Assembly (NCBI GenBank): GCA_951406725.2
Contig: OX597842.1
Span: 2,170,001-2,234,000, forward strand
DNA from: Octopus vulgaris
Lineage: Eukaryota
Direction of reading: 5' to 3'
Length of the DNA stretch: 64,000 nt
The notes beneath the pieces were generated by a model, which did no database searches, was not told where the DNA came from, and was given only the letters and a program-made list of their open reading frames with translations. Of this stretch, positions 1 to 64,000 are shown in pieces. Position 1 is the stretch's first letter. Every line of letters starts with the position of its first letter. A program made the translations under genes and the position numbers.

Positions 1-470
1 ATGCTTGCATGGATCAGATGGTGTTGACTGAGGCAGATTTTCTATTGCTGGATGCTTTTCCTGTAGCCAGACCTCACCTGTTTCCAAGTAAGATAATATT
101 TCCCACCATGGGATGATATTTCCTAAAGACGACTGCAAATCAATGACACTGCTTGTATGATGGTGATGCTCATTTACAGCTCTATAGGTCGTACCCAATA
201 TCAACCCAAGGAGACAGTAACACGCATGTGTGATGACTAGCATAGCAGCATCGGCGTGAACGGTTATGAAGATAAAGGAGATACACTGGAGACTGGAAGC
301 TATGGAACAGTGGTTCCCAAACATACCGGCTGCCACTCTCGTGACTTCTCTCGGCATTTGCTGAAGAAGGTGTTCATATGCAATCGATATGCGCATGCAC
401 GCACACAAACACACACACACACACACACAGGTAATCAACCGTCTTTGGTCTTGAAGAACTGAAAGTATTT

Positions 471-648
471 ACAGTTCTATATAACAATAATAATAATAAT
501 AATAATAAGAAGAAGAAGAAGAAGAAGGAGGATGAGGATGATGATGATGATGATGATGATGACAATATTGAAAAATACTTTAGGAATGAGAACCCAGGTC
601 TGAAATTTCCCCAAGACACCTGATGAAGGCTGAAGGGTATGTCAGCCC
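471..648 (+). mobile_element. Truncated copy of the palindromic tRNA-head/hammerhead element (HHR 5' half only)
   Basis: Begins ACAGTTCTATA (reverse complement of the element's right terminus), then (AAT)n, AGGAATGAGAACCCAGG, GACAC-CTGATGA-A-GGCTG...CAGCC; breaks before GAAA. Confidence 0.75.
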
Positions 649-924
649 TTGTTTAAAATAGTGTTCTGACCCTTCCAAAAGGTTGGGGCATGTACCACAG
701 TTGGGTTTAATACATTTTTTTACTTTGGAGCTGGTTGTGGAGGGGAATAATTTTGCATTAGTTAGCAGCTTCTTTAATGACTTGGGTTGTTTGTTGCTTT
801 TGACAATTTTAATGTCAGGTAAAATTCTTTTTAGTTTCGGGTCCTTGTGTAGTAGTGGTAGGTTTTGTATGGTTGTGCTGAATGCTTCTTTGTTTCTGAG
901 GTTGTATGGTGAAATGTAGGGTAG
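646..924 (-). pseudogene. Penelope-like element (probably Neptune-type) ORF fragment: RT thumb/linker with Cys knuckle that precedes GIY-YIG
   Basis: Stop-free 93-codon frame, absent from the ORF track for lack of a start: LPYISPYNLRNKEAFSTTIQNLPLLHKDPKLKRILPDIKIVKSNKQPKSLKKLLTNAKLFPSTTSSKVKKCIKPNCGTCPNLLEGSEHYFKQG. QPKSLKKLL plus C-x4-C-x2-C is the PLE linker pattern. Confidence 0.8.
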
Positions 925-1572
925 TCAAGTGATTGTGGGGACACAAACACACACATATACACATATGTAGAAATATATATACGATGGGCTTCTTTCAGTT
1001 TCCATCTACCAAATCCACTCACAAGGCTTTGGTTGACGATGGGCTATAGTAGAAGACACTTTCCCAGGGAGCCACGCAATGGGACTGATCCCAGAATCGT
1101 GGTTAGTAAGCAAGCTACTTACCACACAGCCACACCTGTGCCTATATATGTATGTATATATGTATATATATATTTACTCTTTTACTTGTTTCATTCATTT
1201 GACTGCGGCTATGCTGGAGCACCACCTTTAGTCGAGTAAATCGACTCCAGAGCTTCTTCTTTGAAAGCCTATACTTATCAGTCTCTTTTGCCGTACCGCT
1301 AAGTGATGGGGGACGTAAGCACACCAGCATTGGTTGTCAAGCGATATTGGGAGGACAAATACAGACACACAAACATACACACACACACACAAACACATAT
1401 ACATATACAATGGGCTTCTTTCAGTTTCCATCTACCATATCCACTCACAAGGCTTTGGTTGGCCCGAGTCTATAGTAGAAGATACTTGCCCAAGGTGCCA
1501 TGCAGTGGGAATGAACCCAGGCCCATGTGGTTGGTAAGCAAGCTACTTACCACACAGCCACTCCTGCACCTA
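925..1572 (-). mobile_element. Two copies (partial 925-1142, full 1175-1572) of tRNA-derived SINE family A
   Basis: Minus strand: GGAGTGGCTGTGTGGTAAG A-box, GGTTC B-box, internal (TA/TG)n, tail GACTGAAACAAGTAAAAGAGTAAA; many homologues in the window. Confidence 0.9.
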
Positions 1573-1974
1573 TAAATATATAAATGTATATATTCATTTC
1601 TATATATATCTACATTTCTAAAGATACACACATGTCCAAATGCACACATACACACACATACTCTCTCCGCCTCCCCATCACTGCACCATACACTGCCAGT
1701 TAAGCAAAGTACCTGAACACCATGCATTTCCTGCCCCTTTCCCAACTGTTTTATGTCCTTCCTATTCATCACTAACCCCCCATGGATGATAGATGATGTG
1801 GTGTTTTTCGTTTTTTGTTTCCCCTTTTGATCGAGTGGCGGTAAAGAAGGGCTGGTGTCCCATCACAAAATGAGCGATCTTGTGGGTGGATGTTTTATTA
1901 TTATTTTATGAGGGGTCTCTGTAGCTCCCCTATCTTTGGAACTCTTAACAGGGCAAATTATGCCCCATCAAAAT

Positions 1975-2672
1975 CACCACCACCACCACCACCACCACCA
2001 CCACCACCACCGCCACAACCACCACCACCATCATCACCTCTATCAGCATCGTAGCCCCACCGTTATTATCGCCACTGCCACCAACACCACCACCACTGCC
2101 AGCACCACCACTACCATCAACTCCTGCATCATTATCAACAGTGCCCCCACTACCCATTATTACCACCACCACCACCATTACCATTATCACCACTACTACC
2201 ACCACCATAATCACAACCAACACCACCATCACTGCGACCATTACCACCACCCATCATTACCACCACCACTACTACCACCACCACCATAATCGCAACCAAC
2301 ACCACCATCACTACCACCATTACCACCACCACCATTATCACCACTACTACCACCACCATAATCACAACCAACACCACCCTCACCACCATCATTACCACCA
2401 CCCATCGTTACCACCACCACCACCATTATCACCACCACTACTACCACCACCATAATCACAACCAACACCACCCTCACCACCATCATTACCACCACCCATC
2501 GTTACCACCACCACCACCATTATTACCACTACTACCACCACCATCAACCACAAAATTATGGAATTTGGAATTACAAGTACAAAAGGTAGATTTAACAAAA
2601 TAACATCCCCACCACCATCACCACCACCACCATCACCACCACCACCACCACCACCACCACCACCACCACCAC
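1975..2672 (+). repeat. (ACC/ACT/ATC)n low-complexity tract with ~94-bp higher-order duplications
   Basis: Direct reading; ATCACAACCAACACCACCCTC at 2361 and 2455. Confidence 0.9.
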
Positions 2673-3196
2673 CCTAATCCATCACCAATTCCAGGTTGTC
2701 TGTTCCATTTACCATTCTTCCTAATTCATTATCCCCTCACTGTCGCATTCTCCGTCCCTCTGCATTTTTTAATTTTTTACCTGTTTGTTACCTGTGTAAA
2801 ATCATTCCAGTCCTTGACTCCCTAATTAGCTTCTGTGCAGTAGCAGGATGTGGGATACAGAAGGAGGGGTAATGAGAAAAGCCAGGAATGCTAAGCTTGG
2901 CAAGACGTCCACCTACGCCCACCACCCATTGCTAAATTTTTTCGTAAACTTACCCAGTAATAGAAGATCACTCGCGGTTGTAGGATCGCAGTTTCGATTC
3001 CCAGATGTACTCTTTTACCACAACTTTCTCTCTTTCTTCTGTTGGCCTGCTCGCTTAGCCAGTGGGGTGGTGCCATTTGAAGGCTAAAACAATGCAAAGC
3101 GCATTGTGACCAGCGATGTGTAGCAACATCTGATAGCATGTATTTGTCCCTCCACCATCGTTTGACAACCAATGTTGGTATGTTTACACTCTCTAA

Positions 3197-3349
3197 AGTG
3201 GGTGTCATTAAGAAGGGCTTCCAGCTATAGAAACCACACTGAAACAAACAACTGAAGTTTGGCACAGCCCCTGGCCTTACTGGCTCCTGTCAAACTGTCC
3301 AACTCATGCCGGGATGGAAAACAGACATCAGATGATGATGATGATGATG
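3197..3349 (+). mobile_element. RTE-LINE 3'-end-derived short element with (GAT)n tail
   Basis: Similar to 6865-7023 (GAAGGGC.TCCAGC..TAGAAAC...CATGC...GATGATGAT). Confidence 0.7.
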
Positions 3350-3786
3350 AGTATAGACACCAAAGTGTGGGACCATTTTATTGATTGGTACTTTCAGTTA
3401 TGCTTTTATCTATATACATACATACATATGTATATGTATGTATATAAATATATATATATACATACATATGTGTTTGTATATGAAGAAAAAATCAATAATT
3501 GTCACTTGTAAAAATCACTGCAAGTGGTCTTGTGATATTTTAATGATATAGATTTCAATTTGATGTCTTGGGATATTAAAATGGTTTAAATATGTACCCG
3601 GGTGGAGTGATCTAGCTTCAAGGAATGTTTTGTATGTTTAGTTTATTTGAACTTTGGTAGGACAACTTCAGTTGTAGATTAAATGAGAGAAAATGCGTGT
3701 GAAGTAAATGTGTGTGTATCCTTATATATAGCCATAGATATATGCTGACCCAAACACATACATACATACATATATACAATAATGAT

Positions 3787-3836
<50 letters not shown>

Positions 3837-3956
3837 TATATATATTCACACAACATACTCATATATCTTCATAAATATCTTTTTCTGTCTATCTATCTCT
3901 AGCTTTCTATCTGTCTGTCTATCTATCTATACATATATGTATGTATGTATGTATCT

Positions 3957-3992
<36 letters not shown>

Positions 3993-4304
3993 TAAATCAT
4001 GGGTTTGGCTCCCAGACAGGGTGACACATTGTGTTCTTGAGCAAAACCCTTCATCTCACATTGTTCTGGAATCACTTTGACATCTGACATGTGGTATACT
4101 TCTGCACTTGTACAGGCAACACCGATTTGATGGGGGTGGGGGTCTTGTATGAAATTCGTGTCTGGCCATGGGGAACACTACCTTTCTTGGAAAGACATGA
4201 GTGTTGGCAACAGGAAGGGCATCCAGCCATGGTAAATTTGCCTCACATTAAACTGGTGATGACGATGACAACTTATGTTATTGCAATGTGAAATTATTCC
4301 TAAA

Positions 4305-4676
4305 CTAGCAGTATCGCCCGGTGTTACTCGGGTTTGTTTCGACCCTTTAGCATTGGAATTTTTGAATAGTAAAAATTTTGCATTATGTAGCTTGTTATTC
4401 TCTTTAAGGGAACATTTTTCTGATTGAAATACACAAAAAATGGTGACACAGCAGTCAAAAAATCGTAAAAAATAGGGATTTTCATAGAAAAAAAGCAGCT
4501 TTTTGATGTAAATAATTTTTGGTGTTAACATGGTCCGATTTGAATTTTTTAAGCCTTCTTCTATCATACTATCAATTTTGGTCAACTTGTGCCACAGGGT
4601 CAAGGAGGAGATAGTGTTAGTTGAAGGCTACCAAACCTGCCACACACAGACAACTTCAGTTATATATATACAGAGA
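4305..4676 (-). mobile_element. Non-autonomous Helitron
   Basis: Minus strand 5'-TC...CTAG-3', subterminal hairpin CCCGAGTAACACCGGG, A|T insertion site, no TSD; four copies in the window. Confidence 0.8.
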
Positions 4677-4930
4677 TTTCATTTGAAAATATAGAATTTT
4701 GTTTCTAAACCAAAAGACATCTTCTGAATGCATGTGTATGAATTTTTGTTTGGTATTTTATTCCTGTATTCCTCACAGCATGTCTTTATTTGCCATTTGG
4801 CAATCTACAGAACTACTGTTAACCTTTTTGTTACCATAATTCTGTTGAAATTCACTGCCTCTGTTTCCATAAATTTTGAAAATAATGAAGGATTTAATAA
4901 AATAAATTTGTCATTATTAACCTGTTGTAA

Positions 4931-5534
4931 GGTGGTGCCCTAGCAGAAATATTAGCAATCCGGGTAAAATGCTTAGTGCTACTTGGGCAGTTGGGTATCA
5001 AAGGCCGCAGAACTGCCACAATTAAACTTTTGTCTGATGTTACTGAAAAGTGCTCAATGTGGATATAGGCAATGGGGAATGACCAATGGACCTAGTGATG
5101 GATTCCATTGGTGATTTACAGGAATAGAAGGAAGAAGAGAACTGGTTCCTTCATCAGTCAGAGTGGCCTGGTGGGCTGAAACACAGACATGGGAACACAA
5201 GTTCATGTAAAGGATGACCCAGGTTCAAATCCTGCTGGAGACAGGATTTTAGAAAGCAGCAGGAGGACACCTAGGAATCGTGACCTGGGTGGGCCTCAAT
5301 TCCTGTAGAGTGTCAGGTATATGGTCTGAAATACTTGTCGGGTGGGAGTTCTTCCTCTGAAGGTCTCTCCTGCTGTGTGCTTGCCTTGCAGTGAGCTTCT
5401 GTTAATTTTAGTTATTTTTGTTTTTCTGTTTTTATGTTTCTGAGTTCAAATTCTGTTGAGGTGGACTTTGCCATTTACCCTGCCAGAGTGGATACAATAA
5501 GTACCTGGGGGTCAATGTGATCAACTAACTCCCT
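4931..5534 (+). mobile_element. Old SINE family B (Meta/beta-domain-like), split by a ~450-bp insertion
   Basis: 5' part 4931-4983 and remainder 5430-5534 (TCTGAGTTCAAATTC...GACTTTGCC...AATAAGTACC) are collinear with the copy at 11968-12194. Confidence 0.65.
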
Positions 5535-5586
5535 TATTTACATTATTTACATTTAACAGATATTTGTCCTCATCTTGTTTGTTGTT

Positions 5587-5615
5587 GACACAACGTTTCA
5601 CCTTCATCAGGTGTC
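5587..5615 (-). ncRNA. Type-I hammerhead motif, stem II deleted
   Basis: GACAC CTGATGA AGGT GAAAC GTT GTGTC: perfect stem I and core, no stem II. Confidence 0.7.
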
Positions 5616-5791
5616 TTGGGGAAATTTTGAACCTGGGTTCTCATTCCTAAGGTATTTTTCAATGTTGTTATTATTGTTGTTGTTGTTGCTGTTGTTCTGG
5701 TCACTGTTTGGAATCGAACTCGGAATCTTGGGTCTAGTCGCCTGTACTCTTAACCACTATGCCATATGCCCATGGGCATATGGTGTAGTGA

Positions 5792-5833
<42 letters not shown>

Positions 5834-5884
5834 CAACATCTAAAAGTACCTTAGGAATGAGAACCCAGGTTCAAAATTTCCCAA

Positions 5885-5930
5885 GACACCTGATAAGGGC
5901 TGGAGGGTATATCAGCCAAAACGTTGAGTT
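5885..5930 (+). ncRNA. Type-I hammerhead motif with core mutations
   Basis: GACAC CTGATAA G GGCTG-loop-CAGCC AAAAC GTT GAGTT (G8A and G12A relative to consensus). Confidence 0.65.
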
Positions 5931-6136
5931 AACAACAAACAAGATGAGGACAAATATCTGGCAAATGTAAATAATGTAAATAATTTCTCATCTCTTAAAT
6001 ATAGAACTGTATTAACTAACTCCCTCCCCAAAAATTTCAGGTATTATTACTTGTAGTGTTAGGGACTAAAATTTAGATGAAATTTTGATGGTAGATTTTA
6101 ATTAAGATCATTTTAATCATTTTGTTCCGATAGTAC

Positions 6137-7023
6137 CTTGAGAGAAAAGCTGGACCTAAGAAGCATCAGTTGTGGTGTGCAAGAGAGACGTTTGCGTTGG
6201 TATGGTCATGTGGCGAGAATGGATGAAGATAGTTGTGTGAAAAAGTGCCACACCCTAGCGGTTGAGGGAACCTGTGGAAGAGGCAGACCCAGGAAAACCT
6301 GGGACGAGGTGGTGAAGCACGACCTTCGAACTTTAGGTCTCACTGAGGAAATGACTAGAGACCGAGTCCTCTGGAAGTGTGCTGTGCGCGAGAAGACCCG
6401 GCAGGACAAGTGAGTCCATAACCCGTGGCCTTCTACTTGGGATGGAGCCAGCCTACGTATGCATACCTTCCCTTCTTGGGACACAAAACTCTACTTGTGA
6501 AGACGTGTTGAGGCAAGTGAGGATCAGAATCGAAATCGATCAATGGAAATTGCGGATGTGCTACCAGTGCCGGTGGCATGTCGAAACTCTGCTTGTGAAG
6601 ACCCATTGAGGCAAGTGAGGATCAGAATCGAAATCGATCAATAGAAATCGATCAATGGAAATTGCAGATGTGTTACCAGTGCCGGTGGCATGTAAGAGAA
6701 CTTTCCGTTTCGCGACCGTTGCCAGCACCGCCCCGTTTCGTGTCCATTGCCAGCCTCGCCTGGCCCTCGTGCCGGTGGCACATAAAAAGCACCATCCGTT
6801 CGTGGCCGTTTGCCAGCTCTGTCTGGCACCAGTGCGGGTGGCACGTAAAAAGCACCCACTACACTCACGGAGTGGTTGGCGTTAGGAAGGGCATCCAGCC
6901 GTAGAAACACTGCCAGATTTGACTGGGCCTGATGAAGCCTTCTGGCTTCACAGACCCCAGTAGAACCGTCCAACCCATGCTAGCATGGAAAACGGACGCT
7001 AAAAATGATGATGATGATGATGA
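6137..7023 (+). mobile_element. 5'-truncated RTE-clade LINE: ORF C-terminus (6138-6413), repeat-rich 3' UTR, (GAT)n tail
   Basis: RRLRWYGHVARMDEDSCVKK...GRGRPRKTWDEVVKHDL...DRVLWK is the RTE C-terminal signature. Confidence 0.9.
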
Positions 7024-7424
7024 TTTCTTCTGAAATATATTGCCTTTGTTTTAGTTGATTTTGAAAATTCTGAAGAATTTAATAAAATGATTTGGTCATT
7101 CCTAAACTGGTATTTGGAACATAAATTAACATGAAATTTTGATTGGAGATGTTAATTTAGATCACTTTAACCCTTTTGTTGCCATATTTCTGTTGGAATA
7201 CACTGTCTTTGCCACCATGAATTTTGAAATTAATGAAGAATTTAGTAAAATATTTATTGATATAAAGAACAGTGTTTTGCACAAAAAAACCAAACAATAT
7301 GAGACTTTCTTTCATAGAATCTACTGCAGTGTAGTTTGCTGTAACAGGACAACCATGTTTAGGTGGGGATACATACTACCTCTTAGTATTTTATACTATC
7401 TTTGTCACTAAAATGATGATGATG

Positions 7425-7925
7425 ATCATCATCGTTTAATGTCCGCTTTCCATGCTAGCATGGGTTGGACGATTTGACTGAGGACTGGCAAACCAGATGG
7501 CTGCACCAGGCTCCAATCTGATCTGGCAGAGTTTCTACAGCTGGATGCCGTTTCTAATGCCAACCACTCCCAGAGTGTAGTGGGTGCTTTTATGTGCCAC
7601 CGGCACGAGGGTCAGTCTGGTGGTACTGGCAACGTCCACACTCGAAAATGGTGTTTTTTACATGCCACCTGCACCTGAGTCAGTCCAGCGGCACTGGAAC
7701 GACCTCGCTTGAATATTTTGTCACATGCCACCGGCACAAGTGCCAGTAGGGCGATGCTGGTAACGATCACGCTCAAATGGTGGTTTTTACGTGCCACCTG
7801 CACCTGAGTCAGTCCAGCGGCACTGGAACGACCTCGCTTGAATATTTTGTCACATGCCACCGGCACAAGTGCCAGTAGGGGGATGCTGGTAACGATCACG
7901 CTCAAATGGTGGTTTTTACGTGCCC
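7425..7925 (-). mobile_element. RTE 3'-UTR-derived element with a 129-bp internal tandem duplication
   Basis: (CAT)n tail, homology to 6670-7023; GCCACCTGCACCTGAG at 7664 and 7793. Confidence 0.8.
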
Positions 7926-8084
7926 ACAAAATAACTTTGTCATCATTAATGCTTTGGGTCATAAATAAACATGCAATTTTGATGGAGACTTATAATTTAG
8001 ATTGCTTTAACCTTTTTGTTATCATATTTCTATAGAAACACACCACCTCAGTTCCAACAAATTTTGAAAATAATGAAGACAGCC

Positions 8085-8670
8085 ATGTAGTCGTGGCCAA
8101 TGTCAGTGTCGCATAACTGGCTGGTTAAAAGCACCCTTCGGTTGTTGGGTGATATGTTGTGTATGTGAAGACCTGTTGAACCGAGTGAAATCATAGTCAT
8201 GGCTGATGCCAGTGCCACCTGACTGGCACCCATGTTGGTGGCATGTAAAAAGCAGCATTCAGGGGTTGGGCCTCATGGAGGTGGTGACAAGGTCTGTCTC
8301 TGGAAAGGGTTGAGCAAAATTGGCTTGCTATGGTGGAGGTTCTGTGGGTAGCCATGTGGTAGTGAGGTTGTTTATACCCTTACCCTTGATGGTATACCAT
8401 GCTTGTGTTGACCTGTTAAGCCAAGTGAAACCATAGTTGCGGCTGATGCCGGAGTCAGGTCAATGGCACCTGTTGCCGGTGGCACATAAAAAGCACTCGC
8501 TACATTCTCGGAATGGTCGACATTAGGAAAGGCATCCAACCATAGAACCTTGCCAAATCAGATTGGAAGTTGATGCAGCCCCCCCCCCATTCCCTGGCTT
8601 ACCAGTTTCCAGTCAAACCGTCCAACCCATGCCAGCATGGAAAGCAGATTTTAAATGATGATGATGATGA
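8085..8670 (+). mobile_element. Older RTE 3'-UTR fragments
   Basis: GGTGGCACATAAAAAGCAC motifs, AGGAAAGGCATCCAACC, (GAT)n tail. Confidence 0.65.
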
Positions 8671-9609
8671 AGAAATTTAGTAATTATTTAAGCTGGTGTC
8701 TAGAAAATAAATTAACTTGTAACTTTGATGAAATGTTTTAATTAAAATCCTTTAACCCTTAAATTAGTAATCTTTTTTAAATAAATAAACTTCTTTTTTT
8801 ATTTCAATAAATTTAGAAATAACGAAAAAATTAGTGAAATATCTTCGTCATTATTAAGCTGACATTTGGAACATGAATTTACATGAAATTTTAATTTGGA
8901 TTACTTTAAACAAAAAGTTTGTACTGCAAAGCCAGGGGCTGTGTCTGGAGAATTGGTATGAAAAGGGTTAGACAAAATTGGCTTGCTATGGTGGAGGTTC
9001 TGTGGGTAGCCACGAGGTAGTGAGGCTGTTTATATTGCAGTTTGTTTTGTCGTTGAGAGAAAACAAAAATTGTTTGAATTTGTGTGGCTGGCAGGTTTTT
9101 TTTAAATGTTAAAAAATAATTTTTTTTTGAGCAGAGACAAAATAAAAAATAAACTTTCAAATGATACGAATTCTTTTTACTACAAATAAACAAAAAGTGC
9201 ACCCTCCACACCCAGCCACCCATGTAAAAAGCCTTACCCCAAAGACAAACACATATACACACACATACACATTCTCTCCCTCTCAAACACACACACGCTC
9301 TATCTCTCTCCTTCAGGCACACACATGCACACACTGTCTCACTCTCTCTCCCTTACACATACACAAGCACACGCTGTCTGTCTGTCTTTCTCTCTCTCTT
9401 CCTCACACACACACACACAGATGCATCTATTGCCCACACCGCATACAGACAGCCCCACACACAGACTCGTGGTTTGCACCACTCTGAGGCAATTACAAAT
9501 TGTTATAAATACTGATCTCGTTTTTCATTTCTCACAATCGGAAGATTCCCAATGGAGAAGGAAACTGTCAACCACTGCAGGGAATTGGACCTTCAATTCC
9601 TCCAGTAAG

Positions 9610-9730
9610 ATTATATACACATATACACTCACACACACATATATGCTTACAAATATGTGTATATATGCATATATATATGTATGCACATACACACATGCAT
9701 ATATGTATATGCATATTTACGCATACACAC

Positions 9731-9784
<54 letters not shown>

Positions 9785-9942
9785 CTATATATGTATATGG
9801 ATATATTCACACACATAAATATACACATATTCACACATATATATACATGTATATATATGTTCACTATATATACATGTCCATCAGTTTGTCTGTCTATTAA
9901 TTTATCCTTATATATAATGTAGATAGATATAAATATATGATT

Positions 9943-9982
<40 letters not shown>

Positions 9983-10090
9983 GGCATACATATGTAAAAT
10001 GTAAACTATATACATTTATATATATTGAATAATTATAGATATAGATATATTTATAAATATACAGCTACACATATATATATATATATATAG
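9610..10090. repeat. (TA)n/(CA)n microsatellite region
   Basis: Direct reading. Confidence 0.9.
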
Positions 10091-10094
10091 CCAC

Positions 10095-10267
10095 AGCACC
10101 CACTACGCTCATGGAGTGGTTGGCGTTAGGAAGGGTATCCAGCTGTAGAAACACTGCCAGATCAGACTGGAGCCTGGTGCAGCCTTCTGGCTTCCCAGAC
10201 CCCGGTCAAACCGTCCAACCTGTGCTAGCGCGGAAAACGGACGTTAAACGATGATGATGATGATGAT
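10095..10267 (+). mobile_element. RTE 3'-end fragment
   Basis: Close match to 6852-7023. Confidence 0.85.
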
Positions 10268-10459
10268 ATATATATATTTGTGTGTGTGTTTGTAAATATT
10301 ATTTTTGTCACCATTTTATGTTTGTTTTAAATGTTGGTATGGGTTGGATGGTTTAACAGCATCGAACAAGTTAGAGACTCTACTAGGCTTCAGTAATTAC
10401 TTTGGCCTGTCTTTTGTGGCTGGATGCCCTGTCTACAGGGTATACAGGGTGCTTTGTCA

Positions 10460-11119
10460 TGGCTCTAGCATTAGAGAAGGTGCCTTGTCACTTGCAAGGC
10501 TAAAGTTATGCCAACGAGGGTTCCAGTTGATCTGATCAACAGAACAGCCTGCTCATAAAATTAACATGCAAGTGGCTGAGTATTCCACAGACATGTGTTC
10601 CTTTAATGTAGTTCTCAGGGAGATCCAGCATGACACAGAATGCGACAAGGTTGACCCTTTGATGTACAGGTACTTAATCACTTTTGCTAGGTGAATGGAC
10701 TGCATCAACATGAAATAAAGTGTCTTGCTCAAGGACAGAATGTGCTGCCAAGAATTGAACTTCTGATCTTATGATCATGAGTCGAATGCATTAACCATTT
10801 AGCCATGCACCATCACTAAAAAGTGGCACTCCATTGGTTGCAGTGATGAGGGTTACAATTGATCTGGTCAGCAGAACAGTGTCCTTGTTAAATTAACTGC
10901 AAGTGGCTGAGTTCTTCACAGATGCACATACCCTAAATTTAGTTCTCAGGGAGATTCAGTGTGACTTAGAATGTGACAAGGCTGGCCCCTTTGAATCACA
11001 GGTACAACTCATTTTTTTAGCTGAGTGGAGTGGAGCGATGAGAAATCCACCAGGAATTGAACTCTGCCCTTATGATCATGAGCTGCATTATCCCTAACCA
11101 CTAAGCCACGTGCCTTCAC
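10460..11119 (-). mobile_element. Two tandem CORE-like tRNA SINEs (family D)
   Basis: Minus head GTGAAGGCACGTGGCTTAGTGGTTAG...GTTCAATTCC; CTTGAGCAAGACACTTTATTTCA core in the first copy; shared tail distinct from family C. Confidence 0.75.
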
Positions 11120-11679
11120 AAGGGAGCACCTGTTATTGAAAAGACAATGCAAGAACAAAAATGTGATGCTTCTTGGTGAGTTGATGAGAGAGAAGAAAGT
11201 ATAATGGGAGGAGAGGCTGTGAAGGGGACAGGGGATGGAGAAGGGAATTAGTGTCATTGTTAGGGAGAAAAGAAGGGTCAGAATGGCCCATGCCGGAGCA
11301 GTGTCATATTCACACCCTTCACCATCACGATATATTGTCATAAATGTTGAAAATGAATGCCATTACTTGTATGACTGACATGAGTCACACACACACACGC
11401 GTGTGCTTGTACACACACATCATAATCATCATCATCAGCATCATTTTAATCTTTTATTGTTTACTTGTTTCAGTCATTAGACTGCAGCCATACTGGAGCA
11501 CTGCCTTGAAGAAATTTTTATTGAATGAATTTGACCCCTACTATGTTTCTTTATATTTTTTTTAAGCCTAGTACTTACTCCATTGGTCTTGTTTGCTGAA
11601 CTGCTAAGTTATCGGGTTGTAAACAGACCAACACTGGATGTCATATGGTGGTGGGAGACAAACACAAATACAAACACAT

Positions 11680-12420
11680 CATCATCATCATCATTATTTA
11701 GCATCAGCTTTTCATGCTGGCATGGGTTGGATGATTTGCCTGGAAACTGGTAAACCAGAGAGCTGTACCAGGCTCCTGTCTGATTTCACTTGGTTTCTAC
11801 AGCTGGATGCCCTTCCTATTGCCAGTCACTCCCAGAATGTACTGGGTACCTTTTACATGCTGCCAGCATCGGTGCGTCTATGTGCCACTTATGTGAGACC
11901 GGCATCGCCCATGACAATGTTTCACTTGGCTTGATGAGTCTTCTCAAGCACGGTATATTATCAAAGGCGGTGAGCTGGGAAACGTTAGCACGCCGGGCGA
12001 AATGCTTAGCAATATTTTGTCTGCCGTTACATTCTGAATTCAAATTCCGCCGAGGTTGACTTTGCCTTTCATCCTTTCGGGGTCGATTAAATAAGTACCA
12101 GTTGTGCACTGGGGTTGATGTAATTGACTTAATACCTATGTCTGTCCTTGTTTGTCCCCTCTGTGTTTAGCCCCTTGTGGGTAGTAAAGAAATAGGTATA
12201 TTATTAAAGGTCTTCGTTGCTTGTCATTGCTTCTTTGAGGCCCAACATTTGAAGATCATACTTCACCACCTCATCCCATGTCTTCTTGGTTCTACCTCTT
12301 CTGCAGGTTCCTTCCACAGTTACAGATCAACACTTCTTTACGCAGCTGTCCTCATCCATATGCATCACATGACCATACCAGTGCAGTCATCTCTCTTACA
12401 CTCCACATCTGATGTCTAGA
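11680..12420 (-). mobile_element. Decayed RTE LINE 3' end interrupted by a SINE
   Basis: 12260-12420 is reverse-homologous to 6165-6340; (CAT)n tail at 11680. Confidence 0.8.
11968..12194 (+). mobile_element. SINE family B (tRNA head + Meta/beta-like domain)
   Basis: GACTTTGCCTTTCATCCTTTCGGGGTCGATTAAATAAGTACCAG; TSD GGTATATTAT(C/T)AAAGG at 11952-11967 and 12195-12210. Confidence 0.9.
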
Positions 12421-12592
12421 TACACATGTTGAACCAGGAATCCCTACATGTTTTTTCTCGCCATTTTTTTCCCTCTCAATCTTTTCTATCAAAGAGCATA
12501 GGCGAAAAATGTCGAAGGAACTAAAACACCTACATTTTGTTCCTTCACCTGTCTATGTCTTTTGTTTTTTGTAAATTTGAACTAAATATACA

Positions 12593-12992
12593 CTCTTTTA
12601 CTCTTTTACTTGTTTCAGTCATTTGACTGTGGCCATGCTGGAGCACTGCCTTTAGTCGAGCAAATCAGCCCCAGGACTTATTCTTTGTAAGCCTAGTACT
12701 TATTCTATCGGTCTCTTCTGCTGAATCGCTAAGTTACGGGGACGTAAACACACCAGCATCGGTTGTCAAGTGATGTTGGGGGTACAAACACAGACACACA
12801 AATACACACATATATATACATATATACGACGGGCTTCTTTTCAGTTTCCATCTATCAAATCCACTCACAAGGCTTTGGTCGGCCCGAGGCTCTAGTAGAA
12901 GGCACTTGTCCAAGGTGCCACACAGTGGGACTGAACCTGGAACCATGTGGTTGGTAAGCAAGTTACTTACCACACAGCCACTCCTGCACCTA
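12593..12992 (-). mobile_element. SINE family A, full length
   Basis: Homology to 1175-1572. Confidence 0.9.
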
Positions 12993-13289
12993 TATACACA
13001 CACACACACAAATACATAAGCAAAATAGCTAGGTGTAAAATCTCACGAAGAGACCAAAGAGGATGTTCCATGTTGCTACTAGTTTAACCCCAGGCAGATT
13101 CTCTGCCAGCTGGTTGTCGGTGCAACTCTGCACCCTTTATATGCAATATATTGCTAGCAGGGAGCATGAACCCCTATCACTCTCTAGCAGGTATCAGGAT
13201 TGTGAGACTGACTCATCCTCAGTCGTGAACACCTGTACACCATAGCGATGGCCAGAATCTGCAAGCAATATACTGTAAACAATATATAC

Positions 13290-13805
13290 ACAAGCTTCTC
13301 TCAGTTTCCATCTTGAAAATCTACTCACAAGGCTTTGGTTGGCCCAAGGCAATAGTGGACGAAACTGGCCAAAGGTGCCATGCAGTGGGACTGAACCCAG
13401 AGCCATGTAGTTGGGAAGCAAACTTCTTATCACACAGCCACTCATATTTTTGTTTTGTATGTCTCTTGTCTGTGTGTCTTTTAACATATAAACAAAGCAG
13501 CACAAAGTTGGTCTCTTTTGCCGAACCACTAAGTTATGGGAATGTAAACACACCAACATCGGTTGTTAAGCAATGGTGGAGGGATAAACACACAAATACC
13601 AACCCATGCTAGCATGGAGAACGGACGTTAAACGACGATGATGATGACAGGCTTCTTTCAGTTTCTGTCTACCAAATCCTCTCACAAAACTTTGTTTGGC
13701 CCAAAGCCATAGCCGAAGACACTTGTCCAAGGTGCCATGCAGTGGGACTGAACCCAGACCCATGTGGTTGAGAAGCAAGCTTCATACAACAAAGCCACTC
13801 TTGCG
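13290..13805 (-). mobile_element. Cluster of SINE family A fragments plus an RTE tail
   Basis: Heads at 13290-13445 and 13645-13805; RTE tail 13598-13647. Confidence 0.75.
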
Positions 13806-14216
13806 TATAATTATAAGAGCACTGGAGGGACAACGCCTGTATGCTTGAAATAAATGTCAAACAACTGCAAATAACTTAAATTAACACTCCATTTATCACA
13901 AGGCTCTATGTGAAGAAAATGGACAAAAAATGGATTTATGATAATATTATTTATAATTATACATTTATAATTATACTTTAGATATTAATTTAACCTGTAT
14001 GGTTAATTTGTATGCTAGCCACTGATAAATCATTAATTAATGACTTTATCTTAATCATGTATATATATATGTATATATAAAATTATAATTTAGGGTATCT
14101 AAGATATATATATATATAGTTAATCCAAACAAGAAAGCACAAAAAAATACAACAACGCGGGGACGTGGAACAAATATAGTATTATTGGATGCTCAGGAAG
14201 GAAGGGAAGAAGGAGG

Positions 14217-14251
14217 GTTTAATGTTCCGAGCGGAGCTCTTCGTCGGAAAC
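14217..14251 (-). ncRNA. Minimal hammerhead motif (mutated) inside a PLE terminal-repeat-like element (~14120-14310)
   Basis: GTTT CCGACGA A GAGC-TCC-GCTC GGAAC ATT AAAC; flanks are homologous to those of the HHR at 31049-31084. Confidence 0.65.
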
Positions 14252-15465
14252 ATAGGAGAAGGAAAGATCCAGAGAAGGGAAGACAGAGGAAAAAAAATCT
14301 TCAACGGTACACACGAGGTCACATGTGTTTATGTATACATGTCCACAATGGGCTTCTCTCAGTTACCATCTACCAAATCCATTCACAAGGTTTTGGTTGG
14401 CTTGGAGCTATAGTAGAAGACACTTGCCCAAGGTGCCACACAGTGGGACTGAACTCAGAGCCATGCTGTTGGGAAACATGCTTCTTACTACATGGCCATG
14501 TCTGTGCTTATATGCGTGAGTTTGTGTATGTACGTCAGTCTGTGCGCGCGTGTGTGTGTGTGTGTGTGTGTGATAGGGGGAGGCGTGTACCTAAGTCCTC
14601 ATTAGATGTCAAACATCATTAATAACATTCCATTTGTTTGCATAGTATCAGGTTGTTTTGCTGGTCATTATGCCGATTGTTTTGTTATTTTGGTCGTGGT
14701 CTGCTTTCATCAATCACCCACATAACTACATCTCTCGTGACAATGTCTGGCCATCGTGTGTTAAACTTCAATGCATCATAAACGTTTTGTCCGTGTTTCG
14801 ATTGTTGTTTCTTTTATTTTGATTGTTTCCTCCCATTTCCCACTATAAATGCAAATTTAAAGATTAATCACATTGTGTGTGTGTGTCTGTTTTATTTCTG
14901 GGGTTTCGGGGTTGTGGGACGTCTGGGGATGATTCCATAAAAAGATTTCTTGGCAAAGTTTTGGCACTGCTACGATTGGAATTGTTCTTGTTACGTAATG
15001 TTTCTTTCACCTTTAACTTGCTTCAGTCATTGGACTGTGGCCATGCTGGGGCAGTGCCTTAGTCAAAGAAATTGGCACCATTGCTATTTTCTTTTATTCC
15101 TTTCTACGTCTGATATTTATTTCTTTAGATATCTTTTGATGCAGTTAGAGGAACATAAACAAACCAATACCGGTTGTGAAGCAGGTGGGTGGGGATGTAG
15201 AGAGACATGCACATTTATATGTAGTATACTGTTCCATGAAGGTGAGTTCACAAGATGTATTATAAAATGCTGTCTGTGTGGTTTCCATCATATGAAGCTA
15301 TTAATAGCTTATAAAAATATGTATACTGTGTTTATTAGACTATATATGTATGTCCGCGTGTGTGTATATATATACACATACACATTCATTTACACATATA
15401 TGTATATAAACACACATATACCCATATTCACACACACACAACCATCATACATGCATACATCTTGA

Positions 15466-16135
15466 AGCCTACAGTTACTCTATTGAGATTACAAGTTCAG
15501 GTAATTATTGGGTCCCTGGGATATGTAACACACATCCTAAATACCAATCTTGAGAAATTAGGTTTCTCAAAACCAGAAAGGAGAAAGCTGATTCTAAGAC
15601 TACAGATCCAATCCATCATGGGAACTGTAAAAATCTGTAAAACTTTCCAGAAGTTTATCATTTAAATATATATAAGCATGAAAATACATACATAAAACAA
15701 AATATACAAATCTGCACATATACATATATACATACAAAAATATCCTGTTTATATTGCTGACATTTCAATAGAGGAAACTTGGATCAAGGTTAAAAACCAG
15801 TTGTTTCTCTAATGGCAAAAAAAAAACCTTGAAATGAAACTGAATAATGACATACAGAGATCCAATCCATCACTGGAACTGTAAAAATCTGTAAAACTCT
15901 AGAAGTTTATCATTTCACTATATATGAGCATGTCTAGATATACAACTATATGCTTGAGAATATATACATAAAACATACAAATATGCACACATACATACAT
16001 CATTCATTCATACATACATACATACATACCTACCTACATTCAGATATACATACATACAAAAATACCTTTTTGTTGATGTTGAAATTCCTATGAAGAAGCC
16101 TTGGATCTAGGTCAGAAACCAATTCTTTCTCTGAC
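15466..16135 (+). mobile_element. Two tandem 3' ends of an RLE-type (R4/Dong-like) non-LTR retrotransposon
   Basis: IIGSLGYVTHILNTNLEKLGFSKPERRKLILRLQIQSIMGTVKICKTFQKFII* matches the C-terminal RLE pattern; AGATCCAATCCATCA and the 3' UTR repeat from 15857. Confidence 0.7.
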
Positions 16136-16834
16136 ATACATTATCTGAATAAACATTGCCGGACAGCAAATAGAGACTCGAACATTGCTTAGAAAATATA
16201 TTTCATTTTTAACCTCGTATATAGTACGCACTAGGGATTTTGACCTTTAAATTTTGGGGAAAAGTGCGGATCATACTCGAGGATTTACGGTACGTATTCT
16301 ACAAAAAGTAATGAGTAATCCTTCTGTTTAACATTAAATTATTATTGTTATTGTTATTGTTGGTGGTGTTTAACTCTACATCATCCTTGGCCCATAAATT
16401 CTATGATCAAAGGCATACCACCAAGTAGTATCGTCTGATACTATTTTTAACCATAGTATATCTCAGACAATTCCATCACATACATCCGTATTCTTTAAGA
16501 CAGTCATAAAGCATATTTCAAATGAGATTAGGCTGTGATTTCTAGCAACTCAAATACCAATGCTGTGGCTCTCCCTTCGACTATTGATTTTGATTTGTTA
16601 AATTATGCATCATAATCTGTTTATTTGGTTCCATTCCTTGTGTTTTGTGCTATTAATATTGTCTCTGTGATTAATCTTCCTGTGTGTATTTTAGTTTGAG
16701 GTTTGGGAGGGCAAGGGAGAGAGAATTTTGTATAAAGGGATAATGGTGTGACCAACTTTCTGCCATATTTTTGTGTTATTTAAGGTAACGTATCGTGTCT
16801 CAATGGCTTATGATTGTAAATTGACTTTGTTGTT

Positions 16835-17910
16835 GTTGTTATTTTTTGGTGCCATGTCAGTTTTGACCCAGCAGCCATATGAGCAAACATGTTCCAGATA
16901 TGACCATCCCATCATTTAATCACACATAGTGTATCTAGGACTACATTATCTAATAGTATACTACAGTAGTTAGTATTAGCGACTACAGTTGTTGTTATTT
17001 AGCCCCAGGTCAGTCCTGAATCAGGTGTGGCTATCTCATCTTTTATTCAGGTATAGTGTATCTAGGACTGCATTATCTGATGTACAGTATAGTAGTTAGT
17101 ATCAGTGGCTATAGTTGTTTAACCCCAGGTTAGTCCAGATCCAGCTAACCTATGATCAAAGATGCTCCAGGTGTGACCATCACCACCATTAAATCAGACA
17201 TAGTGTATCTAGGACTGCATTATCTAATGTACAGTATAGTAGTTAGTATCAGTGGCTATAGTTGTTTAACCCCAGGTTAGTCCAGATCCAGCTAACCTAT
17301 GATCAAAGATGCTCCAGGTGTGACCATCCTCCACCATTAAATCAGACATAGTGTATCTAGGACTGCATTATCTAATGTACAGTATAGTAGTTAGTATCAG
17401 TGGCTATAGTTGTTTAACCCCAGGTTAGTCCAGATCCAGCTAACCTATGATCAAAGATGCTCCAGGTGTGACCATCCTCCACCATTAAATCAGACATAGT
17501 GTATCTAGGACTGCATTATCTAATGTACAGTATAGTAGTTAGTATCAGTGGCTATAGTTGTTTAACCCCAGGTTAGTCCAGATCCAGCTAACCTATGATC
17601 AAAGATGCTCCAGGTGTGACCATCCTCCACCATTAAATCAGACATAGTGTATCTAGGACTGCATTATCTAATGTACAGTATAGTAGTTAGTATCAGTGGC
17701 TATAGTTGTTTAACCCCAGGTTAGTCCAGATCCAGCTAACCTATGATCAAAGATGCTCCAGGTGTGACCATCCTCCACCATTAAATCAGACATAGTGTAT
17801 CTAGGACTACATTATCTAGTTAGTATTAGTGGCTATAATTGTTCTTGTTGAAGGTTTTTAGCCCTAGGTCACTTCTGATCCAGCAGACCTATGTTCAAAA
17901 GCATTTATTC
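16835..17910 (+). repeat. 148-bp tandem array: ~5 near-identical units plus diverged flanking units
   Basis: GATGCTCCAG at 17161, 17308, 17456, 17604 and 17752. Confidence 0.95.
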
Positions 17911-18699
17911 TTTGATCATATATTTTTTTAATTTTCACAATAGTACTATGTGATTTAAAAAAGATTTGACTATTACTTTTAGCATTCCAGGGAACCATAT
18001 GAAAACTCCCAGACAAATTACTGTGAGGGCAAAAAAATGCTACGTGGCATTTGTTCTAGTTCTGTGCATTCTGAGTTCAAATCCAGCTGAGGTCAAACTT
18101 ACCACTCGTCCCACAGACAAGCTTGCTGAGATCATCATCAACATCATCTAACGTCCATCTTCCATGCATGCTTGGGTAGATCGGTTGACAGGAGCCGGTC
18201 AAGGAGAAAAACTACCCCAGTCTACTGTGTCTGCTTTGGCAAGGATTTTACGGTTGGATGCCCTTCCTAACACCTACCACTCTGCAAAGTGGACTCAGTG
18301 GCACCAGCACTGGCAGGGTAGCCAAGTAACTTGCAAGACAAGGAATTAGGAGAGGGATGGGCATTTGTGGAGGGGAACTTGTGTCAGTGGATGAAGTGAT
18401 TTTCTTTAATTCTCAAGTGCACTTGAGAATTGAAGAAAATTACTTCTTAAACTTTCTAAGACATCTCAACGCTTCTAAAGCAAATTTCGTTTGTTTGTTT
18501 TCTTTCATTGTAATTTGAATTTATATGTATGTATGTATGTATGTATGTGTGTATGTATGTATGGCTACACTTCTGTACTCTATATACAAGTACAAATCTA
18601 TTCCTTAATTTATACAAACCAAACATGCTTATACAAATATGCATAGATAGATTTCATGTACATACTTATATACATATATATATATATACTTATATACAT

Positions 18700-19038
18700 G
18701 TGAAGGTGCATGGCTCAGTGGTTAGAGTGTCGAGCTTATGATCGTGGGGTTGTGAGTTCGATTCCTGGACCTGTCTGTATGTTGTGTTCTTGAGCAAGAC
18801 ACTTTATTTCACATTGCTCCAATTCACTCAGCTGTAGAAATGAGTTGCGACATCACGGGTGCCAAGCTGTATCGGCCCCTTTGCCTTTCTCTTGGATAAC
18901 ATCGGTGGCTTGGAGAGGGGAGGCTGGTATGCATGGGCGAGTGCTGGTCTTCCATTAACAACCTTGCCCGCACTTGTGTCTGGGAGGGTAACTTTCTAGG
19001 TGCAATCCCATGGTCAGTCATGACTGAAGGGGGTCTCA
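18700..19038 (+). mobile_element. CORE-like tRNA SINE family C
   Basis: TGGCTCAGTGG A-box, GAGTTCGATTCC B-box, TGTGTTCTTGAGCAAGACACTT core. Confidence 0.9.
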
Positions 19039-19049
19039 ACATATATACA

Positions 19050-19210
19050 TGGGTACACGATTTTGTGAGTAAATTCCTATGTGACAGTCAGGATAAGCTT
19101 GGGATTTTAGAGATAAAAAAACCAAGCAACTAATTTCGCATGTTACAAATACAATCTGTAAGTGGAACAGTAAAAATGTGGAAGATTTTTCTCAAGTTTA
19201 AAATGTGAAT
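19050..19210 (+). mobile_element. Diverged RLE LINE C-terminal fragment
   Basis: ...DKLG...LQIQSVSGTVKMWKIFLKFKM*, similar to 15500-15665. Confidence 0.6.
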
Positions 19211-19990
19211 TTGTTTTCGTTATGTATATTCCAATTATGGAACTGGCTTTACTTGTTTAAAGGCACTGGCTTTCTTGGAGGAACAACTCCAATAATTATA
19301 TATGGAAGCAAACACACACACACACGCATCTACATACACTGATAGTCTTACATAACCAGATATGAATGCATACATATATACATATATATACACACATATA
19401 TGCTCATTCTACATATTACGTCAGTTTATACATATATACGTATAAATAACTACTCACTTAGACATACATATACATATATGCATACGCATCCATCAATCCA
19501 TAACTACGTAACATGCATATGTAAACATACTTGCATACACACACACACATATATATATGCATATATATATATACCTACATATATATATATATTTACATCT
19601 ATACATATACATATATATTTGCATATATATATACATACATACATACACTCACATATATCTACAAAAGTACATGTACCTCTCACCAGTACATAATTAGTTG
19701 CACAAACATATATATCCACACACACACATACACACATGTGTGTGTGTATGTGTATTTCTACATGTATGTATGTACTTGTATATTATGTCAAACGATACAT
19801 ACCTATTTGTTTATATGTATATGTTTATATATATTTATATATGTTTATATATGTATATATATATATTCATATATGTTTCTATATATTTCTGTGTGTATAT
19901 GTGTGTGTATGTATCTTAGGGTTTCACTTAGTTATAGCGGCACTAATAACCTTGTCATTCAATTTATATAATATTTTATATATATAGATG

Positions 19991-20047
<57 letters not shown>

Positions 20048-20529
20048 GTGCATGCATGCATACCAACATGTCTGCTTCAGTGTTTGCATTCACATACATA
20101 AGCCAGTATGCTTCCTTTGAAATAGTTAACATTCATAACACGTATAGAAGATAACCCCAGGAGGGCTTGAACCTGAAACTTCATACACAGACCAATTAGT
20201 GGCAATTACTGACAATACATTGCAATGTTTTACATGATACATACTTATAGATGTGTGTTTGTATGTATGCATATAAACACACATATATATATATATTTGT
20301 ATATATATGCATGTGTATATATATATATTTATCATGTGATATGTTTATAGGAGTACATTGGCAAATATAATATTTCATTTGGAAAACAACTATGTTATTC
20401 TATGTGCGTATGTATATCTACAATCGCTATCTGAATGTAAATGTGTATGTGGATGTGTGTTTGTAATTATATTTGTATGAATGTATATATATAGTGGTGG
20501 CTGTGTGGTTAAGATGCTTGCTTCCCAAC

Positions 20530-20945
20530 CTACATAAAAATGTCTTGAAATACTAAAGAGTAAATTTATTCAATAAAATCGCCATTGGCTTCAACCACGG
20601 CTTCTAAACTGATTTTGGAATCTCCTGCAACTTTTCTGAACAGTCTCCTTGTTTAAGTTGGTGAATGCTGCCATAATTCTTGCCTTCAAATCATCTTTGG
20701 TGTTACAAGGAGTTTTGTTGGTCTCTCGCTCAACTTTACCCCACACATAATAATTAAGGGGGTTGCAGTCTGGAAAGTTCGGTGGCCAGATGTTAGGGGC
20801 AGTGTGGTTGCAGAAATTGTCTGACAGCCATGACTGGGTTATCCTACTTGTGTGGCATAGTGCAGAGTCCTGTTGCCAGACATTGGGTTTGCTGGTAGCC
20901 ACCTTCTTGACCCAGGGCAGCACCACCTCCTCCATATTTCTTGCA
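20530..20945 (-). pseudogene. Tc1/mariner-superfamily transposase fragment, maT (DD37D) type
   Basis: WQQDSALCH...WPPNFPDCNPLNYYVWG: 37 residues between the second D and the third catalytic position (here N). A short duplicate lies at 21380-21455. Confidence 0.85.
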
Positions 20946-21532
20946 CTTTCCATTGCATTGTTGCCTTTATTGAACTCCTAAAGCAAAATATGCCAAATAT
21001 ACTCCTTTGTCACTTCCGTTATAACTTTAAAAAAAAGTTGTTAAAATCGAACTGCACTCTTCAAAACATGCACTAAGAATAAAGCAAAGTAAAATTACTA
21101 TGTGTTTTAATGGCAAGTTGATGCAGGTGGTTTATCCCATCCCCTTCCAGCTTTTAGTTCATGCAGTTGAAAAAACAAACAGATTATTCATAGGATGATC
21201 CAATACTTTTTACCATACACAAAATATTTGAACAATTTCTTTTATAGAATTTTTTATATTTCACTAAAATATATAACTGGATTTGTTAAACATCAAATGG
21301 CTATGAGGGATCATCTGAGCAAATTGTGAATCAAAATGGTTCATAGGAAAAATGTTTGAAAAACCTTGCTCTAAAACTCTAAAATTGCCATTGGCTTCGA
21401 CCACAGCTTCTAAACTACTTAGGAATCTCCTGCAACTCTTCTGGATAGTCTCCTTATAGTGTAAACGTTATAAGTATAACCCTTACACTACAAAATTAAA
21501 CGATCATTAAAATTTTAATTCTTTTCCCATTA

Positions 21533-22881
21533 TGAGGTGGTATCAGAAAGTTCCTGGACTCGTTCTGTAGTGCACCAACAGGTGACAGCACATGGTTGCA
21601 TGTACAGTGGGAGTTAGCAGTGGCCTTCATGAGGCAGTGTACTAAGTGACACCGCTGTGTTTACTTTGCAAGTTGTGAAATTTATGTTTTTATGATCATG
21701 TGTGCTCTAGTCTGTGGTTTTGTCATAGACAGAAACAAAGAGCCAACGTGAAATTTTGCATTAAACTTGGGAAGTCTGCTACAGAGGCATTGAGCATGCT
21801 TCAGGAAGCTTATGGTGATGAGGCAAAGGGTCATATGCAATGTTTGAAGTGGCATGGGTGCTTCAAAAGCAGAAGACTGTTCCAGGAAGACGATGAGCAA
21901 TATGGGAGACCTGCCCCAAGTATCAGCCCTGGAAATGTGGTATTGTGTATCGAGAATTTGTCCCCCAGGGACAGATTATCAACTGAGAGTTCTACCGTGA
22001 CACTTTGAAGCATTTGAGGAAGGGCATTCAGGAAAAGTGACCGAATCTGTGTAGCGTGAAGAATTGGATTCTTATTTCTTTATTGTCCACAAGGGGCTAA
22101 ACAAGGACAGACAAAGGGATTAATCCGATTATATCGACTCCAGTGCATAACTGGTACTTATTTAATTGACCTCGAAAGGATGAAAGGCAAAGTCAACCTC
22201 AGCGGAATTTGAACTCCGAACGTAAAGACAGACGAAATACCTATTTCTTTATTGCCCACAAGGGGCTAAACACAGAAGGGACAAACAAGGACAGACAAAG
22301 GGATTAAGCTGATTATATCGACTCCAGTGTGTAACTGGTACTTATTTAGTCGACCCCGAAAGGATGAAAGGCACAGTCGACCTCGGCAGAATTTGAACTC
22401 AGAATGTAGCAGCAGATGAAAAACTGCTAAGCATTTCACCCGGCATGTTAATGTTCTGCCAGAATTGGATTCTTCACAGTGACAATGCACCTTGTCACAG
22501 AGCTCTTCTCACCTGTGAGATTCTCACCAAAGACAACATGGTATTGCCTCTGCATCCACCACGCTATTCACCGTGATTTAGCACCTGTGAATTTCCATCT
22601 CTTCTCCAAGATGAAATCGCAGCTCAGGAGTTGCCATTCTTAACACAATTGTCAAAATCCAGAGTGAATCGTAAAAGGTCCTTGACTTCCAGACCAGATT
22701 CCAAAAGTGACAGGAATACTGGGAATGGTGTATTATTGAACAAGAGGACTATTTCAAAGGAGAACATGTTAAAAATTACATTATTGAACAAGGGGAATAT
22801 TTCAAAGAGGAGAATGTTAAAAATGAGGTAAATAAGTTATTTTTTATTTAACTAGTCCAGGAATCTTTTGGTACTGCCTCA
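21533..22881 (+). mobile_element. Internally deleted mariner element with TIRs and TA TSD
   Basis: TIRs TGAGGTGGTATCAGAAAGTTCCTGGACT / AGTCCAGGAATCTTTTGGTACTGCCTCA flanked by TA. Remnants QRANVKFCIKLGKSATE...EDDEQYGRP and WILHSDNAPCH. Confidence 0.9.
22074..22460 (-). mobile_element. Tandem dimer of SINE family B inserted in the mariner
   Basis: Two Meta-like domains; single 14-bp TSD AGAATTGGATTCTT at 22060-22073 and 22461-22474. Confidence 0.9.
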
Positions 22882-23249
22882 TAATATATTTCTGTTAATT
22901 GCTAAAATTTTAATAGCTGTAGATTCTAAATACTTCAGGTGTTTTTTTTTTTAAAGTCTTTTGAACATAACTAATTCAGCTGGTTCTTGATTTGTCTGTC
23001 ACTATCTCATCATAAGGGATATTAATGTAATTCCCTAATTTCACTTAGAAACATATTGGTTTTTATTTTCTTCCCCTTATTACAGTGATTTGTTCAAAGA
23101 TGGAATTGTTTATATTTAAAGCGATTTAAATATTATTTATGTATATGGCCACACAAACAAACACATATGTATGCATATAAGTCTGTATATATATATATAT
23201 AAATAAAATATTTGTGTGTGTGTGTGTGTGTGTGTCTTTCTCCTCCTCC

Positions 23250-23294
<45 letters not shown>

Positions 23295-23301
23295 GTCATA
23301 T

Positions 23302-23502
23302 ATTCTTTTACTCTTTTACTTCTTTCAGTCATTTGACTACGGCCATGCTGGAGCACCGCGTTTAGTCGAGCTAATCGACCCCAGGACTTATTCTTTGTAA
23401 TCCTAGTACTTATTCTATCAGTCCCTTTTGTTGAACCACTAAGTTACGGGGATGTAAACACACCAACATTGGTTGTCAAGCCATGTTGGGGGGACAACCA
23501 CA

Positions 23503-23581
<79 letters not shown>

Positions 23582-23735
23582 CTTCTTTCAGTTTCCGTCT
23601 ACTAAATCCATTCACGAGGCTTTGGTCGGCCCGAGGCTATAGTAGAAGACACTCACCAAAGGTGCCACGCAGTGAGACTGAACCCAGAACCGTGTGGTTG
23701 GTAAGCAAGCCACTTACCACAAAACCACTCCTGTG

Positions 23736-23738
<3 letters not shown>
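23302..23738 (-). mobile_element. SINE family A, full length
   Basis: Homology to 1175-1572. Confidence 0.9.
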
Positions 23739-23780
<42 letters not shown>

Positions 23781-24554
23781 GCAGAATGAGATATAAATAC
23801 ATTTTTACATATATATACATATATAATTGTGCATGTATATATATATATATATGCATACACACACACATATACATACATACATCTATACCTACAGATATAT
23901 ACATACATGGGTATAAATGTACATGTATATCTAAATATCACACATGCACACTCAACTATCTATCTGTCTGTCTGTCTCTGTATATATTTGTTTATCTTTC
24001 AATCAGTCCATCTATCTATCTATCTACACATCCATCCATGTGTGTGTGTGTGTGTGTGTGCATGGATGTATATGTATTTTGTATACACATATATACGAAT
24101 GGACACTGAACAATAAGGAGCACTCACACACACACACTCACACACACAAACATACATACATACAAACACACACATATTCACACATAATACTTACAGACAC
24201 CCAGCTGGCTCTTTTAACCCCTTCAGGCAAGATGTCATATTTTTTTCTACACCCTCCACTCTCATATTGCTCTCCCTGCACTGGGTATTGGGGGTGTTGG
24301 TGTTGGTGGCCCAGTTGCACATGTCCCACTGTCCCCTGCTCACACCCTGCCATTTTGCTATCCGGTTTGCCGTGGTTCTACTTGAAATTTCCAATGGTCA
24401 AGAGACAACTATGGGAGGTGAGGGTATGGTGGGGTGGGAGAGACGTACGTCACTCTTTGGAAGATTTCGTAAACCGTCGATAGCGCTAGAGATGCGACAT
24501 CAAATCCCTACTGCACTTGAAAATGCACTCCACCCATTACCAGAAAAATAACAA

Positions 24555-24599
24555 AGATATGTGTGTGTGTGTGTATATATATATCTATCTATCTATCTA

Positions 24600-24636
<37 letters not shown>

Positions 24637-24809
24637 GGGTGTGTATATATGTGTAGAAATATTTATATATATATATATATATGTATATTTATATATATGT
24701 ATGTATATATTTATATATATTTATATGTATGTATATATTTATATATATATATATGTATGTATGTATAAATTTATATATATATATGTATGTCTATATATAT
24801 ATGTATGTA

Positions 24810-24851
<42 letters not shown>

Positions 24852-25541
24852 AATGTGTATATATGTATATATATATATCTGTATGTGTGTGTGTGTGTAT
24901 ATATATACACACACACAGATATATATTTTACATACAAGCACATACAAGTACATATGTATATATATATATTTACACACACTCATAAAGTCATATATAGATA
25001 TATGCATGTATGTATAAGGCGGGGGTCATGTTATCATAATTGTTCATTTTTATTGCAGAGTACTTCTGGTCCTGGGGCCCTAAGTTGGTGTGGGTTGGGG
25101 TTGCAGCGAAAGGGAAATTTCCCCTGGGGGTGGGGTCAGGAGTGGGAAGAAGAACTGCGCTTCTCTATCATGGGTGTAACTTGTGATATGACTTATTTAT
25201 AAGGTACACGACCACCCCTCCTCCAGGGGGGTTCCGTTCACATATTACATATTCCGACCCCTGTATTTTTTGTCTTTTTTTCCAAAGGTTAAGCAGGAAG
25301 GAGACATTGGGGGGGGGGGGTGTAGGGTTGTGGTGGGTGTATATTCGCAATGGTGGTAGTGGTGAGGTTTTTCCATGTGATGGGGGTAGGTTGGATGGGT
25401 TCTTTGTTAACCCATAATCATATATATATATATATACACACACACACTCACCACATGTATGTATATCATAATATACACACATATTTATACACATATAGGT
25501 ATTCATATTATATATACACATTTATAGATATATATGCATAC

Positions 25542-25597
<56 letters not shown>

Positions 25598-26075
25598 AGA
25601 TATAGTAAAACAGAGAGATTATATAACATGCATGTATATATACACATGTATATATGTTGATGTGTATTATGGCTGTTTATCTAAGTATATCTGTGTATCC
25701 ATCTACATATCTGACATTGTATCTGTCTGTCTGTCCATCCGTCCATCTATCTGTCATTCTATCTATCATTCTATCTATCTGTCTCTATCTATCTATCTAT
25801 CATATCTATCTGTCATTCTATCTATATATATCTATGTATGTATGTATATATGCATGTATGTATCTATCTGTTTGTCTATCTATCTATCTATTTTTTTATT
25901 CATTTATTTGTTTCAGTCCTTTGACTGTGACCATGCTGGAGCACTGCTCTTTAGTAGAGAAAATCGACCCCTGGACTTATTCTTGTAACCCTAATACATA
26001 TTCTATCGTTCTCTTTTGCCGAACCACTAAGTTACAAGGAGGTAAACACACCAAAATCGGTTGTCATGTTGTATA

Positions 26076-26125
<50 letters not shown>

Positions 26126-26290
26126 ACAAGCTTCTTTCAGTTTCCGTCTACCAAATCCACTAACAAGGTTTTGGTTGGCCTAGGGCTATAGTAGAAGATG
26201 CTTACCAAAGGTGCCATGCAGTGGGACTGAACCCAGAGCCATGTGGTTAGGAAGCAAGCTTCTTACCACACAGACACGCCTGTGCCTAGA

Positions 26291-26351
<61 letters not shown>

Positions 26352-26450
26352 TTGTCTATCTGTCTATCTATCTATCATACATAATGCTTATATATAAGTA
26401 TATTTGTGTGTGTGTGTTTATGTGCATATAGAAGATACAGATTAAAGTTT

Positions 26451-26500
<50 letters not shown>

Positions 26501-27298
26501 GCATATATTTCTTTGTAAACATGTATATCTGTATCTGTCTTTTTGTCCTATGTACCTACACATCTACGTCTCTGTCTCTGTACGTATATGTATGTGTGTG
26601 TATATATCTGTCTCTTTATGTGTGTATGTATATGTATGCGTATATATATATATAGAAGCATGTCTGTTAGTATGTAAATTGTATATATGTGTATATGTTT
26701 GTATGTATCTCTTCTTGGGCATGTTTGTGTAAATGTATTGAGGTGTGTGTGTAAATGTATTGAGGTGTATATATATATATATATAAAGAGAGAGAGAGAG
26801 AGTGAGAGAGATTATGTATGTAGATATATGTAATTTGTATATAGATATAAAATGTGTATAGATAGATTGATAGATAGATATAAAATATATGTGTATGTAT
26901 ATAAATGATATGTATGTATATGCATATATATGTGTGTGTATATATATATATATAATTATGAATGTTTGTGTGTATATGTGTATGTGTTTACACATGTGTA
27001 TGTATGTATGTATATATATATACATATACACACACAGAAACACACAGATACACTCTTATGTGAATGGGTCTTGAGAAAGCCTTTGGACAAACTGTGCTCC
27101 CTTAATTACATTCTGATCCAATTAATTTGCAGTTAGGATTGCATGTAAGTATGTATGTATGTGTGCGTGTGTGTGTGTGTTGACCCTCATCTAGATCAAG
27201 TGGGTGTGACTTAGGAAGGCAGATGTTGTTTCCTGTGGGATGAAATGGCTTGAGGGCAATATGCCTGTCTTGTGTGTGAGTATATATATATGTGTGTG

Positions 27299-27368
<70 letters not shown>

Positions 27369-27419
27369 CATATATATGTATATATACACATGTACATATG
27401 TGTGTATATTTATACATAC

Positions 27420-27458
<39 letters not shown>

Positions 27459-27609
27459 CATACACATACACTCATATGTATATACATACATATATATATT
27501 CATGTGTATATTTAGACAGAGAAAAATATTTATAAATCTGTATATAGCTACAGAGGCAAATATCTATATATGTAAAATACACACAACCACACGCACATAA
27601 TATACACAC

Positions 27610-27640
<31 letters not shown>

Positions 27641-27912
27641 ATACACACTCATTATACACACCAATGACATCTATATTGAGTTATATAGTTAATGGCACAT
27701 AAACCTTTATGTGTGTGAGTTTTATTTGTGAAAACACTCACATCACCGCACAAACACATGCCCATCTACACACATATATACGCACTCATATACACACGTC
27801 CATCCAGACATTAATAATCAGGGCATGAGAAATAAAGGGAGACACATGAAAAGGAGTTGTGAGAGGGATCCAGTACTGCCCCCAGATCATTGTGTTTTTC
27901 TATACAAATGAA

Positions 27913-27998
<86 letters not shown>

Positions 27999-28623
27999 AG
28001 ATGTGTTTATCAGTCTGTGTGTGTGTATACATATATCTATGTCTATCTGTCATTCTATCTATCTATATATATATATGTATACACATATCTATATGTATGT
28101 GTGTGTATATATATATATATACATGTATATGTATATGTATGTGTATATGTATGTATATATATGTGTGTATATATATGTATCTATATACATGTGTATATGT
28201 ATGTATATATATGTGTGTGTATATATATATATATCTATATCCATGTATATATGTGTGTGTATATATATATCTATGTACGTGTATATATGTATGTGTGTAT
28301 ATATATATATATCTATGTACGTGTATATATGTATGTGTGTATATATATATATCTATATATGTTTATATATGTATACATGTGTATGTATACATATGTATGT
28401 GTGTGCACATATATATATATATACATACATGCACAAATATGCATTATATATATAAAAATACATATGCATATATATATATATATATATATATGGGGTTATG
28501 TGCTTTTATACATATTCATATATAATTACATATATGTATATATTTGTATACACATGTATGCGTATGTATGATTATATATATACATGTATATTTATATATA
28601 TATCTATATATAGTATATATATA

Positions 28624-28658
<35 letters not shown>

Positions 28659-28680
28659 CACATACACGCACACATTTGGG
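24555..28680. repeat. Large compound (TA)n/(TG)n/(TATC)n field with short unique islands and one family A SINE (25905-26288, minus)
   Basis: Direct reading. Confidence 0.85.
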
Positions 28681-28884
28681 TTTGTGTGTATTTATTGGAG
28701 ATGGATGCTACGTGAAAAACTCGGAGAAGTTGTCTCCCTTCCCTTTCCTCTTTCCTCCTTCATAATTATGTCCACTCCAACCCTGTCCCTCACCCTGGGG
28801 CAAATAATCTCCGTTCTTTGCTCTATTATTTCACACTTGGCTGTACTTTGTGTGTTTTTATATATACTTCTTGGTCACACCTCT

Positions 28885-29340
28885 GTCTCCACCACCACAG
28901 CCACCTCTACAACCACCACTACTACCTCCACTACTACTACTTATTACTACAGCCACTACCACCACCACCACCACCACCACAACCTCTATTGCTTCTGCCA
29001 CCACTATGATGACCATCATTATCATTACCACTGTCACCATCACGGCTGCTACCATGACCACCACCATCATCGTTATCACCACCACCATGATTACTGCTGC
29101 CACTATAACCCCTCCCACTACTACTACTACTGTCCTCATGACCACTACTACCACTGCAAATACTACTACCATCTCCACCATCACTATGGTCACTACCACC
29201 ATCAGAACCACTCCCACCTCCCCTATTACCTCCACCACCATAACTGCCTCTGTCACCACCACTATACACCACCGCCATCGCCAACACCACTACTACTAGA
29301 ACCACTACTATCTCTGCCACCATCACTACCACCACCCCTG
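28885..29340 (+). repeat. (ACC/ACT)n low-complexity tract
   Basis: Direct reading. Confidence 0.9.
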
Positions 29341-29503
29341 CAATGGTCTATACAACATTAGGTGTCCTCTGTTTAGTCGTACTTTCTAGATAGAGCAGCC
29401 AAATATCCCTCAGATTCTGTATCACTATCCTGAAAACTGAAGGATGAATTTTGGATTCTGCAGTTATGATGCTGATAGTAATGATGAGGATGAAATATAT
29501 ATA

Positions 29504-29668
29504 TAGGCGTAGGAGTGGCTGTGTGGTAAGTAGCTTACTTACCAACTACATGGTTCCAGGTTCAGTCCTACTGCATAGCATCTCAGGCAAGTGTCTTCTA
29601 TTATAACTTCAGACTGACCAAAGCCTCGTGAGTGGATTTAGTTGGTGCAAACTGAAAGAAGCCTGTTG

Positions 29669-29700
<32 letters not shown>

Positions 29701-29969
29701 CATATGGGTCTATATGTGTGTGTATATGTTTGTGTATCTGTGTTTGTCCTCCCCCCAACATTGACAACTGATGCTGGTGTGTTTACATCTCCTGTAGCTT
29801 AGCAGTTTGGCAAAAGAAACTGATAGAAGAAGTACTAGGCTTACAAAGAATAAGTTCTGATGTTGATTTGCTTGACTAAAGGCAGTGCTCCAGCATGGCT
29901 GCAATAAAATGACTGAAACAAGTAAAAGAATAAAAGAATATATATATCGATCGATCGATCGATCGATCG

Positions 29970-30010
<41 letters not shown>

Positions 30011-30215
30011 TCCGGGTTCAATCCCACTGTGTGGCACCTTGGGCAAATGTCTTCTGCTATAACCTCTGGCTGACCAAACCTTGTGAGTGGATTTGGTTGA
30101 CAGAAACTGACAGAAGCTTGTCATGTATACATATATATGTATGCATGTATGTATTCATGTGTATGCGTCTTTTTGTCTGTAATTGTACCTCTATCACTGC
30201 TTGACAACCTGTGTT
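29504..30215 (+). mobile_element. SINE family A, full copy (29504-29940) and partial copy
   Basis: GGCGTAGGAGTGGCTGTGTGGTAAG head; GAAACAAGTAAAAGAATAAAAG tail. Confidence 0.85.
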
Positions 30216-30724
30216 GCTGGCCTTGTGCCAAAGTTTGAAACGCAAATGTATGAATAAATATTTAGCTATAGATGGACATTGTTTGAAGGTCCTTGATTCT
30301 AATAAATCTCCTTCATCAGCCCTTAATTTTAGCTGCACTAAATTGTTAAAATATATACCTTATGGCCAATTTTACTTACTGGTTCCACACTAGCTGGCAA
30401 AACAGATGTTTGATAACAGCATGGACTACTAATTCTCCTTGCTCATCAGAGCTATTAACAATGGAAAGAATATGGCATCAGCAGCCCTGAAAAGTATCCA
30501 GTAATACTAAGCTTTGCTGTTATCTGACCTCTATTTTAATACCCTGGTAATGGTTGGTAGGCCCTTGATCATAATAAGACTACTTAATCAGGTCTGACTT
30601 GGAATTAGACAAGGACTGCACTAAGTGTCGTATTTGTTAACATTAGTGTCACCACCTCTAGATAAAAGAAGTAGAAAGCAATATATTATTATGCTTTCAG
30701 GTTCTGCTTCATTGCATGAATAAA

Positions 30725-30842
30725 TCATCATCATCATCATCATCTTCTTCTTCTTCTTCTTCTTCTTCTTCTTCTTCTTCTTCTTCTTCTTCTTCTTCTT
30801 CTTCTTCTTCTTTTCCTCTTCCTCCTCCTCCTTCTTCTTCTT
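30725..30842 (+). repeat. (CAT)n-(CTT)n microsatellite
   Basis: Direct reading. Confidence 0.95.
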
Positions 30843-31048
30843 GACCATCCCTAATACAACAATATATATTTATATATATAGTAGCTCCAAAATATTTATA
30901 TATATATATATATAGTAGCTCCAAAATATTTATATATATATATATATAGTAGCTCCAAAATAAACAAGAGCAAACACAAAAACAACAACACTGTGTGTAC
31001 ATGGTACTTGTAAAGTATTAGCTAATGCTCAGGGAGGAACAGAAGGTG

Positions 31049-31084
31049 ATTTTACGTTTCGAGCAGACGCTCATCTTCAGAAAC
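31049..31084 (-). ncRNA. Minimal type-I hammerhead ribozyme, core intact
   Basis: GTTT CTGAAGA T GAGC-GTCT-GCTC GAAAC GTA AAAT: CUGANGA and GAAA cores, 4-bp stem II, loopless palindromic stem III, GUA site. Confidence 0.8.
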
Positions 31085-31274
31085 AGAGGAAAGTCCAGTA
31101 GAAGGGAAGACAAATATTTATTCTATTGATCTGTTTTGCCAAACTGCTATATTACAGAGACGTAAACAAACCAACATCGGTTGCCAAGCGATGGTCAGGA
31201 GCACAAACAGAGACACACAAATGGACTTATAAACACACATATACACACACACGCATGTTTATGTGTTTTACAGT

Positions 31275-31360
31275 GACCTAACTGATGAGCTACAGATGAC
31301 TAATTAATCAATTAACTAATTAATCGATTTATTTGGTCATTAATGGTGAAACTTATAGGT
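31275..31360 (+). ncRNA. Hammerhead-like motif with long stem II; cleavage site degenerate
   Basis: ACCTAA CTGATGA GCTA...ATGACTA...TGGTCAT...TGGT GAAAC TTA TAGGT. Confidence 0.5.
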
Positions 31361-31519
31361 ATAAGGTTAACTGAAATTTTTATGTTTGCATACAAACAAC
31401 ATGCTCTAATGTGTGAAAGTGTTTTCTTTTTTGTGGTTTTGGGTTTTGACTGCCCTTTCTAGCATGTAAGAAATTCACATATTGGTTTTCACCTCGTGTA
31501 TGTCTCAAATATATATATA

Positions 31520-31684
31520 TAGGTGTAGGAGTGGCTGTGTGGTAAGTAGCTTGCTTACCAACCACATGGTTCTGGGTTCAGTCCCACTGCGTGGCACCTT
31601 GGGCAAGTGTCTTCTACTATAGTCTCGGTCCGACCAAAGCCTTGTGAGTGGATTTGGTAGACGGAAACTGAAAGAAGCCTGTCG

Positions 31685-31717
<33 letters not shown>

Positions 31718-32075
31718 CTGTGTTTGTCCCCCTAACATCGCTTGACAACTGATGCTGGTGTGTTTATGTCCCTGTAACTTAGCAGTTCGGGAAAAGAGAC
31801 CGATAAAATAAGTACTAGGTTTAAAGAGAATAAGTCCTGGGGTTGATTAGCTTGACTCAAGGTGGTGCTCCAGCATGGCCACAGTCAAATGACTGAAACA
31901 AGTAAAAGAGTAAAGAGTATATATATATGGATACATACAACAGGCTTCTTTCAGTTTCTGTCAACGAAATCCACTCACAAGGCCTTGGTCAGCCTGACAC
32001 TATAGTAGAAGACACTTGACCAAGGTGCGATACAGTGGGACTGAACCTGAAACCACGTGGTTGGAAAGCAAGCTT
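31520..32075. mobile_element. SINE family A full (+, 31520-31918) and head (-, 31940-32075), tail-to-tail
   Basis: Homology to other copies. Confidence 0.85.
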
Positions 32076-32439
32076 GTTCTATATTATATATATATATATG
32101 TTTGTGTATAGTGCAAACACAACAGGAGAATTAAGACACATAAAAACAGGTAACCTCCATGAGAGTATTACGCAACTATTACCTAAGTTTATGAAACAGC
32201 CTGTAGCCATGTGAGATAGAGTAACTGCCTTCTGTATTTATTCATCTGTGCTTGCATTAGGATAGACATTTTCATAGGTTTAAATAGAAGAGGAAACGGA
32301 ACCATTAACTGAATAAAGAAATCAATACGTAAAGTAGTTCTAAGTATTTATTTAACAGAAGGTGACAACGAATTTGAAGTTTTGCCAAAGCTGTTTTTTT
32401 TTTTTTTTTCCAAACTGTGTTGGCAGGAAAGATACTCAT

Positions 32440-32457
32440 CATATGTATGTATATACT

Positions 32458-32539
<82 letters not shown>

Positions 32540-32573
32540 CATATACATATGTTTATATACATATATATGTATG

Positions 32574-32634
<61 letters not shown>

Positions 32635-32785
32635 GTTTATATATATATGTTTATATACATATATGTGTATATGTATGTATATATATATATATACACACAC
32701 ACATATACATATGTTTATATACATATGTGTATATATGTATATATATATATATAAATATATATACATATATGTATATATCTATCTA

Positions 32786-32839
<54 letters not shown>

Positions 32840-32887
32840 TGTATGCATATATATATATGCCAATAATTATTCATACATATGTGTATC

Positions 32888-32933
<46 letters not shown>

Positions 32934-32982
32934 AATAATTATTCATACATATGTGTATCTATATATATACATACATATATAC

Positions 32983-33029
<47 letters not shown>

Positions 33030-33130
33030 CCAATAATTATTCATACATACATATGTGTATCTATATACATACAGACAGTATATAAAATTATATGTATGTA
33101 TGTATGTCTAATGGATGTGTATATATACAA
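32440..33130. repeat. (TA)n-rich tract with repeated CCAATAATTATTCATACATATGTGTATC units
   Basis: Units at ~32860, ~32932 and ~33030. Confidence 0.9.
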
Positions 33131-33673
33131 TTCACTAGAACCGCACAAAGCTGTGGGAATGAAAATAGAGATGAGTACAAGTGTCTTAACACAAGAATGT
33201 ATCTAAACTAAATGTACATAACTATCTGTCTGTCTGAGTAGTTCTCTATATTTATCCATCTATTTTCCTACTTACATACCTACCTCGTCCCTTTTTCTCT
33301 CCCTCCCCCCCCCCCCCCCTCTTTGTCTTTCATGTATCATCAACATCATTTAACATCGGACCTGGCAAGCAAGAGGGCTGCACCAGGTTCCAGTTTCATT
33401 TGGCAGGGTTTCTACAGCTGGATGCCCTTCCTAATGCCAACCCCTTTTACAGTGTCCGCTGGGTGCTTTCAACATGGCCCCTCCACATGTACTTTTACAA
33501 GGTGCTGGTGCAAGTGCTTTTACACCAGCACAGGGGGCTCATTACCATTCTTCTTCATCCAGTGGACTAGCATTAATACTTTTGCAGGGAAGGACTGGTC
33601 TTCTTGAGTACAGCAAGGCACCGGATATCTTGATCCTTTGTCATCTCCTCTGTAAGGTTCAGTGTATACATAT

Positions 33674-34095
33674 ACTCTCTTTACTCTTTTACTTGTTTTG
33701 GTCATTTGATTGTGGCCATGCTGCAGCACCACCTTTAGTCGAGCAAATCGATCGCAGGACATATTCTTTGAAAGCTTAGTACTTATTCTGTCAGTCTCCT
33801 TTAACGAACAGCTAAGTTACGGGAATGTAAACACACCAGCATCAGTTGTCAAGAGATGTTGGGGGGACAAACACAGATGCACAAACACACACACACACAC
33901 ACATACACACATATCTATATACATATATACGACGGGCTTTTTTTGGTTTTCGTCTACCAAATCCACTCACAAGGCTTTGGCCGGCCAGAGGCTATAGTAG
34001 AAGATACTTGCCCAAAGTGCCACGCAGTGGGACTGAACCCGGAACCATGTGGTTGGTAAGCAAGCTACTTACCACACAGCCACTCTTACACCTAT
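33674..34095 (-). mobile_element. SINE family A, full length
   Basis: Homology to 1175-1572. Confidence 0.9.
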
Positions 34096-34441
34096 TGACA
34101 AATTTGAAATGAAAATTTAAGGAATAAATGTGTATATGTGAGTGTGTGTGTGTTTGTATATGTTTAAAATATATGTTTCTATATTCACTTTCTAAATGTA
34201 ATCAAACTATTTATCTTCTATGTAATATTAAAGTGTATCATTTAATGTTGGAGAATCTCTCTGGTGTAATAGTATCATAATTATATAGGTTATTGTAGAT
34301 ATATTGTATGAGTGTTGCAAATAATTTTTCAGCTTTTTCCCCCAACCCATGTAAGGTGTATTTAACTCTTTGTATTATATAAGCTGTTATTTAGATGTGA
34401 TTTGACACTTGAGATATAATTCGTTATAGAATTATTTAGGT

Positions 34442-35645
34442 AGGTGCTGGCATGGCTGTGTGGTAAGAAGTTTGCTTCTCAGTTACATGGTTCCAAGTTC
34501 AATTCCATTGTGTGGCATCATGGGTAAGTGTCTTCCACTATAGCCTCGAGCCAACCAAAGACTTCTGAATGGATTTGATAGACAGAAACTGAAAGAAGCC
34601 TGTTGTATATGTGTGTGTACGTGTGTGTTTGTGTGTGTGTCTCTGTGAGTTTTATCAAACCGCTAAGTTATAGGGATGTAAACACACCAACACTGGTTGT
34701 CAAGCAGTGGTGGTGGACAAAGACACACATACTCACACATACACACACTCATATTTGACAGGTTTTGTACAGTTTCCATTTACCAAATCCACTCACAAGA
34801 CTTTAGTCAGCCTGAGAATGTAGTAGAAGACACTTGCCCTAGATGTCATGCAATGGGACTGAACCCGGAACCATGTGTTTGGGAAGCAAACTTTTTATGA
34901 CATAGACATGTTTATGGAATTGTGAATAAAAATCTCTGAATTCCATTAAGATTTTGTTTAGCAAAAAGTAGGTGCAGTGTGGCTGTGTGGTAAGAAGCTT
35001 GCTTCCCAACCACGTGGTCCCAGGTTCAGTCCCACTGTGTGACACCTTGGGCAAGTGTCTTGATAAAAGCCCATCGTATATGAGAGTGTATGCACGTACA
35101 CGCCTATGTCTGTGTTTACTACTACTTTATAAGTAGTGTGGGTGTGTTTTTGTCTCCCTGACTATTGCCAAACTGCTAAGTTACAGGGATATAAACACAC
35201 CAACACTGGTTGTCAAGCAGTAGTGGCGAACAAATGCAAATGCAATGGGCTTCTTTCAGTTTCTGTCTATCAAATCCTCTGACAAGGTTTTGATCAGCCT
35301 TGAGGCTGTAGTAGACAACACTTGCCCAAGGTGCCATGCTGTGGGACTGAACCCGGAACCATGTGGTTGGGAAGCAAGCTTCTTCTTTCTTTGCTGCCCA
35401 CAAGGGGTTACACACAGAGGGGTCAAACAAGGACAGACAAATGGATTAAATCGATTATATCGACACCAGTGCATAACTGGTACTTATTTAATCGACTCCA
35501 AATCGATGAAAGGCTAAGTTGACCTCGGCGGAATTTGAACTCAGAACGTAGCAGCAGATGAAATACCGCTAAGCATTTTGCCTGGCGTGCTAGTGCTTCT
35601 GCCAGCTCTCTGCCTTATGCAAGCTTCTTACCACACAGCCACACC
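34442..35645. mobile_element. Cluster of family A SINEs; the last (35165-35645, minus) carries a family B insertion at 35385-35618
   Basis: TSD GCAAGCTTCTT at 35374-35384 and 35619-35629. Confidence 0.85.
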
Positions 35646-36064
35646 TTCTAGCGGCACATGGAATTGTGTATATAAATCTTTGAATTTCAATACGATTTTG
35701 TTTGGAAAATAAGAATTTACATGAAAACTGTAAAATACTGGTAACAGACGGTTACTGTTGATCTGTTTTAACACAACATAAATAATATTTTTCTTTTAAC
35801 AGCTGTAAAAACCTGTTCAATTTATTTTTATACAAGTAAAATCTCAGAATATTAACTGAGAAAGGTACTTGTTTATTTCTTGAAAGAAACATACAAAATT
35901 CATGTAAATATTAAAATCAAAATAAAATTTAATATAGATATTAAATGCGAGAAACGTAAATTAATAGGTGTAAAAGGGAATGTGTTTTACAAAATTTCAA
36001 GTTGTAAATTTTATTTGAAATGGATGTAAACCGACCAAAGTGCAATAAATATTATCAGAATATA

Positions 36065-36395
36065 AGAACAGCTGTGTAAAGAAGTACTGATCTCTAACTT
36101 TGGGGGGAACCTACGGAAGAGGTAGATCCAGGAGGACATAGGACGAGGTGGTGAAATATGATGTTTGGATGTTGAGTCTCATGGTGATGATGACAAGTGA
36201 TCAAAATTTTTGGTGATTTGCTGTGCTTGAGGAGACACATCAAGCCATGTGAAATCATAGCTATGGCCAGTGCTGCCGATATGTAAATGGCACCTGTAAC
36301 TGTGACATGTACAAGGCAAGTGTGCCTGTGGCACATAGATGCACTCATGTTGGTGGCATGTAAAATGTACCCATTACACTCTTGGAATGACTGGA
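36065..36395 (+). mobile_element. Old RTE LINE 3' fragment
   Basis: GGAACCTACGGAAGAGGTAGATCCAGGAGGACATAGGACGAGGTGGTGAA aligns with 6267-6317. Confidence 0.75.
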
Positions 36396-36414
36396 AGGGC
36401 ATACATACATACAT

Positions 36415-36690
36415 GCTGAGACCTCCTTCGGTCATGACTGACCATGGGATTGCACCTAGAAAGTTACCCTCCCAGGCAAAAGTCTGGGCAAGGTTGTTTA
36501 TGGAAGACCAGCAGTCGTCCATGCATACCAGCCTCCCCTCATCATGTCACTGATGTTATCCAAGGGAAAGGCAAAGGGGCCGATACAGCTTGGCACCTGT
36601 GATGTTGTATCTCATTTCTACAGCTCAGTGAAGTGGAGTAACATGAAAAAAGTGTCTTGCTCAAGAACACAACATGCAGCCTGGTCCATT
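36415..36690 (-). mobile_element. SINE family C, 5'-truncated
   Basis: Reverse homology to 18770-19038. Confidence 0.85.
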
Positions 36691-36792
36691 TTGTGAAATC
36701 AGACTGGAGCCTGGCACAGCTCTCTGCTTTGTCAGTTCCAGTCAAATCATCTAACGCATGCCATCATGAAAAGCAGACACTGAATGATGATT

Positions 36793-37465
36793 ATCATCAT
36801 CATCATCATCATTTAACGTCCGCTTTCCATGCTAGCATGGGTTGGACGGTTCAATTGGGGTATGGGGAGCCAGAAGGCTGCACCAGGCCCAGTCTGATCT
36901 GGCAATGTTTCTACAGCTGGATGCCCTTCCTAATGCCAACCACTCCGTGAGTGTAGTGGGTGCTTTTTACGTCCCACCTGCACAGGTGCCAGACAAGGCT
37001 GGCAAACGGCCACGATCTGATGGTGCTTTTTATGTGCCACCGGCATGGGGGCCAGACGAGGCTGGCAACAGCCACAATCGGATGGTGCTTTTTACGTGCC
37101 ACCGGCATGGGGGCCAAACGAGGCTGGCAACTGCCACAATCGGATGGTGCTTTTTACGTGCCACCGGCATGGGGGCCAGACGAGACTGGCAACAGCCACA
37201 ATCGGATGGTGCTTTTTACGTGCCACCGGCATGGGGGCCAGACGAGGCTGGCAACGGCCACAATCGGATGGTGCTTTTTACGTGCCACCGGCATGGGGGC
37301 CAGACGAGGCTGGCAATGGCCACAATCGGATGGTGCTTTTTACGTGCCACCGGCATGGGGGCCAGACGAGGCTGGCAATGGCCACAATCGGATGGTGCTT
37401 TTTACGTGCCACCGGCATGGGGGCCAGACGAGGCTGGCAATGGCCACAATCGGATGGTGCTTTTT
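36793..37465 (-). mobile_element. RTE 3'-UTR element with a 62-bp minisatellite (~8 units, 36958-37465)
   Basis: CGGATGGTGC at 37079, 37141, 37203, 37265, 37327, 37389 and 37451. Confidence 0.9.
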
Positions 37466-38004
37466 AAAAAAATGTCTTTTGGTTTTTTTACATCATTACC
37501 ATTCTACTGCTCCTCAGTTCCATCTTCATTGAGTTCCATCACCTCTACAACATATCCACCTTTCACTACAGCCACTCCTTAACCCTATTCAGTTTCTGCA
37601 GTTGTCACCTACTCTTCCCCATTTTTCCTTCTCATCCTCCAAACAAAACTTGTTCTTCATTTTTATCTCTCTTTACTTGTTTCACTCGTTAGACTATGAC
37701 CATCCTGGAGCATTGCTTTGAGGAATTTTTAGTCGAATAAATCAACTCAGCATTTATATATATATTTTTAAGGCTGGTACTTATTCTGTCAATACTTTTT
37801 ATTGAACTGCTAAGTTATGAGGACATAATCATGCCAACACTTGTTGTTAAGTGGTGGTGGTGGTGGTGGGGGACAAACACAGACACAAAGACCTACACAC
37901 ACACACATCATCATCCTCATCAACATTTAACGTCCGCTTTCCATGCTAGCATGGGTTGGACGATTTTGACTGAGGATTTGCGAACCAGATGGTTGCACCA
38001 GGCT

Positions 38005-38285
38005 CGGCAATGATGATGACAGTGATAGTGATTATGATGATATTGATGGTGATTCTGGTGATGATGGTAATGATGGTGATCCTGATGATGGTGATGACAA
38101 CAATGATGGTGATGACAACGATGATGATGCTGATCCTGATGATCATAATGGCGATGATGATGATGATGATGATATTGACAATGGTAATGATGAAAATGAT
38201 TATGATGGTGAGGATTATGTTGATGATGATCCTGATGATGACAATAACAATAGCAACATCAATGATGATGATGATGACGACTATA
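38005..38285 (+). repeat. (GAT)n low-complexity tract
   Basis: Direct reading. Confidence 0.9.
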
Positions 38286-38783
38286 GTGGTACCAATTATA
38301 TATTAGTGAATCACTAAAACCTACTTCGACTTAAACATTATATAGTTCACAACATTTTGCCAGACAGCAACAGGGGTACTTAAACAAGACATACTTAAAT
38401 AACGCTCTGATATTTCTCTCTCAGAAAATTTCCTCTAAGAATCGGCAAAGCCTAATAACAGGTTATAGACAAACATGTATATATATTGAAGTGTGTATTT
38501 GTGTATATAGCTATGTGTGTGAGGGTGTAAATATAATTATACACACCTGTGTTGGAGACAATGCAGACATCCTCAAATTAGATAGGATTGCCGTGTGCAA
38601 ATTTACAAAGTAAAGGTGATTTGTTGTTGGTTAGGTATATGAAGATAGGAATGTATAATGTGTATTGCTGAAAATAATATAAGAAATTACAAGTTTTAGT
38701 CAAGCATAATGTGTGTAGTATGTTATTGAGAATATACTAGTGAACAACCCATCACATATATCTTCTTTTCTTTTATTCTTTTA

Positions 38784-39314
38784 CTAGCAGTATTGCCTGG
38801 CATTGCTCAGATTTGTTTCGACCCTTTAGAATTGCCCGGACTTGTGCCTGGGAGGGTAACTTTCTAGGTGCAATCCCATGATCTGTGTCGTGACCGAAGC
38901 CGGTCTCAGAATATATATATAAACTAGCAGTATTGCCCGGCGTTGCTCAGGTTTGTTTCAGCCCTTTGGATTTGGAATTTTTGAAAAGTAAAAATTTTGC
39001 ATTATGTAGCTTATTATTCTCTTCAAGTGAACATTTTTCTAGTTGAAATACACCGAAAATGGCAACACAGCTGTGAAAAAATCATAAAAAATGGGGATTT
39101 TCATAGAAAAAAAGCACCTTTTTGCTGTAAATAATTTTTGGAGTTAACATGGTCCAATTTGAATTTTTTCTCCTACGTAAGGAAGAGCAACCCTTCTTCT
39201 ATCATACTCTCAATTTTGGTCAACTTGCGCCGCAGGGTCTCTGAGGAGATAGTGTTAGTTGAAGGCTACAAAACCTGTCATACACGGACAACTTAAGCTT
39301 TATATATAGAGAGA
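38784..39314 (-). mobile_element. Composite non-autonomous Helitron: full unit 38924-39314, ~90 bp of SINE C tail, second 3' terminus 38784-38833
   Basis: Two CTAG+hairpin ends (38784 and 38924) bracket a SINE segment that matches 52556-52647. Confidence 0.8.
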
Positions 39315-39470
39315 TTTGTTAGAAATCATATTGGATTAATGTATGTGTTCTTGTAGCCATGCCTGTTTGATTCAAATAGGCATGACTGCAAGAATGAATA
39401 CAATAATCCTAAAATGATAACTAAGAGAAAAATCTATGTATTTCTAACGTCTTTTTTAGTTTTGATACCA

Positions 39471-39552
39471 GCTACTGATGAATACAGATATGGCTGTTAC
39501 GATTTTCTATCATGAATATCTGAGTCTTTTTGTATGAAACAAATTGTATTGC
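39471..39552 (+). ncRNA. Type-I hammerhead motif with extended stem II, core intact
   Basis: GCTA CTGATGA ATACA...TGTAT GAAAC AAATT GTA TTGC; stem I has one mismatch. Confidence 0.65.
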
Positions 39553-39701
39553 AACATGGAAGATAAAGACTATGATCGATTTTAACATCTAATCTCCTCC
39601 ATTACATAAATAGGAATGAATTTGTTGAACTGTGTGTAATAAGAGAAATCATATACTGATTATTCCTGTATGTGTGTGTGCATGTGTGTGTGTGTGTGTG
39701 T

Positions 39702-40040
39702 GTGAAGGCACATGGCTCAGTGGTTAGAGCGTCAAGCTTACAATCATGAGGTTGTGAGTTCGATTCCTGGACCAGGCTGCATGTTATGTTCTTGAGCAAG
39801 ACACTTTATTTTACATTACTCCAGTTCACTCAGCTGTAGAAATGAGTTGTGTCATCTCTGGTGCCAAGCTGTATCAGCCCCTTTGCCTTTCCCTTGGATA
39901 ACACTGGTGGCGTGGAAAGGGGAGGCCGGTATGCATGGGCGACTGCTGGTCTTCCATAAACAAACTTGCCCGGACTTTTGCCTGGGAGGATAACTTTCTA
40001 GGTGCAATCCCATGGTCAGTCATGATTGAAGGGGGTCTCA
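39702..40040 (+). mobile_element. SINE family C, full length
   Basis: Homology to 18700-19038. Confidence 0.9.
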
Positions 40041-40171
40041 GCATTTATGTATGTGTGTATGTATGTATAGTAAAAAGGAATTTCATTGAAAAGGTTTTAC
40101 CCACAAGATGAGTTGTAGTCAAAAAATATATATTATAAAAGAAGGAAAATGCATGCAATTTATATATTTTA

Positions 40172-41355
40172 TAATAATGAAATTATTGTATACAGTGCTC
40201 AGGTGCACCACAACTTGTCAAAAATGCATATAAAGCATATGCAGTAATGTACAAATGTCTGGGAAGTGAACAGTGTATGAGTCAGATACATGCTTGCATG
40301 TGTATGGAGGGGAGAAAATCAGGTGTAGTGTTGGCGAATCTCAGGAAGCATGGAAGTTTTGAAGGATGCTCCGACAACTTGCAACTGATACCGGCAGTTT
40401 GTTCCATGCTTCAGTAACTCTTAGTGTGAAAAATGTTACTGAAAGTCATGGGAGCTGTGCTGTTTTCTGACTTTGTAAACATGTCCATGGGTGTTAGACA
40501 GGTGGAGATTGAAAAGGTGCTCAGAGTTATCGTTCGTAAGATGGTTAATAATTTTAATAATAATAATAATGAAATTATTGTATACACTGCTCAGGTGCAC
40601 CACAACTTGTCAAAAGTGCGTATAAAGCATATGCAGTGATGTACAAATGTCTGGAAAGTGAATAGTGTATGAGTCGAATACATACTTGTGTGTGTATGGA
40701 GGGGAGAAAATCAGGTGTAGTGTTGGCGAATCTCAGGAACCATGGAAGTTTTGAAGGATGCAGTGCTCCGACAACTAACAACTGATGCTGGCAGTTTGTT
40801 CCATGCTTCAGCAACTCATAGCGTGAAGAAATGTTTCTGAAAGTCATGGAAGGAGCTGTGCTGTTTTCTGACTTTGTAAACACATCCACGGGTGTTAGAT
40901 GGATGGAGTTTGAAAAGGTGCTCAGAGTTATTGTTTGTAAGATGGTTGATAATTTTATGGGTGTCTGCCAAGTCAGCTGCCAGACATCGGAGTTTCAACA
41001 TATCCATGCTCAAGGAAGTAAGGCGTTCAGAATATGGCAAATGCCTGACGGAGGATATTCTCTTGGTGGGTGCTCAGAGTTATTGGTTGTAAGATGGTTA
41101 ATAATTTTATGGGTGTCTGCCAAGTCAGCTGCCAGACATCGGAGTTTCAATGTATCCATGCCCAGGGAAGTAAGGCATTCAGAATATGGCAAATGCCTGA
41201 TGGAGGGTATTCTCTTGGTTGCACATCGCTGAATAGTTTCCAAAGGATTAATATCCCGGGCAAGATAGGGTTTCCAGACCAGTGATGCAAATTCCATGTG
41301 AGGCCACACCGTAGCTATATGAAACCTCAGATAGATAGCTGGAGAGCGGCTCACA
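40172..41355 (-). mobile_element. CR1-clade LINE 3' ends: short copy 40172-40552 and longer copy 40555-41355 with a 152-bp internal duplication
   Basis: VWPHMEFASLVWKPY...IQRCATKRIP...LPYSERL...TRG...K...KHFFTL...WNKLP motifs; (ATT)n tail. Confidence 0.9.
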
Positions 41356-41646
41356 AAGGGCTAAAGGATATAATATTATGATAGTCGAGTGGTTTCATGT
41401 TTCTCTAATCACAACATTGAAATTGGGGAAAACATTGCAATTTTGTATTGTCTTAAGAAGTTTTTAGTCCATGTTGCTTGTACGAGAGTTTGTGTGTAAA
41501 CGAACCTGTATGCAGAAAAAAATTTAAAGAGCAGCAATTGGTGATTGTTATTATTTGTGACAGGGAAGGTAATTGCATTTAGGGAGAGTAAATTTATATC
41601 AAGAAATTAAATAATGAGTTAAAGTAGCAAGAAAAATATGTTCAGT

Positions 41647-42281
41647 AGATGCAGGAGTGGCTGTGTGGTAAGTAGCTTATGGTGAGCTGGCAGAATCATT
41701 AGCACACCGGCGAAATGCCTTGCAGTATTTCATCTGCCACTACGTTCTGAGTTCAAATTTCGTTGAGGTCGACTTTGCTTTTCATCCTTTCAGGGTTGAT
41801 TTAAATAAGTACCAGTTACACACTGGGGTCAATGTAATTGACTTAATCCCATTGTCTGTCCCCTCTATGTTTAGCTCCTTGTGGGCAATAAAGAAATAAG
41901 TAGCTTGCTTACCAACCACATGGTTCCGGGTTCATTCCCACTGTGTGGCACCTTGAGCAAGTGTCTTCTACTTTAGCCTCAGGCCGACCAAAGCCTTGTG
42001 AGTGGAGCTGGTAGACAGAAACTGAAAGAAGCCCGTGGTATATATGTATACATATATATATATATATATGTGTGTGTGTGTCTGTGTTTGTACCCCAACA
42101 TCACTTGACAACCAATGCTGGTGTGTTTACATCCCCGTAACATGGCGGTTCAGTAAAAGAGACCAATCAAATAAGTACTAGCCTTACAAAGAATAAGTCC
42201 TGGGGTCGATTGGCTCGACTAAAGGCGGTGCTCCAGCATGGCCACAGTCAAATGACTGAAACAAGTAAAAGAGAAAAGAGA
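41647..42281 (+). mobile_element. SINE family A with a family B insertion (41679-41896) in its tRNA head
   Basis: TSD TAAGTAGCTT at 41669-41678 and 41897-41906. Confidence 0.9.
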
Positions 42282-42764
42282 CTGTGTTGGTTATGCATTC
42301 ATGAATGAAAATATTTAAAAACACTAAAATTGGTTAAGACTAGGCATAACTATTAGTCAAGACTTATTTTGCTCTCAAGGTATTGAGCGACCCTGAACTT
42401 TAACAGAAGAGACGTACCTGTGATGCTGTGCTGTGGGATTGAAACCACTATCTTGTGGTTCCAAAGTAAACATCTGAATTGCATAACCACATATAATTTA
42501 AAGCACATACATAAAGGCTGTATTTGTAATATTTGTAATATTTGCACATTTTTGTTTCTTTTTCTTCTTTTTTCTACTTATTATTCTTATTACAAATTTT
42601 ACTTTCATTCCAATAACCCACTTGAAAAGGGAAATATAGGGAGGCATTCCAACCTTGACATTCCAGCTGAGCTATTTTAAACAAACACTCACACACACAC
42701 ACATACATAATTGTACATTATGTATGAAATGTATAATTGTATACAACATCAACATATATGTGTT

Positions 42765-42809
<45 letters not shown>

Positions 42810-43070
42810 GATAGAACGTAGCAGAGCTAAGCAATAAACGTGTTCTCCCTGAGAAATTTACATGGTTTTTTTTTCATGCTTTTTGAACATTTTTTTTTTC
42901 ATATTGTTCATGTTATAGATATTGCAGAACACATCTATGGACAAAAAATTGGTGTGTGTGTGTGTGCCTGTATGTATGTTTGAGAGAGTCTCTGTGTGTG
43001 TGTGTTGGTAATAAGTTTATATGTATATATGTATTGATACACACACACATATATATATTTTATTTATCCA

Positions 43071-43122
<52 letters not shown>

Positions 43123-43439
43123 TATACATGTATAGATATATGCATAAAAATGTGTATATATGCTTATACATACTTGAATCTATGTATATATATATGTAAA
43201 TAAATATGTATAGAAATATATATATATATATGTGTGTGTGTATAGAAATATATATATATGTATAGAAATATATATATATATACACACACATACAAATATA
43301 CACACACACATACAAACATATACACACACACACATACAAACATACACGCACACACACACACATACAAACATACACGCACACACACACACATGCACACCGC
43401 TAATTCAATCTTTTTTACTTTCCCTTTCTCTGTTTAACT

Positions 43440-43545
43440 GTAACCCTAAATCTTAATTCCAAACCTTAACTGTAAACCCTTACCCTAAACCTTTACAAGA
43501 AACCCTAGCCCTAAACCTTACCCTAACCCCAAATCTGAACCCAAC
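43440..43545 (+). repeat. Degenerate (CCCTAA)n-like tract
   Basis: TAACCCTAAA, ACCCTTACCCTAAACC, ACCCTAGCCCTAAACCTTACCCTAACCCC. Confidence 0.6.
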
Positions 43546-43778
43546 TTTTTTATTCCAAAATTGCAATCTCTGGGGCTTAAACGTAGAATTGAGAGAAAAC
43601 TTCGTGTTAAAAAATGAAAAAAATGGAAATGTTCTGGTTGGTTGCAGATGGTAGATTTGGAACCAGTCAGAGGATAAATCAATACCCATCAAATGAGTAC
43701 AGTTCCATGTATGCTTGTTTGTGTATGTATATGTATATTGTATGTATTGTATGTATATATGTATATTGTGTGTATATG

Positions 43779-43843
<65 letters not shown>

Positions 43844-44169
43844 ATGTATATTGTGTGTATTTATATGTATATGTATATTGTGTGTATGCATATATATGTA
43901 TATATGTGTGTACATAGATATATAAAGGTACATATTTGTTTGTCTATTTATGTATATATGTATGTATATATGTATATATGTGTACACATATATAAATATA
44001 TATATGTGTGTATATACATATATAGATATGTATATATGTGCATATGTATATATATTTATGTATGTGTATATGTGTGTGTGTGTGTGTGTATATATGTATA
44101 TATGTGAGTGTATGTGTGTATATGTGTGTGTGAATGTATATGATATATATGTGTGTATATGTGTGTTTG

Positions 44170-44204
<35 letters not shown>

Positions 44205-44535
44205 ATATATGTGTGTATATAAATATGTGTGTGTGTATTGATATTGGACTGCCCGATCCCAGTGAGTTAGCTTCCTGTAAGGAGATTCCAAATCTTTCTG
44301 TTGCATGGGGTCCAATCAAACTGCAACCCTATTCCAAGCCCCTAAATAACCAACATATATGAGAAGGAACTTTCCAACAAAATATCAGACATCCTCTTAA
44401 CTAAACACAATATGAGACCAAACAGTTTTAATTTCTAATTTTTAATAATCATTTCTTAATTTTTTCTTATTTCCTAATCCTAGACTTGTAATTCTTATTA
44501 TTTGTAAAGATAGACATACACACACAAACCGGTAA

Positions 44536-44912
44536 TCTATATATATATCAAGCTGAAGTTGTCTGTGTGTGGCAGGTTTGGTAGCCTTTAACTAACACTA
44601 TCTCCTCCAAGACCCTGCAGCGCAAGTTGACCAAAATTGAAGGCTTGCTCTTCATTCCGTAGAAGATAAAATTCAAATTGGACCATGTTAACACCAAAAA
44701 TTATTTACATCAAAAAGGTGCTTTTTCTCTATGAAAATCCCTACTTTTTACGATTTTTTGACTGCTGTGTCGACATTTTTCGGTGTATTTGAAACAGAAA
44801 AATGTTCACTTAAAGAGAATAACAAGCTACATAATGCAAAATTTTTACTTTTCAAAAATTCTAATTCTAAAGGGTCGAAACAAACCTGAGCAATGCCGGG
44901 CGATACTGCTAG
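44536..44912 (+). mobile_element. Non-autonomous Helitron
   Basis: A|TCTATATA...CCTGAGCAATGCCGGG-CGATACTG-CTAG|T. Confidence 0.85.
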
Positions 44913-45244
44913 TACTTTATAAAGCTCAATTAATGTAACCTGCCTGATTAAAGGGAAAAATATTTTGAAAATCTTTGAGCATAAGTGCAGACGTGGTTGT
45001 GTGGTAAGAATTCGCTTCCCAACCACATGGTTCTGGGTTCAATCTCACTGTGTGGTACCTTAGGCAAGTGTCTTCTACTATTGCCTCTGGCCAACCAAAG
45101 CATTATGTGTGGATTTGGTAAATAGAAACTAAAAGAAGTCCATCACATATATGTATATATAAACAATTGCAGTGTGGAAGGTGTTTATAAGCCATCTAAG
45201 AAACGCACAAAACCGATAGATTCACTTCAACATTTAAATTTAAT

Positions 45245-45292
45245 TTGTCAAAATATTTTCATCGCTTTGGGACTGGGACCTGTTCACTGACA
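45245..45292 (-). ncRNA. Variant hammerhead-like motif with G3-C8 swapped core; stem II decayed
   Basis: TTGTCA GTGAACA G GTCCC...GCGAT GAAAA TA TTT TGACAA. Confidence 0.5.
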
Positions 45293-45331
45293 AAATTTTG
45301 TCCTCCTTCGTGTATATATTTATATATATAT

Positions 45332-45640
45332 AGTTCTATATTTAAGAGATGAGGAATTATGTGCATTATTTACATTATTTACAGTCGACGGATAAGACTA
45401 CGGGCATATGGCATATTGGTTAAGAGCGCGGGCTACTAACCCCAAGATTCTGAGTTCGATTCTAAGCAGTGATCTGAACAATAACAGTAATAATAATAAT
45501 AATAACATCAAAAACTACTTTAGGAATGAGAACCCAGGTTTGAAATTTCCCCAAGACACCTGAAGAAGGCTGGAGGGTATATCAGCCGAAGCGTTGTGTT
45601 AACAACAAACAGATATCAGTCGTATGTAAATAATGTACAT
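45332..45640 (+). mobile_element. tRNA-head + hammerhead element: complete right arm, left arm reduced to ~65 bp of inverted terminus
   Basis: AGTTCTATATTTAAGAGATGAG inverted terminus; head GGGCATATGGCATATTGG at 45402; B-box GAGTTCGATTC 45452-45462; HHR 45555-45600. Confidence 0.85.
45555..45600 (+). ncRNA. Type-I hammerhead motif, one core substitution
   Basis: GACAC CTGAAGA A GGCTG-GAGGGTATAT-CAGCC GAAGC GTT GTGTT (A15.1G). Confidence 0.75.
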
Positions 45641-45910
45641 ATATATGTGTGTGTGTGCCTGTGTATGTATGTATTTATGTTTATATATGTATGTGCCTAT
45701 GTATGTGTGTCGTAGCCGTTCAACAAAAGAGACTGATAGAATAAGTACTAGGCTTAAAGAAGTACTGGGGTCAATTCATTAGACTAAAATTCAAGGTAGT
45801 GCCCCAGCATGGCCACAGTCTAATTACTGAAACAAGTGGAACTGAAAAATAATAAAAGATACTTCCATAATGTTCCCACTTTTTACTTTTTATGTATATA
45901 TGTATATATG

Positions 45911-45962
<52 letters not shown>

Positions 45963-46525
45963 AATAAATGCATGTGTGTAGATCTCTATTACAGGCTTCT
46001 CTCAGTTTCCATCTCCCAAATTCAATCACAAGGTTTAAGTTGGCCCAAAGCTATAGTAGAAGACACTAGGCCAAGGTGCCATGCAGTGGGACTGAACCCA
46101 GAGCCACCTGATTGGGAAGCTTCTTACCACAGTCACACCTACACCTGTTCTACCTATATCTTAATTCAATCAGATTGTGTAGATTCAATTACCGTAAAAC
46201 CGTGTACATATATATTTACCAGACTCTTGTAGATTGAATTGTAGAAAAGCTTCGGCACCAGAATAATGGTCTCAGAGAAGATATTTCATCCATCTGAATT
46301 TGTTGGGCAGCTGTTGTTTAGATACTTCATTCTTTGGCAACAAATGACAACAACGGACAGGAGAAGTTCTCTCTCTGGCCACATTCAAGAAGATATATGC
46401 AGAGAACATCGCAGTAAATATCTTCCCTGCGACAGTTACTGCCGCAACGAAATGTCCTACTGTATTTGAGTATACATGAGGGTGGGAAATATAAATGTAC
46501 GCAGCCTTAGTATATTCGTGTGTGT

Positions 46526-46579
<54 letters not shown>

Positions 46580-46934
46580 ATGTGGGTGATGAAGTTTGTG
46601 TGAGAAAGAGTGCTCAATACAGAGGTAGAGCAAGATTCTGCAGGTATATATGTATGTGTGTATGTTTTTCTGTGAGTTTTATTCAAGTTCTTCTTCGGAA
46701 GGTTCAAATCAGTTGCAGTGTGTGTGTATATATGTGTGTGTATATATGTGTATGTGGATATTTGTATGTTTGTGTGTGTGTGTATGCATATATGTACCTA
46801 TGTATGTGCACATGCTTGTATGTAGTTATGTAGTTATGTAGATATGCTTATGCGTATGCATGGCTGTATATATGCAGATATGCAGGTTTGTAAATATGTG
46901 TGAATGAATGTGTGTGTGTTTTTTTATTTCTATT

Positions 46935-47005
46935 GAGAGATAGGTAGATAGATAGATTATTGGATTACTGAATACATAGATATAGATACATAGACTGTTA
47001 GATAG

Positions 47006-47036
<31 letters not shown>

Positions 47037-47482
47037 TTTTTAGATGGCTAGATACATAGACATAGATACACAGACTATAGGATAGACAGGCAGAAAGAAA
47101 GATAGATAGATGATAGATAGATAGATAGATAAGCAAATAGTTAGAGAGAGAGAGAGAACTTTTTAGATGGCTAGATACATAGATATAGATACACAAATGA
47201 TTGGATAGATACACACACGTATATATATATATATATATATATATATAGGTATGTAGATTGATAGATAGATTGGATAGATAGGCAGATAGATAGTTTGATA
47301 GATAGATAGATAATAGATGGAAAGATGGATAAAAAGAGAGATAAATAGATTATTGGATAGATAGATAGATATAGATAGATAAATAGATAGACAGATAGGT
47401 AAACAGATAGATAGATAGATGGATGGAAGGAGAGATAAAAAGATAGATGGAGTAATGGATAGATAGATAGATAGATAGATAA
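46935..47482 (+). repeat. (GATA)n tract
   Basis: Direct reading. Confidence 0.9.
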
Positions 47483-48152
47483 GTACATAGCATGTCTGAA
47501 GAGCCATCAATATTGCCAAGTGCAATAATCTGCATGAAACAGACAGTAAAATTCTGACAAGTTATGTACCATAGCCTGTAATATAGTCCTCAGTGATATA
47601 AAAATATAACCACTCTATTTTTAATATCGGGTGGATTTTTTTTCTGACTTAAGGACATCTAACTAATGATAAATATATATGTATATATTCCACCCGGTGA
47701 AGAGCCCATTCACGCCTGCTGCTGAAAAATATTCATCTATAACTGCAGATTGTGGCAGTTATGGTAAGGAGCTTGCTTCCCAGCCACATGGTTCTGGGTT
47801 CAATCCCACTGCATGGCTCCTTGGGCATCGAAAGCTTTGTGATTGGATTTGATTGACAGAAACTGAAAGAAGCCTGTCATATATATATATATTTACATAC
47901 ATACATATATATTATAAATCCGATTTATTTCAATTGAATTTAAACTTAATTGTAATTCGGATTTAATTGTAGCCATGAAACATACGTAGTTTTTTTACTT
48001 ATATTATATATTGATCATTCATTTTTATACTTTTTGTGATCTAGTTATATGTTTTATAAAAATATTTATTGTTTGTTATTTATGTTTTGGTTTATGTCTA
48101 TCACTGTTTGAGTTGCATAATAGTGGTTCTTCTCTAATTTATATATATATAT

Positions 48153-48568
48153 ATCATCATCATCATCATCATCATCATTTAGCGTCCGTTTTCCATGCTA
48201 GCATGGGTTGGACGGTTCAACTGGGGTCTGGGGAGCCCGAAGGCTGCACCAGGCCAGTCAGATCTGGCAGTGTTTCTACAGCTGGATGCCCTTCCTAACG
48301 CCAACCACTCCGAGAGTGTAGTGGGTGATTTTATGTGCCACCGACACAGGTGCCAGACGAGGCTGGCGAACGGCCACGCTCGGATGGTGTTTTTATGTGC
48401 CACCGACACAGGTGCCAGACAAGGCTGGCAGACGGCCACGCTCGGATGGTGTTTTTATGTGCCACCGACACAGGTGCCAGATGAGGCTGGCGGACGGCCA
48501 CGATCGGATGGTGTTTGTTACGTCCCCAAAGCACGGAGGCCAGTCTATGCGGTACTGGCTACGGCCAT
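48153..48568 (-). mobile_element. RTE 3'-UTR element with 62-bp tandem units
   Basis: CGGATGGTG at 48381, 48443 and 48505. Confidence 0.85.
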
Positions 48569-48583
48569 ATATATATATATATA

Positions 48584-49213
48584 CTGTAAAACTGATGTAA
48601 TTTATGCATTTTTCTTTTTGAAAAAAAAAGTAATAAACTTTAGGGATATGTAAATTACATGAGTAGATCGTTTCCAGAAAGTTTTAGAATTTTTTTTTTG
48701 TTGAAAAGACATACAAAATGTAAACATTTGTACCGGAAGTTGACTCATTTAATGTCAGGATAGGTTTTTACAGAAAAAAATAAGGGTTTAAATATAATGA
48801 AGTTGACTTTTATGTATGTGGGGGTAGTATAATGCTTACTTTTTCTGTATAAATTTACTAAAACCCTTAAATGGTTAAGTACTTTTTAAAGTCTGATGTT
48901 CATATTGGTAATTGTTGTCCGGGTCGAATTATTATAAAGAACAAAATTCCTTTGTAATTTAATAGCTTTTAATGTGTTACCTGTTAAACAGAAATTATTT
49001 TTATTTCATGCAAATTTAATAAAATCTAATCATAAGTAAGTGAAATTATGCTAAATACAACTAAATTGAAAACCTTCTACCCCTGGACATGTTGACAAAT
49101 CTGAAAACTTTTGGGTGTGAAGGTTACATGAGGAGAAGCTTTTTTAACAAATTTTATCCTGTAAATCACCTGCGTAAATTACACAGGTGTGCAAATTACA
49201 TGGGTTTTTATGG
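48584..49213. mobile_element. pogo/Tigger-like MITE
   Basis: TA|CTGTAAAACTGATGTAATTT...AAATTACATGGGTTTTTATGG|TA imperfect TIRs; a similar terminus GATTTACGGTA lies at ~16282-16292. Confidence 0.55.
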
Positions 49214-49256
<43 letters not shown>

Positions 49257-49375
49257 TGTTGTATTTAGGGAATGTCATGTTGCCATTTAAGCCAATAAAA
49301 ACTCACGCACTATATATTTGGTGTTAATTTGCTTCAGTTTTATTTTATTTTTTACATTAATCTTTATCTTATTTC

Positions 49376-49420
49376 GGCCAGAGTTCTTTCGTCACACTCC
49401 TATGACCTCATCAGTGGTCC
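49376..49420 (-). ncRNA. Minimal type-I hammerhead ribozyme, core intact
   Basis: GGACCA CTGATGA G GTCAT-AGGAGT-GTGAC GAAAG AA CTC TGGCC: 5-bp stem II, 2-bp stem III, CUC site. Confidence 0.8.
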
Positions 49421-49609
49421 TTTACTTTCATCTTTCTTATTTGTGTATCTCTCCTTACTAACGGTCAGCCATTTTGTTAGTAAGGAGAGCTTAGCATATA
49501 TATATAAAATTCTGGGGTTGATTTGTTTGCCTTAACCCCTTCAAGGTGGTGCCCCAGCATAGCCACAGTCAAATGACTGAAACAAGTAAAAGATAGAAGA
49601 AACAGATAG

Positions 49610-49927
49610 ACATCCATAGGTCTCGAGGGATCGTAGATCTGTGCCTGGAAAATTTTGTGTCAGTTGCTGCTGGTGGTGCAGCATTTGCTCTCCATTGCAG
49701 AGGCCCACACAAAAGTGGCAGTCATGCATGGAGAGACTGCATCTGAAGAAGCTCTCCAACAACACTACTGACTTTTCCTTGGTGGAAAGTTCTGGTTTCT
49801 CTTCCCCTCGCTCAATCCCCCTGTGAAGAACTTGTCTCCAGATTCAGCAATCATTTGCAGCCTCTTCCCATCTCAGGACATCCAGATCTATTGACATCAT
49901 ATCTCTCTTGCAGACATTAATTATACG
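49610..49927 (-). mobile_element. Second RTE-type LINE 3' end (C-terminal Cys/His finger type), decayed
   Basis: VCKRDMMSIDLDVLRWEEAAND.*IWRQVLHRGIERGE...FRCSLSMHDCHFCVGL. Confidence 0.7.
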
Positions 49928-50187
49928 ATAACTATAAAGAATAATCCCCAACAATGGTATCAGGTTATAAACTCAGCAACATAAAGCTGATGTATGGTGC
50001 AGAAACAAATGTTGTGATCTATGATTAAAGCTGGATATCCTCCATCCATGTCATATCATTCTTATAAATCATCATCATCATCATTTAATGTCCATTCTCC
50101 ACGCTGCCATGGATGAACAGTTTTGACATAAGACTGACCAACCAAGGAGCTGTCCAGACTCCAATTGTCTGTTATAATAATAATATA

Positions 50188-50985
50188 ATAATAATGAAAT
50201 TATTGTATACAGTGCTCAGGTGCACCACAACTTGTCACAAGTGTTTCTAAAGAACATGCAGTAATGTACAAATGTCTGGGAAGTGAACAGTGTATGGATC
50301 AGATACATGCTTGCATGTGTATGGAGGGGAGGAAATCAGATGTAGTGTTGGTGAATCTCAGAAAGCATGGAAGTTTTGAAGGATGCAGTGCTCCGACAAC
50401 TAACAACTGATGCTGGCAGTTTGTTCCATGCTTCAGCAACTCTTAGCATGAAAAAATGTTTCCGAAAGTCATGGGAGCTGTGCTGTTTTCTGACTTTGTA
50501 AATATGTCCACGGGTGTTAGATGGGTGGAGTTTGAAGAGGTGCTCAGAGTTATTGTTTCTAAAATGGTTAATAATTTTATGGGTGTCTGCCAAGTCAGCT
50601 GCCAGACGTCGGAGTTTCAATGTGTCCATGTCCAGGGAAGTAAGGCATTCAGAATATGGCAAATGCCTGATGGAGGGTATTCTCTTGGTGGGTGCTCAGA
50701 GTTATTGTTTGTAAGATGGTTAATAATTTTATGGCTGTCTGCCAAGTCAGCTGCCAGACGTCGGAGTTTCAATGTATCCATGCCCAGGGAAGTAAGGCGT
50801 TCAGGATATGGCAAATACCTGATGGAGGGTATTCTTTTGGTTGCACATCGCTGAACAGCTTCCAGACAATTGATATCCTGGGCAAGATAGGGGTTCCAGA
50901 CCGGTGATGCAAATTCCAGGTGAGGTCGCACCATAGCTATGTAAAGCCGCAGATAGATAGCTGCCAGACGTCGGAGTTTCAATGT
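50188..50985 (-). mobile_element. CR1-clade LINE 3' end with the same 152-bp internal duplication
   Basis: LYIAMVRPHLEFASPVWNPY...RKHFFMLRVAEAWNKLP; GGTGCTCAGAG at 50539 and 50691. Confidence 0.9.
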
Positions 50986-51716
50986 GGCATGGTTTCTACA
51001 TACATACATACATTAAAAATGGGGATTACCTGAGGTTTCCCGTCCATAAAGGGTTTGGCTTTATGGCATATCATCTGGTCCTAAATACCTGTTGGCCTCT
51101 GATGGTTGACAGGGGCCAGCAAGGTAGAAAAACTACCCAAGGTGACTGTGTCTGTTCTGGCTGGCATTCTACGACTGGATACCCTTCCTAAGACCAACCA
51201 CTCCACAGATACGGAAGAGGTGTGTATATATATGTGTGTGTGTGTGTTTGTGCTCCACCACTGCTTGACAAGTGATGTTGGTTTGTTTACATCCCCATGA
51301 CTTAACAGTTCAGCAAAATGAGACAAAATTTTAAGTACCACACTCCAGAAAAAACACAAATACTCGGGTTCATTCGTTTGACCAAACTCTCCAATGCTGT
51401 GCTCCAGCATGGCCACTATCCAGTGACGGAAACTAAAACAAGGCAAGAAGAGATATATTTTTTGCATAGCCATGTGTATTCGGTTTATGAAATTTTCTAT
51501 CAAAAAAAATTTATAAATGTATTTATTATAACAATATTTTTGTGTTCTTGTTGTTGTTGTTGTTGCAATACACTGTGCAAAAGGATTTGACAGATTTTCA
51601 TAAATATTTATTACAAATATACACACAAACACAGACACGCAGATACACATACACATGCATTCATATATGCACACACATGTGCACACATCTTCACATACAC
51701 ACACACACACACACAT

Positions 51717-51761
<45 letters not shown>

Positions 51762-52190
51762 ACTGACTATATATATAATATATATGTATATACACACACA
51801 TGTGTGTATATATATGTATGTATGTGTAAATATATATATATACTTGTATATATATGTGTGTATACATACGTATATACATGTATATATATATATATTTATA
51901 GATATGTATGTATGTGTATAAATATGTGTGTCTGTGTATGGATCTTCTCCATTCCTTAAATGTTGTGTATATATAGGTATATATAGGTATATATATATGT
52001 GTGTGTGTTTGCATAGAGCAAATATATTACACAACTTTCCTGTGCTCCATCTTTTTTCAATAAAGTTTTCATTAAACTCTGTTCTCACTTCGTCCTTCCT
52101 CTTCGTCTCTGACTAAAATTCATTTCAACATTTGTTGAATGCTACTGAATAATTTATGGGGTTGCAAGCAACATTACATATATGCATATG

Positions 52191-52633
<443 letters not shown>

Positions 52634-52647
52634 AATATATATATAAA

Positions 52648-53025
52648 CTAGCAGTATCGCCCGGCATTGCTCGGGTTTGTTTCAACCCTTTGGAATTGGA
52701 ATTTTTGAAAAGTAAAAATTTTGCATTATGTAGCCTGTTATTCTCTTTAAGTGAACATTTTTCTGGTTGAAATACACCGAAAAATGGCGACAATCGTAAA
52801 AAATAGGGATTTTCATAGAAAAAAAGCACCTTTTGATGTAAATAATTTTTTGTGTTAACATGGTCCGATTTGAATTTTTTCTTCTATGGAATGAAGAGCA
52901 AGCCTTCTTCTATCATACTCTCAATTTTGGTCAACTTGCGCCGCAGGGTCTCGGAGGAGATAGTGTTAGTTGAAGGCTATCAAATCTGCCATACACACAG
53001 ACAACTTCAGCTTTATATATATAGA
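52648..53025 (-). mobile_element. Non-autonomous Helitron
   Basis: CTAG plus hairpin at 52648; GA|T end at 53025. Confidence 0.85.
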
Positions 53026-53394
53026 TATGTATATATAAATATATATATATATATGTGTGTATATGTGTGTGTGTATGGAAACTTATAGAATACTCCAGAA
53101 TGCTTCTGGATTAACTTTGACGCTGATAGAAGAGGTTCAAAAATTGTGGAGAGGAGGTTAGAGACAATGAGAGATTTGGAGTGTGAGGCACATCAGAACT
53201 GGTTGAGAAAATTTGAACACACACACACACGTACCAAGGCTTCTTTCAGTTTCTGTCTACAAAATCCACTCAGAAGGCTGTAGTCAGCCCGAGGCTATAG
53301 TAGAAGTCGCAAGTTGCCGTGTAGTGGGACTGAACCTGTGATCATGGGGTTGGGAAGCAAGCTTACACACATGTTCCAGATGATGATATATATA

Positions 53395-53777
53395 TACTCT
53401 CTCTTTTACTCTTTTACTTGTTTCAGTCATTTGACTGTGGCCATGCTGGAGCACCGCCTTTGGTTGAGCAAATCGACCCCAGGACCTATTCTTTGTAAGC
53501 CTAGCACTTATTCTATCGGTCTCTTTTGCCGAACCGCTAAGTGACGGGACGTAAACACACCAGCATTGGTTGTCAAGCAATGCTAGGGAGACAAACACAG
53601 ACACACAAACACACACACACATATATATATACGACAGGCTTCTTTCAGTTTCCGTCTCCCAAATCCACTCACAAGACTTTGGTCGGCCTGAGGCTATAGC
53701 AGAAGACACTTGCCCAAGATGCCACGCAGTGGGACTGAACCCGGAACCATGTGGCTGGTAAGCAAGCTACTTACCAC

Positions 53778-53816
<39 letters not shown>

Positions 53817-54500
53817 TGGGCTTCTTTCAGTTTCCGTCTACCAAATCCACTCACAAGATTTTGGTCGGCCCGGGGCTATAGCAGAAGACACTTGCCCAAG
53901 ATGCCACGCAGTGGGACTGAACCCGGAACCATGTGGCTGGTAAGCAAGCTACTTACCACACAATATATATATATATATATATATATGGTGGGCTTCTTTC
54001 AGTTTCTGTCTACCAAATCCACTCACAAGATTTTGGTCGGCCCGGGGCTATAGCAGAAGACACTTGCCCAAGATGCCACGCAGTGGGACTGAACCTGGAA
54101 CCATGTGGCTGGTAAGCAAGCTACTTACCACACAATATATATATATATATATATATGGTGGGCTTCTTTCAGTTTCTGTCTACCAAATCCACTCACAAGA
54201 TTTTGGTCGGCCCGGGGCTATAGCAGAAGACACTTGCCCAAGATGCCACGCAGTGGGACTGAACCCGGAACCATGTGGCTGGTAAGCTAGCTACTTACCA
54301 CACAATATATATATATATATATAAATATATATATATGGTGGTCTTCTTTCAGTTTCCGTCTACCAAATCCACTCACAAGGCATTGGTCGGCCCGGGGCTA
54401 TAGCAGAAGACACTTTAGCTCAAGATGCCACGCAGTGGGACTGAACCTGGAACCATGTGGTTGGTTAGCAAGCTACTTACCACACAGCCACACCTGTGCC
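53395..54500 (-). mobile_element. SINE family A with its 5' ~145 bp tandemly amplified five times, separated by (TA)n
   Basis: CTTCTTTCAGTTTC...CTTACCACACA units near 53635, 53817, 53989, 54159 and 54339; single tail 53395-53630. Confidence 0.9.
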
Positions 54501-54744
54501 TGGAGGTTCTATATATGTGTGTATATATTCATGCATGTGTGTATACACTGAGGACAATTATGATTCTATTAAAACGACACAAACATACGGACGAGAACTG
54601 TCTCTGCATGCGGTGGCTTTGAAATGGCTGTGACAAGGAGGGAGTGGATGAGGGTGGGGAGGGAGCTAGGCTCTGTGATGGGGGTGGGGTGGGTCTGTTG
54701 TGGGGGGTGAGGAAGATGTACATTTGTGCTAGTGTTGTAGTTAT

Positions 54745-55520
54745 TGTCGGCGGTGGTGGCGATGGCGTTGGTATTGTGAATGCATAATAGGACTGGGAAG
54801 GTAGTGGTGGTGGTGGTGGTGGAGGTGGTATTGGTGGTGCTGCTTCGGCTTAAGTTGGAAGAGGCGGCGAGGATGTACTGTTGTTGTTGTGGTGGTGGTG
54901 GTGGTGGAGGTGGTATTGGTGGTGCTGCTTCGGCTTAAGTTGGAAGAGGCGGCGAGGATGTACTTCTGTGGTGGTGGGGGTGGGGGTGGAGTGGTAGTGC
55001 ATTTGTGGCATTGTTCTTGTTATTGTTGCAGGTGGTGGTGATGGTGGTGTTGGCTGTGGTGGTAGTATGGTGAGGTTGTTGTGTTGGTCGTCATTGTTGT
55101 TAGAGACACTACCACCATCACCAACTACCTCTACCACAACTACTATAAAACCCACCGCTACTACCACCATCACTACCACCACCACCATCATCACTGTCAC
55201 CACCATCACAAACGCTACTACCACCACCACCACTATCACTACCACCACCACCACCACCACCACATTACTGCGACCACCTCACCTTCTACCAATACCACTG
55301 CGACCATCACCAACACTAACACCAACACCACCATCATCACTATCACCACCACCACCACCACCACCACCACCACCACCTCCACCACCACAAAAACTACTAC
55401 CACCATCGCTACCACCACCACTATCATCACTGTCACCACCACCACCACCACCACACTACTGCCACCACCCCCTCGTCTTCTACCAATACCACTGCGACCA
55501 TCACCACCACAACCACCAAG
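54745..55520. repeat. (GGT)n-rich tract switching to an (ACC)n-rich tract at ~55105; 85-bp duplication at 54810-54965
   Basis: TGCTTCGGCTTAAG at 54841 and 54926. Confidence 0.85.
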
Positions 55521-55622
55521 TCAAGATGTCTAAATGTAAATAATGCTGGTTGTAATTATTACTGTATCTTCAGTATGGCTTCTTGCATTGTTGTATAGGT
55601 GCTAGTGGAGGTTGAGGTGGTG

Positions 55623-55658
<36 letters not shown>

Positions 55659-55689
55659 GATTGGTGGAGGTGGTGGTTTTTCAGTGTTG

Positions 55690-57650
55690 TTTTTGTTATT
55701 GTTTTGTTTAGCCACAGGACAGTCTTAATCCAGCAAAGCTATGAACCTATAATCAATGATATTCCAGAAGTGACCATCCCATCTTATCTTCAGAGAAGAC
55801 TATATTACCTAATGTATACTAGTAGTAGTTAGTATTAGTGACTGTAGCTGTTGTTTAACTCCAGGCCAGTCCTGATCCAGTAGACCAATGATCAAGGATG
55901 TTCCAGCTGTGACCATCCCATCTTTTATTCTGGCATAGTGTATCTAGGACTACATTATTTGATGTATAGTATAGTAGCAAGTATTGGTGATTATAGTTGT
56001 TGTTTAGCCCTGGGTCAGTGTTGATCCTGCAGACCTTTTATTAAAGATGTTCCAGCAGTGACCATCCCATCTTATATTCAGGTAAGACTACATTTTCTAA
56101 TGTATACTTAATAGTAGTTCATATTAGTGACTGTAGCTGTTGTTTAACCATAGGCCTGTGCTGATTCAGCAGCCCTATGATCAAAATTGTTCCAGCTGTG
56201 ACCATCCAATCTTTTATTCAGACATTGTGTATCTAGGACTACATTATCTAATGTACAAAATAAAAGTTAGTCTTGGTGGCTATAGTTCTCATTGTTTAGC
56301 CCCAGGTCAAACCTGATCCAGTAGTCTTATGATCTGAGATGTTCCAGATGTGACCATCCCATCTTTTATTCAGACATTGTGTATCTAGGACTACATTATC
56401 TAATGTACAAAATAAAAGTTAGTCTTGGTGGCTATAGTTCTCATTGTTTAGCCCCAGGTCAAACCTGATCCAGTAGTCTTATGATCAGAGATGTTCCAGG
56501 TGTGACCATCCAATCTTTTATTCAGACATTGTGTATCTAGGACTACATTATCCAATGTATAGTATATTAGTTAGTTTTAGTGCCTAAATAGTTGTTATTG
56601 TTGTTTAGTTCCTGGTCAGTCTTGATCGAGCCGAGAGACCTGTGATCAAAAATGTTCTGGCCATGACCATCCCATCTTTCACTCTGCAGCTAATACTAAC
56701 AACTATACTGTACACAGTGGTTAGAGCATTGGGCTCACAATTGTGAGGTAGTGGGTTCGATTCCAAGACCAGGCTGTGTGTTGTGTTCTTGAGCAAGATG
56801 CTTCATTTTTCATATTGTTCCATCTGTAGAAATGAGTTGCAACTTCACTGGTGCCAAGGTGTATCGGACCCTTTGCCTTTCTCTTGGACAACATCGTTGG
56901 CACAGAAAGGGGAACCTGGTATGCATGGGCGACTGCTCGTCTTCCACAAAACAACCTTGCCTGGGCTCATGCCTCGGAGTGGAACTTTCCAATTGCAATC
57001 CCATGGTCATTCATGACCGAAGGAGGTCTTTACTCTTTACCTTCTGTACATAGGCATAGGAGTGGCTGTGTTGTAAGAAGCTTGCTTACCAACTACATAT
57101 ACTAATACTAACTACTATACTGTACATTCGATAATGTAGTCCTAGATACACTATGTCTGAATAAAAGATGGGATGGTCACAGCTGGAACGTCTTTGATCA
57201 TAAGCCTATTTGGATCTAGACACACCACTAATACTAACTACTATACTGTACATTCGATAATGTAGTCCTAGATATACTGTGTCTGAATAAAAAGTAGGGT
57301 GGTCACATCTGGAACACCAGAACTGACAATATTAACAAGAATTATAGTTGCTAATATTAACTATTGTACTATACATTGTTTAATGTAGTCCCAGATACAC
57401 TGTGTCTGAATAAAATATGGGATGATCTCAGCTAAACTATCTTTGATCATAGGTCAGCTGGATCAGAACTGACCTGGGGCTAAGTAGGAACAAGAAGTAT
57501 GGCTGCTAATGCTAATTGCTGTACTATACTTTAGATAATGTAGTCCAAGATACACTATGAGTAAAAGATTGGATGGTATTACATTAGTTGGAACAGCTTT
57601 GAGCATAGATCTGCTGGATCGGGACTGACCTGGGGCTAAACAACAACAAG
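55690..57650. repeat. ~150-bp tandem array of the same family as 16835-17910: ~7 units forward, ~4 inverted
   Basis: GTGTATCTAGGACTACATTATC forward to ~56680; GATAATGTAGTCCTAGATACAC from 57130. Confidence 0.9.
56715..57043 (+). mobile_element. SINE family C at the array inversion point
   Basis: Core TGTGTTCTTGAGCAAG; possible TSD CTGTACA at 56708 and 57044. Confidence 0.85.
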
Positions 57651-57689
57651 AGCAGCTTAACCCTCCCCTGTCCCCAGTGCAGCAATACA

Positions 57690-58020
57690 GTCGCCACCAC
57701 TTCCACCACCACCACCGCCGCCGCCACCACTGTCACCACAACTACCACCACTTCCACCACCACCGCTTCCACCACCACCGCCACCACCACTGTCACCACC
57801 ACCGCCACCACCACCACCACCACCGCCTCCACCACCGCCACCACCACTGTCACCACAACTACCACCGCTTCCACCACCACCGCCGCCGCCACCACCACCT
57901 CTACCACTGCCACCGCCTCCACCACTGCCACCACCACCGCCTCCGCCACCTCCACCACCGCCTCCACCACCACCACTTCCACCACCACCTCCGCTGTTGC
58001 CACCGCTACCACCACCACCA
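57690..58020 (+). repeat. (ACC/GCC)n tract
   Basis: Direct reading. Confidence 0.95.
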
Positions 58021-59669
58021 ATACAGAAGCCATCCACATGGGCAGTCAAGTAGCCCTATTAAGTTAATAGTCCTTCCCACAATGCACCAGTGTGCTCTCC
58101 TTCACTGGAGGGAGAAAATGTAGATGTGGAGGAGGAAAGAGATAGGAAGGAAGAGGAGAGAGAGAGAGAGAGAGAGAGCACTTTCTGCTGTTTGAGATTT
58201 GGGTTACAGTATCCCTCCCCCCCATGACCATCACCTCTAACATCATCATGAACAGCTTCTTTATCAATATGGTAATTCAATACCACTAGCGCTGCCTTCA
58301 TAGCAGTTGTGGTTGATGTCTGTCTGTTTGTCTGCCTGGCTGTCTTTCTGTTTATCTGCCTCTCTATCAAACCAGTCATCTATCCTTCCTACTATATATT
58401 TGTCTGTCTGTCTGTCTACCTATTTATCTATCTATCTATTTATCTTTCTATTTTTCATCTATCTATGTATCTATCCATCTTTCTATTTATCTATCTATCT
58501 ATCTATCCATCTCTTTCTATCTATCCATCCACTTATCTATCTCTCTATCAACCTATTTAGCTATCCATCTATCTGCTTATCTGTCTGTCTGTCTGTCAGT
58601 GCATCTGTCACTCTATCTGTATTGCCTCTCAATCTGACTATCTATCTTTCTATCTATCTCTTTGTTTATCTATCTACATCTTCCTGACTATCTCACCCTG
58701 CCTCTCTCTCTCTATCTATCTATCTATATATTTATTTGGTTGGTTGTGTATGTGTAAAGGTATTTTTGTGTATCTATATATGTATATATATATACACACA
58801 TGTGTGTGTATTTATATATAGATATATAATATGCAACGAAATGCTTATGTACCCCTGATGCAAAGTACCACCAAGTAGTGCTCAGAGAAATTTGAACCTT
58901 AAACCTCTTCATCAGGGTACAGATTACAGAGGTAGAAAGTCGGCAATAAGAATGATCTTTGAAAGAACAGATGAAAAACAAAAAAAAAACAGATGAAAGT
59001 AATGTAATTTATATGCAAAGTTACATTTACAAATTGTATGATGTAATCAAGTGTTTTCTTTACAGTTGTTTCGGACAACTGATGACTCATTCATACAACC
59101 ATGAATATAATGTAAGAAAGGTCAATGTTAAGTTATTATATTAAGTATTTGGAAAAACCAAAGGGAAAATATCAACATGGATTTTGGTAGCACTGTGCAG
59201 CAAAATCATGATGTCTTTATCTGTGTTCTTTGCTTTTATGTATATCTACAATAGTCACTTGGTATTGTACATGCTTGCATGATATTCATGTTTATAGCAA
59301 ACAGTCATCAGTTATGTGAAACAGCTGTAAAGATAGGACTTGCTTACGCCAAGTAAATTATCTTTGCAACTATACAATATAAATACATCCTTTATGTCTG
59401 TTATTGTTTGCCTAAAGAGATAGAGGCCTTGTTTTGGCACAACCTTGAGGGGTTTAGTGAAACAAATTGATCCTAGCATATGTCTTTTCATGACTCACAC
59501 TTATTGTATCAATCTCTTGTCAAACCACTAAGTTACAGGTACACAAAAAAATCAACACCAGTTTTTTAATCCTAAATTTTATCTGATTAGTCTAAGATCA
59601 CATTCATTCCAACTATGACCATCCCTAAGTGTAAAAAAACTCAGGACAAATTACCCAGTGTGCCTATTT

Positions 59670-60830
59670 TTAAGATGGAATGTGATTTGATTGAGTTTTG
59701 GCTGTTATTTCTACCAGGTATAGCTACCATGTAGAGGTCTCCCTTATTGGCTCATACATACATAAGACAGTAGGGTATGAATGAGGGAGATTTAGCTGCT
59801 ATTTCTAACAGGTGTAACTACCATGTAGAGGTCTCCCTCATTGGCTCATACATACATATAAACATATATAATAGAGTAGCATGTGATTTGAGTTTGATTT
59901 AGTTGCCATTTCTCCCATGTCTTGCCATGAAATAGAGGTCTCCCTCAATGGGCCATTCATATATACTTATATAAGACAGTTGGGTGTGATTTGAGGAAAA
60001 TTTGGCTTCTATTTCCACCAGGTGTGGCTGCCATATAGAGGTCTCACTCATCAGCTCATATATATATAGATACATAAGATAGTGATGTCTGATTTGAGGA
60101 AGATTTGGCTGCTATTTCTACCAGGTCTAGCTACCAACTAGCAGTCTCCCTCATCAGCTCATCATCATCATCATCATCATCATCATCGTTTAATGTCCGT
60201 TTTCCGCGCTAGCACGGGTTACATATATATATACATAAGACAGTAGGATGTTATTTGAGGGAGATTTGGTTACTATTTCTACCTGGTCTTGCTACCATAT
60301 AGAGGTCTTCCTCATTGGCTCATATATACATATACGTAAGACTGTTTAATATGATTTAAGGGAGATTTGGCTGCTATTTCTACCAGGTGTAGCTATCAGT
60401 AGAGGTCTCACTCATCAGCTCATATAAATACATAAGATAGTGACGTGTGATTTGAGGAAGATTTGGCTGCTATTTCTACCAAGTCTAGCTACCATGTAGA
60501 GGTCTCCCTCATTGGCTCATATATACACACATAAGACAGTAGGGTGTTATTTGAGGGAGACCTCTACATGGTAGCTAGACTTGGTAGAAATAGCAGCCAA
60601 ATCTTCCTCAAATCACACGTCACTATCTTATGTATTTATATATGAGCTGATGAGTGAGACCTCTACTGATAGCTACACCTGGTAGAAATAGCAGCCAAAT
60701 CTCCCATATAGAGGTCTTCCTCATTGGCTCATATATACGTATACGTAAGACTGTAGAATGCGATTTGAGGGAGATTTGGCTGCTATTTCTACAAATTTTG
60801 ACTACCATGTCGAGGTCTCCCTCATTGCTT
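59670..60830 (+). repeat. ~95-105-bp tandem array (~10 units) with an internal inverted duplication
   Basis: GATTTGAGGGAGATTTGGCTGCTATTTCTACCAGG...GTAGAGGTCTCCCTCATTGGCTC repeated; GAGGTC at 59734, 59828, 59935, 60038, 60302, 60402 and 60499. Confidence 0.9.
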
Positions 60831-61099
60831 TGTGGCACTGTTGTTATTGTTGTTTAATTTGGCATTGTTGCTAGTAATCACAGCATGGGGTGGCTAAATG
60901 GTGACTTAAGGGTAGTTGATGTGTGAATGCTGGGTGGATGTGGACCTTAATATGGTTTTTTATATGTTTTTATAATATTTATTTTTCACAGAAGGAGGAG
61001 GGATGAAATTTCACAAGGGTAGAGGGAAGAGGAGGTGACATAACCTGTAACAACACCCACACACACTCACACACACACACACACACACTCACACACACA

Positions 61100-61132
<33 letters not shown>

Positions 61133-61354
61133 CGAATCACATACACACACACACACTTGCACAAACATGGAGAAAATAAATTGAAGGGAAAAAAAATAAA
61201 GGGGTCTGCCTGAAACCCTTTAAAAAATTTTAGGGACTTCTTTTTCAAATATTGGCATTGAGTAATTAGAAAACGGTTGGTTTGGGGCAGTGGGGGAATT
61301 GGATGGGGTGGGGGTGTCTTGTCTGTTTGTCTCTACATTGCTCTTGCTGGCTGT

Positions 61355-61545
61355 CCGTCTGTCTGTCTATCTTATCTATCCTTCTATCTCAGTATTTAGC
61401 TATCTGTTTATCTTCTTTGTATGTCTGTGTATATCTATCTATCTATCTATTTGTCTGTCCATCCATCTTTATCTATCTATCTACTTATCTTTCTATCTAT
61501 CTATCTATCTTTATGTATCTGTCTATCTATCTATCTATCTATCTA

Positions 61546-61598
<53 letters not shown>

Positions 61599-61672
61599 AT
61601 ATCTATCTATCTATTTATCTGGCTATCTATCTATCTATCTATCTATCTATCATCTATGTCTCTATCTGTCTG

Positions 61673-61732
<60 letters not shown>

Positions 61733-61749
61733 ACTATCTATCTAAATAC

Positions 61750-61792
<43 letters not shown>

Positions 61793-61809
61793 ACTATCTA
61801 TCTAAATAC

Positions 61810-61850
<41 letters not shown>

Positions 61851-61871
61851 ATCTATGTCTCTATCTGTCTG

Positions 61872-61911
<40 letters not shown>

Positions 61912-61928
61912 ACTATCTATCTAAATAC

Positions 61929-61979
<51 letters not shown>

Positions 61980-62000
61980 AATATCTATCTATCTAAATAC

Positions 62001-62087
<87 letters not shown>

Positions 62088-62140
62088 ACTATCTATCTAA
62101 ATATCTATCTATATTTCTCTATCTCTCTCTCTCTTTCCCT
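61355..62140 (+). repeat. (TATC)n/(TGTC)n tract with higher-order TAACTATCTATCTAAATACC units
   Basis: Direct reading. Confidence 0.95.
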
Positions 62141-62164
62141 CTCTGTCAGTCTCATTATTGTCAG

Positions 62165-62720
62165 TGGAAATGGTGGTGCTGATGGTAGTTGCGGTAGTGA
62201 TGATGTAGTTTACAGTAGTAGTGGCAGTGATGGTGAAGGTGATGGTATTACTGGCGGTGTCAGAGGTTGCGATTACAATGAAATCAATGATGATGATGAT
62301 GATGGTGGTGGTGATGGTGGTTGTGATGGGCATGTTGTTTGCAGTGATGATGGTAATGATGCTAAATAACACACTGCCATCATCATCATCGTTATCATCA
62401 TCATCTTCGTTATCATCATCATCTTCGTTATCATCATCGTCATCATCGTTGCTGTCATCCACATTATCATCCTCACCACTATCACCGCTGCCATCATCAT
62501 CATCATCATCATCATTGCTTCAGTTGTCATCGTCATCATCACCGCTAGAAGCTCCATCATTGCTGTGTATTATTATCATTTTGTCGTAACCATTGTGATG
62601 ATCATCACCACCATCATCATCATCATCATCACAATCTTTGTTTCATCATCATCATCATCGTCGTCATCACCTCCATTTCTGTCGCATCATTGTTGTCGTC
62701 ATCACAAACATCTTCCTCGT
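62165..62720. repeat. (GAT/GGT)n tract switching to (CAT)n at ~62370
   Basis: Direct reading. Confidence 0.85.
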
Positions 62721-63111
62721 CTTCCTCGTTAGTATCATTGTCACATTTTCGCAGCTGCTTATGATTGTTATATAAATGGTGTTGCCCCCTCCCTCCTCAC
62801 TTCCATCTCACCCCCCACCTGCAACCCTGCGACCTCTTCCCCTGGGGGCTCATCTTCATCGCAGTTATCCATGATATGTTTTTGCTCAAGCCAGCCAGCC
62901 AGCCAGGAAGTAAGCCAGCCAGCAAGCCAAGCTCCAACTTTACCTCGCACTCCACTCCAGACACCCCACTCCAACCTCCACCCCCACCCCCAGCATCGCT
63001 TCACACGCTCCCTCATAGTTCTCCCTCCCGCTTTTGTAACTGTCAAACTCTGACCAGAGGTAACGTAAATGCAAGCAAAATAATACAATTCCATGTTTGT
63101 GTGTGTGTTTG

Positions 63112-63615
63112 TGGGAAGGTACGTGGCTCAGTGCTAGAGCATTGGGCTCACAATCATGAAGTAGTGAGTTCAATTCCTGGACTGGGTTGTATGTTGTGTT
63201 CTTGAGCAAGACACTATATTTCACATTGCTCCAGTTCACTCAGCTGTAGATACGAGTTGTGACATCTCTGGTGCCAAACTGTATCGGTCCCTTTCTCTTT
63301 GTCTTGGATAACATCAGTGGCGTGAAGAGGGAGAATGGCATGCATGGGCGACTGCTGGTCTTCCATAAACAACCTTACCTGGACTTGTGCCTCAAAGGGG
63401 AACTATCTAGGGGCAATCCTATGGTCATTCATGACTGGAGTAGGGTCTTTACCCTTTACTCCATGTACCTATAATGGCATGGAGAGCAGGGGCTGGTATG
63501 CATGGGTGACTGCTGGTCATCCATAAACTACCTTACCCGAACTTGTGCCTCGGAGGGGAACTATCTAGGTGCAATCCCATATCCATTCATGACTGAAGGA
63601 GTCTTAACCCCTTAC
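63112..63615 (+). mobile_element. SINE family C with duplicated 3' part (63475-63615)
   Basis: TGCATGGG.GACTGCTGGTC at ~63340 and ~63498. Confidence 0.85.
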
Positions 63616-63644
63616 CTTGTGTGCTTATATGCTTGTGTGTGCTG

Positions 63645-63965
63645 CATATCACCTTGGGTAAGTGTCTTCTACTATAGCCTCGGGCCGACCAAAGCCTTGT
63701 GAATGGATTCGGTAGATAAAAACTGTAATATATATGTAATATAAAAACTGTAATATATATGTCTGTGTGTGTGTCTTTGTGTCTGTGTTTATCCCCGACC
63801 TTCGCTTGACAACCGATGTTGGTGTGTTTATATCCCCGAAACTTACCCCAAAGAATAAGTACTAAGCTTACAAAGAATAAGTCCTGGAGCTGATTTGTTT
63901 GACTATAGGTAGTGCTCCAGCATGGCTGCAGTCAAGTGACCGAAACGTGTAAAAGGGTAAAAGAG
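63645..63965 (+). mobile_element. SINE family A, 5'-truncated
   Basis: CACCTTGGGTAAGTGTCTTCTACTATAGCC...GTGCTCCAGCATGGC. Confidence 0.85.
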
Positions 63966-64000
63966 ATATACATTCATATTTTGAGTTCTATTTTTCCTGT

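Follow-up and report, generated by a model that had tools for sequence, protein, structure and literature searches.

A head-to-head repeat of Octopus vulgaris is a paired insertion of the pLTR of a coding Penelope-like element with a tRNA-like head

The palindromic locus at positions 5535–6013 of the window (the whole 64,000-nucleotide stretch of Octopus vulgaris DNA analyzed here) is an ordinary paired insertion of the pseudo-LTR (pLTR) of a Penelope-like element (PLE). Its head, (AAT)n tract, hammerhead ribozyme and tail correspond to the pLTR plus "tail" of a coding PLE present in the same genome. The new part is a tRNA-Arg-like head with A and B boxes at the 5′ edge of the pLTR of such a coding element. 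Our literature searches turned up no coding PLE described as having a tRNA-headed pLTR; Repbase, Dfam, SINEBase or the Zenodo library accompanying PMC13282606 may hold the family, and the word "hammerhead" is absent from the available supplement of that 2026 octopus repeat annotation. We consider it fairly probable, though well short of assured, that RNA started at this head, together with internal starts of reverse transcription, gives rise to the short head-to-head pairs.

The locus and its coding parent

The two arms meet head to head, and a 12-bp flank duplication borders them (Table 1), both as given in a preliminary description of this DNA; the center lies at 5772–5773. That description had placed the right end at 6010 instead of about 6013. 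The left arm ends at reference position 149 of 186, and the deletion of its stem II shifts the ORF out of frame; most of the head is missing from the right arm. The 10-nt core of the junction palindrome is also found in ORF-linked copies, immediately upstream of the head. The three loci of the window do not all begin with an inverted tail, as had been thought: the first and third begin with an inverted long (tailed) end, the locus at 5535 with a short one. The copy at 470–648 breaks off after stem II against a fragment of a Neptune-type PLE ORF (646–924, minus strand; 54% identical to a young family with 781-aa frames), and a deletion probably joined the two.

Table 1. Features of the paired insertion and of two further copies of the element in the window
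Feature	Position	Strand	Remark
Left target-site duplication (12 bp)	5523–5534	+	Identical 12-mer at 5523 and 6014
Left arm: pLTR copy, full head, short (tail-less) 3′ end	5535–5773	−	
5′ part of PLE ORF, ATG at 5644	5535–5644	−	Frame homologous to P0004 N-terminus
Left-arm minimal type-I hammerhead remnant, stem II deleted (17 nt)	5587–5615	−	
(AAC/AAT)n tract between head and ORF start, left arm	5666–5698	−	
tRNA-Arg(ACG)-like head, left arm	5699–5771	−	A box 5754–5764, B box 5710–5721
Junction palindrome, head-to-head meeting of the arms	5761–5783	.	Center of paired arms
Right arm: pLTR copy, head internally deleted, long (tailed) 3′ end	5774–6013	+	
Right-arm (AAT)n	5796–5835	+	
Right-arm ORF ATG	5857	+	
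Right-arm hammerhead, G8>A and G12>A in catalytic core	5885–5930	+	Predicted cut 5925/5926
Segment at long (tailed) end of right arm	5985–6013	+	
Right target-site duplication	6014–6025	+	Matches 12-mer at 5523–5534
Second copy: inverted tail tip (470–482), repeat tract, ORF start, hammerhead through stem II	470–648	+	
Third copy: long tail in inverted orientation, complete head, hammerhead of the N7=A lineage, short end	45326–45641	+	

An unselected 400-kb sample contains a decayed ORF encoding RT and GIY-YIG endonuclease that starts right after the tail and is followed by the head, (AAT)n and hammerhead. The head lies directly after the ORF end at 21 of 30 loci selected on the RT, and at 23 of 30 once two were read on longer sequence; of the other seven, six lose the ORF before its end and one reaches the end without a detected head. 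At 23 of 30 loci selected on the ORF N-terminus the tail runs directly into it, three of these 23 being partial tandems with an ORF end upstream. Along the element, the ORF end is followed by the head, (AAT)n, the ORF start containing the hammerhead, the tail and the remaining ORF. The segments once described as the body, ribozyme and tail of a separate non-autonomous element are the N-terminus of the PLE ORF, whose frame opens at an ATG in the "body" and continues through ribozyme and tail. This frame matches the N-terminus of an intact relative of 847 aa (P0004; 36% over 184 aa, E 1e-36), and the homology covers the hammerhead-encoded residues too. The absence of a LINE tail, noted before, holds, as the 3′ part is PLE ORF and pLTR with two fixed ends.

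Among 121 proteins fetched, the N-terminal motif occurs in P0004 and in one other, P0001. The latter is an annotated octopus protein that combines the ORF start of the element, including the ribozyme-encoded residues, with unrelated sequence, and is either a gene-model artefact or an exapted first exon. A peptide of the element also matches an Octopus-named protein at 86%.

RT and C-terminal GIY-YIG lie in one ORF, with 1,529 relatives at E ≤ 1e-20. The RVT_1 match to the ORF (E 2.7e-6) lies below the cut-off, and Pfam gives no GIY-YIG match in the ORF of the element, where the motif was identified in the translated sequence; 3 of 120 relatives have a PF01541 entry. A zinc-finger-like linker between RT and endonuclease (EN) marks Neptune and Nematis (PMC8557442). 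Such a CxxC linker is absent from the loci of the element examined and present in the Neptune-type family of the same genome, so that the element is classed by these features as an EN+ PLE of the Penelope/Poseidon type. With these PLEs (PAc of Anolis, PMC11167929; Adineta Pen2a, PMC3846280; PMC8557442) it shares the single ORF with RT and C-terminal GIY-YIG, a pLTR that overlaps the ORF start and holds a hammerhead within the first codons, and a palindrome at the pLTR 5′ end. It differs in that the octopus pLTR begins with a tRNA-Arg-like segment with A and B boxes and (AAT)n.

No intact full-length ORF was seen, the longest open frame among 150 matches listed being 569 aa; all copies seen are decayed, and the family is real and abundant. 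The best 150 peptide matches of the core contained no coding parent (longest frame 236 aa). A search pattern avoiding the usual upstream sequence gave 97 matches, and the 30 loci examined were solely deletions and shortened copies, with no parent among them. One ORF-linked insertion is present with its flanks at three places on one contig (96–99% over 2.5 kb), either by segmental duplication or by capture inside a larger mobile unit.

The Neptune-type family, retrieved through the Pfam GIY-YIG model (6,136 first-look candidates), was considered as a partner and ruled out, as 42 loci showed no shared pLTR. In this young family many of the 781-aa RT-EN frames are intact, an ORF of ~480 aa lies upstream and overlaps them, and the targets are (TA)n; scans of its loci L091–L098 found no hammerhead.

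An exact 19-mer of the core has 12,685 matches in the 2.8-Gb genome against none for its reversed control, which excludes chance, and a peptide search with the element gave 40,184 first-look candidates. A divergence of ~3–4% per site suggests an estimate of roughly 20–40 thousand arms. They constitute a large natural record of PLE insertion intermediates, which could show if a pair derives its arms from a single RNA or from two, and if hammerheads of EN+ PLEs cut in vivo.

Paired insertion and its templates

The 3′ ends of the copies are bimodal, at ~140–161 or at 179–186, the two classes lying ~35 nt apart. Head-to-head pairs make up 34 of 60 loci; 31 of these 34 combine one long (tailed) and one short end, and a target-site duplication (TSD) of at least 7 nt flanks 21 of the 34, compared with 15 of 456 mismatched controls. 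In an unbiased set of 23 consecutive loci on the largest chromosome (chromosome 1), 17 loci are pairs, with long/short ends in 15 of the 17 and a TSD of at least 7 nt in seven. The head is present at 19 of the 23 loci and ORF-side sequence at none. The inner junction varies between loci, with hot spots at microhomologies, and the exact central junction also recurs.

The published layout of PLE insertions includes an inverted 5′-truncated copy and a 30–40-bp tail at one end only (PMC8557442), and the Penelope/Poseidon elements cited above share with the octopus copies the one-sided tail of 30–40 nt, the inverted 5′-truncated partner and a TSD of ~8–14 bp. Palindromes at pLTR 5′ ends and head-to-head junctions are likewise described for Adineta PLEs, with no tRNA mentioned in the available text (PMC3846280). 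Taken together with this layout, the variable junctions and asymmetric ends identify the palindrome as an insertion product. The earlier suggestion that PLE machinery moves the element is borne out.

The palindrome itself had been proposed as the unit of mobility, a stand-alone ribozyme-SINE transcribed divergently, self-cleaved and moved as a whole. The 17 pairs among 23 unbiased loci and the recurrence of the exact central junction are in keeping with it. However, the junctions are variable, the ends asymmetric (one tailed) and the arms of a pair can differ in lineage markers; most arms span the cut site, and the sequence is identical with the pLTR of the coding element. This model is already contradicted, and we regard it as scarcely credible.

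Tandem arrays of complete units are absent from the 23 unbiased loci, and partial duplications occur in a few loci (e.g., L008 and L168). Because tandem units are lacking, a retrozyme model with a circular template was rejected. As non-coding hammerhead repeats related to pLTRs, the octopus copies resemble animal non-LTR retrozymes (bioRxiv 10.64898/2026.07.22.740005), but the latter are defined by head-to-tail tandem units, whereas the octopus copies are head-to-head or single and their unit is the unaltered pLTR.

Two lineage markers, N7 (T/A) and position 129 (A/G), are linked (P = 2e-11). Discordance between the arms of a pair was seen 8 times among 52 pairs for N7 and 10 times among 59 for position 129, more than mutation would give. 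Private changes common to both arms, which a fold-back would predict, show no excess (10, against a shuffled mean of 5.3 and maximum of 12). Judged by the discordant markers and this lack of excess, at least some pairs arose from two templates. The arms agree above independence (roughly 20 discordant pairs expected at either marker, 19.5 against the 8 observed at N7; the expectation is inflated by the choice of sets), so many pairs may derive from one template or one local RNA pool.

The tRNA-like head as a candidate promoter

The tRNA-like nature of the head, proposed earlier, is supported by its A and B boxes and by alignment to a tRNA-Arg(ACG) gene of the genome, which ARAGORN called in one of six pattern hits (50 of 75 columns for the copy L032). 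Scores against this single tRNA gene are 54–66, compared with shuffled maxima of 45–51; the comparison is partly circular and the control overstates it, because the search pattern fixed ~20 matching letters, and the independent part of the evidence is the 5′ half and the ARAGORN tRNA call. Rfam did not recognize the head as a tRNA, either at this locus or in good copies, even at E ≤ 10; its list for the whole window was taken up by microsatellite noise. ARAGORN found no tRNA in the window, the head itself included. The tRNA and hammerhead identifications consequently rest on motif, alignment and comparison with relatives.

ORF-linked copies retain both boxes at their spacing. The 79 related PLE loci obtained from metagenomes (29–48% protein identity, many incomplete) showed neither a tRNA nor an A/B-box pair; on them ARAGORN gave 0 tRNAs by default and noise in a relaxed run. 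An independent SINE family with the same head was looked for and not seen, as 26 of 30 head-selected loci have the core on the same arm; the heads of other tRNA-like repeats in ~1.5 Mb differ from that of the element. At four loci (L024, L025, L026 and L029), other (AAT)n-ending repeats lie inside the (AAT)n tract of the element, splitting head from core.

Pol III starts are expected 8–15 nt upstream of an A box. In 108 loci, 62 heads reach +1; 56 stop there, while the other six extend into the ORF by 154 to more than 1,090 nt. Positions −7 to 0, where the stops are concentrated, overlap the junction palindrome. The head is likely a promoter that sets the 5′ end of the RNA, and its sequence suggests use of Pol III.

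The main alternative to a promoter is an RT stall or fold-back at the junction palindrome. On this account the head would be a passenger, the remnant of a tRNA or SINE in the PLE 3′ UTR, an ordinary pLTR promoter would drive transcription through Pol II, and the stop at +1 would reflect RT behavior. The stops do overlap the palindrome, a tRNA-like fold could also stop RT, (AAT)n after the head resembles a retroposed tail, and the palindromes and head-to-head junctions of the Adineta PLEs occur in elements for which the available text mentions no tRNA (PMC3846280). According to Kojima (PMC10886601), transcription of autonomous partners has to be by Pol II. Against this, copies passing +1 extend for hundreds of bases, and a roughly tenfold step at +1 is thus much sharper than a 4-bp hairpin would lead one to expect; ORF-linked copies preserve the two boxes and the distance between them, and the stops lie 8–15 nt upstream of the A box. 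We judge a passenger head improbable and prefer the promoter.

PLE promoters sit in the pLTR (PMC6765202). In three raw RNA runs of one unstranded study, reads over head and core are abundant and equal on both strands, and 72–73% run into unlike flanks; this signal is passive transcription. No pile of read ends was found at the head or the cut in these unstranded reads dominated by read-through. In the majority sequence, the sense strand of the RT-EN and N-terminal parts has no T4 runs, compared with eight in the Neptune ORF, a deficit without statistical significance (P = 0.12, RT-EN part).

In the mechanism that we favor, RNA starting at the head would meet the RT/GIY-YIG protein of the element itself, which, by analogy with PAc, would nick both DNA strands. 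Reverse transcription would start inside the RNA at two sites ~35 nt apart, PAc having two internal RT start sites (PMC11167929); a start at the first pLTR of the RNA would yield a cDNA of only ~300 nt that spans tail to head. With one such cDNA made on each strand, the junction palindrome or another microhomology would let the two join at their 3′ ends, which would produce the head-to-head arrangement. Short copies in SINE-like excess would be a by-product of an autonomous element, and a tRNA-like promoter in the end repeat would explain why short copies far outnumber long ones.

Alternatively, short tailed copies derived from the pLTR may by now be Pol III SINEs that propagate themselves, borrowing the PLE enzyme in trans. 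None of the 23 consecutive loci has ORF-side sequence, and the short copy retains both boxes and both predicted RT start sites. Short arms are also less diverged than ORF-linked pLTRs (3.2% vs 5.5%, P = 0.006), but this age comparison is biased, the short set having been chosen by the exact 19-mer and thus biased young. The variant G8>A occurs in 11 of 81 arms and in none of 11 readable ORF-linked pLTRs, a count that is inflated because the query carried the variant. However, the N7 marker and a 3-nt deletion described below are common to short and ORF-linked copies, and the two commonest lineage markers are, in the ORF frame, one conservative (Asp/Glu) and one synonymous, as expected of coding masters. 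PAc, in addition, needs RNA extending past its RT start sites (PMC11167929). We therefore hold self-propagation to be unlikely and continue to see the short copies as probable offspring of the coding PLE.

The statement in the preliminary description that ordinary SINEs carry no ribozymes overlooks the schistosome Sm-alpha and Sj-alpha elements (PMC2770079, PMC6765202). These are short, high-copy elements with tRNA-related sequence, a Pol III-type promoter and a hammerhead, as in octopus, and the combination of tRNA and hammerhead is thus already known; the available text of both papers describes no coding parent with the same promoter. They further differ in being SINE-like, often in head-to-tail repeats, and in having canonical hammerheads.

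OR1 and OR2 of octopus are reportedly of Arg tRNA origin. Together with OK they share tRNA-derived heads with the element (Ohshima and Okada 1994), but OR1 and OR2 are cited as CORE-SINEs with a ~60-bp central domain, while the head described here is followed directly by (AAT)n and an ORF start, which sets them apart by their descriptions.

TRIMp3 elements (Cassandra, Helenus and Ajax; PMC10886601) likewise have a promoter of Pol III type derived from a small RNA in their terminal repeat, proposed to have come by SINE insertion. They are non-autonomous LTR elements whose LTRs are not common to an autonomous partner, whereas the octopus repeat belongs to a coding PLE. A Pol III promoter in the terminal repeat of a coding element itself was judged unlikely for LTR elements in that paper. 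If the mechanism holds, a small-RNA promoter in the terminal repeat and internal RT initiation would together allow an autonomous Penelope element to flood the genome with SINE-like short copies, no separate parasite being needed, and repeat libraries listing such copies as SINEs would misclassify them.

The hammerhead and candidate traces of cleavage

Neither arm of the locus has an intact ribozyme; both are broken, with complementary lesions. The reconstruction of an intact type-I hammerhead from damaged copies proved correct for the genome at large: the majority of 82 arms have an intact minimal type-I hammerhead with CUGANGA, a bulged A, a stem II of 5–6 bp, GAAAC-GUU with a loopless palindromic stem III, and a stem I of 5 bp. 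Of 35 unbiased arms, 19 have all 11 core positions intact. About a third of the 79 related loci (26 rows) show this layout too, with other stem sequences. Of the checks proposed earlier, the consensus core came out intact, while Rfam matched no hammerhead at E ≤ 10, either at this locus or in good copies. Neither the monomer nor the dimer adopted the hammerhead structure in MFE folding.

Minimal type-I hammerheads of metazoan PLEs (PMC4209133) share the long stem II, the 5′ bulged base, the short stem I and the loopless palindromic stem III, with no structural difference from the octopus motif. In S. mansoni, dual minimal hammerheads lie 100–700 bp apart on opposite strands (PMC4209133).

Self-cleavage had been put forward as a step of mobilization, a proposal that the copies do not support: only 19 of the 35 unbiased arms keep the core intact, and most arms span the predicted cut, which points to uncut RNA as the usual template, as for PAc, whose ribozyme mutants insert normally (PMC11167929). 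By this analogy the ribozyme is likely dispensable for insertion. In-vivo cutting by an EN+ PLE hammerhead is called unclear in PMC8557442, and for PAc cleavage was not seen in RNA reads (PMC11167929).

Two observations hint at cleavage in vivo, each with other explanations. The first concerns junction breaks, of which 85 were found in 219 arms not selected on the junction, 78 of them at positions 9–111. Eleven of the 78 fall within the first five bases after the cut (P = 0.0014; a post hoc choice, and some are internal deletions). Breaks inside the ribozyme are in deficit (14 of 78), and a second peak at 107–111 has no ribozyme explanation. By rough hand counts, break frequency changes no more than about twofold across the cut over the whole genome, and numerous junctions lie 1–4 nt 5′ of it. 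A 6-nt palindrome lies immediately 3′ of the cut.

The second is a 3-nt in-frame deletion across the cut, seen by hand count in about two thirds of the 100 matches listed out of 1,687. This amounts to about 9% of arms. The deletion is present in 3 of 36 unbiased arms, in 4 of 17 ORF-linked pLTRs and in 384 of 3,840 RNA reads in run X22, and it occurs on both N7 backgrounds. Only one arm carries it in 10 of 11 pairs (a partly selected set), and both arms in five adjacent pairs among the matches listed. An RT jump across the cut via a 2-nt microhomology would produce exactly this deletion; it may also have arisen by slippage or been inherited from a master.

A bolder reading, which we consider possible but doubtful, would have a coding retrotransposon run on a captured tRNA-gene (Pol III) promoter across a T4-free unit of ~2.7 kb, breeding SINE-like copies through internal RT initiation at the first pLTR while its hammerhead cuts in vivo and scars the genome. 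The scars would be the junctions at the first bases after the cut and the 3-nt deletion left by the RT jump.

Two further hammerhead-like motifs lie on the minus strand of the window. One, at ~31040–31090 (core at 31080), is minimal, with a short stem II and palindromic stem III, and is likely the pLTR of a further PLE family; the other, at ~49350–49420, has a CUGAUGA core at 49414, stem II and GAAA and belongs to another family. An open frame at 6141–6300, 130 bp from the right TSD of the locus, resembles what we take to be the C-terminal end of an RTE-type LINE ORF. The window also contains a 148-nt tandem array with 100% identical units (17183–17922), a 62-nt tandem array (36943–37528) and, at 53579–54485, five copies of another abundant SINE-like repeat, spaced at ~175 nt.
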